Source of the DNA: Candidatus Bathyarchaeota archaeon
GTDB taxonomy: Archaea; Thermoproteota; Bathyarchaeia; TCS64
Assembly: GCA_963771885.1 (NCBI GenBank)
Contig: CAVYVF010000022.1
Span: 256,001-320,000 of the forward strand
Direction of reading: 5' to 3'
Length of the DNA stretch: 64,000 bases
Shown here: positions 1 to 64,000 of the stretch, one piece after another
Position numbering within the stretch: position 1 is the first letter of the stretch
Layout: every line of letters begins with the position of its first letter
Position numbers and translations under genes: made by a program
Notes under the pieces: generated by a model
What the model saw: the letters and a program-made list of their open reading frames with translations, nothing else
What the model was told of the DNA's origin: nothing
The model's database searches: none

Positions 1-994
1 GTGTATTGTAGCAGAACGTCGCCTCGCTGAGCGCCGTCATCTCACTCGCTTTAACGTCGGCTAGGACGTTCGCGTAACGCTCCTTCACCGACTCGGTCGC
101 GGCCTGTAGCTTAGCGGCTTTCTCCTCTTCGATGAGTTTGATAGCGCTCTGGTGCTCTGCTTCTAGGGCAGCGAGTTTTTCATCAAAGGCCTCGCCTGGC
201 GCCTGTATGCCCTTTATCCAAGCACTAACTTCATTCTGGTACTTTTCGAGCACTTTGCCTCGGTTATAGGGGTCAATGATCGTCTTGGCGTCCTCACTGA
301 GAACGACAACGAGATCATATACCTCAAAGACAAGGAAGTGGTCCAACACAGATTTCTTAGCCGACTCAGGTCCAGACACTATGATGAAGCTCTCGGAGGC
401 GTTTATCGTGTTCGCCTTGATCTTTACCTCCGGCTGCTTCGCTAGGTGCTGCTCCAGGCGCTTCAGGAACTCGGTGTTTATTATGCCGAATGCCAGGCTG
501 TTCTTTAGATCCTCGGTACCAAGGGCCTTGATGAGCTCGATCTTCGTGTCCCAACGGGACTTTTGCTCGACGAGGCTTCGCCTTTTCTCGTGGAAAAGTG
601 CGCTGCCCATGCTGATCTTCTCATCGTACTCCTTTGAGAGACGCTCGGACTCATTGGCTTGAGCCTCCCTGACATCCTTGAGTTTACCGATGACTCGGTC
701 GAGGTGCCGAATAGCTTGCTTGGTCCTGACTTCGGGGTTTCGAGTGTAATCACGGAGCACGTCTAGTAGCGGCGTTGTCATCTCGATCTCGAAGTTTATG
801 AGTTTCTTGAGCTCCTTGTAGCGGGGTGCGATCTCGTCGTATAGAGTCTTGTACTCTGGCCCCTTGACCTCCTTCTTGTACTCGTCGTAGTCGGGGCCTT
901 TGACCTCGGTCAACTGTGTCACGCCCGCTGCGCCGAGGGAGTCGAGGACAAGGCTCTCATACTCCGGGAAGGTGATGATTGTGACTTTTTTCAT
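1..994 (-). CDS. atpI: A/V-type ATP synthase subunit I (a), N-terminal soluble part; runs off the left edge
   Basis: Not in the ORF track. Manual translation from ATG 994 is open to the window edge: MKKVTIITFPEYESLVLDSLGAAGVTQLTEV... followed by long coiled-coil segments, resembling AtpI N-termini. SD GGTGAG at 1003-1008 and TTTTTAAT box at 1026-1033. The membrane domain is not visible. Confidence 0.65.
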   Translation of the reverse strand, partial: MKKVTIITFPEYESLVLDSLGAAGVTQLTEVKGPDYDEYKKEVKGPEYKTLYDEIAPRYKELKKLINFEIEMTTPLLDVLRDYTRNPEVRTKQAIRHLDRVIGKLKDVREAQANESERLSKEYDEKISMGSALFHEKRRSLVEQKSRWDTKIELIKALGTEDLKNSLAFGIINTEFLKRLEQHLAKQPEVKIKANTINASESFIIVSGPESAKKSVLDHFLVFEVYDLVVVLSEDAKTIIDPYNRGKVLEKYQNEVSAWIKGIQAPGEAFDEKLAALEAEHQSAIKLIEEEKAAKLQAATESVKERYANVLADVKASEMTALSEATFCYNT

Positions 995-1060
995 CAAGGC
1001 GACTCACCTTAATGCGGTTCTTCCCATTAAAAACCTTAGGGCGAATATATGTTCTGCGCC

Positions 1061-1327
1061 TTACCCAGTCGGCTTTGAATCGGGTTTGGGGCTCAGTTGC
1101 CCCATTCTCTTGAAGACGAGGTAGGTCGTCACGAGGAAGAATACCATTGAGAGGAGTATTAGCACCTCTATGAGAATGAGGTTCCTCGGTTGTATCATAT
1201 AGATAATGATCATGGCAGCAATCATACCCGTGAGCGGGAAAAACATCATGAGGATGAAGAGGGGGCGTATCCTCCTTATAGTTTCCTCGAGCGTCAGCTT
1301 CTTCTCAGGGTTTCTGCGCTCGGCCAT
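1061..1327 (-). CDS. small membrane protein with two TM helices, unknown function
   Basis: 88 aa, two hydrophobic stretches flanked by charged ends; TTTTTAA box about 30 nt upstream. Confidence 0.6.
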   Translation of the reverse strand: MAERRNPEKKLTLEETIRRIRPLFILMMFFPLTGMIAAMIIIYMIQPRNLILIEVLILLSMVFFLVTTYLVFKRMGQLSPKPDSKPTG

Positions 1328-1373
1328 GTTTATCGAAGCAGAAGAAAGTCCCGAGGCGTTAAAAAGGCTTAGC

Positions 1374-2333
1374 CTAGACCGAGATTGGGGTTGAGAGGGG
1401 CACGTCGAACGTCTGCGACACTGAGTCTAATGGCGCTGTTGCCTCTACGAGGCCGCGGAGCCTGTTCCTCAGCGTGACCTCCGTTGTCCCTGCCGCGTTT
1501 GCGACTTCTTTCTGGATGCGCCTATCGTCGTTCTTGAGGCATGCCATGTATAGTGCTGCAGCAGCTAGACCGCGTGGATCCTTGCCTGTTAGTCCTTGTC
1601 TTAGCTTCGCCGATCGTAGTATGTTGATTGCTTTGATCTCTGTGTCGTGTCTGAGTCGTAGCTTCGCGGCGATACTTGGGACGAACTTCGTCGGTTCATC
1701 CACAGGCATGCGTAACTTTAGCTCCTTGATTAGCAGCCTATAGGTCCTCGCCACCTCGTCGTGAGTCCTCGTGCTCGCCTCGGATACCTTCTTGATCGGG
1801 CGCGGCACCTGGGATGATCTGCACGCGGCGTAGACGGATGCCGCCACAAAGGCGTCGATGCTCCGACCGCGTATCAGATCAGCTTTCAAGGCCTTACGAT
1901 AGACAAGCGCTGCCTGCTCCCTCACCGGACTAGTGAGGTGTAGCAGAGCTGCGATCCTGTCGAGCTCCGCCATGGCCGCGCTTAGGTTTCTGCGTGTGGT
2001 CTCGTCGAACTTTGTCCTATTATCGTAGCGTCTTAGGCGGTCCATCTTGTGGCGCGCCTCACCTGACAGCCTCTTACCCGAGGCGTCCCGGTCTCCCCTG
2101 AACACGGTCGAGAGCCCCTTGTCGTACAGTGTTAAGGTTGCCCCTAACCCAGTGCGGCTTCGGCTACTCTTCTCGTCGACCGTGAATGCCCTCCACTCGG
2201 GACCCATGTCTATCGGCGTCTCCTCTAAGACTAGGCCACATTGGCTGCAGACGCGTTCACCATTTTCAGGGTCGCTGATGATGTTCGCGTTCCCGCACTT
2301 TGGGCACTTCCTCGTATCTTCTTGTATTTTCAT
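1374..2333 (-). CDS. tfb: transcription initiation factor IIB
   Basis: Zn ribbon CPKC..CSQC, GPEWRAF B-reader, two cyclin repeats (LIRGRS, GKDPRGLAAAALY, TEVTLRNR); SD GGGTGA. Confidence 0.97.
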   Translation of the reverse strand: MKIQEDTRKCPKCGNANIISDPENGERVCSQCGLVLEETPIDMGPEWRAFTVDEKSSRSRTGLGATLTLYDKGLSTVFRGDRDASGKRLSGEARHKMDRLRRYDNRTKFDETTRRNLSAAMAELDRIAALLHLTSPVREQAALVYRKALKADLIRGRSIDAFVAASVYAACRSSQVPRPIKKVSEASTRTHDEVARTYRLLIKELKLRMPVDEPTKFVPSIAAKLRLRHDTEIKAINILRSAKLRQGLTGKDPRGLAAAALYMACLKNDDRRIQKEVANAAGTTEVTLRNRLRGLVEATAPLDSVSQTFDVPLSTPISV

Positions 2334-2352
2334 ACTCTCTCACCCTTCTTCG

Positions 2353-2413
2353 TCTTCTCATGGTGTGTTAGCCCTGAGAAGAGTGTATTTTACATATACG
2401 TAAGTTATATATA
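2353..2413. promoter_or_regulatory. divergent tfb/padR control region: inverted repeat plus a possibly bidirectional TATA box
   Basis: TCTTCTCA (2353-2360), N14, TGAGAAGA (2375-2382); TTATATATA at 2405-2413 reads as a TATA box on both strands. Confidence 0.5.
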
Positions 2414-2444
2414 CCGGTGGCGCTTATAAGTCTTCTGGTATAAA

Positions 2445-2753
2445 TTGCCTAAACCACGGGGTACCTGCGGTGCCACAAAGATGAAGATCCTCGCTATAAT
2501 CTCCAGCAACTCGGAAAACGGGCAGGAATCCTACGGATACGACATCTGGAAGACAATGAAGAACCAGTTCCACATTTATCTTAGTGATAATGACATAGGT
2601 AATGTCTACCACCACCTCAACGACCTCTGCTCCCTAAACTACGTCTCGAGGGGAGACGAGGTCGACGGCAGATGCTTCTACGGGATTACGGATGTCGGAC
2701 TCTCTCTAAAGGCTAGATACAGACAATACATAGACATAATGAAGAAGGATTGA
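2445..2753 (+). CDS. PadR-like winged-helix regulator
   Basis: ILAII..SYGYDIWK..GNVYHHLNDL..FYGITDVG matches the PadR pattern (YGY; G.lY..L..L; Y.IT..G). Confidence 0.7.
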   Translation: MPKPRGTCGATKMKILAIISSNSENGQESYGYDIWKTMKNQFHIYLSDNDIGNVYHHLNDLCSLNYVSRGDEVDGRCFYGITDVGLSLKARYRQYIDIMKKD

Positions 2754-2758
2754 ACGGA

Positions 2759-3223
2759 CTACTCACTCTTCACTATACTGACGCGATCGCCTTTCCTGAG
2801 CGGAATATTCTCATCCGATGTTAGGCGTATCGTGACCTCTACCTCACGTTGACCCTTCTTGATGTCCTTCACGGTACCAGAGAAAAAGAGTTGGGGCAGC
2901 GACTCGGACGCACGCCTCATCTGCTCCCTTAGGTTCTCGAATTCTATGAGAAACGTTTTACCACGTGTTGTGAGTTCCGCACCGCCACCCCCTGATTTGC
3001 CGCCCTTATGAGCTAAGAGAAGGGGTTCACCGAGCTTCTCCTCTGCCTTCCGGATGAGCCCCCACGCGTATCGGTAGCTCATGCCGAGCTCGGTCGACGC
3101 CTCTTTGAGGGTGCCCACATCCATGACCTTCTTTAAGAGGCTATACACTCCAGGGCCGAAGACATAGCCGTCCTCTGTCTCCATCCAGACTTTAAAGGCG
3201 GGATGGGGCTTGCTGTGCTCCAT
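2759..3223 (-). CDS. ModE-family winged-helix regulator with a short C-terminal beta domain
   Basis: VFGPG..LL..GTLKEA..LGMSYRYAWGLI..GGKSGGGGAELT is the ModE N-terminal HTH signature; start placed at ATG 3223. Confidence 0.8.
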   Translation of the reverse strand: MEHSKPHPAFKVWMETEDGYVFGPGVYSLLKKVMDVGTLKEASTELGMSYRYAWGLIRKAEEKLGEPLLLAHKGGKSGGGGAELTTRGKTFLIEFENLREQMRRASESLPQLFFSGTVKDIKKGQREVEVTIRLTSDENIPLRKGDRVSIVKSE

Positions 3224-3264
3224 GTTGGAGAAATGGTGTACTACGTTGAAATGCTTTTTCAAGG

Positions 3265-5091
3265 CTAGGGCTTCTCGGACTCGGTCTTGAACTGCATCTC
3301 ATAGAGCCTCTTGTAGAGCCCACCTTTGGCCATAAGTTCATCGTGTTTCCCAGCCTCAGCGATGACCCCGTTCTCAATGACAACAATCTGATCAGCGTTT
3401 CGCACCGTGGAGAGACGGTGTGCTATGACTATAGCTGTCCTCCCTTTCAGTATCTTATCCATCGCCTTCTGGATTAGTAGCTCCGTATAGGCGTCGATAC
3501 TGCTTGTCGCCTCATCCATGATGAGTATTCGCGGGTTCGCAATTAGTGCCCTCGCCAGGGAGACAAGTTGTCTCTGGCCGACGCTGAGTCTCCCGCCGCG
3601 CTCCTTGACCTCCGTCTGGTATCCCTCTGGGAGCCTAGTTATGAACTCATGAGCCCCGACCGCCTTTGAGACGGCTATAACGTCCTCATCCGTTGCCCCG
3701 GGGCGGCTGTATCTTATGTTCTCCATAATCGTGCCGCTGAAGAGGAATGGATCCTGTAGCACGATGCCCATCTGCCTCCTGAGGGATTCTATGCTTATCC
3801 GCCTCAGGTCTCTACCGTCGATCAATATCCGACCCTCGGTCGGGTCATAGAAACGGTAGAGGAGATTGATCATTGTCGTTTTTCCGACGCCAGTCGGGCC
3901 GATGAAGGCGACGGTGGTGTTAGGCGCTATTCTGAGGTTTATGTCATGTAAGATCCGGTTGTCATTGTCATAGCCGAAGGTCATATGGTCATAGACTATC
4001 TCGCCTCTGATTGCTATAATGGGCTCCGAGTCGGATGAGTCCTCTATGCCAATGGGAGCGTCCACTATGTTGAATACTCTCTCCGCCGCCGCGAAGGCAG
4101 ACTGTATGCTCGTCCAGATGTTGCTCAGCTCCTGGATGGGCATGAAGAAGCGGGTGATATAGCTCATGAAGATAAAAAGTGTGCCAACCGTAACGGCGTG
4201 TTGTATGACAGCCATGCCACCGAACCAGAGCACCAACGCCTGCCCGACTGAAGTGAAGAACGTGACGGTCGGGAAGAAGGCCGACATGACGCGTCCCGCC
4301 TCCGTATTTGCGGCGCGGTTTGACTCGTTCACGTTTCGAAACTCGCGTCTAGTTTCGTCCTCTTTGCTGAAGCTCTGTATCTCCCGTATCCCGCTAACAG
4401 ACTCCTCCATCTGGGCGGAGACGCTGGCGATCGACTTTCGGGTCTCGCGGTAGACCGTTCGCACACGCTTGCCCCAAACGATCATCCAGACGAGCATGAC
4501 CGGGATTATGGCGAAGCTGACGAGGCTAAGCTGTGGGTTGATGGAGAACATGATGACGACGATGCCAGCGATGGTCAGTAGGTCAGCTGCAGCTGTGATT
4601 ATCCCCGAGCTTATGAGCTCAGAAAGTTTGTCGATGTCGTTCGTGGCGCGGCTGACTAGGCTGCCTGGCTCCTTATCTGCGAAGTAACCTAAAGAGAGCC
4701 TCTGGAGGTGGTCGAAGACGTCCTTCCTAAGGTCGTACTCCATCCTGCCGAATAGCCACTCGATGAGGTAGTTCTGCGTTGACTGGGCGGCGTAGGTCGA
4801 GACGGCGACGACGACGTATCCGGCGGCGACTAGCGCGAGCCCTGCGGCATCTAGGCCGGGTATGTATGTGTCTATCGCCATTCCATAGAGTAGTGTGGGT
4901 AGGAGGTTGAGTCCCGTTGTGGCTACGACAGTTATGAACATCAGGGCGGCTCGTCGCTTGTACTTGAGGACGTACCTGAACATTCGGATGGCTAGTACGG
5001 AGTCTGGTACCTGTCGAAAGGCGTTTTCTTCCTCGTCAACTACTATGCCGTGGAAGCCTCCGCCGCCACCTCCCCCACCGCGCATTCCCAT
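3265..5091 (-). CDS. ABC exporter fused TMD-NBD subunit, consensus catalytic side
   Basis: TM domain, GPTGVGKT, LSVGQRQ, ILIMDEAT, IAHR. Confidence 0.93.
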   Translation of the reverse strand: MGMRGGGGGGGGFHGIVVDEEENAFRQVPDSVLAIRMFRYVLKYKRRAALMFITVVATTGLNLLPTLLYGMAIDTYIPGLDAAGLALVAAGYVVVAVSTYAAQSTQNYLIEWLFGRMEYDLRKDVFDHLQRLSLGYFADKEPGSLVSRATNDIDKLSELISSGIITAAADLLTIAGIVVIMFSINPQLSLVSFAIIPVMLVWMIVWGKRVRTVYRETRKSIASVSAQMEESVSGIREIQSFSKEDETRREFRNVNESNRAANTEAGRVMSAFFPTVTFFTSVGQALVLWFGGMAVIQHAVTVGTLFIFMSYITRFFMPIQELSNIWTSIQSAFAAAERVFNIVDAPIGIEDSSDSEPIIAIRGEIVYDHMTFGYDNDNRILHDINLRIAPNTTVAFIGPTGVGKTTMINLLYRFYDPTEGRILIDGRDLRRISIESLRRQMGIVLQDPFLFSGTIMENIRYSRPGATDEDVIAVSKAVGAHEFITRLPEGYQTEVKERGGRLSVGQRQLVSLARALIANPRILIMDEATSSIDAYTELLIQKAMDKILKGRTAIVIAHRLSTVRNADQIVVIENGVIAEAGKHDELMAKGGLYKRLYEMQFKTESEKP

Positions 5092-5092
5092 G

Positions 5093-6964
5093 TTAATCGC
5101 CTCCTTTCCTATCGGAGCCTGAGACCTGCGTCTCGTATAGCTTCCGATAGATGCCGTCCCGCTCTATGAGTTGTTCGTGTGTGCCCTCTTCGGTCACAGT
5201 GCCGTCGTCGAGAACAACAATGTAGTCCGCCTTCTTGATGCTGCTCAGGCGCTGAGTGATGATGAAGGTGGTCCTGTCGGCGAGCAACTCGTCTAGGGCT
5301 TGTTGGATGTCGTGCTCGGTTTGAGTGTCGACGCTGCTCGTTGAGTCGTCGAGGATGAGTATTTTCGGATTTTTTAGGAGGGCACGCGCGATCGCGATGC
5401 GTTGTTTCTGACCTCCCGAGATGGTGACCCCGCGCTCCCCGACCGGGGTGTTGTAGCCCTTCGGCGTAGAGGCTATGTAGTCATGTATCTTCGCGCGCTT
5501 CGCCGCTGCTTCAATGTCCTCAAGCTTCGCATTCTCGACTCCATAAGCGATGTTCTCCCTGAAGGTTGTGCTGAAGATGAAGGGGTCCTGTCGGACTATC
5601 CCTATGTGTTCTCGGAGTGACTTGATTTTATAGTCACGGATATCACGTCCATCTATCTTGATTGAGCCCGCTGTTACGTCGTAGAATCGTGGAATGAGGT
5701 TGATTATGCTGCTCTTGCCACTACCAGTCGCCCCGAGAATCGCCACTGTCATCCCCGGCTTGACGTCGAGGTTCACGTCGTGCAGCACGAGGTTCTTCTC
5801 GTCGTATCTGAAGTCGACTTGGTTGAACTCGACGTGGCCGATTAGTTGGGATATATCGACGGCGTCTGGCTTGTCGTGCACCGCTATTTTTGCGTCTATC
5901 GTCTCGAAGACGCGCCCAGCCGCTGCGTCAGCCCTGAGGAGCAGGTTGGAGATGTTCCCGAGCATTCTAACGGGCTGGGCGATGCGTGTCAGGTAGAGGT
6001 AGAAAGCGATGACGCTGCCTATACTGAGGGCACCGGCTATCACTTGGTTGCCGCCGTACCAGAGTATGAGGACGAATCCTGCGCTTGTGATCAGTGTCGC
6101 GAGGGGTAGGAAGAAGGCGCGGTACTTCGCCGTCATTACGTGGAGATCGAAGTACTTTGTGAGCTCGCGTTCAATCTTGGCCTCTTCCTGCTTCTCCTGG
6201 GCGAAGCCGCGGACTACGCGCAGTCCCATGAGGTTCTCCTGGAAGATGCTCGTTATCTCGCCGTATTGTTGGCGCATCCTCTGTGTCACGGGGAAGGACT
6301 TGCGCCCGAAGGCGAGCATCGTGACGAAGAGGAAGGGGAGCACTATGAGCGTGATCATTGTGAGTGAGGCATCCGTGTTCCAGAGGTTCCAGAAGACGAG
6401 GGCGATCAGGAGTATCGTTGAAATGCTCATCCTGAGCCCAACGTCGAACCACCTATCTATCTGGTCTATGTCCCCCGTTGCGCGGGCCATGAGCTGCCCA
6501 GTCCTCTGCTTGTCGTAGAAGCTGAAGCTCTGTTCGAGGAGGCTGTTGTACATGTCGCTACGGAGCCCATATGTGCCGCGCTGGCTGATCCACGCGCCGC
6601 CATAGCGTACAGCGTAATTCAACAACGCTACGCCACCCGCCACAAATATGAGACTGAAAATGTAGGTTGCTAGGGTTGCATAGCTCGGGTCGTAGTCGAG
6701 GCGGGAGGCGACCCACTGCGAGGCAGGTAGCAGTAGTATGCCCATAAGTCCGCCGTCCCAGCCTGAGAGGCTCCCCCCTGTGGATATGCTGCTAATGAGG
6801 TCGATGATGTCGCCTATCATCATGGGCATCTGAACGTCTAGGAACGTGGATACGAGTATGAGGGCGACGACGGCCTTTAGCTGCCAAAAACCGGTGACGT
6901 AGCCCATCATGCGCCCGAAGTTGCCCCGCTGGTTGCCCCGCCGTTCTGCCGACATACGCAACAC
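5093..6964 (-). CDS. ABC exporter fused TMD-NBD subunit, degenerate side of a heterodimer
   Basis: GATGSGKS, ISGGQKQR, Walker B ILILDDST (E to D) and ITQR (H to Q), as in TM287/288-type heterodimers. Confidence 0.93.
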   Translation of the reverse strand: MLRMSAERRGNQRGNFGRMMGYVTGFWQLKAVVALILVSTFLDVQMPMMIGDIIDLISSISTGGSLSGWDGGLMGILLLPASQWVASRLDYDPSYATLATYIFSLIFVAGGVALLNYAVRYGGAWISQRGTYGLRSDMYNSLLEQSFSFYDKQRTGQLMARATGDIDQIDRWFDVGLRMSISTILLIALVFWNLWNTDASLTMITLIVLPFLFVTMLAFGRKSFPVTQRMRQQYGEITSIFQENLMGLRVVRGFAQEKQEEAKIERELTKYFDLHVMTAKYRAFFLPLATLITSAGFVLILWYGGNQVIAGALSIGSVIAFYLYLTRIAQPVRMLGNISNLLLRADAAAGRVFETIDAKIAVHDKPDAVDISQLIGHVEFNQVDFRYDEKNLVLHDVNLDVKPGMTVAILGATGSGKSSIINLIPRFYDVTAGSIKIDGRDIRDYKIKSLREHIGIVRQDPFIFSTTFRENIAYGVENAKLEDIEAAAKRAKIHDYIASTPKGYNTPVGERGVTISGGQKQRIAIARALLKNPKILILDDSTSSVDTQTEHDIQQALDELLADRTTFIITQRLSSIKKADYIVVLDDGTVTEEGTHEQLIERDGIYRKLYETQVSGSDRKGGD

Positions 6965-7555
6965 CTAGATATCCAGTAGCTGGGTGAGTTCCTGGATCGC
7001 TGCTGAGTGTTCGCGGTCCTTGGCGAGGGTGATATGGGTCAGCAGCTGTAGGAGGGGGCGCTGAACCTGTTTTTCGAGGGTCCCCGGGTCGGTCTGGCGT
7101 TCGACTACCTCCTCGAAAGCCCGGCGTTCAGCGTCGACGCATTTTCGTATCAGGGATAGGGCACGCGCCTTCTTCGCCTCCGGGACGTCTACGCTGAAGA
7201 TGCCGAGCCCGGGTATCATCTTCTTCAGAACCGCGTCCTGGTACTGAGCGTATTCGTCGTCCTTTTGGAGGCTCTCGCTGAGGGAGTAAGAGATTATGAA
7301 CCGGTGGGCTGTGGCGTGGTAGTAGGGTTGTATCATGTTTCGGACTTTCTCCTCGCGCGTCTGCGCCACGAGCCCCGCGCCGATGAGCTGGTTGAGGTGG
7401 TGCTGTATGCTTGAGAAATTCTTGTCGAGGGCCTTAGCGAGGTCGGCTGGTGACATCTCCTTGTGCCTTAGCATGTGTAGTATGCGTCGGCGGGTGTCGT
7501 CTGCGAGCAGCTTGGCGACCTCGGGGTCCTTGATGATCTTTATGTCGGCACTCAA
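6965..7555 (-). CDS. ArsR-family winged-helix regulator heading the ABC exporter operon
   Basis: LADDTRRRILHML..MSPADLAKAL..IQHHLNQL..GLV; abuts the ABC genes. Confidence 0.85.
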   Translation of the reverse strand: MSADIKIIKDPEVAKLLADDTRRRILHMLRHKEMSPADLAKALDKNFSSIQHHLNQLIGAGLVAQTREEKVRNMIQPYYHATAHRFIISYSLSESLQKDDEYAQYQDAVLKKMIPGLGIFSVDVPEAKKARALSLIRKCVDAERRAFEEVVERQTDPGTLEKQVQRPLLQLLTHITLAKDREHSAAIQELTQLLDI

Positions 7556-7662
7556 CGGAGTCAGCTACAGGACATTGTAGCGATATATAAAAATGTAACT
7601 TGGGCGGTGGGGTTAAAACGCCAATTGGGGCCTATTTCGTGTGTTCCCGTCTGGTGAAGCGT

Positions 7663-8238
7663 TTGGATAAGGCGAGGCTTTTCGCAGAGCTTGTCGAAGA
7701 CGTCGCTGATTGTCATGACTGTGGACTCTGCGAAGGCGCCAAGAACAGGGTGAACGGGGAGGGCGACCTAGACTCACGCGTCGTCTTCGTGGGTGAGGCG
7801 CCGGGGCGGAGAGAGGATGAGTCGGGTCGCCCCTTCGTCGGCTCGGCGGGCAAACTCCTCGACAAGCTCCTCGCTGGCGCTGGGCTTAGCAGGGATAGTG
7901 TCTTCATATCGAACGTCGTGAGATGCCGCCCCCCGGGTAATAGGAGGCCGAAGCGGTCCGAGGTCGAAGCCTGTTCGCGCCATATAGAGAGGCTGTTGGG
8001 GATTATTGCGCCTCGTGTCGTTGCACCGATGGGGAACAGCGCCGTTGGGTTCCTTTTCGAGAGGCATAGGCTCGGGGAGGCGGTGATAGGGGATGTTCAT
8101 GGAAAGCCGATAAAGGTCGAGATGCCCTGGGGGAGGGTTATTATCTTCCCGCTCTACCATCCGGCGGCTGCGATCTACAACAGGAAGCTGCTAGGGGAGC
8201 TAGAAGCGGACATGAAAGCGCTGGCGGCGCTACTTTAG
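7663..8238 (+). CDS. udg: uracil-DNA glycosylase family 4 (Fe-S)
   Basis: CxxC, VGEAPG, GRPFVG, NVVRCRPP, YHPAA; start refined to TTG 7663 after GGTGA. Confidence 0.93.
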   Translation: MDKARLFAELVEDVADCHDCGLCEGAKNRVNGEGDLDSRVVFVGEAPGRREDESGRPFVGSAGKLLDKLLAGAGLSRDSVFISNVVRCRPPGNRRPKRSEVEACSRHIERLLGIIAPRVVAPMGNSAVGFLFERHRLGEAVIGDVHGKPIKVEMPWGRVIIFPLYHPAAAIYNRKLLGELEADMKALAALL

Positions 8239-9180
8239 CGCATGCAGCCTCTTGACGATGTTGGGGTGGGTGCTGAAGAGCTCGAGGAAGCTGTCGATGC
8301 CTGTGACTCGGCGGCTGAGAATGTCGTCGACTAGACGCTGGTCTGGTTCGCCGCCTCTCGCGGTCTGGAGCTCGGCGACGTCTATGCCTGCCCTGTCGGG
8401 GTCGGCGATGAATAGGCTCTTGAAGCCACTCTCCGCGATCTTCTCCCCTCGGCGCTGCTGGGTCCAGGTGCCTGTGCTTATCTTTGCGAGACCCTCGCTG
8501 AGTTTTCGGGCGCCGTCAGGTATTACTGAGGCAGCGTGTTTGTCGGCGAAGTATTCGCGTTGGCGGCTTAGGCTGAGGTTTAGGAGGGTCAGGATGAAGT
8601 AGACGAGCATGCTGATGCCTCCTACCGCGGCGAGTGCTGCTCCGCCCTCGCTTTTACGGGCTTTTCCCCCGAACCAGTTGCTGTAGAGTAGGCTTCTGGC
8701 GGCTATGTAGAAGAGGCTTGGGAGTAGGCTTGCGACCATCATTATCTGGGTGTCTCTGTGTTTGAGGTGTCCTACCTCGTGGGCGATGACTGCTTCGACC
8801 TCGTCGGGTTGGAGGGTTGTGATTAGTCCCTCGGTGACTGCGACCATGTTGCCGGTTAGGGGTGAGCCGTAGGCGAAGGCGTTGGGGATGGTGAGCTTAC
8901 TGAGCATTAGGGTGGGGGTCTTTATGCCGCTGTTCTTTGAGATGGTTTCGAGGCTGCTCTGTAGCTGGGGGTTGTCTGCCTTCTTTACGCCATACATCGC
9001 GTTTACGATGTAGGGGGCTAGGAGCCATTGGGCGAGGTTGAAGATGGCGACTGTGGCGATGAGGGTTGTGAGGTTTAGTGCTTCTAGGTACCAGAGGATG
9101 CCGGTTAGGGCGAGTGTTGTGACGGCGATGATTGTGGCGACGGTCGCCGCCATTGTGAGTTGGAGCCTCGTGGTGTTCAC
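8230..9180 (-). CDS. htpX: HtpX (M48) zinc metalloprotease
   Basis: PNAFA, AHEVGH, SRQREYFAD, FSTHP and TM segments. Confidence 0.93.
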   Translation of the reverse strand: MNTTRLQLTMAATVATIIAVTTLALTGILWYLEALNLTTLIATVAIFNLAQWLLAPYIVNAMYGVKKADNPQLQSSLETISKNSGIKTPTLMLSKLTIPNAFAYGSPLTGNMVAVTEGLITTLQPDEVEAVIAHEVGHLKHRDTQIMMVASLLPSLFYIAARSLLYSNWFGGKARKSEGGAALAAVGGISMLVYFILTLLNLSLSRQREYFADKHAASVIPDGARKLSEGLAKISTGTWTQQRRGEKIAESGFKSLFIADPDRAGIDVAELQTARGGEPDQRLVDDILSRRVTGIDSFLELFSTHPNIVKRLHALK

Positions 9181-9226
9181 GGGGTGGTTGGTGTGTGGCG
9201 GCGGGATTTAAGGGATAGTCTCGCGT

Positions 9227-9312
9227 GGGGGAGCGGGGCTGGGGGGTGGGGGTTGATGGATTGGCGTTAATTTTCGGGGGTTTCGGGGGCTAGGGGCGGT
9301 ATTTAGCGGGGG
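9227..9312 (+). repeat. two tandem G-quadruplex-type motifs in a G/T-rich divergent intergenic region
   Basis: G5-AGC-G4-CT-G6-T-G5 (9227-9252) and G5-TTTC-G5-CTA-G4-N11-G5 (9276-9312). Confidence 0.6.
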
Positions 9313-9386
9313 TTTGTGTTACGTGTTTCTTCGCGGGGGATTTAGTGCGCACGTATTTTATCGCGGCCGTGAATAAGTAATCCAGG

Positions 9387-10526
9387 ATGCCCGTAGCCTC
9401 GCGCGAGTACCAGGTATTCGTCAAGCCAGGGGGAGCCAGCTGCAACCTCGGCTGCCAGTACTGCTACTACCTCGAGAAGGGGCGCCTCTACCCCGGGGAG
9501 GAGTCGTTTAAGATGTCGGACGACCTCCTCGAGTCCTACATCGCTCAGCACATCGAGGCATGCCCCTCGGAGACTGTCTTCTTCTCGTGGCATGGGGGGG
9601 AGCCCACGGTGCTCGGGCGGGGCTACTTTGAGAGGATAGTAGACCTGCAACGTAGGCATAACCCAGCTGGAAAGAGGATAATCAATGGCGTGCAGACGAA
9701 TGGCACGCTCCTCGACGAGGGCTGGTGCCGATTCCTCGCCGAGAACGGGTTCTACGTCGGGATAAGCCTGGATGGCCCCGAGGACATCCACGACGAGTAC
9801 AGGCGCACGAGGGACGGGGGGTCGACGCACCGCGACGTGGTCCGCGGTTACAGGCTTCTGCAGGGGCATGGCGTCCAGCCAGAGATTCTCTGCGTGGTCA
9901 ACGCGCGTAGCGCCCAGAACCCCCTCAGGGTGTACAGGTACTTCAAGCAGCTCGGCGCCCGAAACATCACGTTCCTGCCCCTAGTCGAGCCGGGGGTGAA
10001 GCCCTGCGTCAGCGAGAGGAGCGTGCCACCGGAAGCCTGGGGGCGTTTCCTCTGCGCGGTATTCGATGAGTGGGTCCGGGAGGACATAGGTGGGGTGAAG
10101 GTGCAGATATTCGAGGAGGCTCTGAGGACAGCCTTCGGGCAGGAGCACTCCCTCTGCATCTTCAGGTCCACCTGCGGCGACATACCCGTCCTCGAGCACA
10201 ACGGCGACTTCTACTCATGCGACCACTTCGTAGACGAGGATCACCTGCTCGGGAACCTGAGGGATAAGAGTCTGATCGACCTCGTCGAGGACCCCCGGCT
10301 GAGGGTTTTCGGGGAGGCTAAGCTCGGGGGTCTGCCGAGGCTCTGCAGGGAGTGCCCGGTCAGGGACATGTGCAACGGTGAATGTCCCAAGAACCGGCTG
10401 GGGACGACTCCAGTCGGGGAGCCTAGGCTGAACTACCTATGCGAAGGTTACAGGCGATTCTTCACACACTGCAGGCCCTTCGTGTCCGAGGTCGCCAGGG
10501 TGTGGAAGATGCAGAACAGGGGCTAG
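9387..10526 (+). CDS. anaerobic sulfatase-maturase-like radical SAM/SPASM protein
   Basis: KP..CNLGCQYCYY, WHGGEP, QTNG, SPASM cysteines (C..C, YSCDHF, CRECPVRDMCNGECPK, YLC). Confidence 0.88.
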   Translation: MPVASREYQVFVKPGGASCNLGCQYCYYLEKGRLYPGEESFKMSDDLLESYIAQHIEACPSETVFFSWHGGEPTVLGRGYFERIVDLQRRHNPAGKRIINGVQTNGTLLDEGWCRFLAENGFYVGISLDGPEDIHDEYRRTRDGGSTHRDVVRGYRLLQGHGVQPEILCVVNARSAQNPLRVYRYFKQLGARNITFLPLVEPGVKPCVSERSVPPEAWGRFLCAVFDEWVREDIGGVKVQIFEEALRTAFGQEHSLCIFRSTCGDIPVLEHNGDFYSCDHFVDEDHLLGNLRDKSLIDLVEDPRLRVFGEAKLGGLPRLCRECPVRDMCNGECPKNRLGTTPVGEPRLNYLCEGYRRFFTHCRPFVSEVARVWKMQNRG

Positions 10527-11233
10527 GTCTTCAGCTTCTCGTCGAAGAACTTGATGGTTCGGCTCCAGGCGAGCTTCGCCGCCTCATTGTTGAATATTGG
10601 CCTGGTGTCGTTGAAGAAGCCGTGTCTGGTTCCCGGGTAGACGTACTGCTTGTAGTCCACTCCGGCTTTCTTCAGCGCCTCCTCGTAGGCAGCCATGCCC
10701 GCGTTGATGCGCTCGTCCTCTCCGGCGTAGTGTATGAGGAGGGAGGCCTTGATCCTTGGCACATCCTCCGGCTTGGGTTGCATCCCGTAGAAGGGGACCG
10801 CCGCGTCTACGTCGGAGTTGGCGGCGACCTGGTTCGACATGCCGCCGCCCCAGCAGAATCCGGTGACTCCTACCTTGCCTGTTGACTGGGGGTTGGTCTG
10901 GAGGTACTTTACGGCTGCGGCGAAGTCCTTGACGGTCTTCTGGTAGTCGAGTTTCTGCATCATCGCCCTCGCCTCGTCGTCGCTGCCGGGTGATCCACCG
11001 AGCGGGGATAGGGCGTCGGGGGCGATGACGAGGTAGCCTTCCAGCGCGACGCGTCTCGCGACGTCCTCGATGTGCCTGTTTAGGCCGAATATCTCCTGGA
11101 CGACTATGACGCCGGGGTGCTTACCGGGTCCCTTTGGTCTGGCCTGATACGCCTTAACCTTCCCCGTTTCGCCGGGGTACTCGATTCGCTTCGCTTCGAG
11201 TCGGGGGTCAGTCTCGGATACTTTTGACAACAC
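10523..11233 (-). CDS. dienelactone hydrolase family protein
   Basis: QEIFGLN, GFCWGG nucleophile motif, HGF. Confidence 0.9.
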   Translation of the reverse strand: MLSKVSETDPRLEAKRIEYPGETGKVKAYQARPKGPGKHPGVIVVQEIFGLNRHIEDVARRVALEGYLVIAPDALSPLGGSPGSDDEARAMMQKLDYQKTVKDFAAAVKYLQTNPQSTGKVGVTGFCWGGGMSNQVAANSDVDAAVPFYGMQPKPEDVPRIKASLLIHYAGEDERINAGMAAYEEALKKAGVDYKQYVYPGTRHGFFNDTRPIFNNEAAKLAWSRTIKFFDEKLKT

Positions 11234-11310
11234 TCATCCCTGAGATGAGTTGGCTGCAGTGTTAATAAAGATGAAATGTCGGCCACGGCTAGGTTTTTAG
11301 CGGGATGTGG

Positions 11311-13254
11311 TTACATCCGCTCGGGGGCCTCGATGCCGAGTGCGGCGCAGCCGTTCCTGAGGACAACGCGGACGGCGTCTACGAGTGCGAGGCGTGCCCC
11401 GACTAGTCCGGGGGTCTCAGCGTTTAGGACTCGTAGGGCGGAGTAGAAGCTGTTGTACTTGTCGGCGAGGCTGTTGAGGTAGGCGGTGATTGTGCCGGGT
11501 TTGAGTACGTCGGCAGCCTCGGCAAAGACCTCGGGCCAGTTGGCGACGGCGCTGACTATCTCTCGTTCCTTTGGATCCGTGAGCTGGCTGAAGTCGGGGG
11601 CTGGGCGTGTCTCCACTTTCTTCAGTATGTTGCAGCAGCGTGCGTGGCTGTACTGGATGAATGGGGCGCTGTTAGTCTCGAAGTTCAGGGCCTTTACCCA
11701 GTCGAAGATGACCTGCTTGTTGGCGTCGACGCTGAGGAGGGTGTACTTGATGGCGCCGAGGCCGACCATGCGTGCGATGTCGCGGCGCTGCGCCTCGGGG
11801 AGGTCTGGGGTGCGCTTTATGACCTCATCCATGGCGAGTTCGATGCTCCTGTCCATCACGTCGTTCAAGGCGACGTACCTGCCGAGGCGTCCGCTCATCT
11901 TGCCCTCGGGGAGTTTGACAAACTCGTAGCCGTAATGTATTTGGTTGTCGCCCATCTCTGGCTTGCCGATGGCGACGAGGGCGATCCGGAGCTGTAGCTG
12001 AGCGAGCGCCTGCTCCTGACCGATGACGTTGATGACCTTGTCCATGCCGGTGCCGAACTTGTAGATGCTATAAGCCATGTCGCGAAGGGTGTAGAGTGTG
12101 GTGCCGTCGCTCCTGACGAGGACGAGGCGGGGTATCTCGTGGTTAGGTGCTAATCCCCAGCGCTGCTTGAGGGCGTAGATGTTGGCGACGGAGTTGCAGT
12201 TGAGAACTAGGGCACCCTGGTCCTGCTCGACGAAGTCGGTGTGCCTGAGTGTATCTAATACCTCGTCGGCCTTCTTCTCCCAGACGAGGTTGCTCTCGTA
12301 GTCGAATGAGTCGTACTTGATGCCCATCTCGCCCATTGTCTGGATGAATCCGTCTATGCATATCTTGACGAGGCGGCGGACCGCCTTGACGGTCTCGGGT
12401 TCGTTGTTCTCGTAGGCGGTGTTTAGCTTGGCGATCTCTACGGCTGGATTGGAGTAGGCAGCGATCTTCTCCCTGAGGGCGAGGTATGTCTTGGGACTCG
12501 TCTTCTCGAGGTCGGCGGCAGCGGTCTCGAACTTCTCCTGCTCCTCCTGTAGCTCGGCAATCATGGGGACGTCGCCCTTCTCCTCGGCGACCTTTGTCTC
12601 CCTGGCGACGCGGAGTAGCTCCATGCTTACGTTTGTGGAGGCGTAGATGGCGCCGATGAATAGCTCGCCGCGGATGTCGGGCTCGGGCTTGCCGAGGAGC
12701 GTCCAGCCCCACGTGGCTAGGGCGACTTGGCGTCCCATGTCGTTGACTAGGAAGTCGACGCGCATGGAGTTGCCGCGTAGGCGTAGCATGTTGGCTAGGC
12801 AGGCGCCTGTGATGGCGTTGCGGGCGTGGCCGATGGTGATGGGGTGGATGGGGTTGGCGGATGTGTGCTCTACCATGACCCTCTTGGGCTCCGTCGCTTT
12901 GAGGTAGCCGTACTCGGGGTCACTCGCCGCCGTCTCGAAGACGAGCCGGTAATAGTTAGCCTCGTCGGCGTGGAAGTTGACGTAGCCGTTTACTGCCTCG
13001 GCGGAGGCGACTAAGGTGCTCTTCTTGACATGTTTAGCGATGTTTGTGGCTATATCGGCGGGCTTCTGCCTCAGAGCCTTCGCGAGCTGGAATGATGCTG
13101 CCGATGCTAACTCCCCCATCTTTGGGTCGGGGGGCTGGCTCCATTTGGACTCGGGGAGTGTTGTGCCGGGGTATGCCGCCTCTGTTGCTACGGCTAGTTG
13201 GCGATGGCACTCCTCTCTCAGCTTCGCGAGGGGGTTTGACATGTTTAAGCCCAT
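11311..13254 (-). CDS. argS: arginine--tRNA ligase
   Basis: EHTSANP..TIGHARN, RSDGT.LY, KMSGR, IQYSHAR, C-terminal ERM. Confidence 0.95.
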   Translation of the reverse strand: MGLNMSNPLAKLREECHRQLAVATEAAYPGTTLPESKWSQPPDPKMGELASAASFQLAKALRQKPADIATNIAKHVKKSTLVASAEAVNGYVNFHADEANYYRLVFETAASDPEYGYLKATEPKRVMVEHTSANPIHPITIGHARNAITGACLANMLRLRGNSMRVDFLVNDMGRQVALATWGWTLLGKPEPDIRGELFIGAIYASTNVSMELLRVARETKVAEEKGDVPMIAELQEEQEKFETAAADLEKTSPKTYLALREKIAAYSNPAVEIAKLNTAYENNEPETVKAVRRLVKICIDGFIQTMGEMGIKYDSFDYESNLVWEKKADEVLDTLRHTDFVEQDQGALVLNCNSVANIYALKQRWGLAPNHEIPRLVLVRSDGTTLYTLRDMAYSIYKFGTGMDKVINVIGQEQALAQLQLRIALVAIGKPEMGDNQIHYGYEFVKLPEGKMSGRLGRYVALNDVMDRSIELAMDEVIKRTPDLPEAQRRDIARMVGLGAIKYTLLSVDANKQVIFDWVKALNFETNSAPFIQYSHARCCNILKKVETRPAPDFSQLTDPKEREIVSAVANWPEVFAEAADVLKPGTITAYLNSLADKYNSFYSALRVLNAETPGLVGARLALVDAVRVVLRNGCAALGIEAPERM

Positions 13255-13308
13255 TATGGCGGGGGGTCAGGGCGTTAAAATGAGTATCGCTCTAGGCTAC
13301 TTCTTCAC

Positions 13309-13938
13309 CTAGCGGGGGACCATCGAGATCGCGCCGGTGGAGCATGTGGAGACGCAGACGCCGCAGCCCATACACTTCGACGCATCATAAACCAGCGCGC
13401 CCTCGACGAGCTTCCTCGCTTTGAATATGCAGCGGTCAACACAAATGTCACATGCAATGCACTTGTCGTGATCGTCTTCGGCGATCTGTTTGGAGGTCAG
13501 TATGAGGTCAAATGTACCCTTCTCGATCATAGGGCCGAGTGTGGTACAGCAACAGCCGCAGCAGCTGCAAAGGATCTTGGGCCTGTCGGCACCCTTGGCA
13601 ACGTACGCAATGTGGACGAGTCCGGCCTCATGACTGCGCTTGAGTATGGCTAGTGCCTCGTCTAGTGTGACCTCACGGTTGTTTCCACCGTGGCTGATCG
13701 ATGTGTCTGCCTGCTCGTCGAGGCTGAGGCAGACGTCGATGGGGGCGTCGCAGTTGTGGTGCTCGGACCTGCAGGGGCAGTCGCCCACGGTTATTCTCCT
13801 CGCCTTCTTCAGTATTGCCTTAGCTTCGGAGAGGTCAAAGACGGTGTGGTCGGCCTCGATCCTGATGTTGACGGGGAGGGTGATGCCGTGGTCGAGCTCG
13901 TCGTTGGCCTGTTGTTCCTCGTGGGAGTCGGGCGCCAT
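13309..13938 (-). CDS. Cys-rich 4Fe-4S dicluster protein
   Basis: CPCR..C..C, CSCCGCCC and two CxxCxxCxxxC ferredoxin motifs; start placed at ATG 13938. Confidence 0.8.
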   Translation of the reverse strand: MAPDSHEEQQANDELDHGITLPVNIRIEADHTVFDLSEAKAILKKARRITVGDCPCRSEHHNCDAPIDVCLSLDEQADTSISHGGNNREVTLDEALAILKRSHEAGLVHIAYVAKGADRPKILCSCCGCCCTTLGPMIEKGTFDLILTSKQIAEDDHDKCIACDICVDRCIFKARKLVEGALVYDASKCMGCGVCVSTCSTGAISMVPR

Positions 13939-14013
13939 GTTCGTCCCCGGCGTTTCTCGGGATTTATGCCTTAGCGGGGCAAGTCTCTTATGGGGTATCG
14001 GTGAGGGCATATC

Positions 14014-14478
14014 ATGCTCTACTTCGCCTATGGCTCGAACCTCTCAACGAAGTACGTGAGGCAGTACACGCCGAGCGCCGTCTTCGTCAGGCGCGCCCTC
14101 CTATCGAACTTCCACATAGAGTTCCGTCGCTACTCGGACAACCTGAAGGGTGGGATAAGCACGATAATCGAGGCGCCGGGGGAGATGGTTCACGGCGTCA
14201 TTTACGAGGTCGACCCGAAGGAGATCGCCGCACTGGACATACTGGAGAAGGTGCCGCTGGGCGTCTACAAGAGGGAAGGCTTCAAGGTCCTCGGCGAGGA
14301 TGGGGTATGGTACACGGCGGACCTTTACCGTGTCGTCAAGCCGGAGGGGCCGTACACGCCGGCGAAAAAGTATGTCTCATGGATGGTCGAAGGCATGAGG
14401 GAGCACGGCATCGACCCCACCTACGCGAAGAGGTTCATAGACATCTACCCGACGCTGCCCGAGTCCTCAGAGAAGTAG
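14014..14478 (+). CDS. gamma-glutamylcyclotransferase family protein
   Basis: YFAYGSNL, VHGVIYE, LDILE, P...Y...M..G..EHG. Confidence 0.88.
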   Translation: MLYFAYGSNLSTKYVRQYTPSAVFVRRALLSNFHIEFRRYSDNLKGGISTIIEAPGEMVHGVIYEVDPKEIAALDILEKVPLGVYKREGFKVLGEDGVWYTADLYRVVKPEGPYTPAKKYVSWMVEGMREHGIDPTYAKRFIDIYPTLPESSEK

Positions 14479-14554
14479 TGGCGAGCCCGGTGGGATTCGA
14501 ACCCACGCTCTCCGGCTTCGGAGGCCGACGCCTTATCCGCTGGGCTACGGGCTC
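14479..14554 (-). tRNA. tRNA-Arg(CCG), intronless, CCA encoded
   Basis: GAGCCCG acceptor stem, anticodon loop CTCCGAA, GTGGG-TTCGAAT-CCCAC T arm, ends CGGGCTC-G-CCA. Confidence 0.96.
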
Positions 14555-14589
14555 AACCACCTAGCCAACGAAGATTAAGGTTAAAATCG

Positions 14590-14840
14590 TTTCCACATTG
14601 GACATAAATTGGACTTTAAAAAAATGGGAGAGTATGATTGGAAAGATTTCCTAAAAATTCGTATCACTTATGAAATTCGTTCGGGTGTATATTGGAAATA
14701 ATATACTTGAAATTAGAAATTTTCCCAGCTCCGTACAAGAGTTATTCAAAATCGTATCTGTTCTCTCCGACAATATTAGCTAACGAATTAGTGTTCATGC
14801 CTTAGTTAAACTGATTCAATATTCTCTCTCTTATTAGTTG
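14590..14840. other. AT-rich patch, possibly a decayed foreign gene
   Basis: Much more AT-rich than its flanks; a minus-strand frame reads MNTNSLANIVGENRYDFE*LLYGAGKISNFKYIISNIHPNEFHK*. Confidence 0.35.
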
Positions 14841-14984
14841 GAATATCCATCTCTCCGACGTCTTCATCGATGCAAATCGCCACTATCTCATCCAGACTAC
14901 CTGAGGAGAGGCCGCCGTGCGCGACAGAAAACACTTGCCCTGAGGCATAAGGAGATAAAAAGGCGATACGCCTATCCATCACCC

Positions 14985-16127
14985 ATGTCGCTTCGGCGTG
15001 TCATCGTCTGTACAGGCCCCCCCGGCAACGGCCGCGACGAGATGCTCACAAAGATGAAGGAGAAGGCAAGCTTCCACTACTATCATCTATTCCAATACAT
15101 AGTCGACGAGGCAAAGGCCGACGGCACGAACCTCAGCAAGCTCAACATACTGGACTTCTACGACAGCCAGCCTGAGAAGATGGACGCCCTACGCGAGGCC
15201 GCCGTCGCCCGCATTGAAGCCGAGATCAAGGAGCACCCCGGAGTCCACATAATCAGCACCCCCCACCACTTCGAGTGGAAGGGCAACCGCTTCAAAGGAC
15301 TCGACCGCGGCGACGTCGAACGCCTCGACCCCAATCTCTTCATCGTTGTATTCGACGACATCATACGCGTCCGCGAGCGCCTCGCCGCCGACCCGCAGTG
15401 GAGCGACCACCGCTACACACTCGGAGAGATAGCAAACTGGCGCCGCGAGGAGATGGCCGATGTCTACGAGCAGGCACGCGGCTTCACCCCCCGTAAGGAG
15501 GTCCAGATAGTCGCCTATGAGAATGGCCCAGACTTCCTCCGCGACCTCATCTTCAACAGCCGCAAGGAGAAGTTCTACCTCAGCCACCCCATCACGGGCG
15601 AGGAGGAGGACAGCTTCAAGCGCTTCACAAAGTTCGCCACTTCCCTCAAGGACTACTACATTGTCTACGACCCAATCATGATCAAGGACTGGGAGATAGT
15701 CGAGTGCTGGCGCGACGCCCTCAACGCGGCTATCGACCTCGGCGAGCCACGCCCCGCACGTATCCCCGTCAAGATACAGTACCGCGACGGCCCCAAAGAG
15801 GTCATACTCGACACACAGGAGGTCGAAGCCGCCGTCAAGAACCTCCGCTTCCAGATAATAGACAGCGACTACAAGATAATAGAGAACAGCCAGCTCGTCG
15901 TCGTCTACCACCCACGCCAAAGCATAAGCGCAGGCGTCATGTGTGAGATGGTCTACGCCAAGAGCCTCGCCAAGCTCGTCTACGTCTACTACCCCTACGA
16001 GCCCAGTCCATTCTTCGAGTGGTATAGCACACGCATCTTCAAGGACGAGGGCGAGCTACGCGACTTCCTGATCAAAGAATCGAAGCTCACGGGGCAGACG
16101 CCCCTCGACCTCTACTCCAAGCCCTAG
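14985..16127 (+). CDS. archaeal adenylate-kinase-like domain fused to a nucleoside 2-deoxyribosyltransferase/N-glycosidase-like domain
   Basis: N-terminal IVCTGPPGNGRD P-loop variant with AdkA-like GL..LDP..FIVV; C-terminal FYLSHPIT, DSDYKII, SAGVMCE..YA..K.V; tail QTPLDLY; start ATG 14985. Confidence 0.75.
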   Translation: MSLRRVIVCTGPPGNGRDEMLTKMKEKASFHYYHLFQYIVDEAKADGTNLSKLNILDFYDSQPEKMDALREAAVARIEAEIKEHPGVHIISTPHHFEWKGNRFKGLDRGDVERLDPNLFIVVFDDIIRVRERLAADPQWSDHRYTLGEIANWRREEMADVYEQARGFTPRKEVQIVAYENGPDFLRDLIFNSRKEKFYLSHPITGEEEDSFKRFTKFATSLKDYYIVYDPIMIKDWEIVECWRDALNAAIDLGEPRPARIPVKIQYRDGPKEVILDTQEVEAAVKNLRFQIIDSDYKIIENSQLVVVYHPRQSISAGVMCEMVYAKSLAKLVYVYYPYEPSPFFEWYSTRIFKDEGELRDFLIKESKLTGQTPLDLYSKP

Positions 16128-16165
16128 CTTCTAATACCCCCGTGATCGACTGATAATAGATTAAA

Positions 16166-18262
16166 ATGGCGGTCAGGAGGGTCAAGAAACGAGACGGTGG
16201 GGTAGTCGACTTCGACCAATCCAAGATCACTAACGCCATCTACAAAGCCCTCATGGCCGTCGAGGGCAAAGGCGACGCCGCCCAAGCCATCAGCGACAAG
16301 GCCGTCGAGAAGCTCCACGCCAGATATGCCGACAAGATTCCAGGCGTCGAGAACATACAGGACATAGTCGTCGAAACGCTCCACGAGTCCGGCTACGAGC
16401 GTGTTGCCGACGACTACCAAGCGTACCGCACCCGTAAGGCTGAGCTGCGCGCCCTACGAGGCGAACTGGGCATCCTCGACGAGCCAAAGCTCAGTGTTAA
16501 TGCCATCGAGGTCCTTGAGAAGCGCTACCTGCTCAAGGACGATAAGGGCACCCTCGCTGAGACCCCTACTGGGATGTTCCTGCGCGTCGCCAAGGGTGTC
16601 GCGGAGGCAGAGAAGCTCTACGGCGAGGACCCAGACGTCGCCGCACGGGAGTTCTACGGCGCTATGAGTCGCCTCGAGTTTCTCCCCAACAGCCCCACAC
16701 TCTTCAACGCTGGAACAAAGACCAACTTCGCCCTCAGCGCCTGCTACGTCCTCCCCGTCGAAGACAGCCTCGACGGCATCTTCACCACCCTCAAGAACAT
16801 GGCACTCATCGAGCAGACCGGCGGCGGAGTCGGCTTCGACTTCAGCAGGCTCCGCCCCGCCGGCGACATCGTCAGGACCACAATGGGCGTCGCCTCCGGC
16901 CCCGTTAGCTTCATGAAGATATTCGACGCCGCCACCGAGGTCATAAAGGCAGGGGGCAGGCGCCGCGGCGCCATGATGGCGATCCTTCGCGTCGACCACC
17001 CCGACGTAACCGAGTTCATATCCGCCAAAGCCCGCCCCGGCGTGCTCACGAACTTCAACATAAGCGTCACAGCCACGGACGCCTTCATGAAGGCCGTCGA
17101 GGAGGGAAGCGACTACGACCTCGTCAACCCGCGCACTAAGCAGCCGGTGAGGAGGATAAGCGCCCGTTACATCTGGGACCGCTTAGTTGACAACGCGTGG
17201 CGCAGCGGCGACCCCGGCATAGTCTTCATAGACGAGGTCAACCGCCACAACCCCACCCCACAAATCGGGAGGATGGAGTCGACCAACCCCTGCGGCGAGC
17301 AGCCACTCCTCCCCTATGAGAGCTGCAACCTCGGAAGCATAAACCTCGCCAAGATGGTTGCGGGCGACGCCGTCGACTGGGAGAAGCTCCGCCGAACCAT
17401 CCACACGGGCATACGCTTCCTCGACAACGTCATAGACATCAACCCCTACCCCATCAAGGAGACTAGTGAGATCACCCACGCCAACAGGAAGATAGGCCTC
17501 GGCGTCATGGGCTTCGCCGACCTCCTCATCCTTCTCGGTGTCCCATACGACTCCGACCGCGCCGTGGAGATCGCTGAGGAGATTGCCCGCTTCATAAACG
17601 AGGAATCGGGCAAAGCCTCCGAGCAGCTCGCTCTAAAGAGGGGGAACTTTGCGAACTTCAATGGGAGCATCTGGGAGGGTAAATTCAAGGCACGCCGCAA
17701 TGCCACCGTCACGACGGTCGCCCCCACGGGCACCATAAGCATTATCGCTGGCTGCTCCTCCGGCATAGAACCCCTATTCGCAGTCGCCTTCATGCGCCAC
17801 GTCCTCGAGGGCGCACGCCTATTTGAACTGCACCCAATCTTCGAGCGGATGGCAAAGGAACGCGGCTTCTACGGCGGAGAGACGCTTGAGAGGATAGTCG
17901 CACACGGTACCATCAAAGACGTCGAGGGCGTCCCTGAGGACGCGCGACGCCTCTTCGTCACCGCCCACGACATAATCCCCGAGTGGCACATCAGGATGCA
18001 GGCCGCCTTCCAGCGCCACTGCGAGAATGCTGTCTCAAAGACCGTCAACCTACCTGAGGACGCCAGCATAGGCGACGTAGACAAGGTCTATCGCCTCGCA
18101 TACCAGCTCAAGTGCAAGGGCGTAACCATCTACCGCTACGGCAGCAAGGGGGCGCAGGTGCTCAACCTCGGCGTCGAATCCCGCGGCGAGCCGAAGGTCG
18201 CTACGGCGGAGGCCGAGTACGCCGGAGGACGCCCTATAGAGGGCTGCGAGGTCTGCGGGTGA
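16166..18262 (+). CDS. nrdJ: adenosylcobalamin-dependent (class II) ribonucleotide reductase with ATP cone
   Basis: VKKRDG ATP cone, PNSPTLFN, SACYV, TNPCGEQPL, APTGTIS, C-terminal CxxC; next to an adenosyltransferase and no R2 gene nearby. Confidence 0.93.
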   Translation: MAVRRVKKRDGGVVDFDQSKITNAIYKALMAVEGKGDAAQAISDKAVEKLHARYADKIPGVENIQDIVVETLHESGYERVADDYQAYRTRKAELRALRGELGILDEPKLSVNAIEVLEKRYLLKDDKGTLAETPTGMFLRVAKGVAEAEKLYGEDPDVAAREFYGAMSRLEFLPNSPTLFNAGTKTNFALSACYVLPVEDSLDGIFTTLKNMALIEQTGGGVGFDFSRLRPAGDIVRTTMGVASGPVSFMKIFDAATEVIKAGGRRRGAMMAILRVDHPDVTEFISAKARPGVLTNFNISVTATDAFMKAVEEGSDYDLVNPRTKQPVRRISARYIWDRLVDNAWRSGDPGIVFIDEVNRHNPTPQIGRMESTNPCGEQPLLPYESCNLGSINLAKMVAGDAVDWEKLRRTIHTGIRFLDNVIDINPYPIKETSEITHANRKIGLGVMGFADLLILLGVPYDSDRAVEIAEEIARFINEESGKASEQLALKRGNFANFNGSIWEGKFKARRNATVTTVAPTGTISIIAGCSSGIEPLFAVAFMRHVLEGARLFELHPIFERMAKERGFYGGETLERIVAHGTIKDVEGVPEDARRLFVTAHDIIPEWHIRMQAAFQRHCENAVSKTVNLPEDASIGDVDKVYRLAYQLKCKGVTIYRYGSKGAQVLNLGVESRGEPKVATAEAEYAGGRPIEGCEVCG

Positions 18263-18267
18263 CAGCC

Positions 18268-18831
18268 ATGGGCCACATCTACCTCTACTACGGCACAGGC
18301 GGAGGCAAAACGACTGCGGCGCTAGGCATCGCCCTCCGAAGTGTAGCCCACGGCCACCACGTCACAGTCATCCAATTTCTCAAACATTGGAAGGAGACCG
18401 GGGAATACAAGGCCGCGAAGACCCTCGGCCCGCTCTACGATATCCGGCAGTTCGGCAGGCAGGGTTGGATAAAGGCCGCAAAGGCCAAGGACGAGGTGAG
18501 CGTCGGGGGATTCAAGGCAACCCTGCGGAGACCATCCGAGGAGGACAAGTTGGCCGCCGCCGAGGCGCTCAGGTACGCGGAGAGGGTCATCAAGGGCGAC
18601 CACCCGCCGGAGCTCCTAATTCTAGACGAGGTCTGCCTCGCCGCACATATAGGCATCATCGATGCCGCCGACGTCCTCGCCTTACTCGACAAGCTGCCAA
18701 AGGAGACGGACGCGATACTGACAGGGCGATACACGCCCCAGAAACTCATAGACAGAGCCGACTTCGTAAACGAGATCAGAGAGGTCAAGGCTCCGAAGAC
18801 CTTCGTCTCACGCGAGGGTATACAGTTCTAG
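18268..18831 (+). CDS. cobA: cob(I)yrinic acid a,c-diamide adenosyltransferase (BtuR/CobO type)
   Basis: YYGTGGGKTTAALG, IQFLK, LILDE, ILTGR, AD.V.E, GIQF; start ATG 18268. Confidence 0.9.
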   Translation: MGHIYLYYGTGGGKTTAALGIALRSVAHGHHVTVIQFLKHWKETGEYKAAKTLGPLYDIRQFGRQGWIKAAKAKDEVSVGGFKATLRRPSEEDKLAAAEALRYAERVIKGDHPPELLILDEVCLAAHIGIIDAADVLALLDKLPKETDAILTGRYTPQKLIDRADFVNEIREVKAPKTFVSREGIQF

Positions 18832-19115
18832 GTTATGCCGCCCTTTCCTATCCAGCCAATAACGTCCTCTATCTCCTTCAGCTTCTCAGCGACGAACCTG
18901 CCCTGCGGCGATAGAAATACCTCGTCCTCGTATGGCGCGCTGCGTCTGTCGTAGGCTTCGAGGAGGTCCGTCTCCCTCAGGGCGTCGATGGCGTGGACGA
19001 GGCTGCCGTGCTGCGTGCCCATCTCCTCCGCGAGCTCGGGGAGGGTCATCCTCCTGCCCTTCCCGAGCAAAATGAGCATCGCCTTCATAGAGAAAGTGTG
19101 GCTTAGTGACTCCAT
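18828..19115 (-). CDS. small winged-helix protein
   Basis: MTLPELAEEMG..SLVHAIDALRETDLL..FLSPQG pattern; start ATG 19115. Confidence 0.6.
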   Translation of the reverse strand: MESLSHTFSMKAMLILLGKGRRMTLPELAEEMGTQHGSLVHAIDALRETDLLEAYDRRSAPYEDEVFLSPQGRFVAEKLKEIEDVIGWIGKGGIT

Positions 19116-19152
19116 GGATGATCCCCGAAGAGCGGGGGAAATAAACCGAACC

Positions 19153-19884
19153 CTAGTCGGGGTTCTCCGCACAGGCGACCCTGTAGCTGCTCTTGAGGAG
19201 AGTCTGGGCGTATTCCACGATCGTAGGTCCTATGCCCCCCACCTCGGAAAGGGGACCCGTCAGCTTCTTCGTCTTTCCCGAGGCTGAGGCGTGGATCTCC
19301 GCGGAGGCGAGTTCTTCGATCACCCTTAAGGGCGTGTCGAACTTCTCGAGCAGGTCCTCGGCTGACGTGGTGCCTATCTGCTGGAAGCCGGAGAGGAGGA
19401 AGAGCTGCTGCTTGTTCAGGGGCAAGCTCCTGTCCACGTTTCTGAGTTGTATCGCCCGGTTGTCTTTCGCCTGCTCCCTGTAGGCGAGGCGCTGCAGCAG
19501 AATGGCTGTCGAGTCCGTATCCTCGGTCGGCAGCACACTGATACCGTAGTCGAGGGCGAGGCTGCTGAGGGCCCCGTAGACGGAGGCCGGCTTCATGGCG
19601 CTACGCTTCAACGCCCTGCTGACCTGTCCCTCAAGGATTAGGACGGGCCGCTCATACGCCTCGACCATCGCCTTCGCCTGGCTGAAGAGGCGCCCGTCCT
19701 TCATGCTGCCGAGGAAGTCGGAGACATCCTTGCGCTCGACACCGACACGGTCTGAAACGATATAGTCACACACGGTCAGCTTTTGGATGTCGACGACGAC
19801 GCCGCTGAGGCGCAGATAGTTGAGTATGTCTCGGCGGCTGCTCGCCTCGTTGCTGTCGACGCAGATATGGAGCTCCTCAGGCGT
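19153..19884 (-). CDS. xpf: short XPF/ERCC4 structure-specific nuclease with HhH2 domain
   Basis: ICVDSNE..CDY..VERKDVSDF..DGRLFSQ..LILEG and two HhH motifs; the frame extends upstream of the tracked GTG to an ACG at 19884. Confidence 0.85.
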   Translation of the reverse strand, partial: TPEELHICVDSNEASSRRDILNYLRLSGVVVDIQKLTVCDYIVSDRVGVERKDVSDFLGSMKDGRLFSQAKAMVEAYERPVLILEGQVSRALKRSAMKPASVYGALSSLALDYGISVLPTEDTDSTAILLQRLAYREQAKDNRAIQLRNVDRSLPLNKQQLFLLSGFQQIGTTSAEDLLEKFDTPLRVIEELASAEIHASASGKTKKLTGPLSEVGGIGPTIVEYAQTLLKSSYRVACAENPD

Positions 19885-20635
19885 AGTCCCTCACCTCGAA
19901 CTCCAGCTCGACCTTATGTGGCGACTGGCTCCCTTTCAAGGTCTTCATGAAGCCCAGCACAACATTGGCGAGGGCGGAGCCGGTGAACTTGTTCAGAGGT
20001 ATCACCGAGCCATCGACGCGGAGGACGACATCTGAGCCGTACTTAACGCACTTCTCGGCGTCCTCCTCGCCCGCAAGGATTGCGCGTCCGAGTTCGCCGC
20101 AGGTCTTGAAACCGCATCCCTTGCAGTTCAGCCCCGCGAGGAGCGGGTAGGCGCGCACCTCGACTATGTCGGCGAGGGTGCCGGGGTCGTCGAGGGCAAC
20201 GACGGGCAGGTCGCCTGCCTCGAGCACCTTCTTCTCGACGTCGACGGAGGCGATCTCGAGCCCGATCGTCAGTTTCTCCACCTCCTCGCTGCTCCTCGGT
20301 ACGATGATCCGTGGCGCGATGTCGAGTGTCTTGAAGCCCTCGAGCACGATGAAGTCGACTTCTCCGAGGGTGTCGGCTGCCTTCTGGATGTTCATGGCGC
20401 GCCTGAGGAAGATCGCTGTGCGGTTGTCGGAGAGGATGGCCGTAGAGACGGCGCCCGCCTCGGCGTGCCTGTAGGTGTCCGTCCCCTCCTTGTCAAGAGG
20501 CATATCCTCGGCCGTGTGCTTGAGCGTCCCGACCCTGTGCCCCCTCCTGGTGAGCTCGGCGACGAGCGACTCGACTACGCGCGTCTTCCCAGCCGCCTTG
20601 AAGCCCACTACGGCGACTGCCCTAGGTGCCCCCAT
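19877..20635 (-). CDS. mobB: molybdopterin-guanine dinucleotide biosynthesis protein MobB with Fe-S domain
   Basis: VVGFKAAGKT, LKH, GTDTYRH..AGA, LEGFK, NCKGCGFKTC..C; start ATG 20635. Confidence 0.9.
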   Translation of the reverse strand: MGAPRAVAVVGFKAAGKTRVVESLVAELTRRGHRVGTLKHTAEDMPLDKEGTDTYRHAEAGAVSTAILSDNRTAIFLRRAMNIQKAADTLGEVDFIVLEGFKTLDIAPRIIVPRSSEEVEKLTIGLEIASVDVEKKVLEAGDLPVVALDDPGTLADIVEVRAYPLLAGLNCKGCGFKTCGELGRAILAGEEDAEKCVKYGSDVVLRVDGSVIPLNKFTGSALANVVLGFMKTLKGSQSPHKVELEFEVRDYA

Positions 20636-20716
20636 GCCCAGAAGTTGCCGCGACGCCGTAATAATCCCTGCGGACGCGTTCAACGGATAAATAACAGTGT
20701 GGAGGGGAATCCCTTG

Positions 20717-22075
20717 ATGGTCGAGCTCAGGTTCTACGGAGGAGTCGGGGAGATAGGCGGGAACAAGATTCTCCTCGTCGACGGCGACACGCGCCTCTGG
20801 CTCGACTTCGGCAAGGGCTTCACCTGCGGCGACGACTACTTCACGGGCTACCTCGCCCCGAGGGGTATCGCCGGCCTGAAGGACTACTTCGAGTTCGACC
20901 TGCTCCCAAAGGTCGATGGCCTCTATTCGGAGGAGATGCTCGGGGAGACGGAGGTGCGCCACTGCGAGCCGCGCTTCGATGGCATAATCATCAGCCACGC
21001 CCACGGCGACCACGTCGGCCACCTCGGCTTCGTGGACCCCCGCATACCCGTCCACACTGGCGCGGGGACAAAGCTCTTCATGGAGGCTGCCGACGAGACG
21101 AGCAATTACAGGCTTGGGGATCACGCCTACCACACCTTCCGCACCGACCTCAGCTTCCGCGTCGGCTCCGTCGAGGTGCGCCCGATACACGTCGACCACA
21201 GCATCCCCGGCGCCTACGGCTTCATCATCTACACCTCGAAGGGCCCCCTAGTCTACACGGGCGACATGAGGGCGCATGGCCCAAAGGCAGACATGACCGA
21301 GGAGTTCATCGAGGCGGCCGCCGGCGAGAAGCCCGTCGCTATGATAACGGAGGGCACACGCGTCACCCCTAACGAGGGCAGACAGAGCCTATCCGAGCAG
21401 CAGGTCTACAACGGTGTAGCCGCGACCTGCAACAAGCCCGCCCACAAGGGCAGGCTCATACTCTACACACACGGACCGCGCGACATGGACAGGCTCGGCA
21501 CATTCTACACAGCAGCCGTCGTCTCTGGCAGACGCGTAGTAATAAGCCCGAAGACCGCCCACCTCCTCTCCAAGCTCGTCCGCGACGAGCACCTCGACCT
21601 ACCCGACCCGAGCAAGGACGAGAACATCGCCGTATACTACAGGCGCAAGAAGAGCGGCAGCTACAACGAGAACGACTACTACAAGTGGGAGCGCCCCTTC
21701 CTCGACAGGATGGTGACCCCCACCGAGCTCAAGAAAGACCCCGGCAGGTACATGGTATACATCGACTTCTCCGGACTCACAGAGCTCATCGACATACGCC
21801 CCCAGCGCAGCACCCCCTTCATCTACAGCATGAGCGAGCACTTCACCGAGGACGACGTCGAAGGCACCGTGCTCAGGAACTGGATAGCCCACTTCGGCCT
21901 CGAGTACGTGCAGCTTCACGCCTCGGGGCACATAAGCCGAGGCGAACTCGCCGAGGCGATAACCCGCGTCGGAACACGCAAGCTATTCCCCGTTCACACG
22001 GAGCACCCCGAGATGTTCAAGGAGATGCACGGCGGCACTGTGACGCCAGAGAAGGGGAAGACCTACAGCCTCTAA
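20717..22075 (+). CDS. metallo-beta-lactamase/beta-CASP RNase J-like hydrolase
   Basis: GGVGEIGGN, SHAHGDH, VDHS, YTGD, HASGH, PVHTE; start ATG 20717. Confidence 0.87.
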   Translation: MVELRFYGGVGEIGGNKILLVDGDTRLWLDFGKGFTCGDDYFTGYLAPRGIAGLKDYFEFDLLPKVDGLYSEEMLGETEVRHCEPRFDGIIISHAHGDHVGHLGFVDPRIPVHTGAGTKLFMEAADETSNYRLGDHAYHTFRTDLSFRVGSVEVRPIHVDHSIPGAYGFIIYTSKGPLVYTGDMRAHGPKADMTEEFIEAAAGEKPVAMITEGTRVTPNEGRQSLSEQQVYNGVAATCNKPAHKGRLILYTHGPRDMDRLGTFYTAAVVSGRRVVISPKTAHLLSKLVRDEHLDLPDPSKDENIAVYYRRKKSGSYNENDYYKWERPFLDRMVTPTELKKDPGRYMVYIDFSGLTELIDIRPQRSTPFIYSMSEHFTEDDVEGTVLRNWIAHFGLEYVQLHASGHISRGELAEAITRVGTRKLFPVHTEHPEMFKEMHGGTVTPEKGKTYSL

Positions 22076-23451
22076 TCCTTCCCCTTGAAGGGGTCGACGC
22101 CGGTTATGCAGAATGTGCAGATGTGCCCCAGGGGCAGCCCGATCGACTCGACTATGTTCTCCGGCGTGTTGTAGAGGACGTGGTCGATGCTCGGAAGACC
22201 CTTCGCCACAAGCTCACCTATCTCCTCGATACTCTTCCCCTTGAAGGGCTTCGCGGCGAGCGGCTTGTCCGCTGGGTCGCTGAAGCAGGGGTAGAAGATT
22301 GGGGCGTAGCTGACCAGGAAGTCGACCTCCGTAGCACCTGCCTTACGGAGGCTCTTGGCGACCGACTCGCTGACCGTCCCCCTGACGATGCTGTCGTCGC
22401 AGATGGCGACCTTCTTACCGCCCACGGTGGCGCGTATCACATTGTGCTTCAGGTCACTAGCCGTCTTCCTGAAGTTTGGGTCGTAGATGAGGTATGTACG
22501 GCCCAGGTAGGCGTTCTTTATAATACCCTCGTCCGCGGGGACACCGAGCCCCTCGGCTACACCCGTGCAGACGCTCCTTCCTGAGTCCGGGACCGGGATG
22601 ACGGCCAAGTCCTTCCGCGGCCCCTTCTCGACACCGTACTCCTTCTTGAGGTCGTGGGTCTCCACGAGGGCGTGCCCGAGGTTCTTCCTCGCAGCGTGAA
22701 CACTCTTCCCCTCCATGACAGAGTCGGGGCGCCCGAAGTAGACCCACTCGAAGGCGCAGTGCGCTGGGCGTGGCTCTATCACCTGCTCCTCGTGAATGCC
22801 CTCGGGGCTGGCGTAGATGATCGACCCGGGGACGACGTCACGGCGGTCGTCGAAGATCTCCCCCATCCCCTCCATCACATCGACGGGTGCCGATTCGGAG
22901 GCGACGAAAAGCGTCGTCTTCGTCCTCGCGACATGTAACGGCCTTACGCCGCGCGGGTCACGCGCCGCGAAAAGAGTACTCGTTCCCGCCTTCTTATCGA
23001 GCACGGCGGCGACGAGGCTGTAATAAGCGGTTGGTAGGCTCCACATCGCCTCCTTTAGGGCGGGGATGATACTGGCTCCCTCCAGCTTTGACCTGAGAAC
23101 GTCGAAGAACGCCTTCTCGTTCGAGTCACCCGCCTTCTTCGGCAGGTAGCCATCGATGGCGAGGGCGATCCTATACCTCTCGGTCTCGAGAACCCAGGGG
23201 GTCAGCCCACCCGCCACGTCCTCGCCGGAGGCGCAGCCGACGACTATGTAATCGTCAGGGTGGCTGAACGGCTGATATCTCTCGTCGAAGACTCTTGAGA
23301 CGAGGCCCTGGCCGTTCCATACCCTGAGGCTGCGGTCGCCCGCCGCGGCGACGCCTGCGCTCTCCTGCCCCCTGTGCTGTACACCGTAGAGTGTATAGAG
23401 GCTCTTCCTGCCGACGTCCTCCCGCGCATATACGCCTATAACGCCCTGCAT
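22072..23451 (-). CDS. amidophosphoribosyltransferase (PurF)-like protein with a degenerate glutaminase domain
   Basis: QHRGQESAG, RDPRGVRPL, ASES, CAFEWVYFGRPDS, PVPDSG, DDSIVRGT; begins MQG rather than MCG. Confidence 0.85.
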   Translation of the reverse strand: MQGVIGVYAREDVGRKSLYTLYGVQHRGQESAGVAAAGDRSLRVWNGQGLVSRVFDERYQPFSHPDDYIVVGCASGEDVAGGLTPWVLETERYRIALAIDGYLPKKAGDSNEKAFFDVLRSKLEGASIIPALKEAMWSLPTAYYSLVAAVLDKKAGTSTLFAARDPRGVRPLHVARTKTTLFVASESAPVDVMEGMGEIFDDRRDVVPGSIIYASPEGIHEEQVIEPRPAHCAFEWVYFGRPDSVMEGKSVHAARKNLGHALVETHDLKKEYGVEKGPRKDLAVIPVPDSGRSVCTGVAEGLGVPADEGIIKNAYLGRTYLIYDPNFRKTASDLKHNVIRATVGGKKVAICDDSIVRGTVSESVAKSLRKAGATEVDFLVSYAPIFYPCFSDPADKPLAAKPFKGKSIEEIGELVAKGLPSIDHVLYNTPENIVESIGLPLGHICTFCITGVDPFKGKD

Positions 23452-23490
23452 GCCGTTTCAATCGGCGGAGCGCGGATAAAAAACAGTCGC

Positions 23491-24906
23491 CTAGGAGGCC
23501 ATACTCATCGCCCTGCGCGGCGAGAGGATGAACGGGGGCAGGTAGGCGGGTATGTTACTGAAGGGCAGCACCTCAGGGGCAAGCTTGAGCCCCAGTTTCC
23601 CGGTCATGAACTCCCTACGTGCCTCTATGCGGCCCCACGCCTCGGGATACTTCTCCGATAACTCGCTACGGAGCCTCCGGTCGGCGAGGCAGAGCCCGTC
23701 CTCAATGTTCGACGTGAAGTACCTCGTCCCCGTCCCCGGGATCACGTCCACTTGGATCGCCATGCCGGACACTAGTTTCTCCTTTGACCCCTCGTAGCTG
23801 GGGCTGCTCAGCCACTCGTCGAGGCTCGTGAGGTGGCCCGGGTTGAGGTGGACGCCGAAGAAGGGGTCGCCTATACGCCCGTGAACCGCCTTCCAGAGGT
23901 CACCTCCTGTTGCACCTATCCGGAGCTTTTCGTACCACACGGCCACGGCCTCGAAGTAGGGTGCAACAAGCTTCGGCACGTAGTCCCTGATCTGTCTCGG
24001 CAGCTCCGCCTCTGACTCCACCATGAAGCCGGCGCGACTGTTGAGACTCCCCCATGCCCCGTAGGCCGTCGTGAAGGGTTCGCCCCTCTGGATAACGCGG
24101 CTGCTCGGGCTGGGCAACCCCATCGAGGCGCGAGGCCCAGCGCTAAGCATCAGGTGACAACTCAAAGGCAGCCCGTTAAGACGCATCAACTGCACCGCCT
24201 CGTACTCCGTCATGCCGGGGCGGATGCCGAAGAGGACGCCCCTAAGTGCCTGGCTCGTGAATGTACCCGCGTACTCGAATCGGGCGAGCTGGTCAACGTC
24301 GTTCACGGAACGTAGCCCGCCGACGGGGTGAAGGAGAAGGGTGTTCGCATTGAATACGTTGCCCCTCCCCGCCACTCGGCGTAGAGTGTCCACGATGTAG
24401 CTAGGGATCTCCAGCGCCGCCTCGGGGTCGTCCACCTCGATGACTGTGTAGTACTTCCACCCCGCGGCACCGACCTTGCCGCCCCGCTTGACGCCGCCGA
24501 GGCGGAAGATGCCCTTCAGTGGCCTGCTGTCGCCGCGGGGCTGGCTGACGAGGCTGAAGCTCTGGTAAAGGGCGATTCGAAGCCTCTTCTCGATCGGGCT
24601 GATACTCGTGTACCCCTTTCCCTCGTTGCCGACGACTAGCAGTGGTTTCCCGCACCCCTTCAAGTCAAGGATAAGTAGCGCCTCCTCGAATCGGGGGTCA
24701 TAGCCGGTGAGCCACGTAAGGTTGGCGAAATGCTCACGGTCACCATAGACGACGAACGAGTCGTAGCCCGCGTCTCTCGCCTTCCCGCTCAGGGCTTCGA
24801 TCCTCGCGAGGTACGTCTCAGGGGGTATAACGGGCTCCACAGTTGGAAGCCCGAATTCGGGCAACTCCAGCTCGGCAAGCTCAGCATGGCGCGGCAAACT
24901 GTACAC
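23491..24906 (-). CDS. creatinase/M24-fold protein of unknown function
   Basis: Creatinase-like N domain (YGDREHFANLTWLTG) and pita-bread remnants (RPGMTE, NPGH, IEDG). Confidence 0.65.
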   Translation of the reverse strand: MYSLPRHAELAELELPEFGLPTVEPVIPPETYLARIEALSGKARDAGYDSFVVYGDREHFANLTWLTGYDPRFEEALLILDLKGCGKPLLVVGNEGKGYTSISPIEKRLRIALYQSFSLVSQPRGDSRPLKGIFRLGGVKRGGKVGAAGWKYYTVIEVDDPEAALEIPSYIVDTLRRVAGRGNVFNANTLLLHPVGGLRSVNDVDQLARFEYAGTFTSQALRGVLFGIRPGMTEYEAVQLMRLNGLPLSCHLMLSAGPRASMGLPSPSSRVIQRGEPFTTAYGAWGSLNSRAGFMVESEAELPRQIRDYVPKLVAPYFEAVAVWYEKLRIGATGGDLWKAVHGRIGDPFFGVHLNPGHLTSLDEWLSSPSYEGSKEKLVSGMAIQVDVIPGTGTRYFTSNIEDGLCLADRRLRSELSEKYPEAWGRIEARREFMTGKLGLKLAPEVLPFSNIPAYLPPFILSPRRAMSMAS

Positions 24907-24983
24907 CTAACTGATATTCAGCTGGTTTCAGTTATCAGTCTTAACCCTCGTATTCTTTAGGTAGCACGGTGGAGCGTTGATCG

Positions 24984-26465
24984 ATGGGTTTCTACTTGGG
25001 CATCGACTGCGGATCGCAGGGGACAAAGGCGGTCGTCGTCGATGGGGGTGACGGGCGCGTCGCGGGCAGCGGCTATGTGGGTTATGGCTACATTGAGGGT
25101 CTGCCGCCGGGGCACAGGGAGCAGGAGCCAGGCATCTGGGTCGTAGCAATGATCAAGGCGGTGAGGGACGCCCTCGCCCAAGCAGGTAGCAACAGGGTCG
25201 AGGGCATAGGAGTCTCCGGGCAGCAGCACGGCTTCGTCCCCCTCGACGCCTCGGGGAAGGTCATACGCCCCGCTAAGCTCTGGAATGACACAAGCACCAC
25301 TGAGGAGTGCATGTGGCTCATCGAGCGCCTCGGCGGCATCCGCAGGGTCGTCGAGCTGACGGGTAACACGATACTCCCCGGCTTCACGGCGGGGAAGATA
25401 CTCTGGCTCAAGAACCACGAGCCCGGGAACTACCTCCGCCTCGCCACCGTGCTGCTCCCCCACGACTACCTCAACCTCTGGCTGACTGGACACGCCACGA
25501 TGGAGGCGGGAGACGCCTCTGGGACCGCCCTCATGGATGTCCGCGCCCGGGAGTGGAGAGAGGAGGTCGTTGAGATGATCGACCCCGGCCTTATGGCGAA
25601 GCTGCCGGAGATACAGCCCTCCGGCGAGCCGGCGGGGACGCTGAGGAGGGAAGCGGCGGAGGCACTTGGGCTATCGGAGGGAGTTACAGTAAGTGCGGGC
25701 GGCGGCGACAACATGATGGGCGCCATAGGCACGGGGAACACGCGTCCCGGGATTTTCACCGTCAGCCTCGGCACATCGGGCACGATCTACGCCTACTCGG
25801 CCAAGCCCGTCGTCGACCCCCTCGGCGAGGCACACGCCTTCTGCGACTCAACGGGTGCTTGGCTCCCCCTCGCCTGCACCATGAACGTGACGGTCGCAAC
25901 GGAGGTGGTGAGGGGGCTCCTCGGCCTCAGCCACGGTGGGCTCGAGGAGGCGGTGGACGTTACGCCCGTCGGCTCAAACGGCGTCGTCCTACTGCCCTAT
26001 CTCACGGGAGAGCGGACGCCAAACGTACCAGACGGGAAGGGGGTGCTCTACGGCCTTACACCCGAGAACCTCACACCGGGCAACCTCGCACGCGCCGCTA
26101 TGGAGGGCGCCACGATGGGCTTGAACTTCGGCTTCAACCGCCTCAAGCAGATGGGGATAGAGCCGGGGGAGGTGCGCCTCACGGGTGGCGGCTCGAAGAA
26201 CGGGGCTTGGAGAAGGATGTGCGCCGACGTCTTCGGAGTAGAGACGGTCTGCCTGGGCGTTGACGAAGGCGCAGCCTACGGGGCGGCCCTACAGGCGCTC
26301 TGGACCCGTGAGGGGGGCTCGATCTCTGAGATAACCGACAGGTTCGTGCGCCTCGACGAGGCAACGCGCTCCAAGCCCGACCCAGCGAACGTGGAGAAGT
26401 ACAGGAGACTCCAGGGGCTGCAGGACAGGCTTAGCACCGACCTACGCGGCGTCTTCTCTTCGTAG
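24984..26465 (+). CDS. xylB: xylulokinase (FGGY family)
   Basis: LGIDCGSQGTK, SGQQHG, KLWND, GDASGT, GGGDNM, SLGTSG, GERTP. Confidence 0.9.
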   Translation: MGFYLGIDCGSQGTKAVVVDGGDGRVAGSGYVGYGYIEGLPPGHREQEPGIWVVAMIKAVRDALAQAGSNRVEGIGVSGQQHGFVPLDASGKVIRPAKLWNDTSTTEECMWLIERLGGIRRVVELTGNTILPGFTAGKILWLKNHEPGNYLRLATVLLPHDYLNLWLTGHATMEAGDASGTALMDVRAREWREEVVEMIDPGLMAKLPEIQPSGEPAGTLRREAAEALGLSEGVTVSAGGGDNMMGAIGTGNTRPGIFTVSLGTSGTIYAYSAKPVVDPLGEAHAFCDSTGAWLPLACTMNVTVATEVVRGLLGLSHGGLEEAVDVTPVGSNGVVLLPYLTGERTPNVPDGKGVLYGLTPENLTPGNLARAAMEGATMGLNFGFNRLKQMGIEPGEVRLTGGGSKNGAWRRMCADVFGVETVCLGVDEGAAYGAALQALWTREGGSISEITDRFVRLDEATRSKPDPANVEKYRRLQGLQDRLSTDLRGVFSS

Positions 26466-26503
26466 CGCGGAACTGTTTTACCGCCCCGCGCCACCCTCAT
26501 GCC

Positions 26504-27646
26504 ATGTTAGACCTGAGGCAGCAGAGGACGGAGAGGAGCCCCGAGGAGATGCTCAGGCACCTCAAGGCAACGAAGCTGAAGCCGAGGTTCAGCCTGGGCG
26601 TCTGGTACTTCTACCCCGGCGGGGGGCGCTTCCACGACGCATACGTCGAGAAGGGCACGATCGCGGAGTGCATCGATAAGATCAAGGCAATGAAGGACGC
26701 GGGAATAGTGAACGGCTCCCTCGGCGTCGAGGCTCACTACCCCAACGAGGTCAATAGGGACAACGTCCACCTCTACAAGGAATTGGAGAAGGAGACGGGT
26801 ATTAAGCTCATCACGTGCATCCCGATGCTCTTCTTTGATAGGCAGTTCGAGTTCGGCAGCCTCAGCAACCCGGACGTCAAGGTGCGAAAGGTTGCCACAG
26901 ATCGCCTCATGGAGAGCCTGAGGCTAAACAAGGAGTTGGGTACGGACGTCTGCGTCATCTGGCCGGGGATCGACGGCTACGAGGTCCCTTTCGGCCACGA
27001 TTACTACGGTATGTGGAGCCGATTTGAGGGCGCCGTCGCGGAGGCGATGGACGAGGTCCCCGGGATGCGCGTCGCGATGGAGCCGAAGCCCTACGAGCCC
27101 CGTGGTAACAATATCTATAGGAACACTGCGAACGGCCTCCTCTTCGCGAGGAATGTCGAGGCGCTACTCAAGCACAGGGAGAACGTGAAGCTGCTTAAGG
27201 ATGGGCACGCGATGGTCGGCCTCAACCCGGAGGTAGGCCACGTGCTGATGGGGCATGAGGATCTCCCCGGTGCATTCGCCTCGGTGCTCCGTGAGGGGCG
27301 CCTTGCTCACAGCCACTGGAACAGCCAGCCCCTAGGCAACTACGACCAGGACCTGAACGCTGGCGTCCTCGGAATTGACCAGATGCTCTCCACGCTCCTC
27401 GTCTTCAAGATGTACGCCTATGCGGGCTTCTACGGCATCGATATCAATCCCGAGAGGATGCCCGTTGAGAAGGCAATTACGCTGAACTTGAACGCGTTAA
27501 ACGCGGGGGCCGAGGTTGTTAATGGGCTCGACTATGATTCCCTTGTCCCCGCGATATACGACCCGGCGGGGCATAGGGGAGTCATCGAGGAGACACTCAC
27601 AAAGGCGTGGGCACCGAAGGGAACCAAGCTGAGAAAGCTTTCCTAA
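26504..27646 (+). CDS. xylose-isomerase-family sugar isomerase
   Basis: WPGIDG, EPKPYEP, NPEVGH, YDQDL metal-site motifs; follows xylB. Confidence 0.8.
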   Translation: MLDLRQQRTERSPEEMLRHLKATKLKPRFSLGVWYFYPGGGRFHDAYVEKGTIAECIDKIKAMKDAGIVNGSLGVEAHYPNEVNRDNVHLYKELEKETGIKLITCIPMLFFDRQFEFGSLSNPDVKVRKVATDRLMESLRLNKELGTDVCVIWPGIDGYEVPFGHDYYGMWSRFEGAVAEAMDEVPGMRVAMEPKPYEPRGNNIYRNTANGLLFARNVEALLKHRENVKLLKDGHAMVGLNPEVGHVLMGHEDLPGAFASVLREGRLAHSHWNSQPLGNYDQDLNAGVLGIDQMLSTLLVFKMYAYAGFYGIDINPERMPVEKAITLNLNALNAGAEVVNGLDYDSLVPAIYDPAGHRGVIEETLTKAWAPKGTKLRKLS

Positions 27647-27695
27647 CCTCGTTACTGCTTAAATAAGAGGCTCAATCAATAATCGACGAAAGCCG

Positions 27696-29477
27696 TTGAG
27701 GGTCGCCGTAGTCGACAAGGAGAAGTGCAAGCCCGACAAGTGTGACGAGGTCTGCGTCAGGTTCTGCCCCATGGTGAGAACGCGCCGCGAGGCGATCCGA
27801 ATGGGAGACGACGGGAAGGCCTACGTCGCCGAGATGATATGCAGCGGCTGCGGCATCTGCGTGAAGAAGTGCCCATTCGACGCTCTCCGCATAGTCAACC
27901 TCCCCGACGAGTTGAAGACCGACCACACACACCGCTTTGGTCCCAACGCCTTCACTCTCTACAGGCTCCCCACGCTCAAGCAGGGGAGCGTCGTCGGCCT
28001 CCTCGGACGCAACGGCATAGGAAAGTCAACGATCCTACGCATCCTGAGCGGGGAGATGGTGCCGAACCTCGGTAAATACATGGAGCCGCCGATGAGGGAG
28101 GAGGTCAAGGAGAACTACGCGGGAAGGCCCATGTACGACTACCTAGATGCCCTCTACGGAGGGCGCATGCAGGTGGTACACAAACCCCAGTACGTCGATA
28201 AGATACCCAAGGTCGTTAAAGGTACAGTCGGCGAGGTCCTGAAGAGGCTGGACCAGCGCGGCTTGGCTGCGCAGGTCGCTAAGGACCTTGAGCTGGAGCA
28301 TCTGATGGACAGGACGCTCGATGTCCTCTCGGGTGGCGAACTACAACGCGTAGCGATCGCCACAGCCGTTCTGCGGGACGCCAAGGTCTATCTCTTCGAC
28401 GAGCCGAGCAGCCACCTCGACATCTACCAGCGCACAAAGGCGGCGCGCGTAATCAGGAGCCTCGTGGACGCGGATAAAATGGTCGTCGCCGCCGAGCACG
28501 ACCTCGCCGTCCTAGACTACATGAGCGACGATGTCTTCCTCCTTTACGGAGAACCCGATGTCTACGGCATAGTCAGCAAGATCCACAGCGTCCGCGAGGG
28601 CATCAACATCTACATAAACGGCTACATCCCCGACGAGAACATCCGCTTCAGGGAGCACCCGATAATCTTCCACGACAAGCCGCCGAACCCCGAGAGGAAG
28701 GGATCGCGCCCGCTCCTGCAGTGGACGGAGCTGAAGAAGCGCTACGGCGGCTTCAGCCTCGACGTGGAGGCAGGGAAGATTGGCGTCGGCGACGTCGTTG
28801 GCATCCTCGGCATGAACGGCATCGGAAAGACCACATTCATCAAGATGCTCGCAGGCGTCGAGAAACCCGATGAAGGCGCAGTAACCAACCCGACCCTCAG
28901 GGTGAGCTACAAGCCCCAGTACATAAGCCAGCAGAGCGTCGAGGGTACAGTAGAGCAGGTCCTACGCAAGGCGGCAGGCGATAAGTACGGTGAGCAGTGG
29001 TTCACCGCCGAAGTCGTCGAGCCGCTACACGTCAGGAGGATGCTTGAGAGGGACGTCAAGGTGCTCTCCGGCGGCGAGCTACAGCGCCTCGCCATCGCGG
29101 AGTGCCTCAGCAGGGACGCCGACATCTACCTACTCGACGAGCCTTCGGCATACCTCGACGTCGAAGAACGCCTCGCCGTGGCACGCGCCATACGCCGCAT
29201 CACAAAGATGCGCGGCGTCACAGCCTTCGTCGTCGAGCACGACATAGTCACTCAGGACTTCATCGCGGACAAGCTCATGGTCTTCACCGGCGAGGCGGGA
29301 AAAAGCGGCCACGCAGGTCAGCCGCTCAGCCTCGAGGACGGCATGAACGCCTTCCTAGAGCAGATGGGTGTCACCTTCCGCCGCGACGCCGACACGAAGA
29401 GACCCCGCGTCAACAAACCAGGTAGCAGGCTCGACAAGGAGCAGAAGGAGTCGGGCAACTACTACTACACGAGCTAG
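27696..29477 (+). CDS. rli: ribosome recycling ATPase ABCE1 (Rli1)
   Basis: N-terminal 2x[4Fe-4S], two NBDs (GRNGIGKS, GMNGIGKT, LSGGELQR twice), FRRD..RPRVNK..GNYYY. Confidence 0.97.
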   Translation: MRVAVVDKEKCKPDKCDEVCVRFCPMVRTRREAIRMGDDGKAYVAEMICSGCGICVKKCPFDALRIVNLPDELKTDHTHRFGPNAFTLYRLPTLKQGSVVGLLGRNGIGKSTILRILSGEMVPNLGKYMEPPMREEVKENYAGRPMYDYLDALYGGRMQVVHKPQYVDKIPKVVKGTVGEVLKRLDQRGLAAQVAKDLELEHLMDRTLDVLSGGELQRVAIATAVLRDAKVYLFDEPSSHLDIYQRTKAARVIRSLVDADKMVVAAEHDLAVLDYMSDDVFLLYGEPDVYGIVSKIHSVREGINIYINGYIPDENIRFREHPIIFHDKPPNPERKGSRPLLQWTELKKRYGGFSLDVEAGKIGVGDVVGILGMNGIGKTTFIKMLAGVEKPDEGAVTNPTLRVSYKPQYISQQSVEGTVEQVLRKAAGDKYGEQWFTAEVVEPLHVRRMLERDVKVLSGGELQRLAIAECLSRDADIYLLDEPSAYLDVEERLAVARAIRRITKMRGVTAFVVEHDIVTQDFIADKLMVFTGEAGKSGHAGQPLSLEDGMNAFLEQMGVTFRRDADTKRPRVNKPGSRLDKEQKESGNYYYTS

Positions 29478-30112
29478 ACCTCGCCGAGGATCAGTGCGAT
29501 CACCGCGACGAAGACGCCGGCAACCACCATCTGCAGTCCCGCTACTACGGCTCGCTTCTCACTTAATCTTCCAAGGAAAACGCCCAAGACGAATAATACG
29601 AGGAGGCTCGCCCCGATGCTCACGTAGAACGCGAGCTGGATCGGCATGAGGCCGAGCATCGTGAGGGCAAAGGGGATTATGCAGGGGAGGGAGGCGAGGA
29701 AGGGCGCCGAGCCGTCTATAACCGCGGCGAAGACAGAGACGAAGCGGGATGCCCGGCCGTACATTGTCGCACCCATGTCGATCAGCATCGCGTCCTCGAG
29801 CTCGTTCAGGCTCCTCGCCCTCTCGGCGCTCTCCGTCATGTAGGTGCCAGAGAAGCCAGAGACCGCCATGGCGACTCCGCTCATCAGTATGACGTTTATG
29901 ACGATGTGAGGGTCGCTTAACGCAGCGATATAACTGCCGATTACGACGCCGAGACTGGTCATCGCGCCGTCAAAGGCGTTCATAACGAAGTAGCGGCGGA
30001 GGATCCCCTTGGCGCGGGTAACCTGAAGGTACTCTGCGATGTTCTCTCTATAACCGCTTATAATGGCGCCGAGGTCCCAATGGGACGGCTCCCCGGCTTC
30101 CGAACTACCCAA
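29474..30112 (-). CDS. VIT1/CCC1-like (DUF125) membrane metal transporter
   Basis: RRYFVMNAFDG..GV, SG..GTYMTESAER, multiple TM helices; adjacent to DUF211. Confidence 0.8.
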   Translation of the reverse strand: MGSSEAGEPSHWDLGAIISGYRENIAEYLQVTRAKGILRRYFVMNAFDGAMTSLGVVIGSYIAALSDPHIVINVILMSGVAMAVSGFSGTYMTESAERARSLNELEDAMLIDMGATMYGRASRFVSVFAAVIDGSAPFLASLPCIIPFALTMLGLMPIQLAFYVSIGASLLVLFVLGVFLGRLSEKRAVVAGLQMVVAGVFVAVIALILGEV

Positions 30113-30128
30113 TTAGGCTCTATGCACT

Positions 30129-30194
30129 CCTGGGGCCGGCGTCCGTCGGCCCGACGGGAGAATACTCTCCTACGAGAATACTCTACGCTCAGGC
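30129..30194 (-). promoter_or_regulatory. structured 5' leader (three-way junction) of the VIT1-like gene
   Basis: Hand-folded: CCUG/CAGG, GCGU/ACGC, an 11-bp stem with GUAG loop, CCGUCG/CGACGG; TATA-like CTTAATAT at 30213-30220. Confidence 0.55.
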
Positions 30195-30330
30195 GTATAT
30201 GAGGGGCGGGCGATATTAAGAGTTATGAATTTCGAAAACTCGCGTGAATGAGGATGAAAGGTCTTAATATCAACCACCCAAGTGTAATAGCCGCAAACCC
30301 CCGAACAGTGGTTCGGAGGATTGAGCAAAA

Positions 30331-30591
30331 ATGAAGAGACTCGGTATCAAGTTTTTAGTTCTAGACGTTTTGAAGCCACACCAACCACCGCTGGCGGAGT
30401 TCGCGGAATACATAGGGGAGCTGAAGCCCATCACGAAGGTCGACGTCGGCCTCGAGGAGATTGATGAGAGGACTGAAAGCCTCAAGGTAACCGTCGAGGG
30501 GAACAGCATCGACTTCGATGAGCTCAAGGAGCACATAGCGCGCATAGGGGCCGTCGTCCACAGCGTCGATAAAGTGGTAGTCGCAGAGTAG
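30331..30591 (+). CDS. DUF211 family protein
   Basis: LVLDVLKPHQP, EIDERT, GAVVHSVDKV. Confidence 0.9.
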   Translation: MKRLGIKFLVLDVLKPHQPPLAEFAEYIGELKPITKVDVGLEEIDERTESLKVTVEGNSIDFDELKEHIARIGAVVHSVDKVVVAE

Positions 30592-30594
30592 GGA

Positions 30595-31393
30595 TTATTG
30601 AGGCTTGTAGGCCTCGACTGTGACGCTCTTGACCTTGAAGTCGATGTCGTACTCGCTGGTGTCATAGAAGGACTCTTTGAGTATCTTAGGCGTCTTGAAG
30701 CCTGCTGCCTCGATGTACTTTATGTACTCCTCCTGCGGGAGGGCGCCTGAGACACAGCTGGCCCAGGAGTCGAGGTCCTTCCTGATCTCCTCGGGTATCC
30801 TTCCCTCCGTGACTATGTCGCTTACGGTTATCCTGCCTCCGGGCTTGAGGACGCGGTGCGCCTCGCGGAAGACCTGCGCTTTGTCTGGACTGAGGTTGAT
30901 GACGCAGTTACTGATTATCGCGTCGATTAGTGGCGTCTTCGATCGGCATCTGCTCTATCTCGCCGAGGCGGAACTCGACGTTCTCGAAGCCGTACTCTTC
31001 AGCGGCCTCCTTCGCCCTCCTGATCATCGATTCGTTCATGTCTACGCCGTAGACTTTGCCCTTGGAGCCGACCTTCTTCGCGGCGAGGAAGACGTCTATG
31101 CCTCCGCCGCTGCCGAGGTCGAGGACGGTCTCGCCCGCCTTGAGCCCTACATAGCCCACGGGGGAGCCGCAGCCGAGGCCCAGTATCGCCTCCTGGGGTA
31201 TCTCCTCCAGCTCCTTGACGTTGTAGCCGATCATGGCGGCAGCCTGCTTGGGGTCTCCGCCGCCGCAGCAGCTTGCCTCCTCGCTGCCGCAGCCACAGCC
31301 GCTGTCGCCGCACCCGCAGCCGGTGTTCCTGCTCTCGGCCACAGCCGTGTACCTCGCCTTTACGGCTTCCTTGATCTCCTTCGCGCTCGCCAT
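30595..31393 (-). CDS. arsM: arsenite methyltransferase, +1 frameshift near 30928
   Basis: Cys-rich N-terminus, [15 protein letters not shown]; continues in the next frame as [19 protein letters not shown]. Confidence 0.88.
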
Positions 31394-31487
31394 TATGGTT
31401 CTCAAGAGGCTACCGCAGCTACATATTTAAAAATATTGATATGAATACGCGTAAGGCTTTTCAAGGCACCCACCCCTCGCTCAACCC

Positions 31488-32054
31488 ATGAGGGAGACCT
31501 GCGGCTGGGGCACCGGCGACCTCGAGATGGAGGCCTACCACGACTGCGAGTGGGGCGTACCCGTCCACGACGACCGCCTACACTTCGAGTTCATAGTCCT
31601 TGAGGGCGCCCAGGCGGGGCTGAGCTGGCGCACGGTCCTCCACAGGCGCCCTGCCTACAGGGAGGCCTACGACAATTTCGACCCCGCCAAGGTATCGAAG
31701 TACACCGACACAGACGTTGAGAGGATCATGGCGCACCCAGGGGTCATCCGCAACCGCAGGAAGATCGAGTCTGCGATCCAGAACGCCCGCGCCTTCCTCG
31801 CCGTCCAGAAGGAGTTTGGCACATTTGACGAGTACATCTGGGGCTTCGTCGGCGGCAAGCAGAAGCTGAACTCATTCACGAGTTTCAAGGAGATGCCCGC
31901 CGAGACCGAGGAGAGCAGAGCCATGAGCAAGGACTTAAAGAGGAGGGGCTTCAACTTCGTCGGCCCCACGATCTGCTATGCCTACATGCAAGCGGCCGGC
32001 CTGGTAAACGACCACCTAACCAAGTGCTATAGGTGGAAGGAAGTGCAGCGATGA
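31488..32054 (+). CDS. tag: DNA-3-methyladenine glycosylase I
   Basis: C.W..YHD.EWG, LEGAQAGLSW, IRNRRKI, GLVNDH..C. Confidence 0.95.
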   Translation: MRETCGWGTGDLEMEAYHDCEWGVPVHDDRLHFEFIVLEGAQAGLSWRTVLHRRPAYREAYDNFDPAKVSKYTDTDVERIMAHPGVIRNRRKIESAIQNARAFLAVQKEFGTFDEYIWGFVGGKQKLNSFTSFKEMPAETEESRAMSKDLKRRGFNFVGPTICYAYMQAAGLVNDHLTKCYRWKEVQR

Positions 32055-32938
32055 GCGTTTCCGGGCTCAAGCCCGTCCCCGAGCTCTTCTTCGAGAAGGC
32101 GGGGGAGCTACGCGAGGCCGACATCATCCTCTTCGGGGCGCCTCTCGACAAGACCGCCTCCTTCCGGGGTGGGAGCAGGTTCGCCCCCGCCGCGATACGT
32201 GGCGCGAGCCACTACATGGAGAGCTACAGTGTCAGGACGGGTCTCGACTGGGACGACCTGAAGCTGGTAGACGTTGGCGACATCAACGCCGGTGACGTTG
32301 AGTCCGCAGTCGAGGAGATACAGGCCGTCGTGCGGGAGATAGCAGCGATGCACAAGCTCCCCGCCATGTTTGGGGGAGAACACACGATTACCCTCGGCGC
32401 CCTACGTGCCCAAAACCCCGGCGCCGTCGTCGTCTTCGACGCCCACCTCGACCTCCGCGACGAGCTGTTCGAGGAGAGGCTCAGCCACGCAACGTACCTG
32501 CGTAGGGCGCACGAGGAGCTTGGATTCAAGCTCGTCATCGTCGCTGCACGCGCCTTGAGCGCCGAGGAGATTGAGTATGTGAACGAGAAGGGTGTCACAG
32601 TCGTGACGGCGCAGGACGTGAAGCGCTTCGGCGCCGAGCCAATCATCGAAATGATCAAGGACACGCTGGAAGGCGCCGACTCCGTATACCTGAGCGTCGA
32701 CATGGACGCCGTCGACCCATCCGAGGCGCCTGCCGTGGGGAACCCGAGCCCCGAGGGGATAACGGTCACCCAGCTACTAGACCTCATCACCGGCGTAGTC
32801 GATAACCGCCTCGTCGGATTCGACCTCAACGAGGTCTCTCCAAGCTACGACTCCGGCCTTACAGCTATCCAGGCCGCCTACATAGCCCTCGAAACCCTCT
32901 ACCTCGCCGAGAAGACCCGATTCGTCCCCCCCTCATAG
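32051..32938 (+). CDS. speB: agmatinase / ureohydrolase
   Basis: GGEHTIT, DAHLDLRD, SVDMDAVDP, EVSP; ATGA overlap with tag. Confidence 0.88.
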   Translation: MSVSGLKPVPELFFEKAGELREADIILFGAPLDKTASFRGGSRFAPAAIRGASHYMESYSVRTGLDWDDLKLVDVGDINAGDVESAVEEIQAVVREIAAMHKLPAMFGGEHTITLGALRAQNPGAVVVFDAHLDLRDELFEERLSHATYLRRAHEELGFKLVIVAARALSAEEIEYVNEKGVTVVTAQDVKRFGAEPIIEMIKDTLEGADSVYLSVDMDAVDPSEAPAVGNPSPEGITVTQLLDLITGVVDNRLVGFDLNEVSPSYDSGLTAIQAAYIALETLYLAEKTRFVPPS

Positions 32939-32970
32939 CCCTTATACCCGACCAAGTCGAAGACTAGGCG

Positions 32971-35539
32971 ATGGCGGCTCAGGACTTCAACATCATCGAC
33001 GAGGGCGAGGAGGAGATAAGGCCGAAGGGCCGAATGGCCCCGGACAACCTCCCGACCAGTTACCTCGTCAGCGCGGGCTACGACGGCGCGGAGCAGAAGG
33101 CATACCTACGCCTCTACGAGCCGGTCAGCCAGCAGGTCTACCTCTGGTACGACAACACGAGCCACCTCCCCTACTGCATAAGCCGTGAGTCGAGCCGGGA
33201 GCTTGAGAAGAACCAGCGCCTCCTCCGCCACGAGGGCTACTTCTTCATGGAGGACGTGAAGAAACACGACCCCCTCGCGGACGAGGAGATAACCGTCACC
33301 AAGGTCGTGGCGAAGGACCCCCTCAGCATCGGCGGGGGCAGGGGTCAGCCCATCAGGAGCATCATAGGCGACAGCTGGGAGAGCCGCATCCGCTACTACC
33401 AGTGCTACATCTACGACAGGCAGCTCATCACCGGGATGCCCTACAGGGTCGAGAACGGCAACCTAGTAGACGCCGGCTACAAGCTCGACGCCGAGACGGA
33501 GGCGAAGATCGACACCATCCTCGCGAAGATCGAGCCCGAGTTCAGGGGTAACATGAAGGAGTGGACGAGGCTCCTCCAGTGCCCCGTCCCCAAGCTGCGC
33601 CGCGTCGCCGTCGACATCGAGGTGCGCCCCAGCGTCCAGAACAGGCTGCCAAACGCCGACGAGGCGCAGGAGCCCATCACCGCCGTCGGCTTCAGCGCCA
33701 GCGACGGCTTCCGCAGGATACTGGTCTTAAACGACACGGGCCACGATGTGGAGACCCCCGTCTGCCTCGGCGCAGAGGTCAAGGTCTACACCGACGAGCG
33801 CGAAATGATCCGCGAGACCTTCCAGATACTTGACGAGTACCCGGTCGTCCTCACCTTCAACGGCGACGACTTCGACTTCCGCTTCATGCGCAACAGGGCG
33901 AAGAACCTCGGCGTCCCCGACTCCGAGAACCCCATCGCCCTGGGGCGACGCTTCGCCTTCCTCCGCAACGGCGTCCACCTCGACCTCTACAAGTTCTTCA
34001 TGAACAGGAGCATACAGGGCTACGCCTTCGGCAACAAGTACAGGGAGAACACCCTCAACGAGATATCCAAGAACCTCCTCAACATGGAGAAGCTGCAAGT
34101 CGGCGACATTGCTGCGGCGAAGTATACAGGACCTCGCCCAGTACTGCCTCAACGACGCCGACCTCACCTACCAGCTCACAGCCTTCAACCACGACCTCGC
34201 TATGAACCTCATCGTCCTCCTCACCAGGATCAGCAAGATGATCATGGAGGACGTTACCCGCAACGGCGTAAGCAGGTGGATACTCGCCCTTATGGAGTGG
34301 GAGCACCGCAGGCGCGGCTGGCTCATCCCCAACACTCAGGACATACTCGATGTCAAGGGGCAGGTCAGCACAACCAGCATCATCAAGGGCAAGAAGTACC
34401 AGGGCGCCATCGTCCGCGACCCCAAACCCGGCGTCCACTTCGGCGTCGTCGTTTGCGACTTCGCTAGCCTCTACCCCAGCGCCATACGCAACTGGAACCT
34501 GAGCTACGACACCATACTCTGCAACCACCCCGAGTGCAAGGATAACCTAGTCCCCGGCACGCCCCACTGGGTCTGCAAGCGCAACCGAGGCATGGCGAGC
34601 CTCATCATCGGCAGCCTCCGCGACCTGAGGGTCCAGTGGTACAAGCCCAGGAGTAGGGACAAGGCGCTCACTGCTGAGGAGCGCCAGTACTACGACGTCG
34701 TCACGCAGGCCCTCAAGGTCTTCCTCAACGCCAGCTACGGCGTCTTCGGCGCCGAGAGCTTCCCACTCTACTGCCCGCCTCTCGCCGAGAGCACCGCCGC
34801 CGTCGGCAGATACGCCATGAATAAGGCGGTCGACCAGAGCCACAAGCTAGGTATCGAGGTCATCTACGGCGACACCGACTCCGTCTTCATGGGGCAACCT
34901 ACACCCCAGCAGCTAGAAGCCATCGTAAAGTGGGCCGACGCTGAGCTCGGCATCGACTTAGACATCGACAAGACATACCGCTACGCCATATTCAGCAGCC
35001 GCAAGAAGAACTACCTTGGCGTCTACCCCGACGGCAAGCTCGACATAAAGGGCCTCACGGGGAAGAAGCGCCATATCCCACCCATCCTAAAGGACGCCTT
35101 CGTCAAGCTCACAACGATCCTCAGCAACGTCGAGAAGCCCGAGGAGTTCCCCTTCGCCAAGGAGGAGATAAAGACCCTTGTCACAACCATCAACCATCGC
35201 CTCAAGAACCGCGAGTTCGCTATAGAGGAGGTCGCCTTCAGCATGATGCTCGGCAAGGGACTCGCAGGCTACGACACCACTCCCCAGCACGTCAAGGCGG
35301 GCAGGATGCTCGAGGAGCAGGGTTACGAGCTCAAGGAGGGGGACATAATCAGCTATGTCGTTACCAAGGACGGCGTCAAGCCCGTCCAGATCGCGGGCAA
35401 GAAGGACGTAGATATAGGCAAGATGGAGGAGTACCTCGAGGGCACCTTCGAGCAGGTGCTCGACGCCCTCGACATGAGCTTCGACGAGCTCGTCGGGCGC
35501 CCACGCCAGACGGGGCTCGGCGCATTCTTCACGCGCTAG
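32971..35539 (+). CDS. polB: family B DNA polymerase (B1-like), +1 frameshift near 34120
   Basis: Exo DIE, FNGDDFD, YC..D; pol DFASLYPS, K..LNASYG, YGDTDS, KKNY; C-terminal PIP box QTGLGAFF; split across ORFs 32971-34467 and 34109-35539. Confidence 0.95.
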
Positions 35540-36069
35540 AGGCCATCTAGAAGACGGCGGGCTTTCTCCATCTCGTCGGGCTTTCCCGCGACCTCACCCC
35601 TCTCATTCGCCGTGGCAAGGACCTCACCGCTATAGACGAGGCCGAGGTACTTGTAGCTCAGCTTCAGACTGTCAACAAGCGGGGCACAGGCGCTGGGCCC
35701 CTCCTCGCTGGGGGCGATGAGGTACGCCTTCTTGCCCTCGAGCTTCCTGTTGGCGACGTAGGGGCGTAGGCGGTCTATGAGGAGCTTCATCTTGGCCGTG
35801 GGGCCGTACCAGTAGATGGGCGTCGCGAGGATGAGGGCGTCGGCGGCGTCTATCTCCGCGTATATCTTCGGCATGTCGTCCTTGAGGACGCACTTCAGCT
35901 CTCCCTTCTTGCATGCGCGGCAGTCGACGCAGGGCTCAATCCGATAGTCGTATAGGCGCAGCTTCCTCCCCGCGTGGCCGTGCCTCTCAGCCTCGGCGAG
36001 TGCGGCGTCGACGAGTATCTCCGTGTTGCCGCCCTTTCGGGGGCTGCCGTTAAGAGCGAGTACCTTCAT
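35536..36069 (-). CDS. iron-sulfur flavoprotein / multimeric flavodoxin
   Basis: NGSPRKGGNT, PCVDCRAC..C..DDM, ATPIYW. Confidence 0.88.
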   Translation of the reverse strand: MKVLALNGSPRKGGNTEILVDAALAEAERHGHAGRKLRLYDYRIEPCVDCRACKKGELKCVLKDDMPKIYAEIDAADALILATPIYWYGPTAKMKLLIDRLRPYVANRKLEGKKAYLIAPSEEGPSACAPLVDSLKLSYKYLGLVYSGEVLATANERGEVAGKPDEMEKARRLLDGL

Positions 36070-36109
36070 TGGCAGAGACTCGCCGCGGGTGCCTTTATCA
36101 CTATCCTCC

Positions 36110-36440
36110 TCAATCGTCGTCCATGATGAGTGCGCCCTGGCTGCCCTGCTCGGCGTCCTCGGTATCCAGCACCTCTTACGGCAGCGCGTCGATGTCTGGT
36201 GTGTCCTTGCTTATCTCCCCGTACTTCGTCTTGTTGGCGATTATCGCGTACCAAGGCGCGGCGGCGTCGGCGGCCATCCCGATGACGGTGTCCCTAATGA
36301 ACTCTAGCACGCCCTTGCACCTGCCCGTGTACCCCCCGATGCAGCTCGTAGCCTATCATGTAGCTGGTGAAGATCGACCTCCAGACGAGCCCTTTGAAGG
36401 CGCCGCTCAGGTAGGGTAGGAAGCCCCGCGCGCGGATGGG
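36110..36440 (-). pseudogene. coding-like gene remnant of unknown family
   Basis: Minus-strand frame ..GVLEFIRDTVIGMAADAAAPWYAIIANKTKYGEISKDTPDIDALP*EVLDTED.. with internal TAA (36176-36178), an upstream frame change and no proper start. Confidence 0.35.
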
Positions 36441-36483
36441 AGAAGACTATAATATCGGAGCCGCGGCATCGTATTCGGTCAAT

Positions 36484-37791
36484 ATGACCGGTTTCGTAGA
36501 CATAGCCGAGATAATCGGTGGAAAGCACGACGGAGAAGACGTCAAGATACGCGGCTGGCTCTACAACAGCAGGAGCAGCGGCAGCATAGTCTTCCTCCAG
36601 ATACGCGACGGCACAGGTGTACTTCAGTGCACCGTCAACAAGAAAAACGTCGACGAAGCCACCTTCAATAACCTCGAGAAGCTCCCCCAGGAGTCTACAC
36701 TTGAGCTTAAGGGGAAGGTCCGCGCGGACCAGAGAGCCCCAGGTGGCTACGAGCTCTCCGCCAATAATCTGGGCACAGTCTACGAGGCGCAGCCAGATTA
36801 CCCTATAACGCTGAAGGACCACGGCCTCGAGTTCCTCCTAGACAACAGGCACCTCAGCATCAGGGACCCGCGGCTCCAGATGGTATTCAAGATCAAGGCC
36901 CAGTTCATGAGGAGCGCCCGCGAGTGGTTCTGGGAGAACGGCTACACTGAGACCCAGAGCCCCAGCTTCACCAGCGCCGCATGCGAGGGTGGCTCAACAC
37001 TCTTTGAGGTCAAGTACTTCGACAAGAAGAATGTCTACCTGAGCCAGAGCTGGCAGCTCTACGCCGAGGCTATGATAAGCAGCCTTGGAAAGATATTCAC
37101 CATCGCCCCCAGCTTCAGGGCCGAGCCCAGCAGGACCCGCCGCCACGTGACCGAGTTCTGGCACATGGAGGTCGAGGAGCCCTGGACGACCCACGACGGC
37201 ATCATGAAGACGGGGGACGCCCTGGTCTCGTACATCGCCAACGATCTAGCGACGAAGATGCCGAAGGAGGTTCAGGCGTGCGGCAGGGACCCAAAGGAGC
37301 TTCTCAGGGTACAGCCGCCTTTCCCGAGGATCAAGTACGACGAGGCGGTCGAGATACTGCAGAAGGAGGGTGTGGAGATGAACTGGGGGGACGACTTCGG
37401 CTGGCAGCAGGAGGCGCCGCTCACGAAGCACTTCGACCTGCCCTTCTGGGTGACGGGCTTCCCCACGGGGATAAAGCCCTTCTACCACATGCCCGACCCG
37501 GCGAGGCCGGACACGACGATGTCGGGCGACCTGCTCGCCCCCGAGGGCTACGGCGAGATCATCGGAGGCGGCCAGCGCGTCCACGACTACCAGCAGCTCC
37601 TCCAGCGCGTCATCGACGACAACCTCAACCCCGAGGATTACAAGTGGTACATGGAGCTGCGCAAGTGGGGTACGGTGCCGCACAGCGGCTTCGGCCTAGG
37701 GATAGAGCGCGTCCTCTGCTGGATGCTCAAGCTGGAGCACATCAGGGACACGATACCCTTCCCCCGCGACATGCGCAGGGTCTACCCGTAA
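36484..37791 (+). CDS. asnS: asparagine--tRNA ligase
   Basis: OB fold (RGW, IRDGTG), EGGSTLF, YLSQS, FRAE..TRRH..EFW, PEGYGEIIGG, PHSGFGLGIER. Confidence 0.88.
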   Translation: MTGFVDIAEIIGGKHDGEDVKIRGWLYNSRSSGSIVFLQIRDGTGVLQCTVNKKNVDEATFNNLEKLPQESTLELKGKVRADQRAPGGYELSANNLGTVYEAQPDYPITLKDHGLEFLLDNRHLSIRDPRLQMVFKIKAQFMRSAREWFWENGYTETQSPSFTSAACEGGSTLFEVKYFDKKNVYLSQSWQLYAEAMISSLGKIFTIAPSFRAEPSRTRRHVTEFWHMEVEEPWTTHDGIMKTGDALVSYIANDLATKMPKEVQACGRDPKELLRVQPPFPRIKYDEAVEILQKEGVEMNWGDDFGWQQEAPLTKHFDLPFWVTGFPTGIKPFYHMPDPARPDTTMSGDLLAPEGYGEIIGGGQRVHDYQQLLQRVIDDNLNPEDYKWYMELRKWGTVPHSGFGLGIERVLCWMLKLEHIRDTIPFPRDMRRVYP

Positions 37792-37805
37792 AAAGGAGAG
37801 CTTTC

Positions 37806-38220
37806 TTACTTTTTCAGGGAGGCGACGTATTCGTCGACCTTCCTATCGATCTGGTTTAGGATAATCTCCTTCGACTTGAAGGTGGCTGAAGCGATGGGCT
37901 TCTTGCCTACGAGCTTCTCCATGCCCCCGAGTGTGCCTGCGGGCCACAGGCTGTATGTGGCGTATACGGCGTAGCGGGGGAGCTTCGCCCCGTACTGTTT
38001 GAGGTATCCCTGAATGGGTTGGCTTGTCTGGAAGCCGTTTACGGGGGTTCCCACAACGACGAGGTCGTAGCCGGAGGGATCGATGTTCGGCTGTCACCGC
38101 TCCCTGCTCGTTAACCTCGCAGATGTCGCCGCCCATCCTCTTGGCAATCCCCTCGGCGACAGCCTTCGTGTTTCCACCCTTCGAATAAAAAACTACTAAA
38201 CATTTTCCACTCATTGTCAT
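37806..38220 (-). CDS. flavodoxin-like protein, +1 frameshift near 38089
   Basis: VFYSKGGNTKAVAE.. joins ..YDLVVVGTPV in the next frame. Confidence 0.75.
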
Positions 38221-38308
38221 CGTATCACCTCTCTCGGGCTCCCATTCATACCTTTCGAATCACGGCGAAAGGCGTTAAACGCTGTTGTGGGAGTATGTAG
38301 CGATACAT

Positions 38309-39622
38309 ATGCCCGAGTTCAAGGGCTGGATGCCCGACAAGAGCCTAGAGTACCTCGAAGGGATCGAGGAGGAGTACACGTGCAGGGAGCCCCGCGCAAT
38401 CGCGGCTCGTGTCAAGGCGATCGCCGAGGAGCACGACGACTGGAGGAGGAACAAGTGTCTAAACCTGAACCCGTCGGAGAACGCGATAAGTCCCGGGGCG
38501 AGGCGGCTGCTGGATACGGATCTAGCCACCCGCGTCACGGAGGGCTTCGTGGGGGACAAGGAGTACCCCCCGGCGCCGATGAACAGGTACATCGACGAGA
38601 TTGAGGGTATAATCATCCACCACGTCAGGAAGATGTTCCGCTGCGACTACGTCGAGTGGCGCACAATGAGCAGCAGCATGGCGAACTCGCTCGTCTACTT
38701 CGCCCTCTCCAAGGCGGGGGACACTATAATGTCACAGAGCAACAAGGGCGGGGGGAACGACAGCTACCGCCCCAACGGCCCGCCGCTCCTCAGGGGACTC
38801 AAGGTCGCTGATCTCCCCGACGCCCCCCTCTTCGACGTCGACTACGACGCGCTGGATAAGAGCATCAAGAAGGTGAAGCCGGCGTGGCTCGTCGTCGGCG
38901 GCGGCCGCATACTCTTCCCCTACGACCTGAAGAGGCTCAGGGAGGCGGCGGACACAGTCGGGGCGCATATCCTCTACGACGCGGCGCACGTCGGCCCACT
39001 CATCGCCTTCGGGCTCTTCCAGGACCCCCTCGCCGAGGGGGCGGACGTGATGACTCTCGGCACACACAAGCTCATGGGCGGCCCAATCGGTGGTCTCGTC
39101 CTCACAAACAATGAGGAGATGGCGAAGAAGATGCTCGCACTCACCCACCCCGCCTTCATACAGACGCGGGACCAGAACAAGTACGCCGCCGCGGCGTGGA
39201 GCCTGAGCGAACTCGCCCACTTCGGCCCAGCCTACGCGAAACAGATACAGGCGAACTCACGAGCCCTCGCTGGGGCGCTCGACGAACGCGGCTTCAAGGT
39301 AGTCGGTAGAGAAAAGGGCTATTCGAAGACCCATCAGGTCATCGTCAACGTCCGCGAACTCGGACCCCGCGCCATCGAGGCCAGGTTCAACGAGTCCAAC
39401 ATCCTCCTCCCCACCACGGTGCTCTGGGATGATCCGCCGAACGGCAGGGGCGGTCTCAGGATTTCCGTGCAGGAAATCACACGCCAGGGCATGAATGAGA
39501 CGGAGATGAGCGGCGTCGCCGACCTCATAAAACGCTCCGCCGACGGCGAAGCGCCAGATAAGATGAGGGGTGAGGTCGAGAAGTTCGTCGCCCCATTCAA
39601 GAAGATCAGGTATTGCTTTTAG
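38309..39622 (+). CDS. divergent serine hydroxymethyltransferase-like PLP enzyme
   Basis: NLNPSEN, YDAAH, THK PLP lysine, GGP.GG, LRI; several canonical GlyA motifs are altered. Confidence 0.8.
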   Translation: MPEFKGWMPDKSLEYLEGIEEEYTCREPRAIAARVKAIAEEHDDWRRNKCLNLNPSENAISPGARRLLDTDLATRVTEGFVGDKEYPPAPMNRYIDEIEGIIIHHVRKMFRCDYVEWRTMSSSMANSLVYFALSKAGDTIMSQSNKGGGNDSYRPNGPPLLRGLKVADLPDAPLFDVDYDALDKSIKKVKPAWLVVGGGRILFPYDLKRLREAADTVGAHILYDAAHVGPLIAFGLFQDPLAEGADVMTLGTHKLMGGPIGGLVLTNNEEMAKKMLALTHPAFIQTRDQNKYAAAAWSLSELAHFGPAYAKQIQANSRALAGALDERGFKVVGREKGYSKTHQVIVNVRELGPRAIEARFNESNILLPTTVLWDDPPNGRGGLRISVQEITRQGMNETEMSGVADLIKRSADGEAPDKMRGEVEKFVAPFKKIRYCF

Positions 39623-40854
39623 GGCTCCTTACACCAGCTTTTACCAAGGCGCAGTCCATGAGGACATTGGCGCCACGTTCGAGGTCCGCCGCCTCGGTCT
39701 TTTCGCCTGGGCTGTGGCTGACGCCGTTTATTGAGGGGACGAATACCATGGCGGTTGGGCAAACGACGTGCATGAACTGGGCGTCGTGCCCCGCACCGCT
39801 GGGGAGCCTCTGTGTTGTATAGGCGCGTTTGTGGGCGGATGCCTCGACTAGGGCGACCATCTCGCGTCTGAAGTGGACGGGCTGGAAGTCTGCTGTCCTC
39901 TCCTTCTCGTATGTGAGGCCGCGGCGCTTCGCGGCTGCGTCGAGCCTCGACTCCACTTCGGCCTTGCCCTCGTTGAATGTGGCGTCGTCGTAGCTGCGGT
40001 AGTCGAAGGTGAAGTCAGCGAGGCTGGGGACGACATTTATTGCGCCGGGCTCTAGGCGGAGTTTGCCGATTGTGCAGACGGCGTTGCCCTTCGAAGCGAC
40101 GTAGCTCGAGCATACCGGAGTACAGATCGGCTGCGGCCGCCATCGGGTCTTTCCTCATGTCTAGCGGAGTCGTGCCTGCGTGGTTTGCCTGCCCATGTAT
40201 GGCGACTCTCCACCAAGCGATACCCTGCACACCCTCAACGACGCCTATCTCGACGCCCTTCTTGTGGAGCACTGGGCCCTGCTCGACGTGAAGCTCGAAG
40301 TATGCCTCGGGGTCGATCTTGCCCTTACCTAGGTAGCCAATGTTCTTGAGGGCGTCCTTTACTGTGACGCCGTCGTCGTCCTTGCGCTCGTACGCCTTCT
40401 CGAGGGGGTATCCTCCGCATCTGACGAGGCTACCCATCATGTCGGGCTGGAACCGGACGCCCTCCTCGTTTGTAAAAGCGGCGACACCGAGTGGGTGGCG
40501 CGTCTCTATGCCCTCCTCGTTGAGGCGCCGGACTACCTCTAATGCTCCAAGGACGCCGTATGCACCGTCATAGATGCCGGCGTCGATGACCGTATCGATG
40601 TGTGAGCCCATTAGGACGGGCTTCAATGTGGGGCTCGTGCCCTCGCGGACGCCGAAGATGTTGCCTATCGGATCGACTATGACGGTGAGGTCCTCCTCCT
40701 CCATCCATTGAACGAGAAGGTCGCGTGCCTTTCCATCCTCCTCACTCAGCGCTAGTCGGGTTACGCCCTTGTATCCATCGCGCATGCCTATCTTACCCAG
40801 ATCGTTGAGGCTCCTGAGAAGCCTCACAGTGTCGATTCGCAGCTCCTCGTCCAT
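39606..40854 (-). CDS. N-carbamoyl-L-amino acid / allantoate amidohydrolase (M20), +1 frameshift near 40105
   Basis: GSHIDTV, GIYDG, NEEG.RF, ELHVEQGP, NHAGTTP, then NVVP, SGAGHDA, SHSP. Confidence 0.88.
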
Positions 40855-40938
40855 GCCACTCACACCGAATATTGTGCGCATCCCGGATAAAAACTGGGCA
40901 GCGACAAAATATTACATACTGAGAGCTAACTTCTCTCC

Positions 40939-42280
40939 ATGAACAAGCAGGAGACCGAAGTATTCCAGGCAATAGACGGCGGCAGGGACCGCATGGTCAA
41001 GTTCCTCCAGAAGATTCTCAGGATAGACACGCAGGTACCCCCGGGGCACGACTACGATAAGGTATGCGACATAGTCAGGGAGCGCTACGACGCCCTCGGA
41101 TACGCGACGTCGCTCCACGAGGCGACAGAGAAGTACATGAAGCTGAGCGGCGCGAAGCACATCGGCCTCGAAGGCCCCCGCACAAACATGGTCGCCCGCT
41201 TAAAGGGTACGGGAGGCGGACCCACACTACACATCAGCGCCCACACCGACCTCGCCGCGATACAGAAGCAGGGCTGGACAGTCGACCCCCTCGGCGGCGA
41301 GGTAACGAAGACGAGCAAGTACGGCAAGAGCGCCTACGACGTGGGCGGCGGCTACATCTGGGGCAGAGGCGTCGGCGACGACAAGGGTGAGACAGCGGCG
41401 CTACTCCTCGCCATGGAGGCGATCAAGGAGGCAGGAGTCAAACTCAAGGGAGACCTCATCGTGACCGCGAACTGCGACGAGGAGATAGGCGGTGTCGCGG
41501 GGCTCGGCTACCTCATCCGCGAGGGTATCGTGAAGGCTGACCTCGGCATACAGCTCGACGGCTCGATGACGGGCATCGGCCTCAGCGCTATGGGGCGCAC
41601 AAGGTTCCTCATCCGCACCAAGGGCAAGAGCTACCACGGCCAGGTCCCCATCCTCGGCATAAACGCCATTGAGAAGATGAGCAAACTCAACGTCGCACTC
41701 AACGACTACTGGCGCAACTCCCTCCTACAGACGCAAGTATCCGACACCCGGCATCGACTTCGGCGAAGGACTACGATCTAAGGGTATAGAGTGCCCAACG
41801 GGAATGCTCAACATCGGCACTATCCGCGGTGGCGTCCAGGGAGCCACAGTCCCCGACCTCTGCGAGGAGGAGGTTCTCCGCGGCATGATACCCGGAGAGA
41901 CATACGAGGGCACCCTCGCCGAATTCAGGGCAGTACTCGACGGAGTAAAAGCCACCGACGCAGACCTCAAGTACGAGTTAGAGACCATCAACTTCCGCGA
42001 GGGCTACGTCGTCCCCGCCACCGACCCCTATGCACTCGAGTGCCAGGCACTCATACAGGAGGCGGTCGGCAAGAAGCTCCCATTCACCGGCACCCTAGCA
42101 AGCACAGACATGAACTACCAGGTCGTTGACGGCCAAATGCCGTGCGTCAACTTCGGCGTAGGAGGCCCCTACAGCAACGGACACGGACAGGACGAGAACG
42201 CCAGCATAGACGAGATAATCGCCTGCGCCAAGGCCGTATCCCTCATCACCATGCGCAAACTCGGCACAATAAAGAAGTAA
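40939..42280 (+). CDS. ArgE/DapE-family M20 deacylase, copy 1, +1 frameshift near 41730
   Basis: AHTD, GRG..DDKG, DEE.GG, NAIE, STDM, H..DE; the corrected frame aligns with copy 2. Confidence 0.88.
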
Positions 42281-42413
42281 AGGAGGGGTCAAAAAAACCT
42301 AGAAAAAGCCCTTATCACCCAAAAGAAGCTCGAAATGGATCCCGATCGAGATCATTAATGTATCTTTGACCAATACACGAACTGAAAAGTGGCTAAAAAT
42401 GCCAAAAATAACT

Positions 42414-43001
42414 CTACTCTACTAACTTGTCCTCTTTCCTCGTGTACATCCACCAGGCGAGGAACATCTGCCAGACCGCCATGTATGTGACGCTGAGCGC
42501 CTCTGGTATCGCGACGGCACCCCAGGGGAGTAGCCAAATCACTGCCGCCAGCACAGCCGTTCCCCAGGCGAGGAGTGTATAGAACCTCATCTTCTTCCTG
42601 TAGCAGAAGTACCCGATGAAAAGCGCCGAGAGCGGAAGCGTCACGAAGAAGCCTACGCTCACGTAAAAGTGATAGGGCTCGACGTTTATGTTGGCGAGAC
42701 CGATGCCGAGGAGCAGAAACGATGCGGCGAGGTGGAGCCCACCGCCGATCTGCCCCATGATATCTCCCTTCGTCATCTCCAGCAGCCCTGCACTGAACAT
42801 CATCATCAGCGCAGCCGTCATCGCGAGCCCCCCGTTGAAGATGATCGACTCAACCCCCTCGGCGCCGAGGTCGCTCAGCGCGTTATTCGTCCAGCTGAAC
42901 CAAGGTGCCAGCCAGATGCTCGAGGCGATGATAAGCAAACCGAAGAGTGGCGCCGCGATCCCGAAGAAGCCGGTGAGGCGAAGGATCTTAAGATTCATCA
43001 A
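42414..43001 (-). CDS. DUF998-like membrane protein
   Basis: PWFSWTNNALSDLG..FN, H..VS..FF, AIPE; multiple TM helices. Confidence 0.8.
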   Translation of the reverse strand: MMNLKILRLTGFFGIAAPLFGLLIIASSIWLAPWFSWTNNALSDLGAEGVESIIFNGGLAMTAALMMMFSAGLLEMTKGDIMGQIGGGLHLAASFLLLGIGLANINVEPYHFYVSVGFFVTLPLSALFIGYFCYRKKMRFYTLLAWGTAVLAAVIWLLPWGAVAIPEALSVTYMAVWQMFLAWWMYTRKEDKLVE

Positions 43002-43057
43002 CGAACAGGATACCCGCCAAATGTTAAAGCATATCGCCGGGGAAAGCCCACGGGCAT

Positions 43058-43273
43058 TCAGCCTGGACCAGTGACGGTCACGTTGCTGAAGTCGATACCC
43101 GCAATCGTCGAGTTCAGATCGTGGGCGGCCGCCATCAGCTCCTACGGAACGTAGACGTAGTTCGGGTCACGGAACTTCAACGCGGTGGCCCACACCCTGT
43201 CGAGCGTCTGGACGGTTTCAGCCGTCACCTTCTCAATGACTTGTAACACGTTCTCTGTGTGTATCTGGTGCCT
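43058..43273 (-). pseudogene. C-terminal gene remnant with an in-frame TAG
   Basis: ..VIEKVTAETVQTLDRVWATALKFRDPNYVYVP*ELMAAAHDLNSTIAGIDFSNVTVTGPG*; TAG at 43142-43144. Confidence 0.35.
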
Positions 43274-43407
43274 ACATAGCCCACCTAATTAACGCCACGA
43301 GCCTAGTCCGATTCAAGGGTTAGGTCAAAGGGCCTCCGAGTTTCCACACCTTACTCACGCGCGCCCTTCTCTAACCCTATTATACTCCCCCAGCGGAAAC
43401 TAAAATC

Positions 43408-44019
43408 ATGGAAAAGTACGACCTCAAAAAGGAGTTGAAGCGCCTCTACTCAGCGAAGGAGAAGCCCGAGTTCGTCAACGTCCCCGAGATAAATTACCTC
43501 ACCTACACGGGGCGCGGGGAGCCTGGAGGCGTAGCCTACACCGAAGGGCTCGGCGCCCTCTATGCGGCTACTTATACGCTCAAGTTCGCCTCGAAGAAGA
43601 AGGGGCGGGACTTCACAGTCATGGGGCTTGAGGGGCTCTGGTGGTGGGACGATCCGAGGATAGTCAACCTCGAGAACGCGCCACCGAGGGACACGTGGAA
43701 CTGGATGTCCCTTATCGCCGTCCCCGACTTCGTCACATCAGTCATGCTTGAGGAGGCGAGACCCGAGATGGTCAAGAAGAAAGGCAAGACGCTGGAGAAT
43801 GTCAGACTCGAAAGGATAAACGAGGGGCTCTGCGCCCAGATACTCCACATCGGACCCTACAGCAACGAGCCACGCAGCCAGAAAGCCCTCCATGGCTTCA
43901 TCGCGGAGCAGGGCTACAGGCTTCGGGGGCGCCACCACGAGATATATATGGGTGATCCACGCAGGACGCCGCCTGAGAAGCTCAAGACCATCCTCAGGCA
44001 CCCCGTCGAGAAAGCCTAG
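43408..44019 (+). CDS. GyrI-like domain protein
   Basis: KYDLKKE..LY, G.G.P, LEGLWW, HIGPY..E, HHEIY.GDPRR..LKTILR.P. Confidence 0.88.
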   Translation: MEKYDLKKELKRLYSAKEKPEFVNVPEINYLTYTGRGEPGGVAYTEGLGALYAATYTLKFASKKKGRDFTVMGLEGLWWWDDPRIVNLENAPPRDTWNWMSLIAVPDFVTSVMLEEARPEMVKKKGKTLENVRLERINEGLCAQILHIGPYSNEPRSQKALHGFIAEQGYRLRGRHHEIYMGDPRRTPPEKLKTILRHPVEKA

Positions 44020-44064
44020 CGAAACCCTCTATAAACCCCCGTGGCGAATAGAGGGGCAACCCGG

Positions 44065-44895
44065 ATGATAGACTACCATGTTCATGAGAGGCACTCGCGG
44101 GACGCCGCCACCGCCATGATACCCGAGTACATCGCCTCCGCCGAGGCGCGGGGCGTACACGAGATAGCCTTCACGACCCACTTCATCACCGTCGGGCCGG
44201 ACGTAGCTATAAGCATCCGCGAGGATGAGATATCCGATTACATCGAAGAAATACACCGTGCACAGGCGAATACGACGGTCAGGTTGCTCGCGGGACTCGA
44301 GGTCGACTACTTCCCCGGCGAGGAACGCCACTTGGAACAGGTACTCGGCAACCACGACTTCGACTTCATCCTCGGCAGTACCCACTATGTGAACGGCGTC
44401 GACATAGGCTCACAGACGCAGGCGGAGGGCTTCTTCGCCGGCCGCCCGATAAAGCGCGCTGCTGACGAGTACTACAAGGTATGGAAGAGAGCGATAGAGT
44501 CGGGGCTCTTCGACGTGATGGCTCACCCCGACTACTGGAGGAAGTACCTCCATTTCTACGGCAAGACGGCGTCATGGAGCGAGTACGGTTCGACCGTCTT
44601 CGACGCCCTCGAAGCCGCTGCGGATAATGACGTTGGCATCGAGGTCAACACCGCCGGTGAGCGCGCCGGGACTGGCCACTTTTACCCACTCCAGGAGTTC
44701 CTCGTCGCCGGCAACGAGGCGGGGATTGAGAACGTCACTGTCGGCAGTGACAGCCACACCGCGGGCACGCTCGGCTACAGGCTCGATGAGGCAGCGAGGT
44801 TGCTTCGAGACGCCGGCTTCACATCGATAAGCAGCTACGAGAAGAGGCGAGGTCGCCGCAGGCCTATCGGTGAGATGCTCAGGCGAAGGAATTAA
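44065..44895 (+). CDS. HisJ-family PHP phosphatase (histidinol-phosphatase-like)
   Basis: DYHVH, GLEVDY, GSTH, AHPD, EVNT, GSDSH. Confidence 0.85.
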   Translation: MIDYHVHERHSRDAATAMIPEYIASAEARGVHEIAFTTHFITVGPDVAISIREDEISDYIEEIHRAQANTTVRLLAGLEVDYFPGEERHLEQVLGNHDFDFILGSTHYVNGVDIGSQTQAEGFFAGRPIKRAADEYYKVWKRAIESGLFDVMAHPDYWRKYLHFYGKTASWSEYGSTVFDALEAAADNDVGIEVNTAGERAGTGHFYPLQEFLVAGNEAGIENVTVGSDSHTAGTLGYRLDEAARLLRDAGFTSISSYEKRRGRRRPIGEMLRRRN

Positions 44896-44932
44896 AGCCG
44901 AAACCGTCTCTATCACACGAAGGCTGCTAGAC

Positions 44933-46258
44933 TTGGACGATAAGCAGAGGCTGTTCCAGTACATAGAGGAGCACAGGGATGACCTCGTGGAGATCCTTAG
45001 GGGACTCGTCAGGATTGACACACACACGCCCCCCGGACACAACTATGATGTAATATGCGAGCACATCTCGGACAGGCTTGTCCCGCTCGGATGTGTAATT
45101 AAGATACACGACGCGACCGGGGAATACCTCAAGCAATCCGGCGCGAAGCAGCTTGGACTCGATGGACCCCGCAGCAACGTCGTCGCCCGCCTCAAGGGAA
45201 AGGACAGCGGGCCGAGGCTTCACGTCAGTGCACACATAGATACTGCCCCAATACAGGATGAGGGCTGGACACACGACCCCCTCGCTGGGGAGGTAACGAA
45301 GACCAGCCAGTACGGTAAGAGCACCTATGACATAGGTGGAGGCTACATCTGGGGCAGAGGCGTATGCGACGACAAGGGACCCCTAGCCGCCGCCATGTTC
45401 ACTATCAAGGCACTCAGGGAACTCGACATCCGCCTCAGTGGCGACCTGATCCTAACGGGCAACTGCGACGAGGAGATAGGCGGCGTAGCGGGACTCGGCT
45501 ACCTCATCCGCGAGGGCATCGTGAAGGCAGACTACGGGCTCCAGCTCGACGGCTCAATGAACGCGATAAACCTCGCCGCCCAGGGGCGCACCCGCTTCCT
45601 AGTCAGGACATTCGGAAAAGCCTACCACGGTCAGATGCCAATCCTCGGCGTCAACGCAATCGAGAAGATGAGTAAGATCAACGTCGCGCTCGACAATTAC
45701 TGGCGCAACGTCCTCATGAAGAGGCAGGTGGCGACCCCCGGCATCGAGCTGCCCCCAGAGATCGTCGGCGCTGGAGTTGACAAGCTGACCGCCATGCTCA
45801 ACATAGGTACGATAAAGGGAGGAGTGCAGGGGGCGACGGTCCCCGACTTCTGTGAGGAGGAGGTCCTCCGCTGCATGACGCCAAACGAGACATTCGCTGA
45901 TGTAGAGATGGAGCTGCGAGCGGTGATCGAGGGCGTTAAGGCAACCGATCCAAACCTCAGATATGAGGTCGAGGTAGTCAACAGCAGAGGAGGCTACGTC
46001 GTCCCCGCAACCGACACCTTCGCCCTCGAGGCAAGGGAGATAATGAGGGAGGCGACGGGCAGGACGCTTCCCTTCGTCGGTAACCTCGCGAGCACGGACA
46101 TGAACTACCAGGTCGTCGAAGGAGGTATGCCGTCCGTCAACATAGGCATCGGCGACGCCTACACGAACTACCATCAGAGGGACGAGAATGTATCGATAGA
46201 TGAGCTGGTCGCACTCACGAAGGCGATCACCCTATTCTCCCTCAGGAAGCTCGGCTGA
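44933..46258 (+). CDS. ArgE/DapE-family M20 deacylase, copy 2
   Basis: AHID, GRGVCDDKG, DEEIGG, STDM, HQRDE; start placed at TTG 44933. Confidence 0.88.
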   Translation: MDDKQRLFQYIEEHRDDLVEILRGLVRIDTHTPPGHNYDVICEHISDRLVPLGCVIKIHDATGEYLKQSGAKQLGLDGPRSNVVARLKGKDSGPRLHVSAHIDTAPIQDEGWTHDPLAGEVTKTSQYGKSTYDIGGGYIWGRGVCDDKGPLAAAMFTIKALRELDIRLSGDLILTGNCDEEIGGVAGLGYLIREGIVKADYGLQLDGSMNAINLAAQGRTRFLVRTFGKAYHGQMPILGVNAIEKMSKINVALDNYWRNVLMKRQVATPGIELPPEIVGAGVDKLTAMLNIGTIKGGVQGATVPDFCEEEVLRCMTPNETFADVEMELRAVIEGVKATDPNLRYEVEVVNSRGGYVVPATDTFALEAREIMREATGRTLPFVGNLASTDMNYQVVEGGMPSVNIGIGDAYTNYHQRDENVSIDELVALTKAITLFSLRKLG

Positions 46259-46260
46259 AG

Positions 46261-46272
46261 CCCCTTTTTTTA
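46261..46272 (+). terminator. oligo-T archaeal terminator candidate
   Basis: Run of seven T directly after the M20 stop codon; may double as the TATA box of the next gene. Confidence 0.4.
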
Positions 46273-46297
46273 AACAGAGCAGATCCATATTGTAGGC

Positions 46298-47455
46298 ATG
46301 GCGCGCCAGTGCCAGCGGTGCCAGGGACCGCTCAATGAAGGCGATTACTTCTGCGGCAACTGCGGGATACCGACAAAGCTCGGGTTAAAGTACCAGGAGG
46401 CGAGCGAGAAGCTCAACCTGAGTCTCAGCCAGCTAGAGCGTAGCTACCAGACAGGTCACCTCTCCAAGGAGAAGTACGAGCAGCAGAAAGCGAAGTACAG
46501 CGAGGAGTACTCAAAGCTCTTGGCGGAGATAACAGCGAAGCGCCCCGCTGTCCTAGAGAAAACGACGCCTACACCCCAGATAGCCGGTGGTGCCCCCGAG
46601 CACAACGGCGAGAAAAGCTCGGTCATATATGCTGATCCACCGCAGCTTCACCTCCACGATGCGGTCCTCTATATAATAGCCGCTGCCGTCATAGTGTGCG
46701 TCGGCCTCTGGTGGACATGGGGCTTCGTCGGCGAAGGCTTCGAGTTCATCTGGCTCGACCAGTGGTACCTCCTCGCCTTCAGCCTCGTCGGCCCAGCCAT
46801 CTACCTCATCTGGATGTGGAGAGCGGACAAGCTCGAAAGGGAGCCCATCTACCTAGTCACACTCATCCTCGGCTGGGGCGTCTTCTCCGCCTTCCTCAGC
46901 CTCATCGGCAACACCGTCTTCGACTACATAGGCTTCGGGGCAGCGTGGCTTGGCGCCCCCATCGTCGAGGAGTCTATGAAGGCAATAGGCGTCTACCTCA
47001 TCGCGAAGAGCCCCGAGTTCAACAACTCGATGGACGGTATAGTCTATGGTTTCGCATCCGGCATGGGTTTCGCCTGGGCTGAGAACTTCTTCTATATAGT
47101 GCTTATGTACGATGGCGACATAATGTTCAGCCTACTCAGGGTCTTCATCTTCGGGCTGGGGCACGGCATCTATACGGCCTACACGGGCTGGTGGCTCGGA
47201 AGGGCCAAAGTCAAGAAGGGCTATGTGACACTCGGAGACCTTATACCGGGGCTGATAATGGCGATGGTCGCCCACGGGATATACAACAGCGACATCATGC
47301 AAATCGACAGCCTAGAGGGGCTCGCCCTCTGGGTCATACTCACCCTCGGCACATACTCCGTGATACTATTCGCTATGTACCGCAAGTCGCTTTCAGACGA
47401 GAAGAAGTGGCTCTACGACGCCGGCTACGCCCCGAAGACGATACTGAACAAGTAA
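46298..47455 (+). CDS. PrsW-family intramembrane protease with N-terminal zinc ribbon
   Basis: CQRC..FCGNCG, helical linker, then EP, EESMK, GF..AEN, HGIY and HGIYN motifs. Confidence 0.87.
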   Translation: MARQCQRCQGPLNEGDYFCGNCGIPTKLGLKYQEASEKLNLSLSQLERSYQTGHLSKEKYEQQKAKYSEEYSKLLAEITAKRPAVLEKTTPTPQIAGGAPEHNGEKSSVIYADPPQLHLHDAVLYIIAAAVIVCVGLWWTWGFVGEGFEFIWLDQWYLLAFSLVGPAIYLIWMWRADKLEREPIYLVTLILGWGVFSAFLSLIGNTVFDYIGFGAAWLGAPIVEESMKAIGVYLIAKSPEFNNSMDGIVYGFASGMGFAWAENFFYIVLMYDGDIMFSLLRVFIFGLGHGIYTAYTGWWLGRAKVKKGYVTLGDLIPGLIMAMVAHGIYNSDIMQIDSLEGLALWVILTLGTYSVILFAMYRKSLSDEKKWLYDAGYAPKTILNK

Positions 47456-47456
47456 C

Positions 47457-48104
47457 CTACATCTTCGAGGCGAAAGCGGCGTTCAACTCCTTGGGGTCAG
47501 CGTCGTCGATAACGTACTTTTCCCTCCCACTGCTTGACTCGAACTCGACCTCCCAGAAAACCCTTTTGAGCAACTGTTTCCAAGACTCGGTTTTCCCCTA
47601 GACTCTGACCTTCCAAATCTGGCTGTTCTCGATGGCGAAGTTATCGAGCTGCTACCTGATCGCCTGCTCGGGGCTCATCTACTTGTAACGCTGTGTGAAA
47701 AAGAAGCTCATCTCGAGCTGCGCGCCCCACTGATCAAAGAAACCCTTCCCCTCGGCCTTCGCCTTGTCCTGGGCAGCTTTTATCACCTACTTGACCATGT
47801 CACCCGTGATGTGGCAGAAGATTGCCCTGCGGTCCGTCGCGATGAGGGCTTAGGTGTCCCAAGCACCGAACATCTTCATCTTCTTCAGCGTCGAGACGAC
47901 TGTGATGACCCGCTCACCCATGGGCTGCGGGTAGGCAGGTTGCGGCGGTGGCTGCGGGTAGTACTGCGGCTGCTACTACTGCTGGGGCGTTGAAGGCGGA
48001 GCATGTGCGGGGTAGGCCCCCGGCGTCAACCTCTGCCCGCAGACGGGACAGAAATTAGCGTGAGGCTGGACGAACGCACCACAGTTAGAGCAGAACGGCA
48101 ACAT
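47457..48104 (-). pseudogene. zinc-ribbon/Pro-Gln-linker protein gene with seven in-frame stops
   Basis: One 216-codon frame MLPFCSNCG..FCPVCG..PQQ**QPQ..GKGFFDQWGAQL..FASKM*, no indels. Confidence 0.8.
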
Positions 48105-48190
48105 GCATCACTTGATCCGCCTACCACAACCGGATATATACTATAGAACCCCGGGGAAAGCCGTTAAACCCCGTGAGCCAAGGCTGATAT

Positions 48191-48646
48191 ATGGCACACT
48201 TGGATGAACACTGGCTCTCCCGGCATGTTAAGGGCTTCAGTCTCGACTCCTACCACCTCGGCATGATCTACGCCTTCGCTGAGGTCGTCGGCTCAGGCGT
48301 CAAGCCCCTCGCGCTCAGCCCACCGATGACTCTGGAGGAACACGACAGGATCAAGGACACGATAAACGCGATGGCTGAGGAGTACGGCGTCCACACCCTC
48401 GTAGATATGGACTTTCTCACGACCAAGCTATTCAATCCAGCCTTTACTAAGGGTAAGGTCGTCGTTCACTTCGCCAAGGACCCAGCGATACTCGAAAGGT
48501 ATAGGAGACTCAAGGAGTTGAAGGAGAGGAGACACAGGGAGGGCAGGCTAGCCGAGTCGGAGGACGAGATCGCCCGCGAACTCGGCTCAATACTCGGCTA
48601 CGACGAGGAAACGATCGAGGGGCTGCTTAAGAAACCCCGCTTCTAG
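48191..48646 (+). CDS. hypothetical protein
   Basis: 151 aa ORF with genome-typical codon usage and a GTTAAA box upstream. Confidence 0.7.
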
Positions 48647-49888
48647 GCGGGGGGAGGTCTCGCCCCGAGCCGAACTACCACGTCTATGTCCGCCCCGTCG
48701 CGGAGTATGTTGAGTGTAATATCGTCCCCCGGCTTCTTGTTGCGTTGGATGTAGAGGATGAGGTCGTAGAAGCTCTTCATAACGGTGCTATCCGCGCCGA
48801 GGATGACATCGCCACCGATTGAGACCTGCTCGCCGTCGATCGTGACAGTTCTCATCGAGCCCTTGACGCCGGCGGAGTTGGCTGGGCTCGGGATATTTAC
48901 GCTGCTGACCAGCGTCCCGTGTGTGCCTACCGGGAGGTTCATCGCCTCGACTAAGCTAGGGGTTAGGTCTAAACCAGTTATCCCGAGATAGGGGTGAACA
49001 TAAGTGCCATCCGCGAGCAGGCTAGGCAGCTCCCGTGCAATCGTGTTACTAGGCACCGCGAAGCCGATCCCCCTGGAGGTCTCCGAGGGGATAGCCGTGT
49101 TGATGCCAACGACCTCGCCCTTTAGGTTCATGAGGGGTCCGCCGCTGTTCCCTGGGTTGATGGCAGCGTCCATTTGGATGACGTCTACGATGGGGTAGTT
49201 GCCCGTTGAGTCCATCTGGCGTCCAGTGGCGCTGATGATACCGGAAGTTAGGGTGTTTGCCAGTCCGTAGGGGTTGCCTATGGCGATGACGCTTTCCCCC
49301 ACCTTGAGCTTTGACGAGTCCCCGAGAGGTAGAGGCTTAAGCATAGAAGTCTATAGCATCGATCCTAATGACGGCGACGTCTGAGTAGGGGTCAGTCCCG
49401 ATGATCTCCGCGTCGAAGATGGTACCATCGATGAAGGTGACGGTGACGCTCAACGCGTCCTCGACGACGTGGAAGTTAGTGACAATGTGTCCGCTCACGT
49501 CGAATATGAAGCCGCTACCCTGCCCCACTCCATCCTGACCAGTCGACCTGATGAGAACGACGCTGTCCCTCGTCCTGTTGTAGAGTTCTATGAGGAGTGA
49601 GTCCATCGGACCCGTGGTAACGGTCACGTTGACCGACCCGCTCTCGATGGCTTTCCTAAGCGACGAAAGCTCAGCGTTGACACTGCTGACCTGAGTGTCG
49701 AGGATTTGGACGGTCGCAGTCAGTGTCCCGATCTGGCTGTTTAGCTCCTCCACTTGCTGGTTCTGGTGGACGGTCATGTAGGCTACAACGCCGATGTTCG
49801 AGATCAACAATATCGCGACAAGCAGGGGCATCCAGATGCTCCCCGACGACCTCCTCTGGCTACCGTGGTAGAACCATTCGTCGCTCAA
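48643..49888 (-). CDS. htrA: membrane-anchored HtrA/DegP-like serine protease with PDZ domain, +1 frameshift near 49350
   Basis: TM anchor, coiled coil, GSGF, TNFHVV, DVAV, then [18 protein letters not shown] and PDZ. Confidence 0.9.
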
Positions 49889-50278
49889 TCAGGGTCCCTT
49901 ATGGGAAGCGGTATCAATGATGATAAACTCTCCCATTATCTCGATTTTGGGCTAAGTGAGCAGTTAATACGCTTGCCTCTGCTTAACGACTCTGCGCGCG
50001 CAAACACATATCGGTTACCAGCGCCACTAGTACACGTTCACTTACGCGCCTTCGAAAACCTACAATCATCCGAGTATAAACACGTTAAGCCACAATAGCA
50101 CCTGTTAAGATGAAAGACCAGCCGTTAACACACAAACGTCCATGTGAACCCCGATAACGCCTCATCAGCATGATAAGTTAACGTGCAACCACCCCAATAG
50201 TTCAGGAGCGCCACGCTTACCTTGCACTACACCAAGGCTCCAATATACCTTATACTGTTTCAGGAGTCGGACTTCGAC

Positions 50279-50396
50279 TTAACACATTTAACAAACTTAA
50301 CAACACCGCTAACAGCCTTAACAAACATAACAACGATGGTTAACAGGGTTAACAGGACTTAACAAGTCACTTAACACATGTTAACAAATTCAACAC
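50279..50396. repeat. phased TAACA repeat array in an 800-bp intergenic region
   Basis: TAACA at 50280, 50289, 50298, 50310, 50319, 50328, 50341, 50350, 50360, 50372, 50382. Confidence 0.85.
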
Positions 50397-50688
50397 TTGA
50401 TTATGTGCGCTTATTGAGCCAGATCGTTCACCATTGCGCAAGGTGTTAGGCACAATTATCGGCGTCTGGCACCGCTGCCCCCTCGCCCTCCATCTCTACC
50501 TCTGCCTCATAAACCCGCGCGCAGTGAAGGTGAGATGAAGGTTGACGGTAGGTACAAATCGCATGGTGTGTATGATCTGGTAAAGGAATACCATAAGTAG
50601 CCTCTGGGAGAGTCGGTGTTCAGTTGGCTGAATGATCAAGACGAGCGCGCGCATGGGTCGAGAAGCCACAAAGAATGACTGTGTTAGC

Positions 50689-51270
50689 TCACTGAGGCTT
50701 GTCCCAGACCCTCGGCTTGCAGACGATCTCTCTGATCCGCATGTCGAAGAACCTGTGCGTGTTGCTCGGCAGGAGGATGATCGCCACGTCGGCGCCGCCT
50801 CCGGTTCCCCCAAGGGCGATCACTTCTCTATCCGTCCGTATCAGCCCCGCATCCGCCGACATGCAGGCGCACTCACAGGCGACCTTCACACCAGCCCCGA
50901 AGAGTCGCAGGACGTGGGCGATGATCTCGTCGACCTGGATAGTGTTGAACTTCTTGTTGACGGCGCGCCCGAGCCCCCCGAAGGCGTGGCAGGCATGGAG
51001 TATCTTCCCGCCGCTCTCATCTATGACCTTCTTGTACTCTGGCTTCATTCTGTCCTGGTTTGGCTCCATGAAGCCTACCATGCCAGCGACGACGACGAGA
51101 TTGTACCCTTTGAACATCTCGGCAGCCATTGCGCCAGTCTCGCCCGAGTAGGAGGCGACTATAACGTCCCTGATCCCGAGCTCGTCGGCCCTCCTCTTCG
51201 CGAGTGTTAGTGCCTCGCGGCTGTTTGCCTTCCCCGGCTCTTTGAAGTAGATGGTCTCCACCTTGGACAT
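50689..51270 (-). CDS. stand-alone pyruvate-kinase C-terminal-like protein (MTH1675-like)
   Basis: YF.EPG..N, VASYSGETG, GVKVACE..M.ADAG, GGTGGGAD, EIVCKP. Confidence 0.8.
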   Translation of the reverse strand: MSKVETIYFKEPGKANSREALTLAKRRADELGIRDVIVASYSGETGAMAAEMFKGYNLVVVAGMVGFMEPNQDRMKPEYKKVIDESGGKILHACHAFGGLGRAVNKKFNTIQVDEIIAHVLRLFGAGVKVACECACMSADAGLIRTDREVIALGGTGGGADVAIILLPSNTHRFFDMRIREIVCKPRVWDKPQ

Positions 51271-51326
51271 GCGTTAAACCCAGAGACCACTCGCCGGGAG
51301 TGGATTTAATGTTTGGGAAAAGAGGG

Positions 51327-52355
51327 CTAGGTTATGTTGGGGACGACAAGGTATTTGAGGAATTCCTCGCCCTGAAGCCCCTGCTCCTTCGCCCAAGCGA
51401 CCCCTACTAGGTCGTCCTTCTCTAGCTCGCTGTAGACAAGGTAAGCCATGATTGGGTTGAAGCCGAAGTCGTTCGATGCCCGAGCCATGCGCACCGCCTG
51501 GTAGACGCCGTGGCGGAGATTCGTACGGATCAGCGCGACGTCCCCCTCGTAGATGGGGACGAGGATGTCGCTGTAGGGCTTCCCCAGGCTGTCCACAATC
51601 TCGCGGAGGTCACCGCCCTCAACGACGAGGTGTAGAACGTCCTTGCCTATCCCATAGGTGACGTCGAAGAGCTCCTCGGGACGGAGACCCTCACCTTCCT
51701 TCGGGGCGCGGCTCTGCTTAACAGCCACCAGGAAGTTCTCGATATCTGCCTCGAGCTCCACGATCCTGCTAATCATGAACTTCTGGTCGGCGGGTAGCTT
51801 CTCGACAGACTTGAGGATTGTTGTGCTGTAGACCTGCTGGAGCTCTAGCTGCAGAGGCCAGATCGCATCGTATTGCTTATAGGCTGAGACCTTCTCGGCG
51901 ACCGCATTGTATGCGGTTCCCTTGAGGAGCTCGAGCAACGCCTCCATGTCAGCTGCCTCGGCGAGTACCTGGTAGCTGGGCGCCTTGAAGGGCATCATGG
52001 GGACGAGACTTGCCTGAATCAGCTGAGGTGTCTCGTCGGCGAACTTACCCCTGATTATCCTGTCGAGGTTTAGTACCTCAAAACGCATGTAGTAGTATGT
52101 CTGCAGAAGTCCACCGATTCTACTCGGCACTATGTCGACTATCTTGACGATACGCTCGATAAATTTTTTATAAAAGATGCGCTCGAGGCTTATGCTCGGG
52201 TTAACTTCCGGGTCGAGCGTGAGCTGACCGTACTGCGTCTGCGCGAGCTGCTGTATGAAGTCCTCAACGCTGTCGACTGAGGCGATTGTCCTCATCTGGT
52301 TCGACGTCATTAGGTCGGCGAGGAGGGCGTGGCTCCTGACGACCGCGTATGTCAT
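51327..52355 (-). CDS. atpC: A-type ATP synthase subunit C (d)
   Basis: YAVVRSHAL, L..T.Y, E..N...IIRGK, D..N, YL...E.E; last atp gene of the operon. Confidence 0.8.
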   Translation of the reverse strand: MTYAVVRSHALLADLMTSNQMRTIASVDSVEDFIQQLAQTQYGQLTLDPEVNPSISLERIFYKKFIERIVKIVDIVPSRIGGLLQTYYYMRFEVLNLDRIIRGKFADETPQLIQASLVPMMPFKAPSYQVLAEAADMEALLELLKGTAYNAVAEKVSAYKQYDAIWPLQLELQQVYSTTILKSVEKLPADQKFMISRIVELEADIENFLVAVKQSRAPKEGEGLRPEELFDVTYGIGKDVLHLVVEGGDLREIVDSLGKPYSDILVPIYEGDVALIRTNLRHGVYQAVRMARASNDFGFNPIMAYLVYSELEKDDLVGVAWAKEQGLQGEEFLKYLVVPNIT

Positions 52356-52366
52356 CCCGGGTACCT

Positions 52367-52984
52367 TTATCTTTCCGATGCCAACGCACCCCCAATCAAC
52401 TTGATCCTGACGAGGTCTTCCATTTGCTCCTCGTCCAGTTTATCCTGTATGAACTTGATGACCATCTTCATGTCGGGAATGACCGTGTTTTCGAGAGCGT
52501 TTACCTTCCGGTTCGTCCTACCAAGCTCATCGGCGATGCGCTCGACGCGGCTCTCGAATTCGGCGAGGCGGATAATCTCTTCGAGTATGCTGAATATCTT
52601 ATCCGAGGCGTAGCTGAGTGTGATGTCCAGCTCGCCCTCAACCTTGGGCCTGCTGAGTATCTTGATGTACGGGTACTGCACACCCATGACGCTTTTTGGC
52701 AGGAGCTCGATGTCCAGCGTGCTGCGTATGCTATTCGCCTGGCTCTCGACCTCCGTCGGGCCGAGGCTCAGGTACGCCGCCTGTACCGACTTGTATGACT
52801 CCCCGAGGCTTTCGAGTAGCAGCCTCCTCCTCCCCCTGAGGACCTCGATGGACTCGCTGAGCTCCTTGGCGAGGTGGTCCCTCTTTAGCTTGAGGAACTC
52901 GGTGCCTCGCTCGATGAAGATGATGCGGCTCTGCATCTCCATGAGGTAACCCTTTGTGGGCCGGATTCCGCTGGTTGAAGACAA
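52367..52984 (-). CDS. atpD: A-type ATP synthase subunit D
   Basis: PTKG, LK.KRD.L, VMGV..P, T.RKVNALE..VIP. Confidence 0.93.
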   Translation of the reverse strand: MSSTSGIRPTKGYLMEMQSRIIFIERGTEFLKLKRDHLAKELSESIEVLRGRRRLLLESLGESYKSVQAAYLSLGPTEVESQANSIRSTLDIELLPKSVMGVQYPYIKILSRPKVEGELDITLSYASDKIFSILEEIIRLAEFESRVERIADELGRTNRKVNALENTVIPDMKMVIKFIQDKLDEEQMEDLVRIKLIGGALASER

Positions 52985-52986
52985 GT

Positions 52987-54384
52987 CTAGCTCTCTCTCT
53001 TACGGTACTTCGGGTGGTACTCCTTGATATACGCCTCGCGGACCCTGATGAGGTTCTCCTCGGGCAGCATGGCGAGTAGGTCCCACGCTAGGTCGAGGGT
53101 CTGCTCGATAGTCCTGTTCTCGTAGCGGCCCTGATTTACGAATTTGTTCTCGAAGGCGTCCGCGAATTCTAGCCACCTGCGCTCACGGTCGCTGAGTCCG
53201 ACGGTTCCGACGATGCGGACGAGTCCACGTGCGCGTGTGCCCTCCGCGTAAGCCATGTAGAGCTGGTTAGAGACGTCCTGGTGGTCCTTGCGGGTCGTCT
53301 TGGCGCCGATTCCGTCCTTCATGAGCCTGCTTAGGCTAGGGAGGACGTTCATGGCCGGGTAGAGGCCCTTTAGGGAGAGCTCGCGCTGGAGGAGGAGCTG
53401 TCCCTCGGTGATATAGCCTGTGAGGTCTGGTACTGGGTGGGTGATGTCGCCAGCAGGCATCGAGAGAATAGGCATCAACGTGACCGAGCCCTTTTTCCCG
53501 GTGATGATTCCGGCGCGCTCGTAGATGGTTGCGAGGTCTGAGTAGAGGTATCCGGGGTATCCCTTCCTAGTCGGGATCTCCTCCCTGGCGATGCTGATGC
53601 TGCGCAGAGCCTCTGCGTAGTTCGTCATGTCAGTGAGGATGACCAGGACGTGTAGACCCATGTCGAAGGCGAGGTACTCGGCAACGGTTTGCGCGATGCG
53701 TGGAGTGATTATGCGCTCGATCGGAGGATCGTCCGCGAGATTGAGGACGAGCACGCTCTTGTTTAGTGCGCCAGTCTCCTCGAACTCCTTGCGGAAGAAG
53801 TCAGCCTCTTCGTTCTTGATGCCCATTGCGCCGAAGACGATGGCGAAGTCGCTCTCCTTTCCAGGAATCGTCGCCTGGCGGGCGATCTGGGCGGCTAGCA
53901 TGTTGTGATGAAGACCAGACTCGCTGAAGATGGGGAGCTTCTGACCCCTGACGAGGCTATTCATGCCGTCAATGCTGCTCATGCCGGTCTGGACGAAGTC
54001 GCTCGGGACTGCGCGCGCAGCGGGATTAATTGTTCCGCCGTTTACGTCTCGTACATCGTCGCTCATTGGTTTCGGCATGCCGTCACGCGGCTCGAAGTTA
54101 CCGCTGAAGACCCTACCGATCAGGTCGCTTGTGACGGGGATCTTCTGGGTCTCGCCGGTGAACCTGACGCCGACATTGAGGTCCATGCCTGAGGTGTTTC
54201 CGAAGCACTGAACCATTGCCCAGTCCTTGGATACCTCTAGAACACTTCCGGAGACCTCGTAGCCGGAGTCTGTTCGTATGCGAACGATCTCATTGTAGCT
54301 GATGCCCTTGACGTTCTCGACGAAGAGGATGGGGCCGCGGATCTCCTTCACGGTCTTGTAGACTAGTCCTGCTTGTTCTGCCAT
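52987..54384 (-). CDS. atpB: A-type ATP synthase subunit B
   Basis: [45 protein letters not shown]. Confidence 0.96.
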
Positions 54385-54385
54385 C

Positions 54386-56146
54386 TTAGCTCACCCCGTA
54401 GGTCTTGGCGAGTTCGCCGACCTGCTTAACCATCTCCTGCTTTGCGAGGTCTATCGACTCTGAGCCTTTGCGCTCCTTGAGTCTCATGATCTCGGTTACT
54501 ATTGGTAGCTCGCGAACCTTTTCGATGGGGACGCTCTGCTTGACGAGTCCATCGACCATCTTGTTGAACTCGATGATAATGCGTAGGAGCTTCGTTTGCT
54601 TCTCGGCGTCGCAGTATGTGTCAATCTCGTGGTATGCTGCCTGTACGAGGAATCCCTCGCGGAGGAGCTCGGCGACGAGCAGCACTAGGCGCTGGTCATC
54701 TGGGAGGCTCTTCTCACCGATTATGCGGGCGGTCTCCTCAATCTGGGCCGCCTCCTCGAGTATGCTCATTGCCTTAGCGCGGTTGCTGAGCCAGTCCTTG
54801 TCGTACTGACTCCACCACTCGGCGCTGATTTCGAGGTAGCGTGTGAAACTTCTCAGCCAGTTGATGGCTGGGAAGTGGCGGCGCTGTGCGAGGCTGCTGT
54901 CGAGAGCCCAGAACGTTCCAATGAAGCGTAGCGTATATGTTGTGACTGGCTCGCTAAAGTCTCCGCCTGGCGGGGAGACAGCTCCGAGCATCGTGACGCT
55001 TCCTAGTCGCTCCTGTGAGCTGTGGACAATAGCACGCCCGGCGCGTTCGTAGAGCTCTGCGATCCTGTCTGGGAGATAAGCTGGGAATCCGGCCTCTGCA
55101 GGGATCTCACCTAGGCGGCCCGAGATGTCACGCAGTGCCTCGGCCCACCTTGAGGTGGAGTCGGCCATGACGGCTACGTCGTAGCCCATGTCTCTGAAGT
55201 ACTCGCCGAGGGTTACACCCATGTAGATTGAGGCCTCGCGGGCTGAGACGGGCATGTTCGAGACGTTTGCGACGATTACGGTCCTCTCGATGAGGTTGCG
55301 CCCACTCCTCGGGTCCTTAATGTAGGGGAAATGGGCGACGACGTCGGCCATCTCGTTTCCGCGCTCACCGCAGCCGATGAGTATGATGATGTCTGCGTCG
55401 CTCCACTTGCTGATCTGCTGGAGTGTAACGGTCTTCCCGGTTCCAAATCCTCCGGGGATCGCGGCTGCGCCTCCCTTAGCACATGGGAAGAAGGTGTCGA
55501 TTACGCGCTGACCCGTGAGAAGGGGGACGCTTAGTGCGAGCCTCTGCTTTACGGGTCTGGGCCTTCTGACGGGCCATTTCTGCATGAGCTTGAGCTCCTT
55601 AACCCCCTCGGGGGTCTCCAGCTCGCCGACGACGTCCTCGACGGTGAACTCGCCCTTGTGGATGCTCTTGATGATTCCGTTCATATTCGGCGGGACCATG
55701 ATCTTGTGGACGAAACTCTTCGTCTCCTGGACGTTGCCGATGAAGTCGCCGGGGCCTACCTTGTCTCCCTTCTTAACGGTTGGGACGAACTCCCACTTCT
55801 TGTTCCTGTCGAGCGGCGGGACGCTGGTTCCCCTGCTTACGAATGGGCCGGTCCTGTTCCAGAGCTCGGTCTCACTACGCTCGACACCGTCCATGATGGC
55901 GCCCATGATGCCTGGGCCTAGCTCAGCCATGAGTGGCTCGCCGGTGTCGTTCACTGGCTCGCCGGGGCGGATGCCGTCTGTGATCTCGTAGCACTGGCAG
56001 AAGGCAGTCTGTCCGTCGAGGCGGACGATCTCGCCCATTAGTTTGAGGTTGCCTACCTCGACTAGGTCACCGATCTTCGGCGCCTCGGTGAACGTTGCCC
56101 TGATGAGTGAGCCGTTGATTCGTTCGATTGTGCCTATGATCCCCAT
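54386..56146 (-). CDS. atpA: A-type ATP synthase subunit A, no intein
   Basis: [41 protein letters not shown]. Confidence 0.97.
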
Positions 56147-56147
56147 T

Positions 56148-56789
56148 TTACTCGGCCTCCAGTACCTTCGTGAGCTCCACGTTAAGCTTAGTGCGAGCCT
56201 TGGCTACTCTTCCCTCGAGGGTATTGTGGTACACCTTTGTTCCCTCGGCGTTCTTTACTACGGCACCGCCGATCGCTGAGATGGGGGTGGCGTCGACCTT
56301 GAGAGTGACCTTTGCGCCGACCGCCTTCGCTATGTCGGCTTCTAGCTTCTTATGGTTCTTCATGAGGTCTGTTATGTCGGCGTCGTTAACTGAGATGACG
56401 AAATCCTCGCCCCCGATCGCTGTAACCGCCTCGGCGATGAGCTTCATGAGTATCTCGTGGTACGCCTTCTTGTCGGCTGTGAGTTCCTTGAGTTTTTTCT
56501 CGGCGTCGCTGTAGATCTGCTGAAGTGTCTCCTCACGGGCGACCATAAGCTGCTTGCGGCTGTCGAGCTCGACGCCCCCTACGATCCTGTCGCGGACTCC
56601 GCGGAGGACGCTGGCGACTATATTGAGAATTTGGCGGTCAGCCTCGGACTTGAAGCGCTGCGCCTCCTTCTCGGCGTTCTCGACGAGCGTCTTCGCCTCG
56701 GCGTCCGCCTTGGCGATCATCTCGTCGCGCTGCGCCATAGTACGCTCGATGAGCCTCGTCTCTAGGTCTAGGCTGCTTGCTTGGCTCAT
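56148..56789 (-). CDS. atpE: A-type ATP synthase subunit E
   Basis: N-terminal coiled coil and IGG.VV..G...NTLE.R globular end. Confidence 0.88.
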   Translation of the reverse strand: MSQASSLDLETRLIERTMAQRDEMIAKADAEAKTLVENAEKEAQRFKSEADRQILNIVASVLRGVRDRIVGGVELDSRKQLMVAREETLQQIYSDAEKKLKELTADKKAYHEILMKLIAEAVTAIGGEDFVISVNDADITDLMKNHKKLEADIAKAVGAKVTLKVDATPISAIGGAVVKNAEGTKVYHNTLEGRVAKARTKLNVELTKVLEAE

Positions 56790-57115
56790 GGAAGTACCTC
56801 CTTGATGACGAGGTCGATGCTTGTGTCCCTCTTACTCTTTGGAAGCTTCTTGATCGCCTCGATCTTCTGCTGGTACTGGGCCTTGATCTTCTCAGCCTCC
56901 TTCTTGGCACGGCTCTCCTCAGCCTTTACGAGGTCGTCGATACCGGCGCCGCGCTGTGCCTTGGACTTCTTCTCCTCGGCCTCGGCCTTCGCCTTGTTGA
57001 GTGTCTCTTCGGAGCGGCGCTTTGCGTCCGCGAGCTTCTGCTGGCTCTCCTTCTCAGCCTCCTCGAGGATGGTTTGGAGCCGTTTGCCGACGGATAGGAC
57101 CTTCTTTACTTCCAT
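56786..57115 (-). CDS. atpH: A-type ATP synthase subunit H (G)
   Basis: About 109 aa Glu/Lys/Ala coiled coil from ATG 57115, overlapping atpE. Confidence 0.75.
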   Translation of the reverse strand: MEVKKVLSVGKRLQTILEEAEKESQQKLADAKRRSEETLNKAKAEAEEKKSKAQRGAGIDDLVKAEESRAKKEAEKIKAQYQQKIEAIKKLPKSKRDTSIDLVIKEVLP

Positions 57116-57117
57116 GT

Positions 57118-57436
57118 TTACAACTCCAGCTTTGTTCCGATTGCAAGCGATATGACTGCCTGTAGCTCCTGCATCCTGTCGCCCGTCTCCATAGTGAAGT
57201 CTGGCACCAACGCGAAGACGGGCGAGATGGCGCCTCTCTTTAGGACCTGCTCCCGGACTAGAGAGAGTCTCAGCTGCGAAGCGCTCGGGGAAGATTATGA
57301 GCTTGTACTTTTTCTCGTCCACGAGGCGGCTTAGGGTCGAGGCGGTCTCCTCGCCGTTTACGCAGTTGTATCCCTCGGCTCCGATCAGCTGGAAGCAGGT
57401 GATGAAGGATGAGGGCCCTATGACAGCGACGCTCAT
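57118..57436 (-). CDS. atpF: A-type ATP synthase subunit F, +1 frameshift near 57260
   Basis: VAVIG..ITCFQLIG; the corrected frame gives ..PVFALVPD..VISLAIGTKLEL* ending at 57118. Confidence 0.8.
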
Positions 57437-57479
57437 TTCCTAATTGCAGACCCTGCTTGCATTAAAAAAACTTATGTAA

Positions 57480-57780
57480 AGTGGGGGTTAGGGTGGCTCT
57501 GCTTTGGGTCGCGTAGGGGTGTTTGTGGTCTCCGATGGGGTGTGACTGGTGACGTGGCATGTACGAGTGGTTTCCTGTTTCCTCCGCCGCCGCTGTGTTT
57601 TTCGTTTTTTGGGCTCTTTGGTGTTTTGGATTTGTTATCTGGGTAGGTTAGCGGCGGAGTGAGGTTGTGGTTCCGCGGTGGGTATACAGATGGGGTTCGG
57701 CGTGGTTTAGACAGGCGATGTTTACCCTGTGTGAGTGGCAAAGTACCCTCTACGGGGTGGTATGTGAAAAAGGGGTTGGG
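57480..57780. other. G/T-skewed low-complexity intergenic region
   Basis: Plus strand dominated by G and T runs between nuoM and atpF. Confidence 0.5.
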
Positions 57781-57783
57781 CGC

Positions 57784-59298
57784 TTAGACGCCCGCTGCGA
57801 AGAAGGGGGAGAGGTAGTCGGTTATCAGCGTCGGCCATATGCCCAGCACGATGACGAGCACCGCGAAGATGATTATGGGCCCCAGCATCATCATCGGCGC
57901 GTCCTTCACCTGTTTGAGGTGCTCTGGGAGCGGGCCGTAGAAGACCCTGCGGATGAGCCAGAAGGCGTAGCCGATCGTTAGGACCGTCATTATGATTCCG
58001 ACTATTCCCGCCCAGACTAGCTCGGGGGTCGCCAGACCGTTGTTGAAGACGCCCGCGAAGATGAAGAACTTACTCATGAAGCCCATCGTCGGCGGGACGC
58101 CACCAATGGTAAGGAAGCCTATGACGGCCATTACAGCTGTCCAAGGCATCCTGTCAGCGAGTCCTCCCATCTTCTTGATGCTCCTCGTGGCAGTTTGGCT
58201 GATGAGCACTCCCGCAACTAGGAAGAGAATAGCCTTGCCGAAGCCGTGGCTGATGTAGTGGAACATCGCGCCAACTTCGCCGTTCGGCGTTACGCTGGCG
58301 AGGCCAAGGAAGATGTAGCCCATCTGGCTGATGCTGCTGTAGGCGAGGAACCGCTTTATGTCGTCCTGCGTCAGCGCCATCATGCCGCCATAGATCATCG
58401 TGACCAGCGCCCAGAGTGTGAAGACCCAGCTGAAGGTCTGGAAGACTGGGGTCATGGGTATGATTACGAGGCGGAGCGCCGCGTAGGCGCCTATGCCTAT
58501 CATCGCGGGGCTCAGAAGAGCCGAGATCGGGGTGGGTGCCTCAGCGTGTGCAAAGGGTAGCCATGTGTGCAGGCCGAAGACGGCCATCTTCGTGAAGAAG
58601 GCGAAGAGCATCGCCATCGCTATCCAGCCGGCGTTGCTCACTCCTATCAGCCGAGTCAGGCTGCTTATTTCGAAGCTGCCCGTGATGGTGTAGGCGGCGA
58701 GTATGCCGGCGAGGAGGATGACGGCGCCGATCGTCGTCCACATAAAGTAGATCATGCCGATCTTCTCACGGTCGCCGTAGCCATAGTTGTTGATGAGCAG
58801 CCAAGAGGGGATGAGCATCAGCTCGTAGAAAACATAGAACTGGATGAGGTTCGTAGACATTACGGTACCGAGCATACCGACCGTGTAGAGCAGGTATAAT
58901 GCGAAGTAGGAGGCGTAAGCGTCGTTACCCTTCTTCTCGTGTGTCTCGTGCTCCCACTCGTGGAACCTGTGCTCCATGTAGGGCATGCTGTAGACTGTTA
59001 TGGCTAGGCAGAGTATGTTGATGGTCAGGAGGACCCAGATACTGAGTCCATCCGCCAGCAGCGTGAAGGCTAGACCTACCTGTGGAGCCCACTGGTGTAC
59101 TTCACGATAGACTCCACCGTCCTTGATGTCGAGGGCGATCGTGCCCAAGAGGGCAAGGGAGACTATGAGAGAGGCGGCGACTATCCAACCGACGTTCTTT
59201 CCCATCGTCCTTCCGGCGAAGTATGTCACAGCGACGGCTAGGAGCGGTATCGCGAGCGCGTAGATCAAGCTGTTTTCAAGTATCATGTCATCATGCAC
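57784..59298 (-). CDS. nuoM: complex I-like antiporter subunit M
   Basis: FYVFYELMLIP, K..VFGLHTWLP.AH.EAP, DIKR.LAYSSISQMG. Confidence 0.85.
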   Translation of the reverse strand: MHDDMILENSLIYALAIPLLAVAVTYFAGRTMGKNVGWIVAASLIVSLALLGTIALDIKDGGVYREVHQWAPQVGLAFTLLADGLSIWVLLTINILCLAITVYSMPYMEHRFHEWEHETHEKKGNDAYASYFALYLLYTVGMLGTVMSTNLIQFYVFYELMLIPSWLLINNYGYGDREKIGMIYFMWTTIGAVILLAGILAAYTITGSFEISSLTRLIGVSNAGWIAMAMLFAFFTKMAVFGLHTWLPFAHAEAPTPISALLSPAMIGIGAYAALRLVIIPMTPVFQTFSWVFTLWALVTMIYGGMMALTQDDIKRFLAYSSISQMGYIFLGLASVTPNGEVGAMFHYISHGFGKAILFLVAGVLISQTATRSIKKMGGLADRMPWTAVMAVIGFLTIGGVPPTMGFMSKFFIFAGVFNNGLATPELVWAGIVGIIMTVLTIGYAFWLIRRVFYGPLPEHLKQVKDAPMMMLGPIIIFAVLVIVLGIWPTLITDYLSPFFAAGV

Positions 59299-61454
59299 CT
59301 CTCACGAGTACGAGGAAGAGGAGAAGCAGAAGCAGCCCCGCTATATAGAGCAGGTTCATGCTCAGATAGCCGGTCTGTACCTTCTTCACCTGATTCCAGA
59401 GACCTGTGAAGCCTCGTGGAGCTGAGTCGTTGATGCCGAGCATAGCGGCCTCGAAGGTGTTGTTGATGCCCCTGCATAAAGCGAGGAGACCGTTTACGCC
59501 AACGGCATAGTAGAGGTCGTTAATGTACCACCTGTTCCAGAGGAAGCTGTGTATCGGCGCGAGTATCTTGCTGTGGCTGACTATCTGCCAGGCATTGTAC
59601 CTCTTGGCCATGTAGAGGAGGTAGGCTACGATACCACCGACGAGTATAATTGCGCCACTTGAGCCAATAGCAGTCAACTTCGTGGCGTCCGCCACATGCG
59701 ACTCGGCGAACTCTACTCCGGCAGCCGCGAATATCTCGGGGACATTCAGCCCCTCGACTACCCTAGCCATCTGGTGCTCGATGAACACTTCGGGGCTGTA
59801 GCTGGGTACGAAGAACCCGACTAGCCCGAGGGCGCTCACGCCGAGCATGATAACTACCAGCACCGCTATGGGTCCCCACATGATGGTGGGACTCTCGTGA
59901 ATATGGTGGCCCTCGTGCTCGAGCTCGTGGATGAAGTGGCTCTTCTCACCATAGAAGACCATGTAGATGTAGCGCGCACTGTAGATGAGTGTCATCAGCG
60001 CCGTGACGACGGCGACGACGTATAGCACGTTGGTCAGAGTGAGCCCGGCGTTGAGGCTCGCTACGAAGACGGCGTCCTTGCTCCAGAAGCCGCTGAACGG
60101 CGGGATACCCGCCAGGCTCAGCGTCGCGAGGAGCATGAGTATCTTCGTGAAAGGCATCTCTTTCCCAAGTCCACCCATTTGATCCATGTAGATCGTTTCG
60201 ACGGCGTGGATGACGCTGCCTGCGCCGAGGAAGAGCGCCGCCTTGAACAGTGCGTGGCTGACTAGGTGGAAGACGCCTGAGGTGAGCCCCGGTAGGAGGT
60301 TGCCCTCCCCTGAGTCCGGAGACACCGAGTCCGAGCATCATGAATCCGATCTGGCTTACAGTCGAGTAGGCGAGGACCTTCTTCAGCTCTAGCGCCACCA
60401 TCGCCTGGCTCGCGGCGAGGAACGCCGTGAAGGCGCCGACGATGGCGATTGCCACGAAGTAGGTCTGTGCCTCGGCGAGGTGCTCGGCAAACGTGCCGAT
60501 GTAGAAGGCGGGTGCCATCCTCGCGACGAGGTAGACGCCTGCCTTGACCATCGTCGCGGCGTGGATGAGCGCGCTGACGGCCGTCGGGCCCGCCATCGCC
60601 TCGGGGAGCCACTCGTGGAGCGGGAACTGTGCGCTCTTGCCTATTGGTCCTCCGAGGAAGAGCAGGGCGGTTACGCTGAGGAGCCCGGGTACGGCGGAGA
60701 TCGCCGCCATCCACTCAGGCGCCCTCTCGATAAGCTCAATGAAGTTCAGTGTCCCGGCGTAGTTGTAGATGACGAAGATCGCGCCGAGGAGGAAGACGTC
60801 GCCGATGCCCGTGACCACGAAGGCTTTCATGCCCGCGTGGCTGGGGGGAAACATCTTGGTCGGCGGGGGTCCGCCGAGCCATCTCTCCTTGTTGTCGCGG
60901 TAGTAGTAGCCGATCAGTCCGTAGCTACAGAGTCCGACGCCTTCCCACCCGATCAGCATCTGGATCAGGTTGTCGGAGAGGACGAGGAGTAGCATGCTGC
61001 CGATGAAGAAGAGGAAGAAGAACCAGTAGCGGGTGAGGTGCTCGTCGCCGTGCATGTAGCCGACGCTGTAGACGACGATAAGGAAAGCGATGAAGGCGAC
61101 AACGTTAGCTATCATGATGCTGAGGGGGTCAATTAGGACGCCCAGCATGAGCGGGTTGCCGTTGGGGTATGTGATCCATGTGGCAACCTGTATGTCGAGT
61201 GTCGCGTGTTCTGCCCAGAGTCCAGGCAGGAGCGAGGCCGCCGCGACAACGGCGCCTAATGCGAATAGGACCGCCGCGTAGTCGCGAACCTTGTGGCCCG
61301 CCTTTGCGATAAGCGGCATGAGTAATGCGCCTGCCATTGGGATAAGGAAGCATAGCCACGGCCACGGGTTGGTCATGAACGCCTCCCACCCGGTGACCTG
61401 GGCGGAGATCAGTTGAGGTGTCTCCTCCGCTAGTATATTCAGTAGATTGATCAT
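59291..61454 (-). CDS. nuoL: complex I-like antiporter subunit L, +1 frameshift near 60308
   Basis: GWEGVGLCSY, GKSAQFPLHEWLPEAMAGPT, IHAATMV, then HALFKAALFL, GFWSKD and a C-terminal arm. Confidence 0.88.
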
Positions 61455-62935
61455 GGAATTATCACCTTTACGTAGCTAGTGAGGTTGAGAAGCGCCTTCG
61501 CCGCCTCTGTCGCGTAAGCGATCATCGGTGCGGGCCACACACCGAAGAGTATGATGAGTGTGGCCATTGCGACGGTGACGCCGAGCATGAAAGGCGGAGC
61601 CTCCTTCGAAGCCTTCAATGACTCCTTGGGCTGGCCCACGGTCGCCTTCATGACGCGCAGGTAGTAGACCATGCTAAGGGCGCTGTTCAGCACCGCGACG
61701 ACTGTAAGCCACCAGAAGCCCGGCTCAATGGCGGAGCCGAAGAGCAGGTACTTGCTGATGAACCCAGCCGTACCGGGCACGCCGCCTAGGCCGAGCATCG
61801 CGATGAACATCGTCAGCGTCGTTATCGGCATCACCTTGCTGATGCCGCGGAGCTTCTCGATGTCCCGGCTCCCCGTTTCCTCGATCATCGAGCCGGCGGA
61901 GAGGAAAGCTAGGCCCTTCATCAGGCTGTGGTTGAAGACGTGGAGGAAGAGGCCGGTGAGGCCCATGATGCTCCCGCTCGCGACGCCTATTAGCATGTAG
62001 CCGACCTGGGCGATGCTCGAGTATGCGAGCATCCTCTTGACATCGGTCTGCAGCACGGCGACCACGTTTGCGAAGGTCATGGTTATCACGGCGAGCGCAG
62101 CGACCATTAGGCTGAAGTCAGCGATGGGGAAGGTGATATAGAGTATCCTCGTGAGTCCGTAGAGTGCGGTCTCGATGAGGATGCCCGATAGCATTGCGCT
62201 GATTGGGCTCGGCGCCTCGGGGTGTGCGTCGGGGAGCCAGGTGTGCAGCGGTACAATCGCTGACTTGATACCGAAACCTACCACGAAAATGACCATGGCG
62301 ACCATCATCCAGAGGCCTGCCCCACCTATGTGGAGGGAGCTGCTGATCTGGGCGAAGTTCACCGTCCCCGCCATGCCGTAGATGAGGGCGATGCCGAGGA
62401 GGAGCATGGTTGAGCCGACGGCTCCCATAACCATGTACTTGAAGCCGGCCTCGACGGGGCCCCAGTTGTCCTTCCTGAAGGCGACGAGCACGTAGCTCGT
62501 GATGCCCATCAGCTCCCAGAAGACGAAGAATGTGAAGAAGTCGCCCGCGAAGGCGACACCGATGATGCCGACTACGAGCGCTGAGAGCAGAGTGTAATAC
62601 TCCGTCAAACGCGTGTCGTGACGCATGTAATTGTAGCTGTAGATGGTGGCGAAGACGCCCAGTAGTGCGGCGCTGAACGCCATGTAGATGCTGAGCATGT
62701 CGATCTCGAAGCAGGCACCGAGCGGCGGAGCGCCACCTAGTGTAACGACGAGTATCCCCGTAGTGCTCGACTGAACCATCGTGTAGAGCTGCCAGACGCC
62801 CGCAAGGGTGCCGAGGCTCGCAATCATCGCGACGCCCTCGCGCAGATTCGCTATCTTCATGCGGTCTGCCAGGAGCCCGAAGAGCACGACGGCGAAGGGG
62901 GCGAACAGGAAGATGAGTTCTATGCCCATCACCAC
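61451..62935 (-). CDS. nuoN: complex I-like antiporter subunit N / MrpD-like
   Basis: FVFWELM, EAGFKY, PLHTWLPDAH, KRMLAYSSIAQ, YYLR. Confidence 0.75.
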   Translation of the reverse strand: MVMGIELIFLFAPFAVVLFGLLADRMKIANLREGVAMIASLGTLAGVWQLYTMVQSSTTGILVVTLGGAPPLGACFEIDMLSIYMAFSAALLGVFATIYSYNYMRHDTRLTEYYTLLSALVVGIIGVAFAGDFFTFFVFWELMGITSYVLVAFRKDNWGPVEAGFKYMVMGAVGSTMLLLGIALIYGMAGTVNFAQISSSLHIGGAGLWMMVAMVIFVVGFGIKSAIVPLHTWLPDAHPEAPSPISAMLSGILIETALYGLTRILYITFPIADFSLMVAALAVITMTFANVVAVLQTDVKRMLAYSSIAQVGYMLIGVASGSIMGLTGLFLHVFNHSLMKGLAFLSAGSMIEETGSRDIEKLRGISKVMPITTLTMFIAMLGLGGVPGTAGFISKYLLFGSAIEPGFWWLTVVAVLNSALSMVYYLRVMKATVGQPKESLKASKEAPPFMLGVTVAMATLIILFGVWPAPMIAYATEAAKALLNLTSYVKVIIP

Positions 62936-63243
62936 TTCAGCCTCCTCATCTCATCGACCTCAGTCGTCTTGAACTGCTTGTAGGCATTGACGATCAGTGC
63001 CAGGCCGACGGCGATCGTGCTGCCGCCGAGAATTATTGACATGAAGGCTAGGCTCTGGCCAAGTGGATCAACGAAGCCCGCCGCTATCCTGTAGGATGCG
63101 AAGTAGACGAGTGCGAGATTGCCCGCGTTGAGAATGAGCTCGACGCCGAGGAGTATGCGTATCATACTCTTCTGCGCTACACAGTAGAGGCCGATGCACA
63201 TCAGCGCGAAGATTGCGCCGATGAAGACGACGTCGTTCGCCAT
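62929..63243 (-). CDS. nuoK: complex I-like subunit K
   Basis: IGLYC, RILLGVELILN, VGLALIV, C-terminal RRLKW; start ATG 63243. Confidence 0.85.
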   Translation of the reverse strand: MANDVVFIGAIFALMCIGLYCVAQKSMIRILLGVELILNAGNLALVYFASYRIAAGFVDPLGQSLAFMSIILGGSTIAVGLALIVNAYKQFKTTEVDEMRRLKW

Positions 63244-63518
63244 CAGCGTTTCTCCTCCCGAAGGAGCGCCAGGCAACTGATCGCCGTGGCGAATAGTATG
63301 AGTGTCTGCATAATCATATCGAGACCCCTGAAGTTCCAGAGGAAGTTGCTCATCCCGCCTCCGAGCGCGCCCGCGTCCTGCGTCGAGAGCAGCTCCCTGC
63401 TCAGATACGAGGCGTGGGGGAAGGGCTCGGTCGAGACGACGTAGAGGAGGCTGAGGAAGAGCAGCGCCATGACTATGAGGCTGGCGGCTTTTACACCGCT
63501 TCCACCGTTCTCACTCAT
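63243..63518 (-). CDS. NuoJ C-terminal half / MrpB-MbhE-like small membrane subunit
   Basis: LWNFRGLD..Q motif, two TM helices. Confidence 0.7.
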   Translation of the reverse strand: MSENGGSGVKAASLIVMALLFLSLLYVVSTEPFPHASYLSRELLSTQDAGALGGGMSNFLWNFRGLDMIMQTLILFATAISCLALLREEKR

Positions 63519-63760
63519 TGACCCTCACTCCTGACGAACATTATGACCGCGACGAATAGGACGACTACAGCTCCCCCGTAGATGAGCATCTGGAATAGGC
63601 CAACATATGGGGCGTAGAGCGTCCAATATAGGGCGCCGAGGCATAGGCACATCGCGCCGAGGCTCAGAGCCGCGTAGAGCAGGTTCTTCAACCCAGCGGC
63701 GCCGAGGGCGAACGCGATGGTCGCTGCCAGTATACCGAACTGTACTAGCTCGGATGCCAT
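63515..63760 (-). CDS. nuoJ: NuoJ N-terminal half
   Basis: NLLYAAL.L, LY..L.APYVGLFQMLIYGGAV.VLF. Confidence 0.8.
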   Translation of the reverse strand: MASELVQFGILAATIAFALGAAGLKNLLYAALSLGAMCLCLGALYWTLYAPYVGLFQMLIYGGAVVVLFVAVIMFVRSEGQ

Positions 63761-64000
63761 CAGTGCTTCGCCTCCTTGTGAGCCGCCGGCTTTTTAGCCA
63801 GGGCTGCCTGCTCCGCTGGCTTCTCAGCCGGAGCAGGTGCTGCGCGGGCGCCGGTGCCGCTGGACTTCACGGCGGGCGTCGGTGGCGCGCGTCGGCGTCC
63901 TCTTGAAGTCGAGATATCTCGTCCGCCTTGTTGATGACGGCGAGCTCGTATGCCGTGGTGAGCCATATCGCCCCAGTAGGGCAGCTCTCCTCGCACTGCT
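63760..64000 (-). CDS. nuoI: NuoI-like 4Fe-4S subunit, C-terminal part, frameshifted
   Basis: Edge frame QCEESCPTGAIWLTTAYELA; an Ala/Pro/Lys tail in another frame ends at a TGATG overlap with nuoJ. Confidence 0.7.
   Translation of the reverse strand, partial: AVRGELPYWGDMAHHGIRARRHQQGGRDISTSRGRRRAPPTPAVKSSGTGARAAPAPAEKPAEQAALAKKPAAHKEAKH

Follow-up and report, generated by a model that had tools for sequence, protein, structure and literature searches.

A conserved fusion of AdkA-like and DNPH1-like domains, encoded ahead of nrdJ and cobA in a Bathyarchaeota genome, with a predicted role in deoxynucleotide turnover

The window, the whole stretch of 64,000 nucleotides that was analysed, encodes a protein in which an N-terminal domain resembling the archaeal adenylate kinase AdkA is fused to a C-terminal domain of the NDT/DNPH1 fold, and this gene is followed on the same strand by nrdJ and cobA (Table 1). 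On balance we favour the explanation that the C domain hydrolyses deoxynucleoside monophosphates (dNMPs) by the mechanism of DNPH1, and that the N domain binds a nucleotide in order to gate or feed that reaction.

Results

The fusion gene and its family

The fusion gene is real and conserved. A longer frame opens with a TTG at 14838; in the alignment, homologues begin where the ATG at 14985 lies. The 380-residue open reading frame and the motifs picked out by an earlier, sequence-only reading of the DNA (G11-PPGNGRD-18, F197-YLSHP-202, D293-SDY-296 and S315-AGVMCE-321) are all present in the translation, as are nrdJ, 38 nt after the stop codon of the fusion, and cobA, a further 5 nt downstream. 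Homologues of similar length numbered 253 at E<=1e-3 out of 5007 candidates; the family comprises 429 representatives of 50%-identity clusters at E<=1e-3, 226 of them reaching <=1e-10, and ranges across archaea and bacteria. Pfam models at E<=1e-3 recognise PF05014 in 50/116 members (best 9.6e-8) and AAA_17 in 77/116, and a literature search on the family returned no paper. The AF2 model of the fusion has a pLDDT of 95.9 and a pTM of 0.92.

Table 1. Features of the fusion locus, in window coordinates
Feature	Coordinates	Strand	Basis or remark
tRNA-Arg(CCG)	14479-14554	-	borders intergenic region 5' of the fusion
AT-rich intergenic region, likely promoter region (inferred)	14555..14984	.	5' of the fusion; bounded by tRNA-Arg(CCG)
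Fusion gene P0001	14985..16127	+	380 aa and stop; translation without internal stop
N domain (residues 1-192), with a P-loop fold like that of archaeal AdkA	14985..15560	+	profile, VIA, Pfam
Atypical P-loop G11-P-P-G-N-G-R17-D18	15015..15038	+	translation
C domain, residues 193-380, NDT/DNPH1-like fold	15561..16124	+	VIA, Foldseek, C-domain profile
Tyr198, predicted to correspond to Tyr24 of DNPH1, the deoxyribose selector	15576..15578	+	conservation, model; role from the available parts of PMC10603095 and PMC12884076
Asp295, predicted general acid/base (DNPH1 Asp80)	15867..15869	+	99% of 106 divergent members; aligns with an Asp in both 4jen and 7o62
S315-A-G317-V-M-C-E321, with the Ser predicted to bind phosphate and the Glu to be the nucleophile	15927..15947	+	Ser 93%, Gly/Glu 100%
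nrdJ, class II (AdoCbl) RNR with N-terminal ATP-cone	16166..18262	+	TIGR02504 NrdJ_Z; ATP-cone, RNR lgN, lgC
cobA, ATP:corrinoid adenosyltransferase (CobA/CobO/BtuR family)	18268..18831	+	PF02572 1.4e-41

The C domain and its predicted active site

Comparison of residues 192-367 of the model with solved structures identified 7m5h (VIA Z 12.8, rmsd 2.5, 129 residues aligned) and 7o62 (Z 12.7, rmsd 2.1, 128 aligned) as close matches, with MilB (4ohr) at Z 9.9, and Foldseek returned chain B of 7o62 at E 2.9e-5 with a TM score of 0.78 on the target. A profile of the C domain found 7o62 at 7.2e-4 and the CMP N-glycosidase 4jen at 0.01. The NDT/DNPH1/MilB-like character proposed from sequence, with its Tyr-Asp-Glu set, is thus upheld by both profile and predicted structure. 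Transferases (7m5h, 7o62, 6evs), and not DNPH1, head the structural matches; the family profile, searched against the PDB, showed no significant sequence similarity to DNPH1 (E 1.6-1.7), and the fusion protein scores 19.4 bits on PF05014 against a gathering score of 28.8. Some 45 C-domain residues have no aligned counterpart in the NDT-fold structures, and in the model these probably correspond to a helix and a beta-hairpin at 235-276.

Tyr198, Gly317 and Glu321 are invariant in all 116 aligned members of the family, and Asp295, Ser315, Ser200 and Pro230 are conserved in at least 90% (Pro230 in 99%). Glu321 lies with Gly317 in a G-x-x-x-E helix and is aligned with the glutamate of 7o62, 4jen and 4hx9; in the HMM alignment the segment from Ser315 to Glu321 falls on S-P-G-t-h-i-E of 4jen and on D-D-G-V-A-F-E of the NDT 7o62. 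Asp295 is placed 26 residues ahead of Glu321, within the family spacing of approximately 24-26. Tyr198 sits in strand 1 (195-200) of the model, and a local alignment, weak at a domain score of -0.7, pairs it with the tyrosine of 7o62; its equivalence to Tyr24 of DNPH1 is predicted from this alignment and from its place in the model. According to the available part of PMC10603095, DNPH1 uses D80, E104 and Y24 and binds the phosphate through S98, six residues before the glutamate, whilst MilB retains the serine and replaces the tyrosine with a phenylalanine that admits ribose. The fusion has Ser315 at this DNPH1/MilB-type position, six residues before Glu321, which strengthens its reading as a nucleoside monophosphate glycosidase, whereas 7o62 has at that position the aspartate that occupies the site holding the 5'-OH in NDTs; NDT hydrolases are described as being without the Asp/Asn that performs this role in transferases (both from the part of PMC12884076 available). 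Given the combination of Tyr198, Glu321, Asp295 and Ser315, the predicted substrate is a 2'-deoxynucleoside 5'-monophosphate.

In the proposed reaction, the C domain would convert this substrate to the free base and deoxyribose 5-phosphate: attack by Glu321 on C1' would yield a covalent glycosyl-enzyme, with Asp295 serving as acid/base, while Tyr198 would position the glutamate and keep ribose out, and Ser315 would grip the 5'-phosphate.

The N domain

The AdkA-like assignment of the N domain, also made in the sequence-only reading, was confirmed by profile and predicted structure. Solved archaeal adenylate kinases are found by the family profile in the PDB at E 1.5e-20 to 1e-15, the best being AdkA 6ln3 (1.5e-20), with which residues 3-192 of the model superpose at VIA Z 20.5 and rmsd 2.2 A over 184 residues (23% identity), and AAA_17 matches the domain at 5.6e-8. 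Nevertheless, the P-loop of the solved AdkAs, G-x-P-G-x-G-(K/G)-T-T, reads G-P-P-G-N-G-R-D-E in the fusion, and where the solved AdkAs shown keep Thr-Thr the family consensus is Asp/Glu. In a set of 106 divergent members, 87 have a basic residue at position 17 (R 54, K 33), and the six commonest residues listed at position 18 (D21/K21/L11/R11/I10/G6) include no Ser or Thr. The arginine-rich stretch 'DRDxxR' of AdkA, which we take to be the AMP site, is not kept either: the AdkA sequence 'EDRDKIRTL' aligns to the family consensus 'teekiLdl'. On the NCBIfam adenylate kinase equivalog NF003122, whose cut-off is 155 bits, the fusion scores 15.6, and the genome has a separate gene for a canonical PF00406 adenylate kinase (169.7 bits). 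Given this second enzyme, and the loss of both the P-loop Thr-Thr and 'DRDxxR', the N domain is not the housekeeping adenylate kinase. It is plausible that it acts as a nucleotide sensor rather than as a catalyst; without the P-loop hydroxyls and AMP-site arginines of AdkA, its nucleotide binding would gate or feed the C domain.

nrdJ, cobA and the gene neighbourhood

The sequence-only identification of the two downstream genes was borne out by family scores. Against TIGR02504 NrdJ_Z, nrdJ reaches 716.9 bits (cut-off 399.95), and no other PF02867 gene was found in the genome; cobA scores 143 bits on PF02572 (gathering score 25.7), with the match starting at residue 2, and 125.7 bits on the equivalog TIGR00708, under its cut-off of 167.75. 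The adenosyltransferase makes the AdoCbl that is used by class II ribonucleotide reductase (RNR), and cobA is immediately 3' of nrdJ in 10/10 places where both were found, so that nrdJ-cobA is a self-contained unit of reductase and cofactor activation. Compared with known nrdJ-cobA pairs, both genes are ordinary family members in which nothing unusual was found, and the distribution of the pair across this archaeal family is patchy. The genome also encodes a class III NrdD.

The fusion had been described as leading an RNR cluster, but as a conserved arrangement this is not supported: nrdJ is directly 3' of the fusion gene in 13/52 Bathyarchaeia loci, in which all 13 fusion proteins are at least 74% identical to this one, and in 0/10 divergent loci of the class. 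Two loci encoding proteins of 75-77% identity (L038, L039) are without nrdJ at this site, in locus L059 the nrdJ-cobA pair is on the opposite strand, three genes off, and in one genome (G054) nrdJ-cobA is present and the fusion was not found. Searches across this GTDB family recovered the fusion from 34/43 genomes and a class I/II RNR from 10/45; the two also part in genera g2 (fusion 15/18, class I/II RNR 0/12), g3 (3/3 and 0/4) and g5 (4/4 and 0/5). The sister genera in which no class I/II RNR was found retain the fusion, usually placed after NUDIX and DUF6899 genes; a NUDIX gene is 5' of the fusion on the same strand in 17/52 Bathyarchaeia loci, and a Fic gene is 3' of it in 12/52. In an unrelated bacterial clade, nrdJ is 2-4 kb upstream of the fusion in 9/24 loci and NrdR is adjacent in 2. 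Linkage to nrdJ therefore holds in this genus and loosely in one bacterial clade, but not in other relatives. Thymidylate kinase, pyrBI and inorganic pyrophosphatase are each near the fusion in single divergent lineages, and a single metagenome locus (L137) has a dCMP deaminase gene nearby; most family neighbourhoods surveyed contain no nucleotide-metabolism genes, and no DeoC-family aldolase, a consumer of deoxyribose 5-phosphate, was found in the genome, which is 92% complete. The occurrence of nrdJ/NrdR in the bacterial clade, together with NUDIX, dCMP deaminase, thymidylate kinase and pyrBI elsewhere, makes it likely that the fusion is tied to deoxynucleotide metabolism.

Discussion

Each half of the fusion has known relatives. 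DNPH1/Rcl, the 2'-deoxynucleoside 5'-phosphate N-hydrolase (hmdUMP hydrolase), has the NDT-superfamily fold and the Tyr-Asp-Glu set in common with the C domain; a second phosphate-binding serine of DNPH1 is supplied by the partner subunit of the homodimer, and the fusion has an additional AdkA-like domain of 190 aa. MilB and the CMP N-glycosidase (4ohr, 4jen) provide the best sequence match to an NMP hydrolase and carry the same Asp...Ser-x-Gly-x-x-x-Glu arrangement, but MilB has phenylalanine in place of the invariant tyrosine (available part of PMC10603095). Unlike the fusion, MilB stands alone, and it belongs to antibiotic biosynthesis. The NDTs (7o62, 7m5h, 6evs, 1f8x) are the closest solved folds to the C domain (Z 9.9-12.8) and match in the position of the nucleophilic glutamate; their substrates, however, are nucleosides, not nucleotides. 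The archaeal trimeric AdkAs (6ln3, 1nks, 1ki9, 6pjw) are clear homologues of the N domain in sequence and fold, but they are stand-alone proteins, whereas the N domain is fused, lacks their motifs and falls under the equivalog cut-off. An arrangement analogous to the whole is that of DmtZ, an NDT-family dAMP hydrolase/transferase of Z-genome phages whose neighbour or fusion partner is the dATP/dGTP hydrolase DutZ, so that a dNMP-acting enzyme likewise accompanies a second nucleotide-processing domain (as far as PMC12884076 is available). In that system the partner resembles a dUTPase and not a kinase, the DmtZ triad contains Asn, and the enzyme is of phage origin and specific for dAMP/Z.

The likeness to DmtZ, a natural enzyme that carries out both reactions, raises the possibility that the C domain is instead a 2'-deoxyribose-5-phosphate transferase that swaps bases among dNMPs and so remodels the pool, rather than being mainly a hydrolase. 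The transferases heading the structural matches point this way, as does Pro230, right after strand 2, a putative counterpart of the proline that the available part of PMC12884076 says is conserved in all transferases and keeps water from the active site; if the two are equivalent, transfer would prevail over hydrolysis. This scenario is quite unlikely, given that a serine at the 5' site is a feature of the hydrolases (PMC10603095 and PMC12884076, in the parts available) and that the gene context suggests no acceptor-base logic. It is also conceivable that the two domains catalyse coupled steps: the AdkA-like domain would be a working phosphotransferase for (d)NMPs or deoxynucleosides, and its substrate or product would pass by channelling to or from the NDT-like domain. 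The predominantly basic P-loop position, a Walker-B-like Asp124 (80% conserved) and Arg128, Arg130 and Arg132, where the AdkA LID aligns, are consistent with this, the P-loop lysine is also missing from the solved methanococcal AdkAs, and kinase-NDT fusions in the ESM Atlas (dNK-NDT in bacteria, thymidylate-kinase-NDT in phages; scores 0.82-0.88) serve as leads only. We consider coupled catalysis doubtful, however: non-hydroxyl residues across the family replace the Thr-Thr of all solved AdkAs shown, the arginine motif of the AMP site is gone, and the equivalog score is far below its cut-off.

The sequence-only reading proposed a single co-regulated unit of fusion, nrdJ and cobA, with the fusion trimming or sanitising the dNMP pool specifically alongside NrdJ. 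The three genes share a strand with short gaps, their order is kept in 13 loci of this genus, and closeness to nrdJ/NrdR is seen independently in the bacterial clade; nonetheless this reading is unlikely, since the fusion is present in genera where class I/II RNR was not found, L038 and L039 are without nrdJ at this site, L059 has the nrdJ-cobA pair on the opposite strand, G054 has the pair with no fusion found, and the genome has NrdD as well. A dedicated three-gene RNR module is accordingly not likely. A non-metabolic nucleotide sensor or a defence effector of the wider NDT/TIR/SLOG type, as might be suggested by the occurrence of NDT-like folds in defence systems and by the Fic gene following the fusion, is highly improbable: the gene is chromosomal and single-copy, is present in most genomes of the family and shows stable synteny in neighbourhoods with no defence-island context.

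In summary, dNMP hydrolysis by the C domain, gated or fed by nucleotide binding in the N domain, is the explanation we prefer. Given that the link to nrdJ is confined to this genus and, loosely, to one bacterial clade, the fusion is independent of NrdJ and fits a general housekeeping enzyme rather than a fixed part of a reductase operon. In this genus the fusion, nrdJ and cobA may be co-expressed; across archaea and bacteria, where it is widespread, the fusion probably acts as a housekeeping enzyme in the turnover of deoxynucleotides.

Gene layout and domain organization

The window derives from a Bathyarchaeia metagenome-assembled genome (G000, 92% complete), and the observation made from the bare sequence is real: the fusion ORF, nrdJ and cobA are present in close succession, and the motifs GPPGNGRD, FYLSHP, DSDY and SAGVMCE are all found, at residues 11-18, 197-202, 293-296 and 315-321 of the fusion. 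An Rfam scan of 14400-19300 identified no riboswitch or other RNA family except the tRNA. Genes of the HTH, ERCC4-family nuclease and MobB/Fe-S types, seen downstream in the window, also come after nrdJ-cobA in sister genomes.

Coordinates of the features discussed; locations without a prefix are window positions, L numbers are loci carrying fusion homologues and G000 is the window's own genome
Feature	Location	Strand	Remarks
Fusion ORF, 380 aa	14985-16127	+	ORF translation
nrdJ	16166-18262	+	Starts 38 nt after fusion; ordinary class II reductase with ATP-cone (TIGR02504, 717 bits)
cobA	18268-18831	+	Starts 5 nt after nrdJ; CobA/CobO/BtuR adenosyltransferase (PF02572, 1.4e-41)
tRNA-Arg(CCG)	14479-14554	-	Bounds the 430-nt AT-rich spacer upstream of fusion
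GGACT/AIG2-like gamma-glutamyl cyclotransferase gene	14014-14478	+	Abuts tRNA-Arg(CCG), zero spacer
Downstream segment	18828-21199	-	Small HTH protein (weak MarR/GntR matches), then ERCC4-family nuclease gene; also a long ORF related to proteins with MobB plus Fe-S domains
Split NrdD match	G000:C1:43033-44758		Outside window; two adjacent pieces, one with in-frame TGA
RNR/NrdR flanking fusion, Chloroflexota-type clade	L127:6256-6720, L128:6355-6810, L124:236-2686	- (all)	
DUF6899 gene, example	L072:5518-5922	+	
Conserved ORF, ~100 aa	L135:1000-1317	-	Also at L136, L137, L138, L140, L141, L143

With the fusion as query, AAA_17 was the only Pfam family above threshold (PF05014 and DUF4406 were sub-threshold), PHROGs returned a single weak NDT match (E 4e-4) and phmmer with the single sequence found no match in the PDB. 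A 116-member family profile recovered solved archaeal adenylate kinases from the PDB at E 1.5e-20 to 1e-15, and a C-domain-only profile, built from DNA references of the window and loci, recovered the NDT 7o62 at 7.2e-4 and the CMP N-glycosidase 4jen at 0.01; with the profile restricted to C-domain residues 1 to 56, the matches were noise. In the AlphaFold2 model made from the family alignment (pLDDT 95.9, pTM 0.92), residues 3-192 fit onto Aeropyrum AdkA with 184 residues aligned (Z 20.5, rmsd 2.2 A), with which Foldseek concurs, and residues 192-367 superpose on the NDT-family structures 7m5h (Z 12.8), 7o62 (Z 12.7) and YtoQ (Z 12.4), and on MilB and 1f8x (both Z 9.9). The sequence-only reading of an AdkA-like N domain and an NDT-like C domain is correct by profile, predicted-structure superposition and Foldseek, and is strengthened by Ser315.

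Predicted active site of the C domain

Tyr198, Gly317 and Glu321 are invariant in the alignment of 116 members, and conservation in the family is 90% or higher at Ser200, Pro230, Asp295, Ser315, Pro342 and Phe343. In the HMM alignment, Asp295 and Ser315-x-Gly-x-x-x-Glu321 fall on the Asp and Ser...Glu of CMP N-glycosidase. According to PMC10603095, Glu104 of DNPH1 is the nucleophile and Asp80 the acid/base, Tyr24 becomes Phe17 in the ribose-specific MilB, and the phosphate is bound by Ser98, the equivalent of MilB Ser97. PMC12884076 defines the NDT superfamily by a Tyr-Asp/Asn-Glu triad, the Tyr of which keeps out ribosylated substrates. Given these roles in DNPH1, MilB and NDT, the conserved residues make up the complete set expected for an enzyme acting on 2'-deoxynucleoside 5'-monophosphates, and it is a well-founded prediction that the fusion family has this activity.

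In a rival reading, the C domain would carry out base exchange and not hydrolysis. Pro230 lies directly after strand 2 and is a candidate match to the Pro, conserved in transferases, that is said to keep water out (PMC12884076), which is one feature against hydrolysis. The same paper places an Asp/Asn holding the 5'-OH in transferases and describes hydrolases as being without it; the transferase 7o62 has Asp in the HMM alignment, whereas the fusion family has Ser315 at this position. A second rival concerns the N domain, for which an active phosphotransferase is a real competitor to the regulatory or substrate-handling role favoured here. The basic P-loop residue, Asp124 and Arg128/130/132 leave the domain with phosphate-binding potential, and look-alikes in the ESM Atlas include other kinase-NDT fusions (scores <0.9, leads only). 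Every solved AdkA among the PDB alignments shown has Thr-Thr after the glycine-rich turn of the P-loop; where these enzymes have Lys or Gly followed by Thr-Thr, the fusion has Arg-Asp-Glu. The methanococcal adenylate kinases 6pjw, 1ki9 and 3h86 read G-V-P-G-V-G-G-T-T, with Gly at the expected Walker Lys, and loss of the Lys alone is therefore no mark of an inactive AdkA-type domain. Among 106 divergent family members this position is Arg in 54 and Lys in 33, and neither Ser nor Thr is among the six commonest residues listed for the next one. Furthermore, the arginines of the AdkA stretch EDRDKIRTL are absent from the aligned fusion-family consensus, and the fusion reaches 15.6 bits on the NCBIfam AdkA equivalog, for which the cut-off is 155.

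These sequence comparisons set the N domain apart from ordinary adenylate kinases. That it serves as the adenylate kinase of the cell was rejected, given that a canonical Adk is encoded elsewhere in the genome (PF00406, 169.7 bits). A nucleotide-binding regulatory or substrate-handling role is the most likely prediction.

Linkage to ribonucleotide reductase

The proposal that the fusion leads a dedicated three-gene module with nrdJ and cobA was overstated. A search of 201 genomes of the class found nrdJ after the fusion in 7 of 30 loci, all seven from the genus of the window, where nine loci were examined. In a second survey of 52 Bathyarchaeia loci (flank <=6 kb), 13 carry nrdJ immediately 3' of the fusion and in the same orientation. 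Contig ends interrupt many loci, which makes the counts of these Bathyarchaeia surveys lower bounds, and related genomes are not independent samples. All 13 fusions are at least 74% identical to that of the window, and cobA comes next in 10 of these loci. At L038 and L039 (fusion 75-77% identity) an ABC transporter cluster stands in place of nrdJ, and at L059 the nrdJ-cobA pair lies three genes away on the opposite strand. The commoner order is NUDIX (17 loci), DUF6899 (24 loci) and fusion, all on one strand; 3' of the fusion comes either a Fic gene (12 loci) or a set of phosphoesterase and ABC-transporter genes in convergent orientation. In 24/52 loci the gene immediately 5' of the fusion, in the same orientation, encodes DUF6899 (PF21840, ~87 aa), and the NUDIX hydrolase usually precedes it. 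DUF6899 had no solved relative, no PHROG and no paper in the open-access literature and bioRxiv, and none was found in the window's genome by weak searches that matched nowhere.

The distribution of the genes across genomes led us to reject the idea that the fusion requires NrdJ. In the GTDB family, the fusion was found in 34/43 genomes and class I/II RNR in 10/45; in genera g2, g3, g5 and g10 the fusion was found in 15/18, 3/3, 4/4 and 2/2, and class I/II RNR in 0/12, 0/4, 0/5 and 0/5, respectively. The window's genome also encodes class III NrdD; one of its several NrdD matches is split, which could reflect a frameshift, a pseudogene or recoding. In all 10 places (9 genomes) where nrdJ was found along with a strong CobA match, cobA is the very next gene, and in one genome with the pair, G054, no fusion was detected. 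It follows that nrdJ-cobA is a mobile, self-sufficient unit and that the fusion is independent of it. Another genome of the genus, G153, has two fusion-nrdJ-cobA copies, on contigs C4 and C196, which may reflect a strain mixture (contamination ~6%).

Beyond these close relatives, no RNR was near the fusion in the loci of 10 divergent homologues from other families of the class (24-56% identity), whose neighbours are pyrBI (two loci, one family), inorganic pyrophosphatase, thymidylate kinase with an AP-endonuclease-2-family protein, or unrelated housekeeping genes. A search with a Chloroflexota-type fusion member as query retrieved 24 metagenome loci, of which nine have, on the opposite strand and 2-4 kb upstream, a class II RNR (817 aa, TSCPD domain). 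The nine belong to a single clade (67-99% identity to the query), six of them near-identical, and in two the RNR repressor NrdR is convergent and directly downstream. Some loci of this clade have an aminotransferase and an Fe/Mn superoxide dismutase among the intervening genes. In one archaeal metagenome locus a dCMP deaminase is 1.3 kb from the fusion. Within an archaeal metagenome clade, the fusions of which are 40-45% identical to the window's protein, 7/10 loci have a conserved ~100-aa ORF, divergent just upstream, that belongs to no Pfam family and is unrelated to DUF6899 by blastp. Linkage of homologues to nrdJ, as surveyed, is thus limited to the window's genus in Bathyarchaeia, plus loose proximity in one bacterial clade. 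Proximity to deoxynucleotide genes recurs in independent lineages and is neither universal nor operonic; the recurrence gives moderate support to a predicted role in deoxynucleotide metabolism, and the lack of universal or operonic linkage is evidence against a dedicated module.

Discussion

Glycosidases of the DNPH1 type acting on dNMPs are known in animals and in a few antibiotic and phage pathways. The fusion family comprises hundreds of sequence clusters labelled "adenylate kinase", "AAA family ATPase" or "hypothetical", and these labels are probably wrong for its main function. In the proposed mechanism, DNA turnover, or NUDIX-type hydrolysis of dNTPs that are damaged or in excess, would supply dNMPs, the C domain would cleave (or base-exchange) them through a covalent Glu321 intermediate, and the N domain, on binding nucleotide, would set the rate or deliver substrate. 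Phage DutZ-DmtZ, sometimes fused, offers a parallel in which a (d)NTP hydrolase is joined to an NDT-family dNMP enzyme (PMC12884076). The mechanism has a weakness in that the search of the window's genome (92% complete) found no DeoC aldolase, which uses deoxyribose 5-phosphate, and catabolism through DeoC was rejected for this genome.

A bolder and rather unlikely extension is that the fusion is a widespread prokaryotic counterpart of animal DNPH1, in which a retired adenylate-kinase domain senses adenylate or dATP and gates dNMP cleavage. In dNTP homeostasis the fusion might then balance ribonucleotide reductase from the catabolic side and, acting after NUDIX pyrophosphatases, clear damaged dNTPs. 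No description of the family, or of a general chromosomal prokaryotic DNPH1-like enzyme, was found in open-access papers and bioRxiv. Three points are new: the outcome of testing the RNR linkage, the arrangement with NUDIX and DUF6899 genes seen in Bathyarchaeia, and the finding that nrdJ and NrdR lie near the fusion independently in a bacterial clade.

For genome annotation, nrdJ-cobA is a functional pair and the fusion a separate gene. If the predicted activity is true, deoxynucleotide metabolism in organisms such as Bathyarchaeia would include a branch for degradation, in which a kinase fold would have been reused as a regulatory or substrate-handling module.
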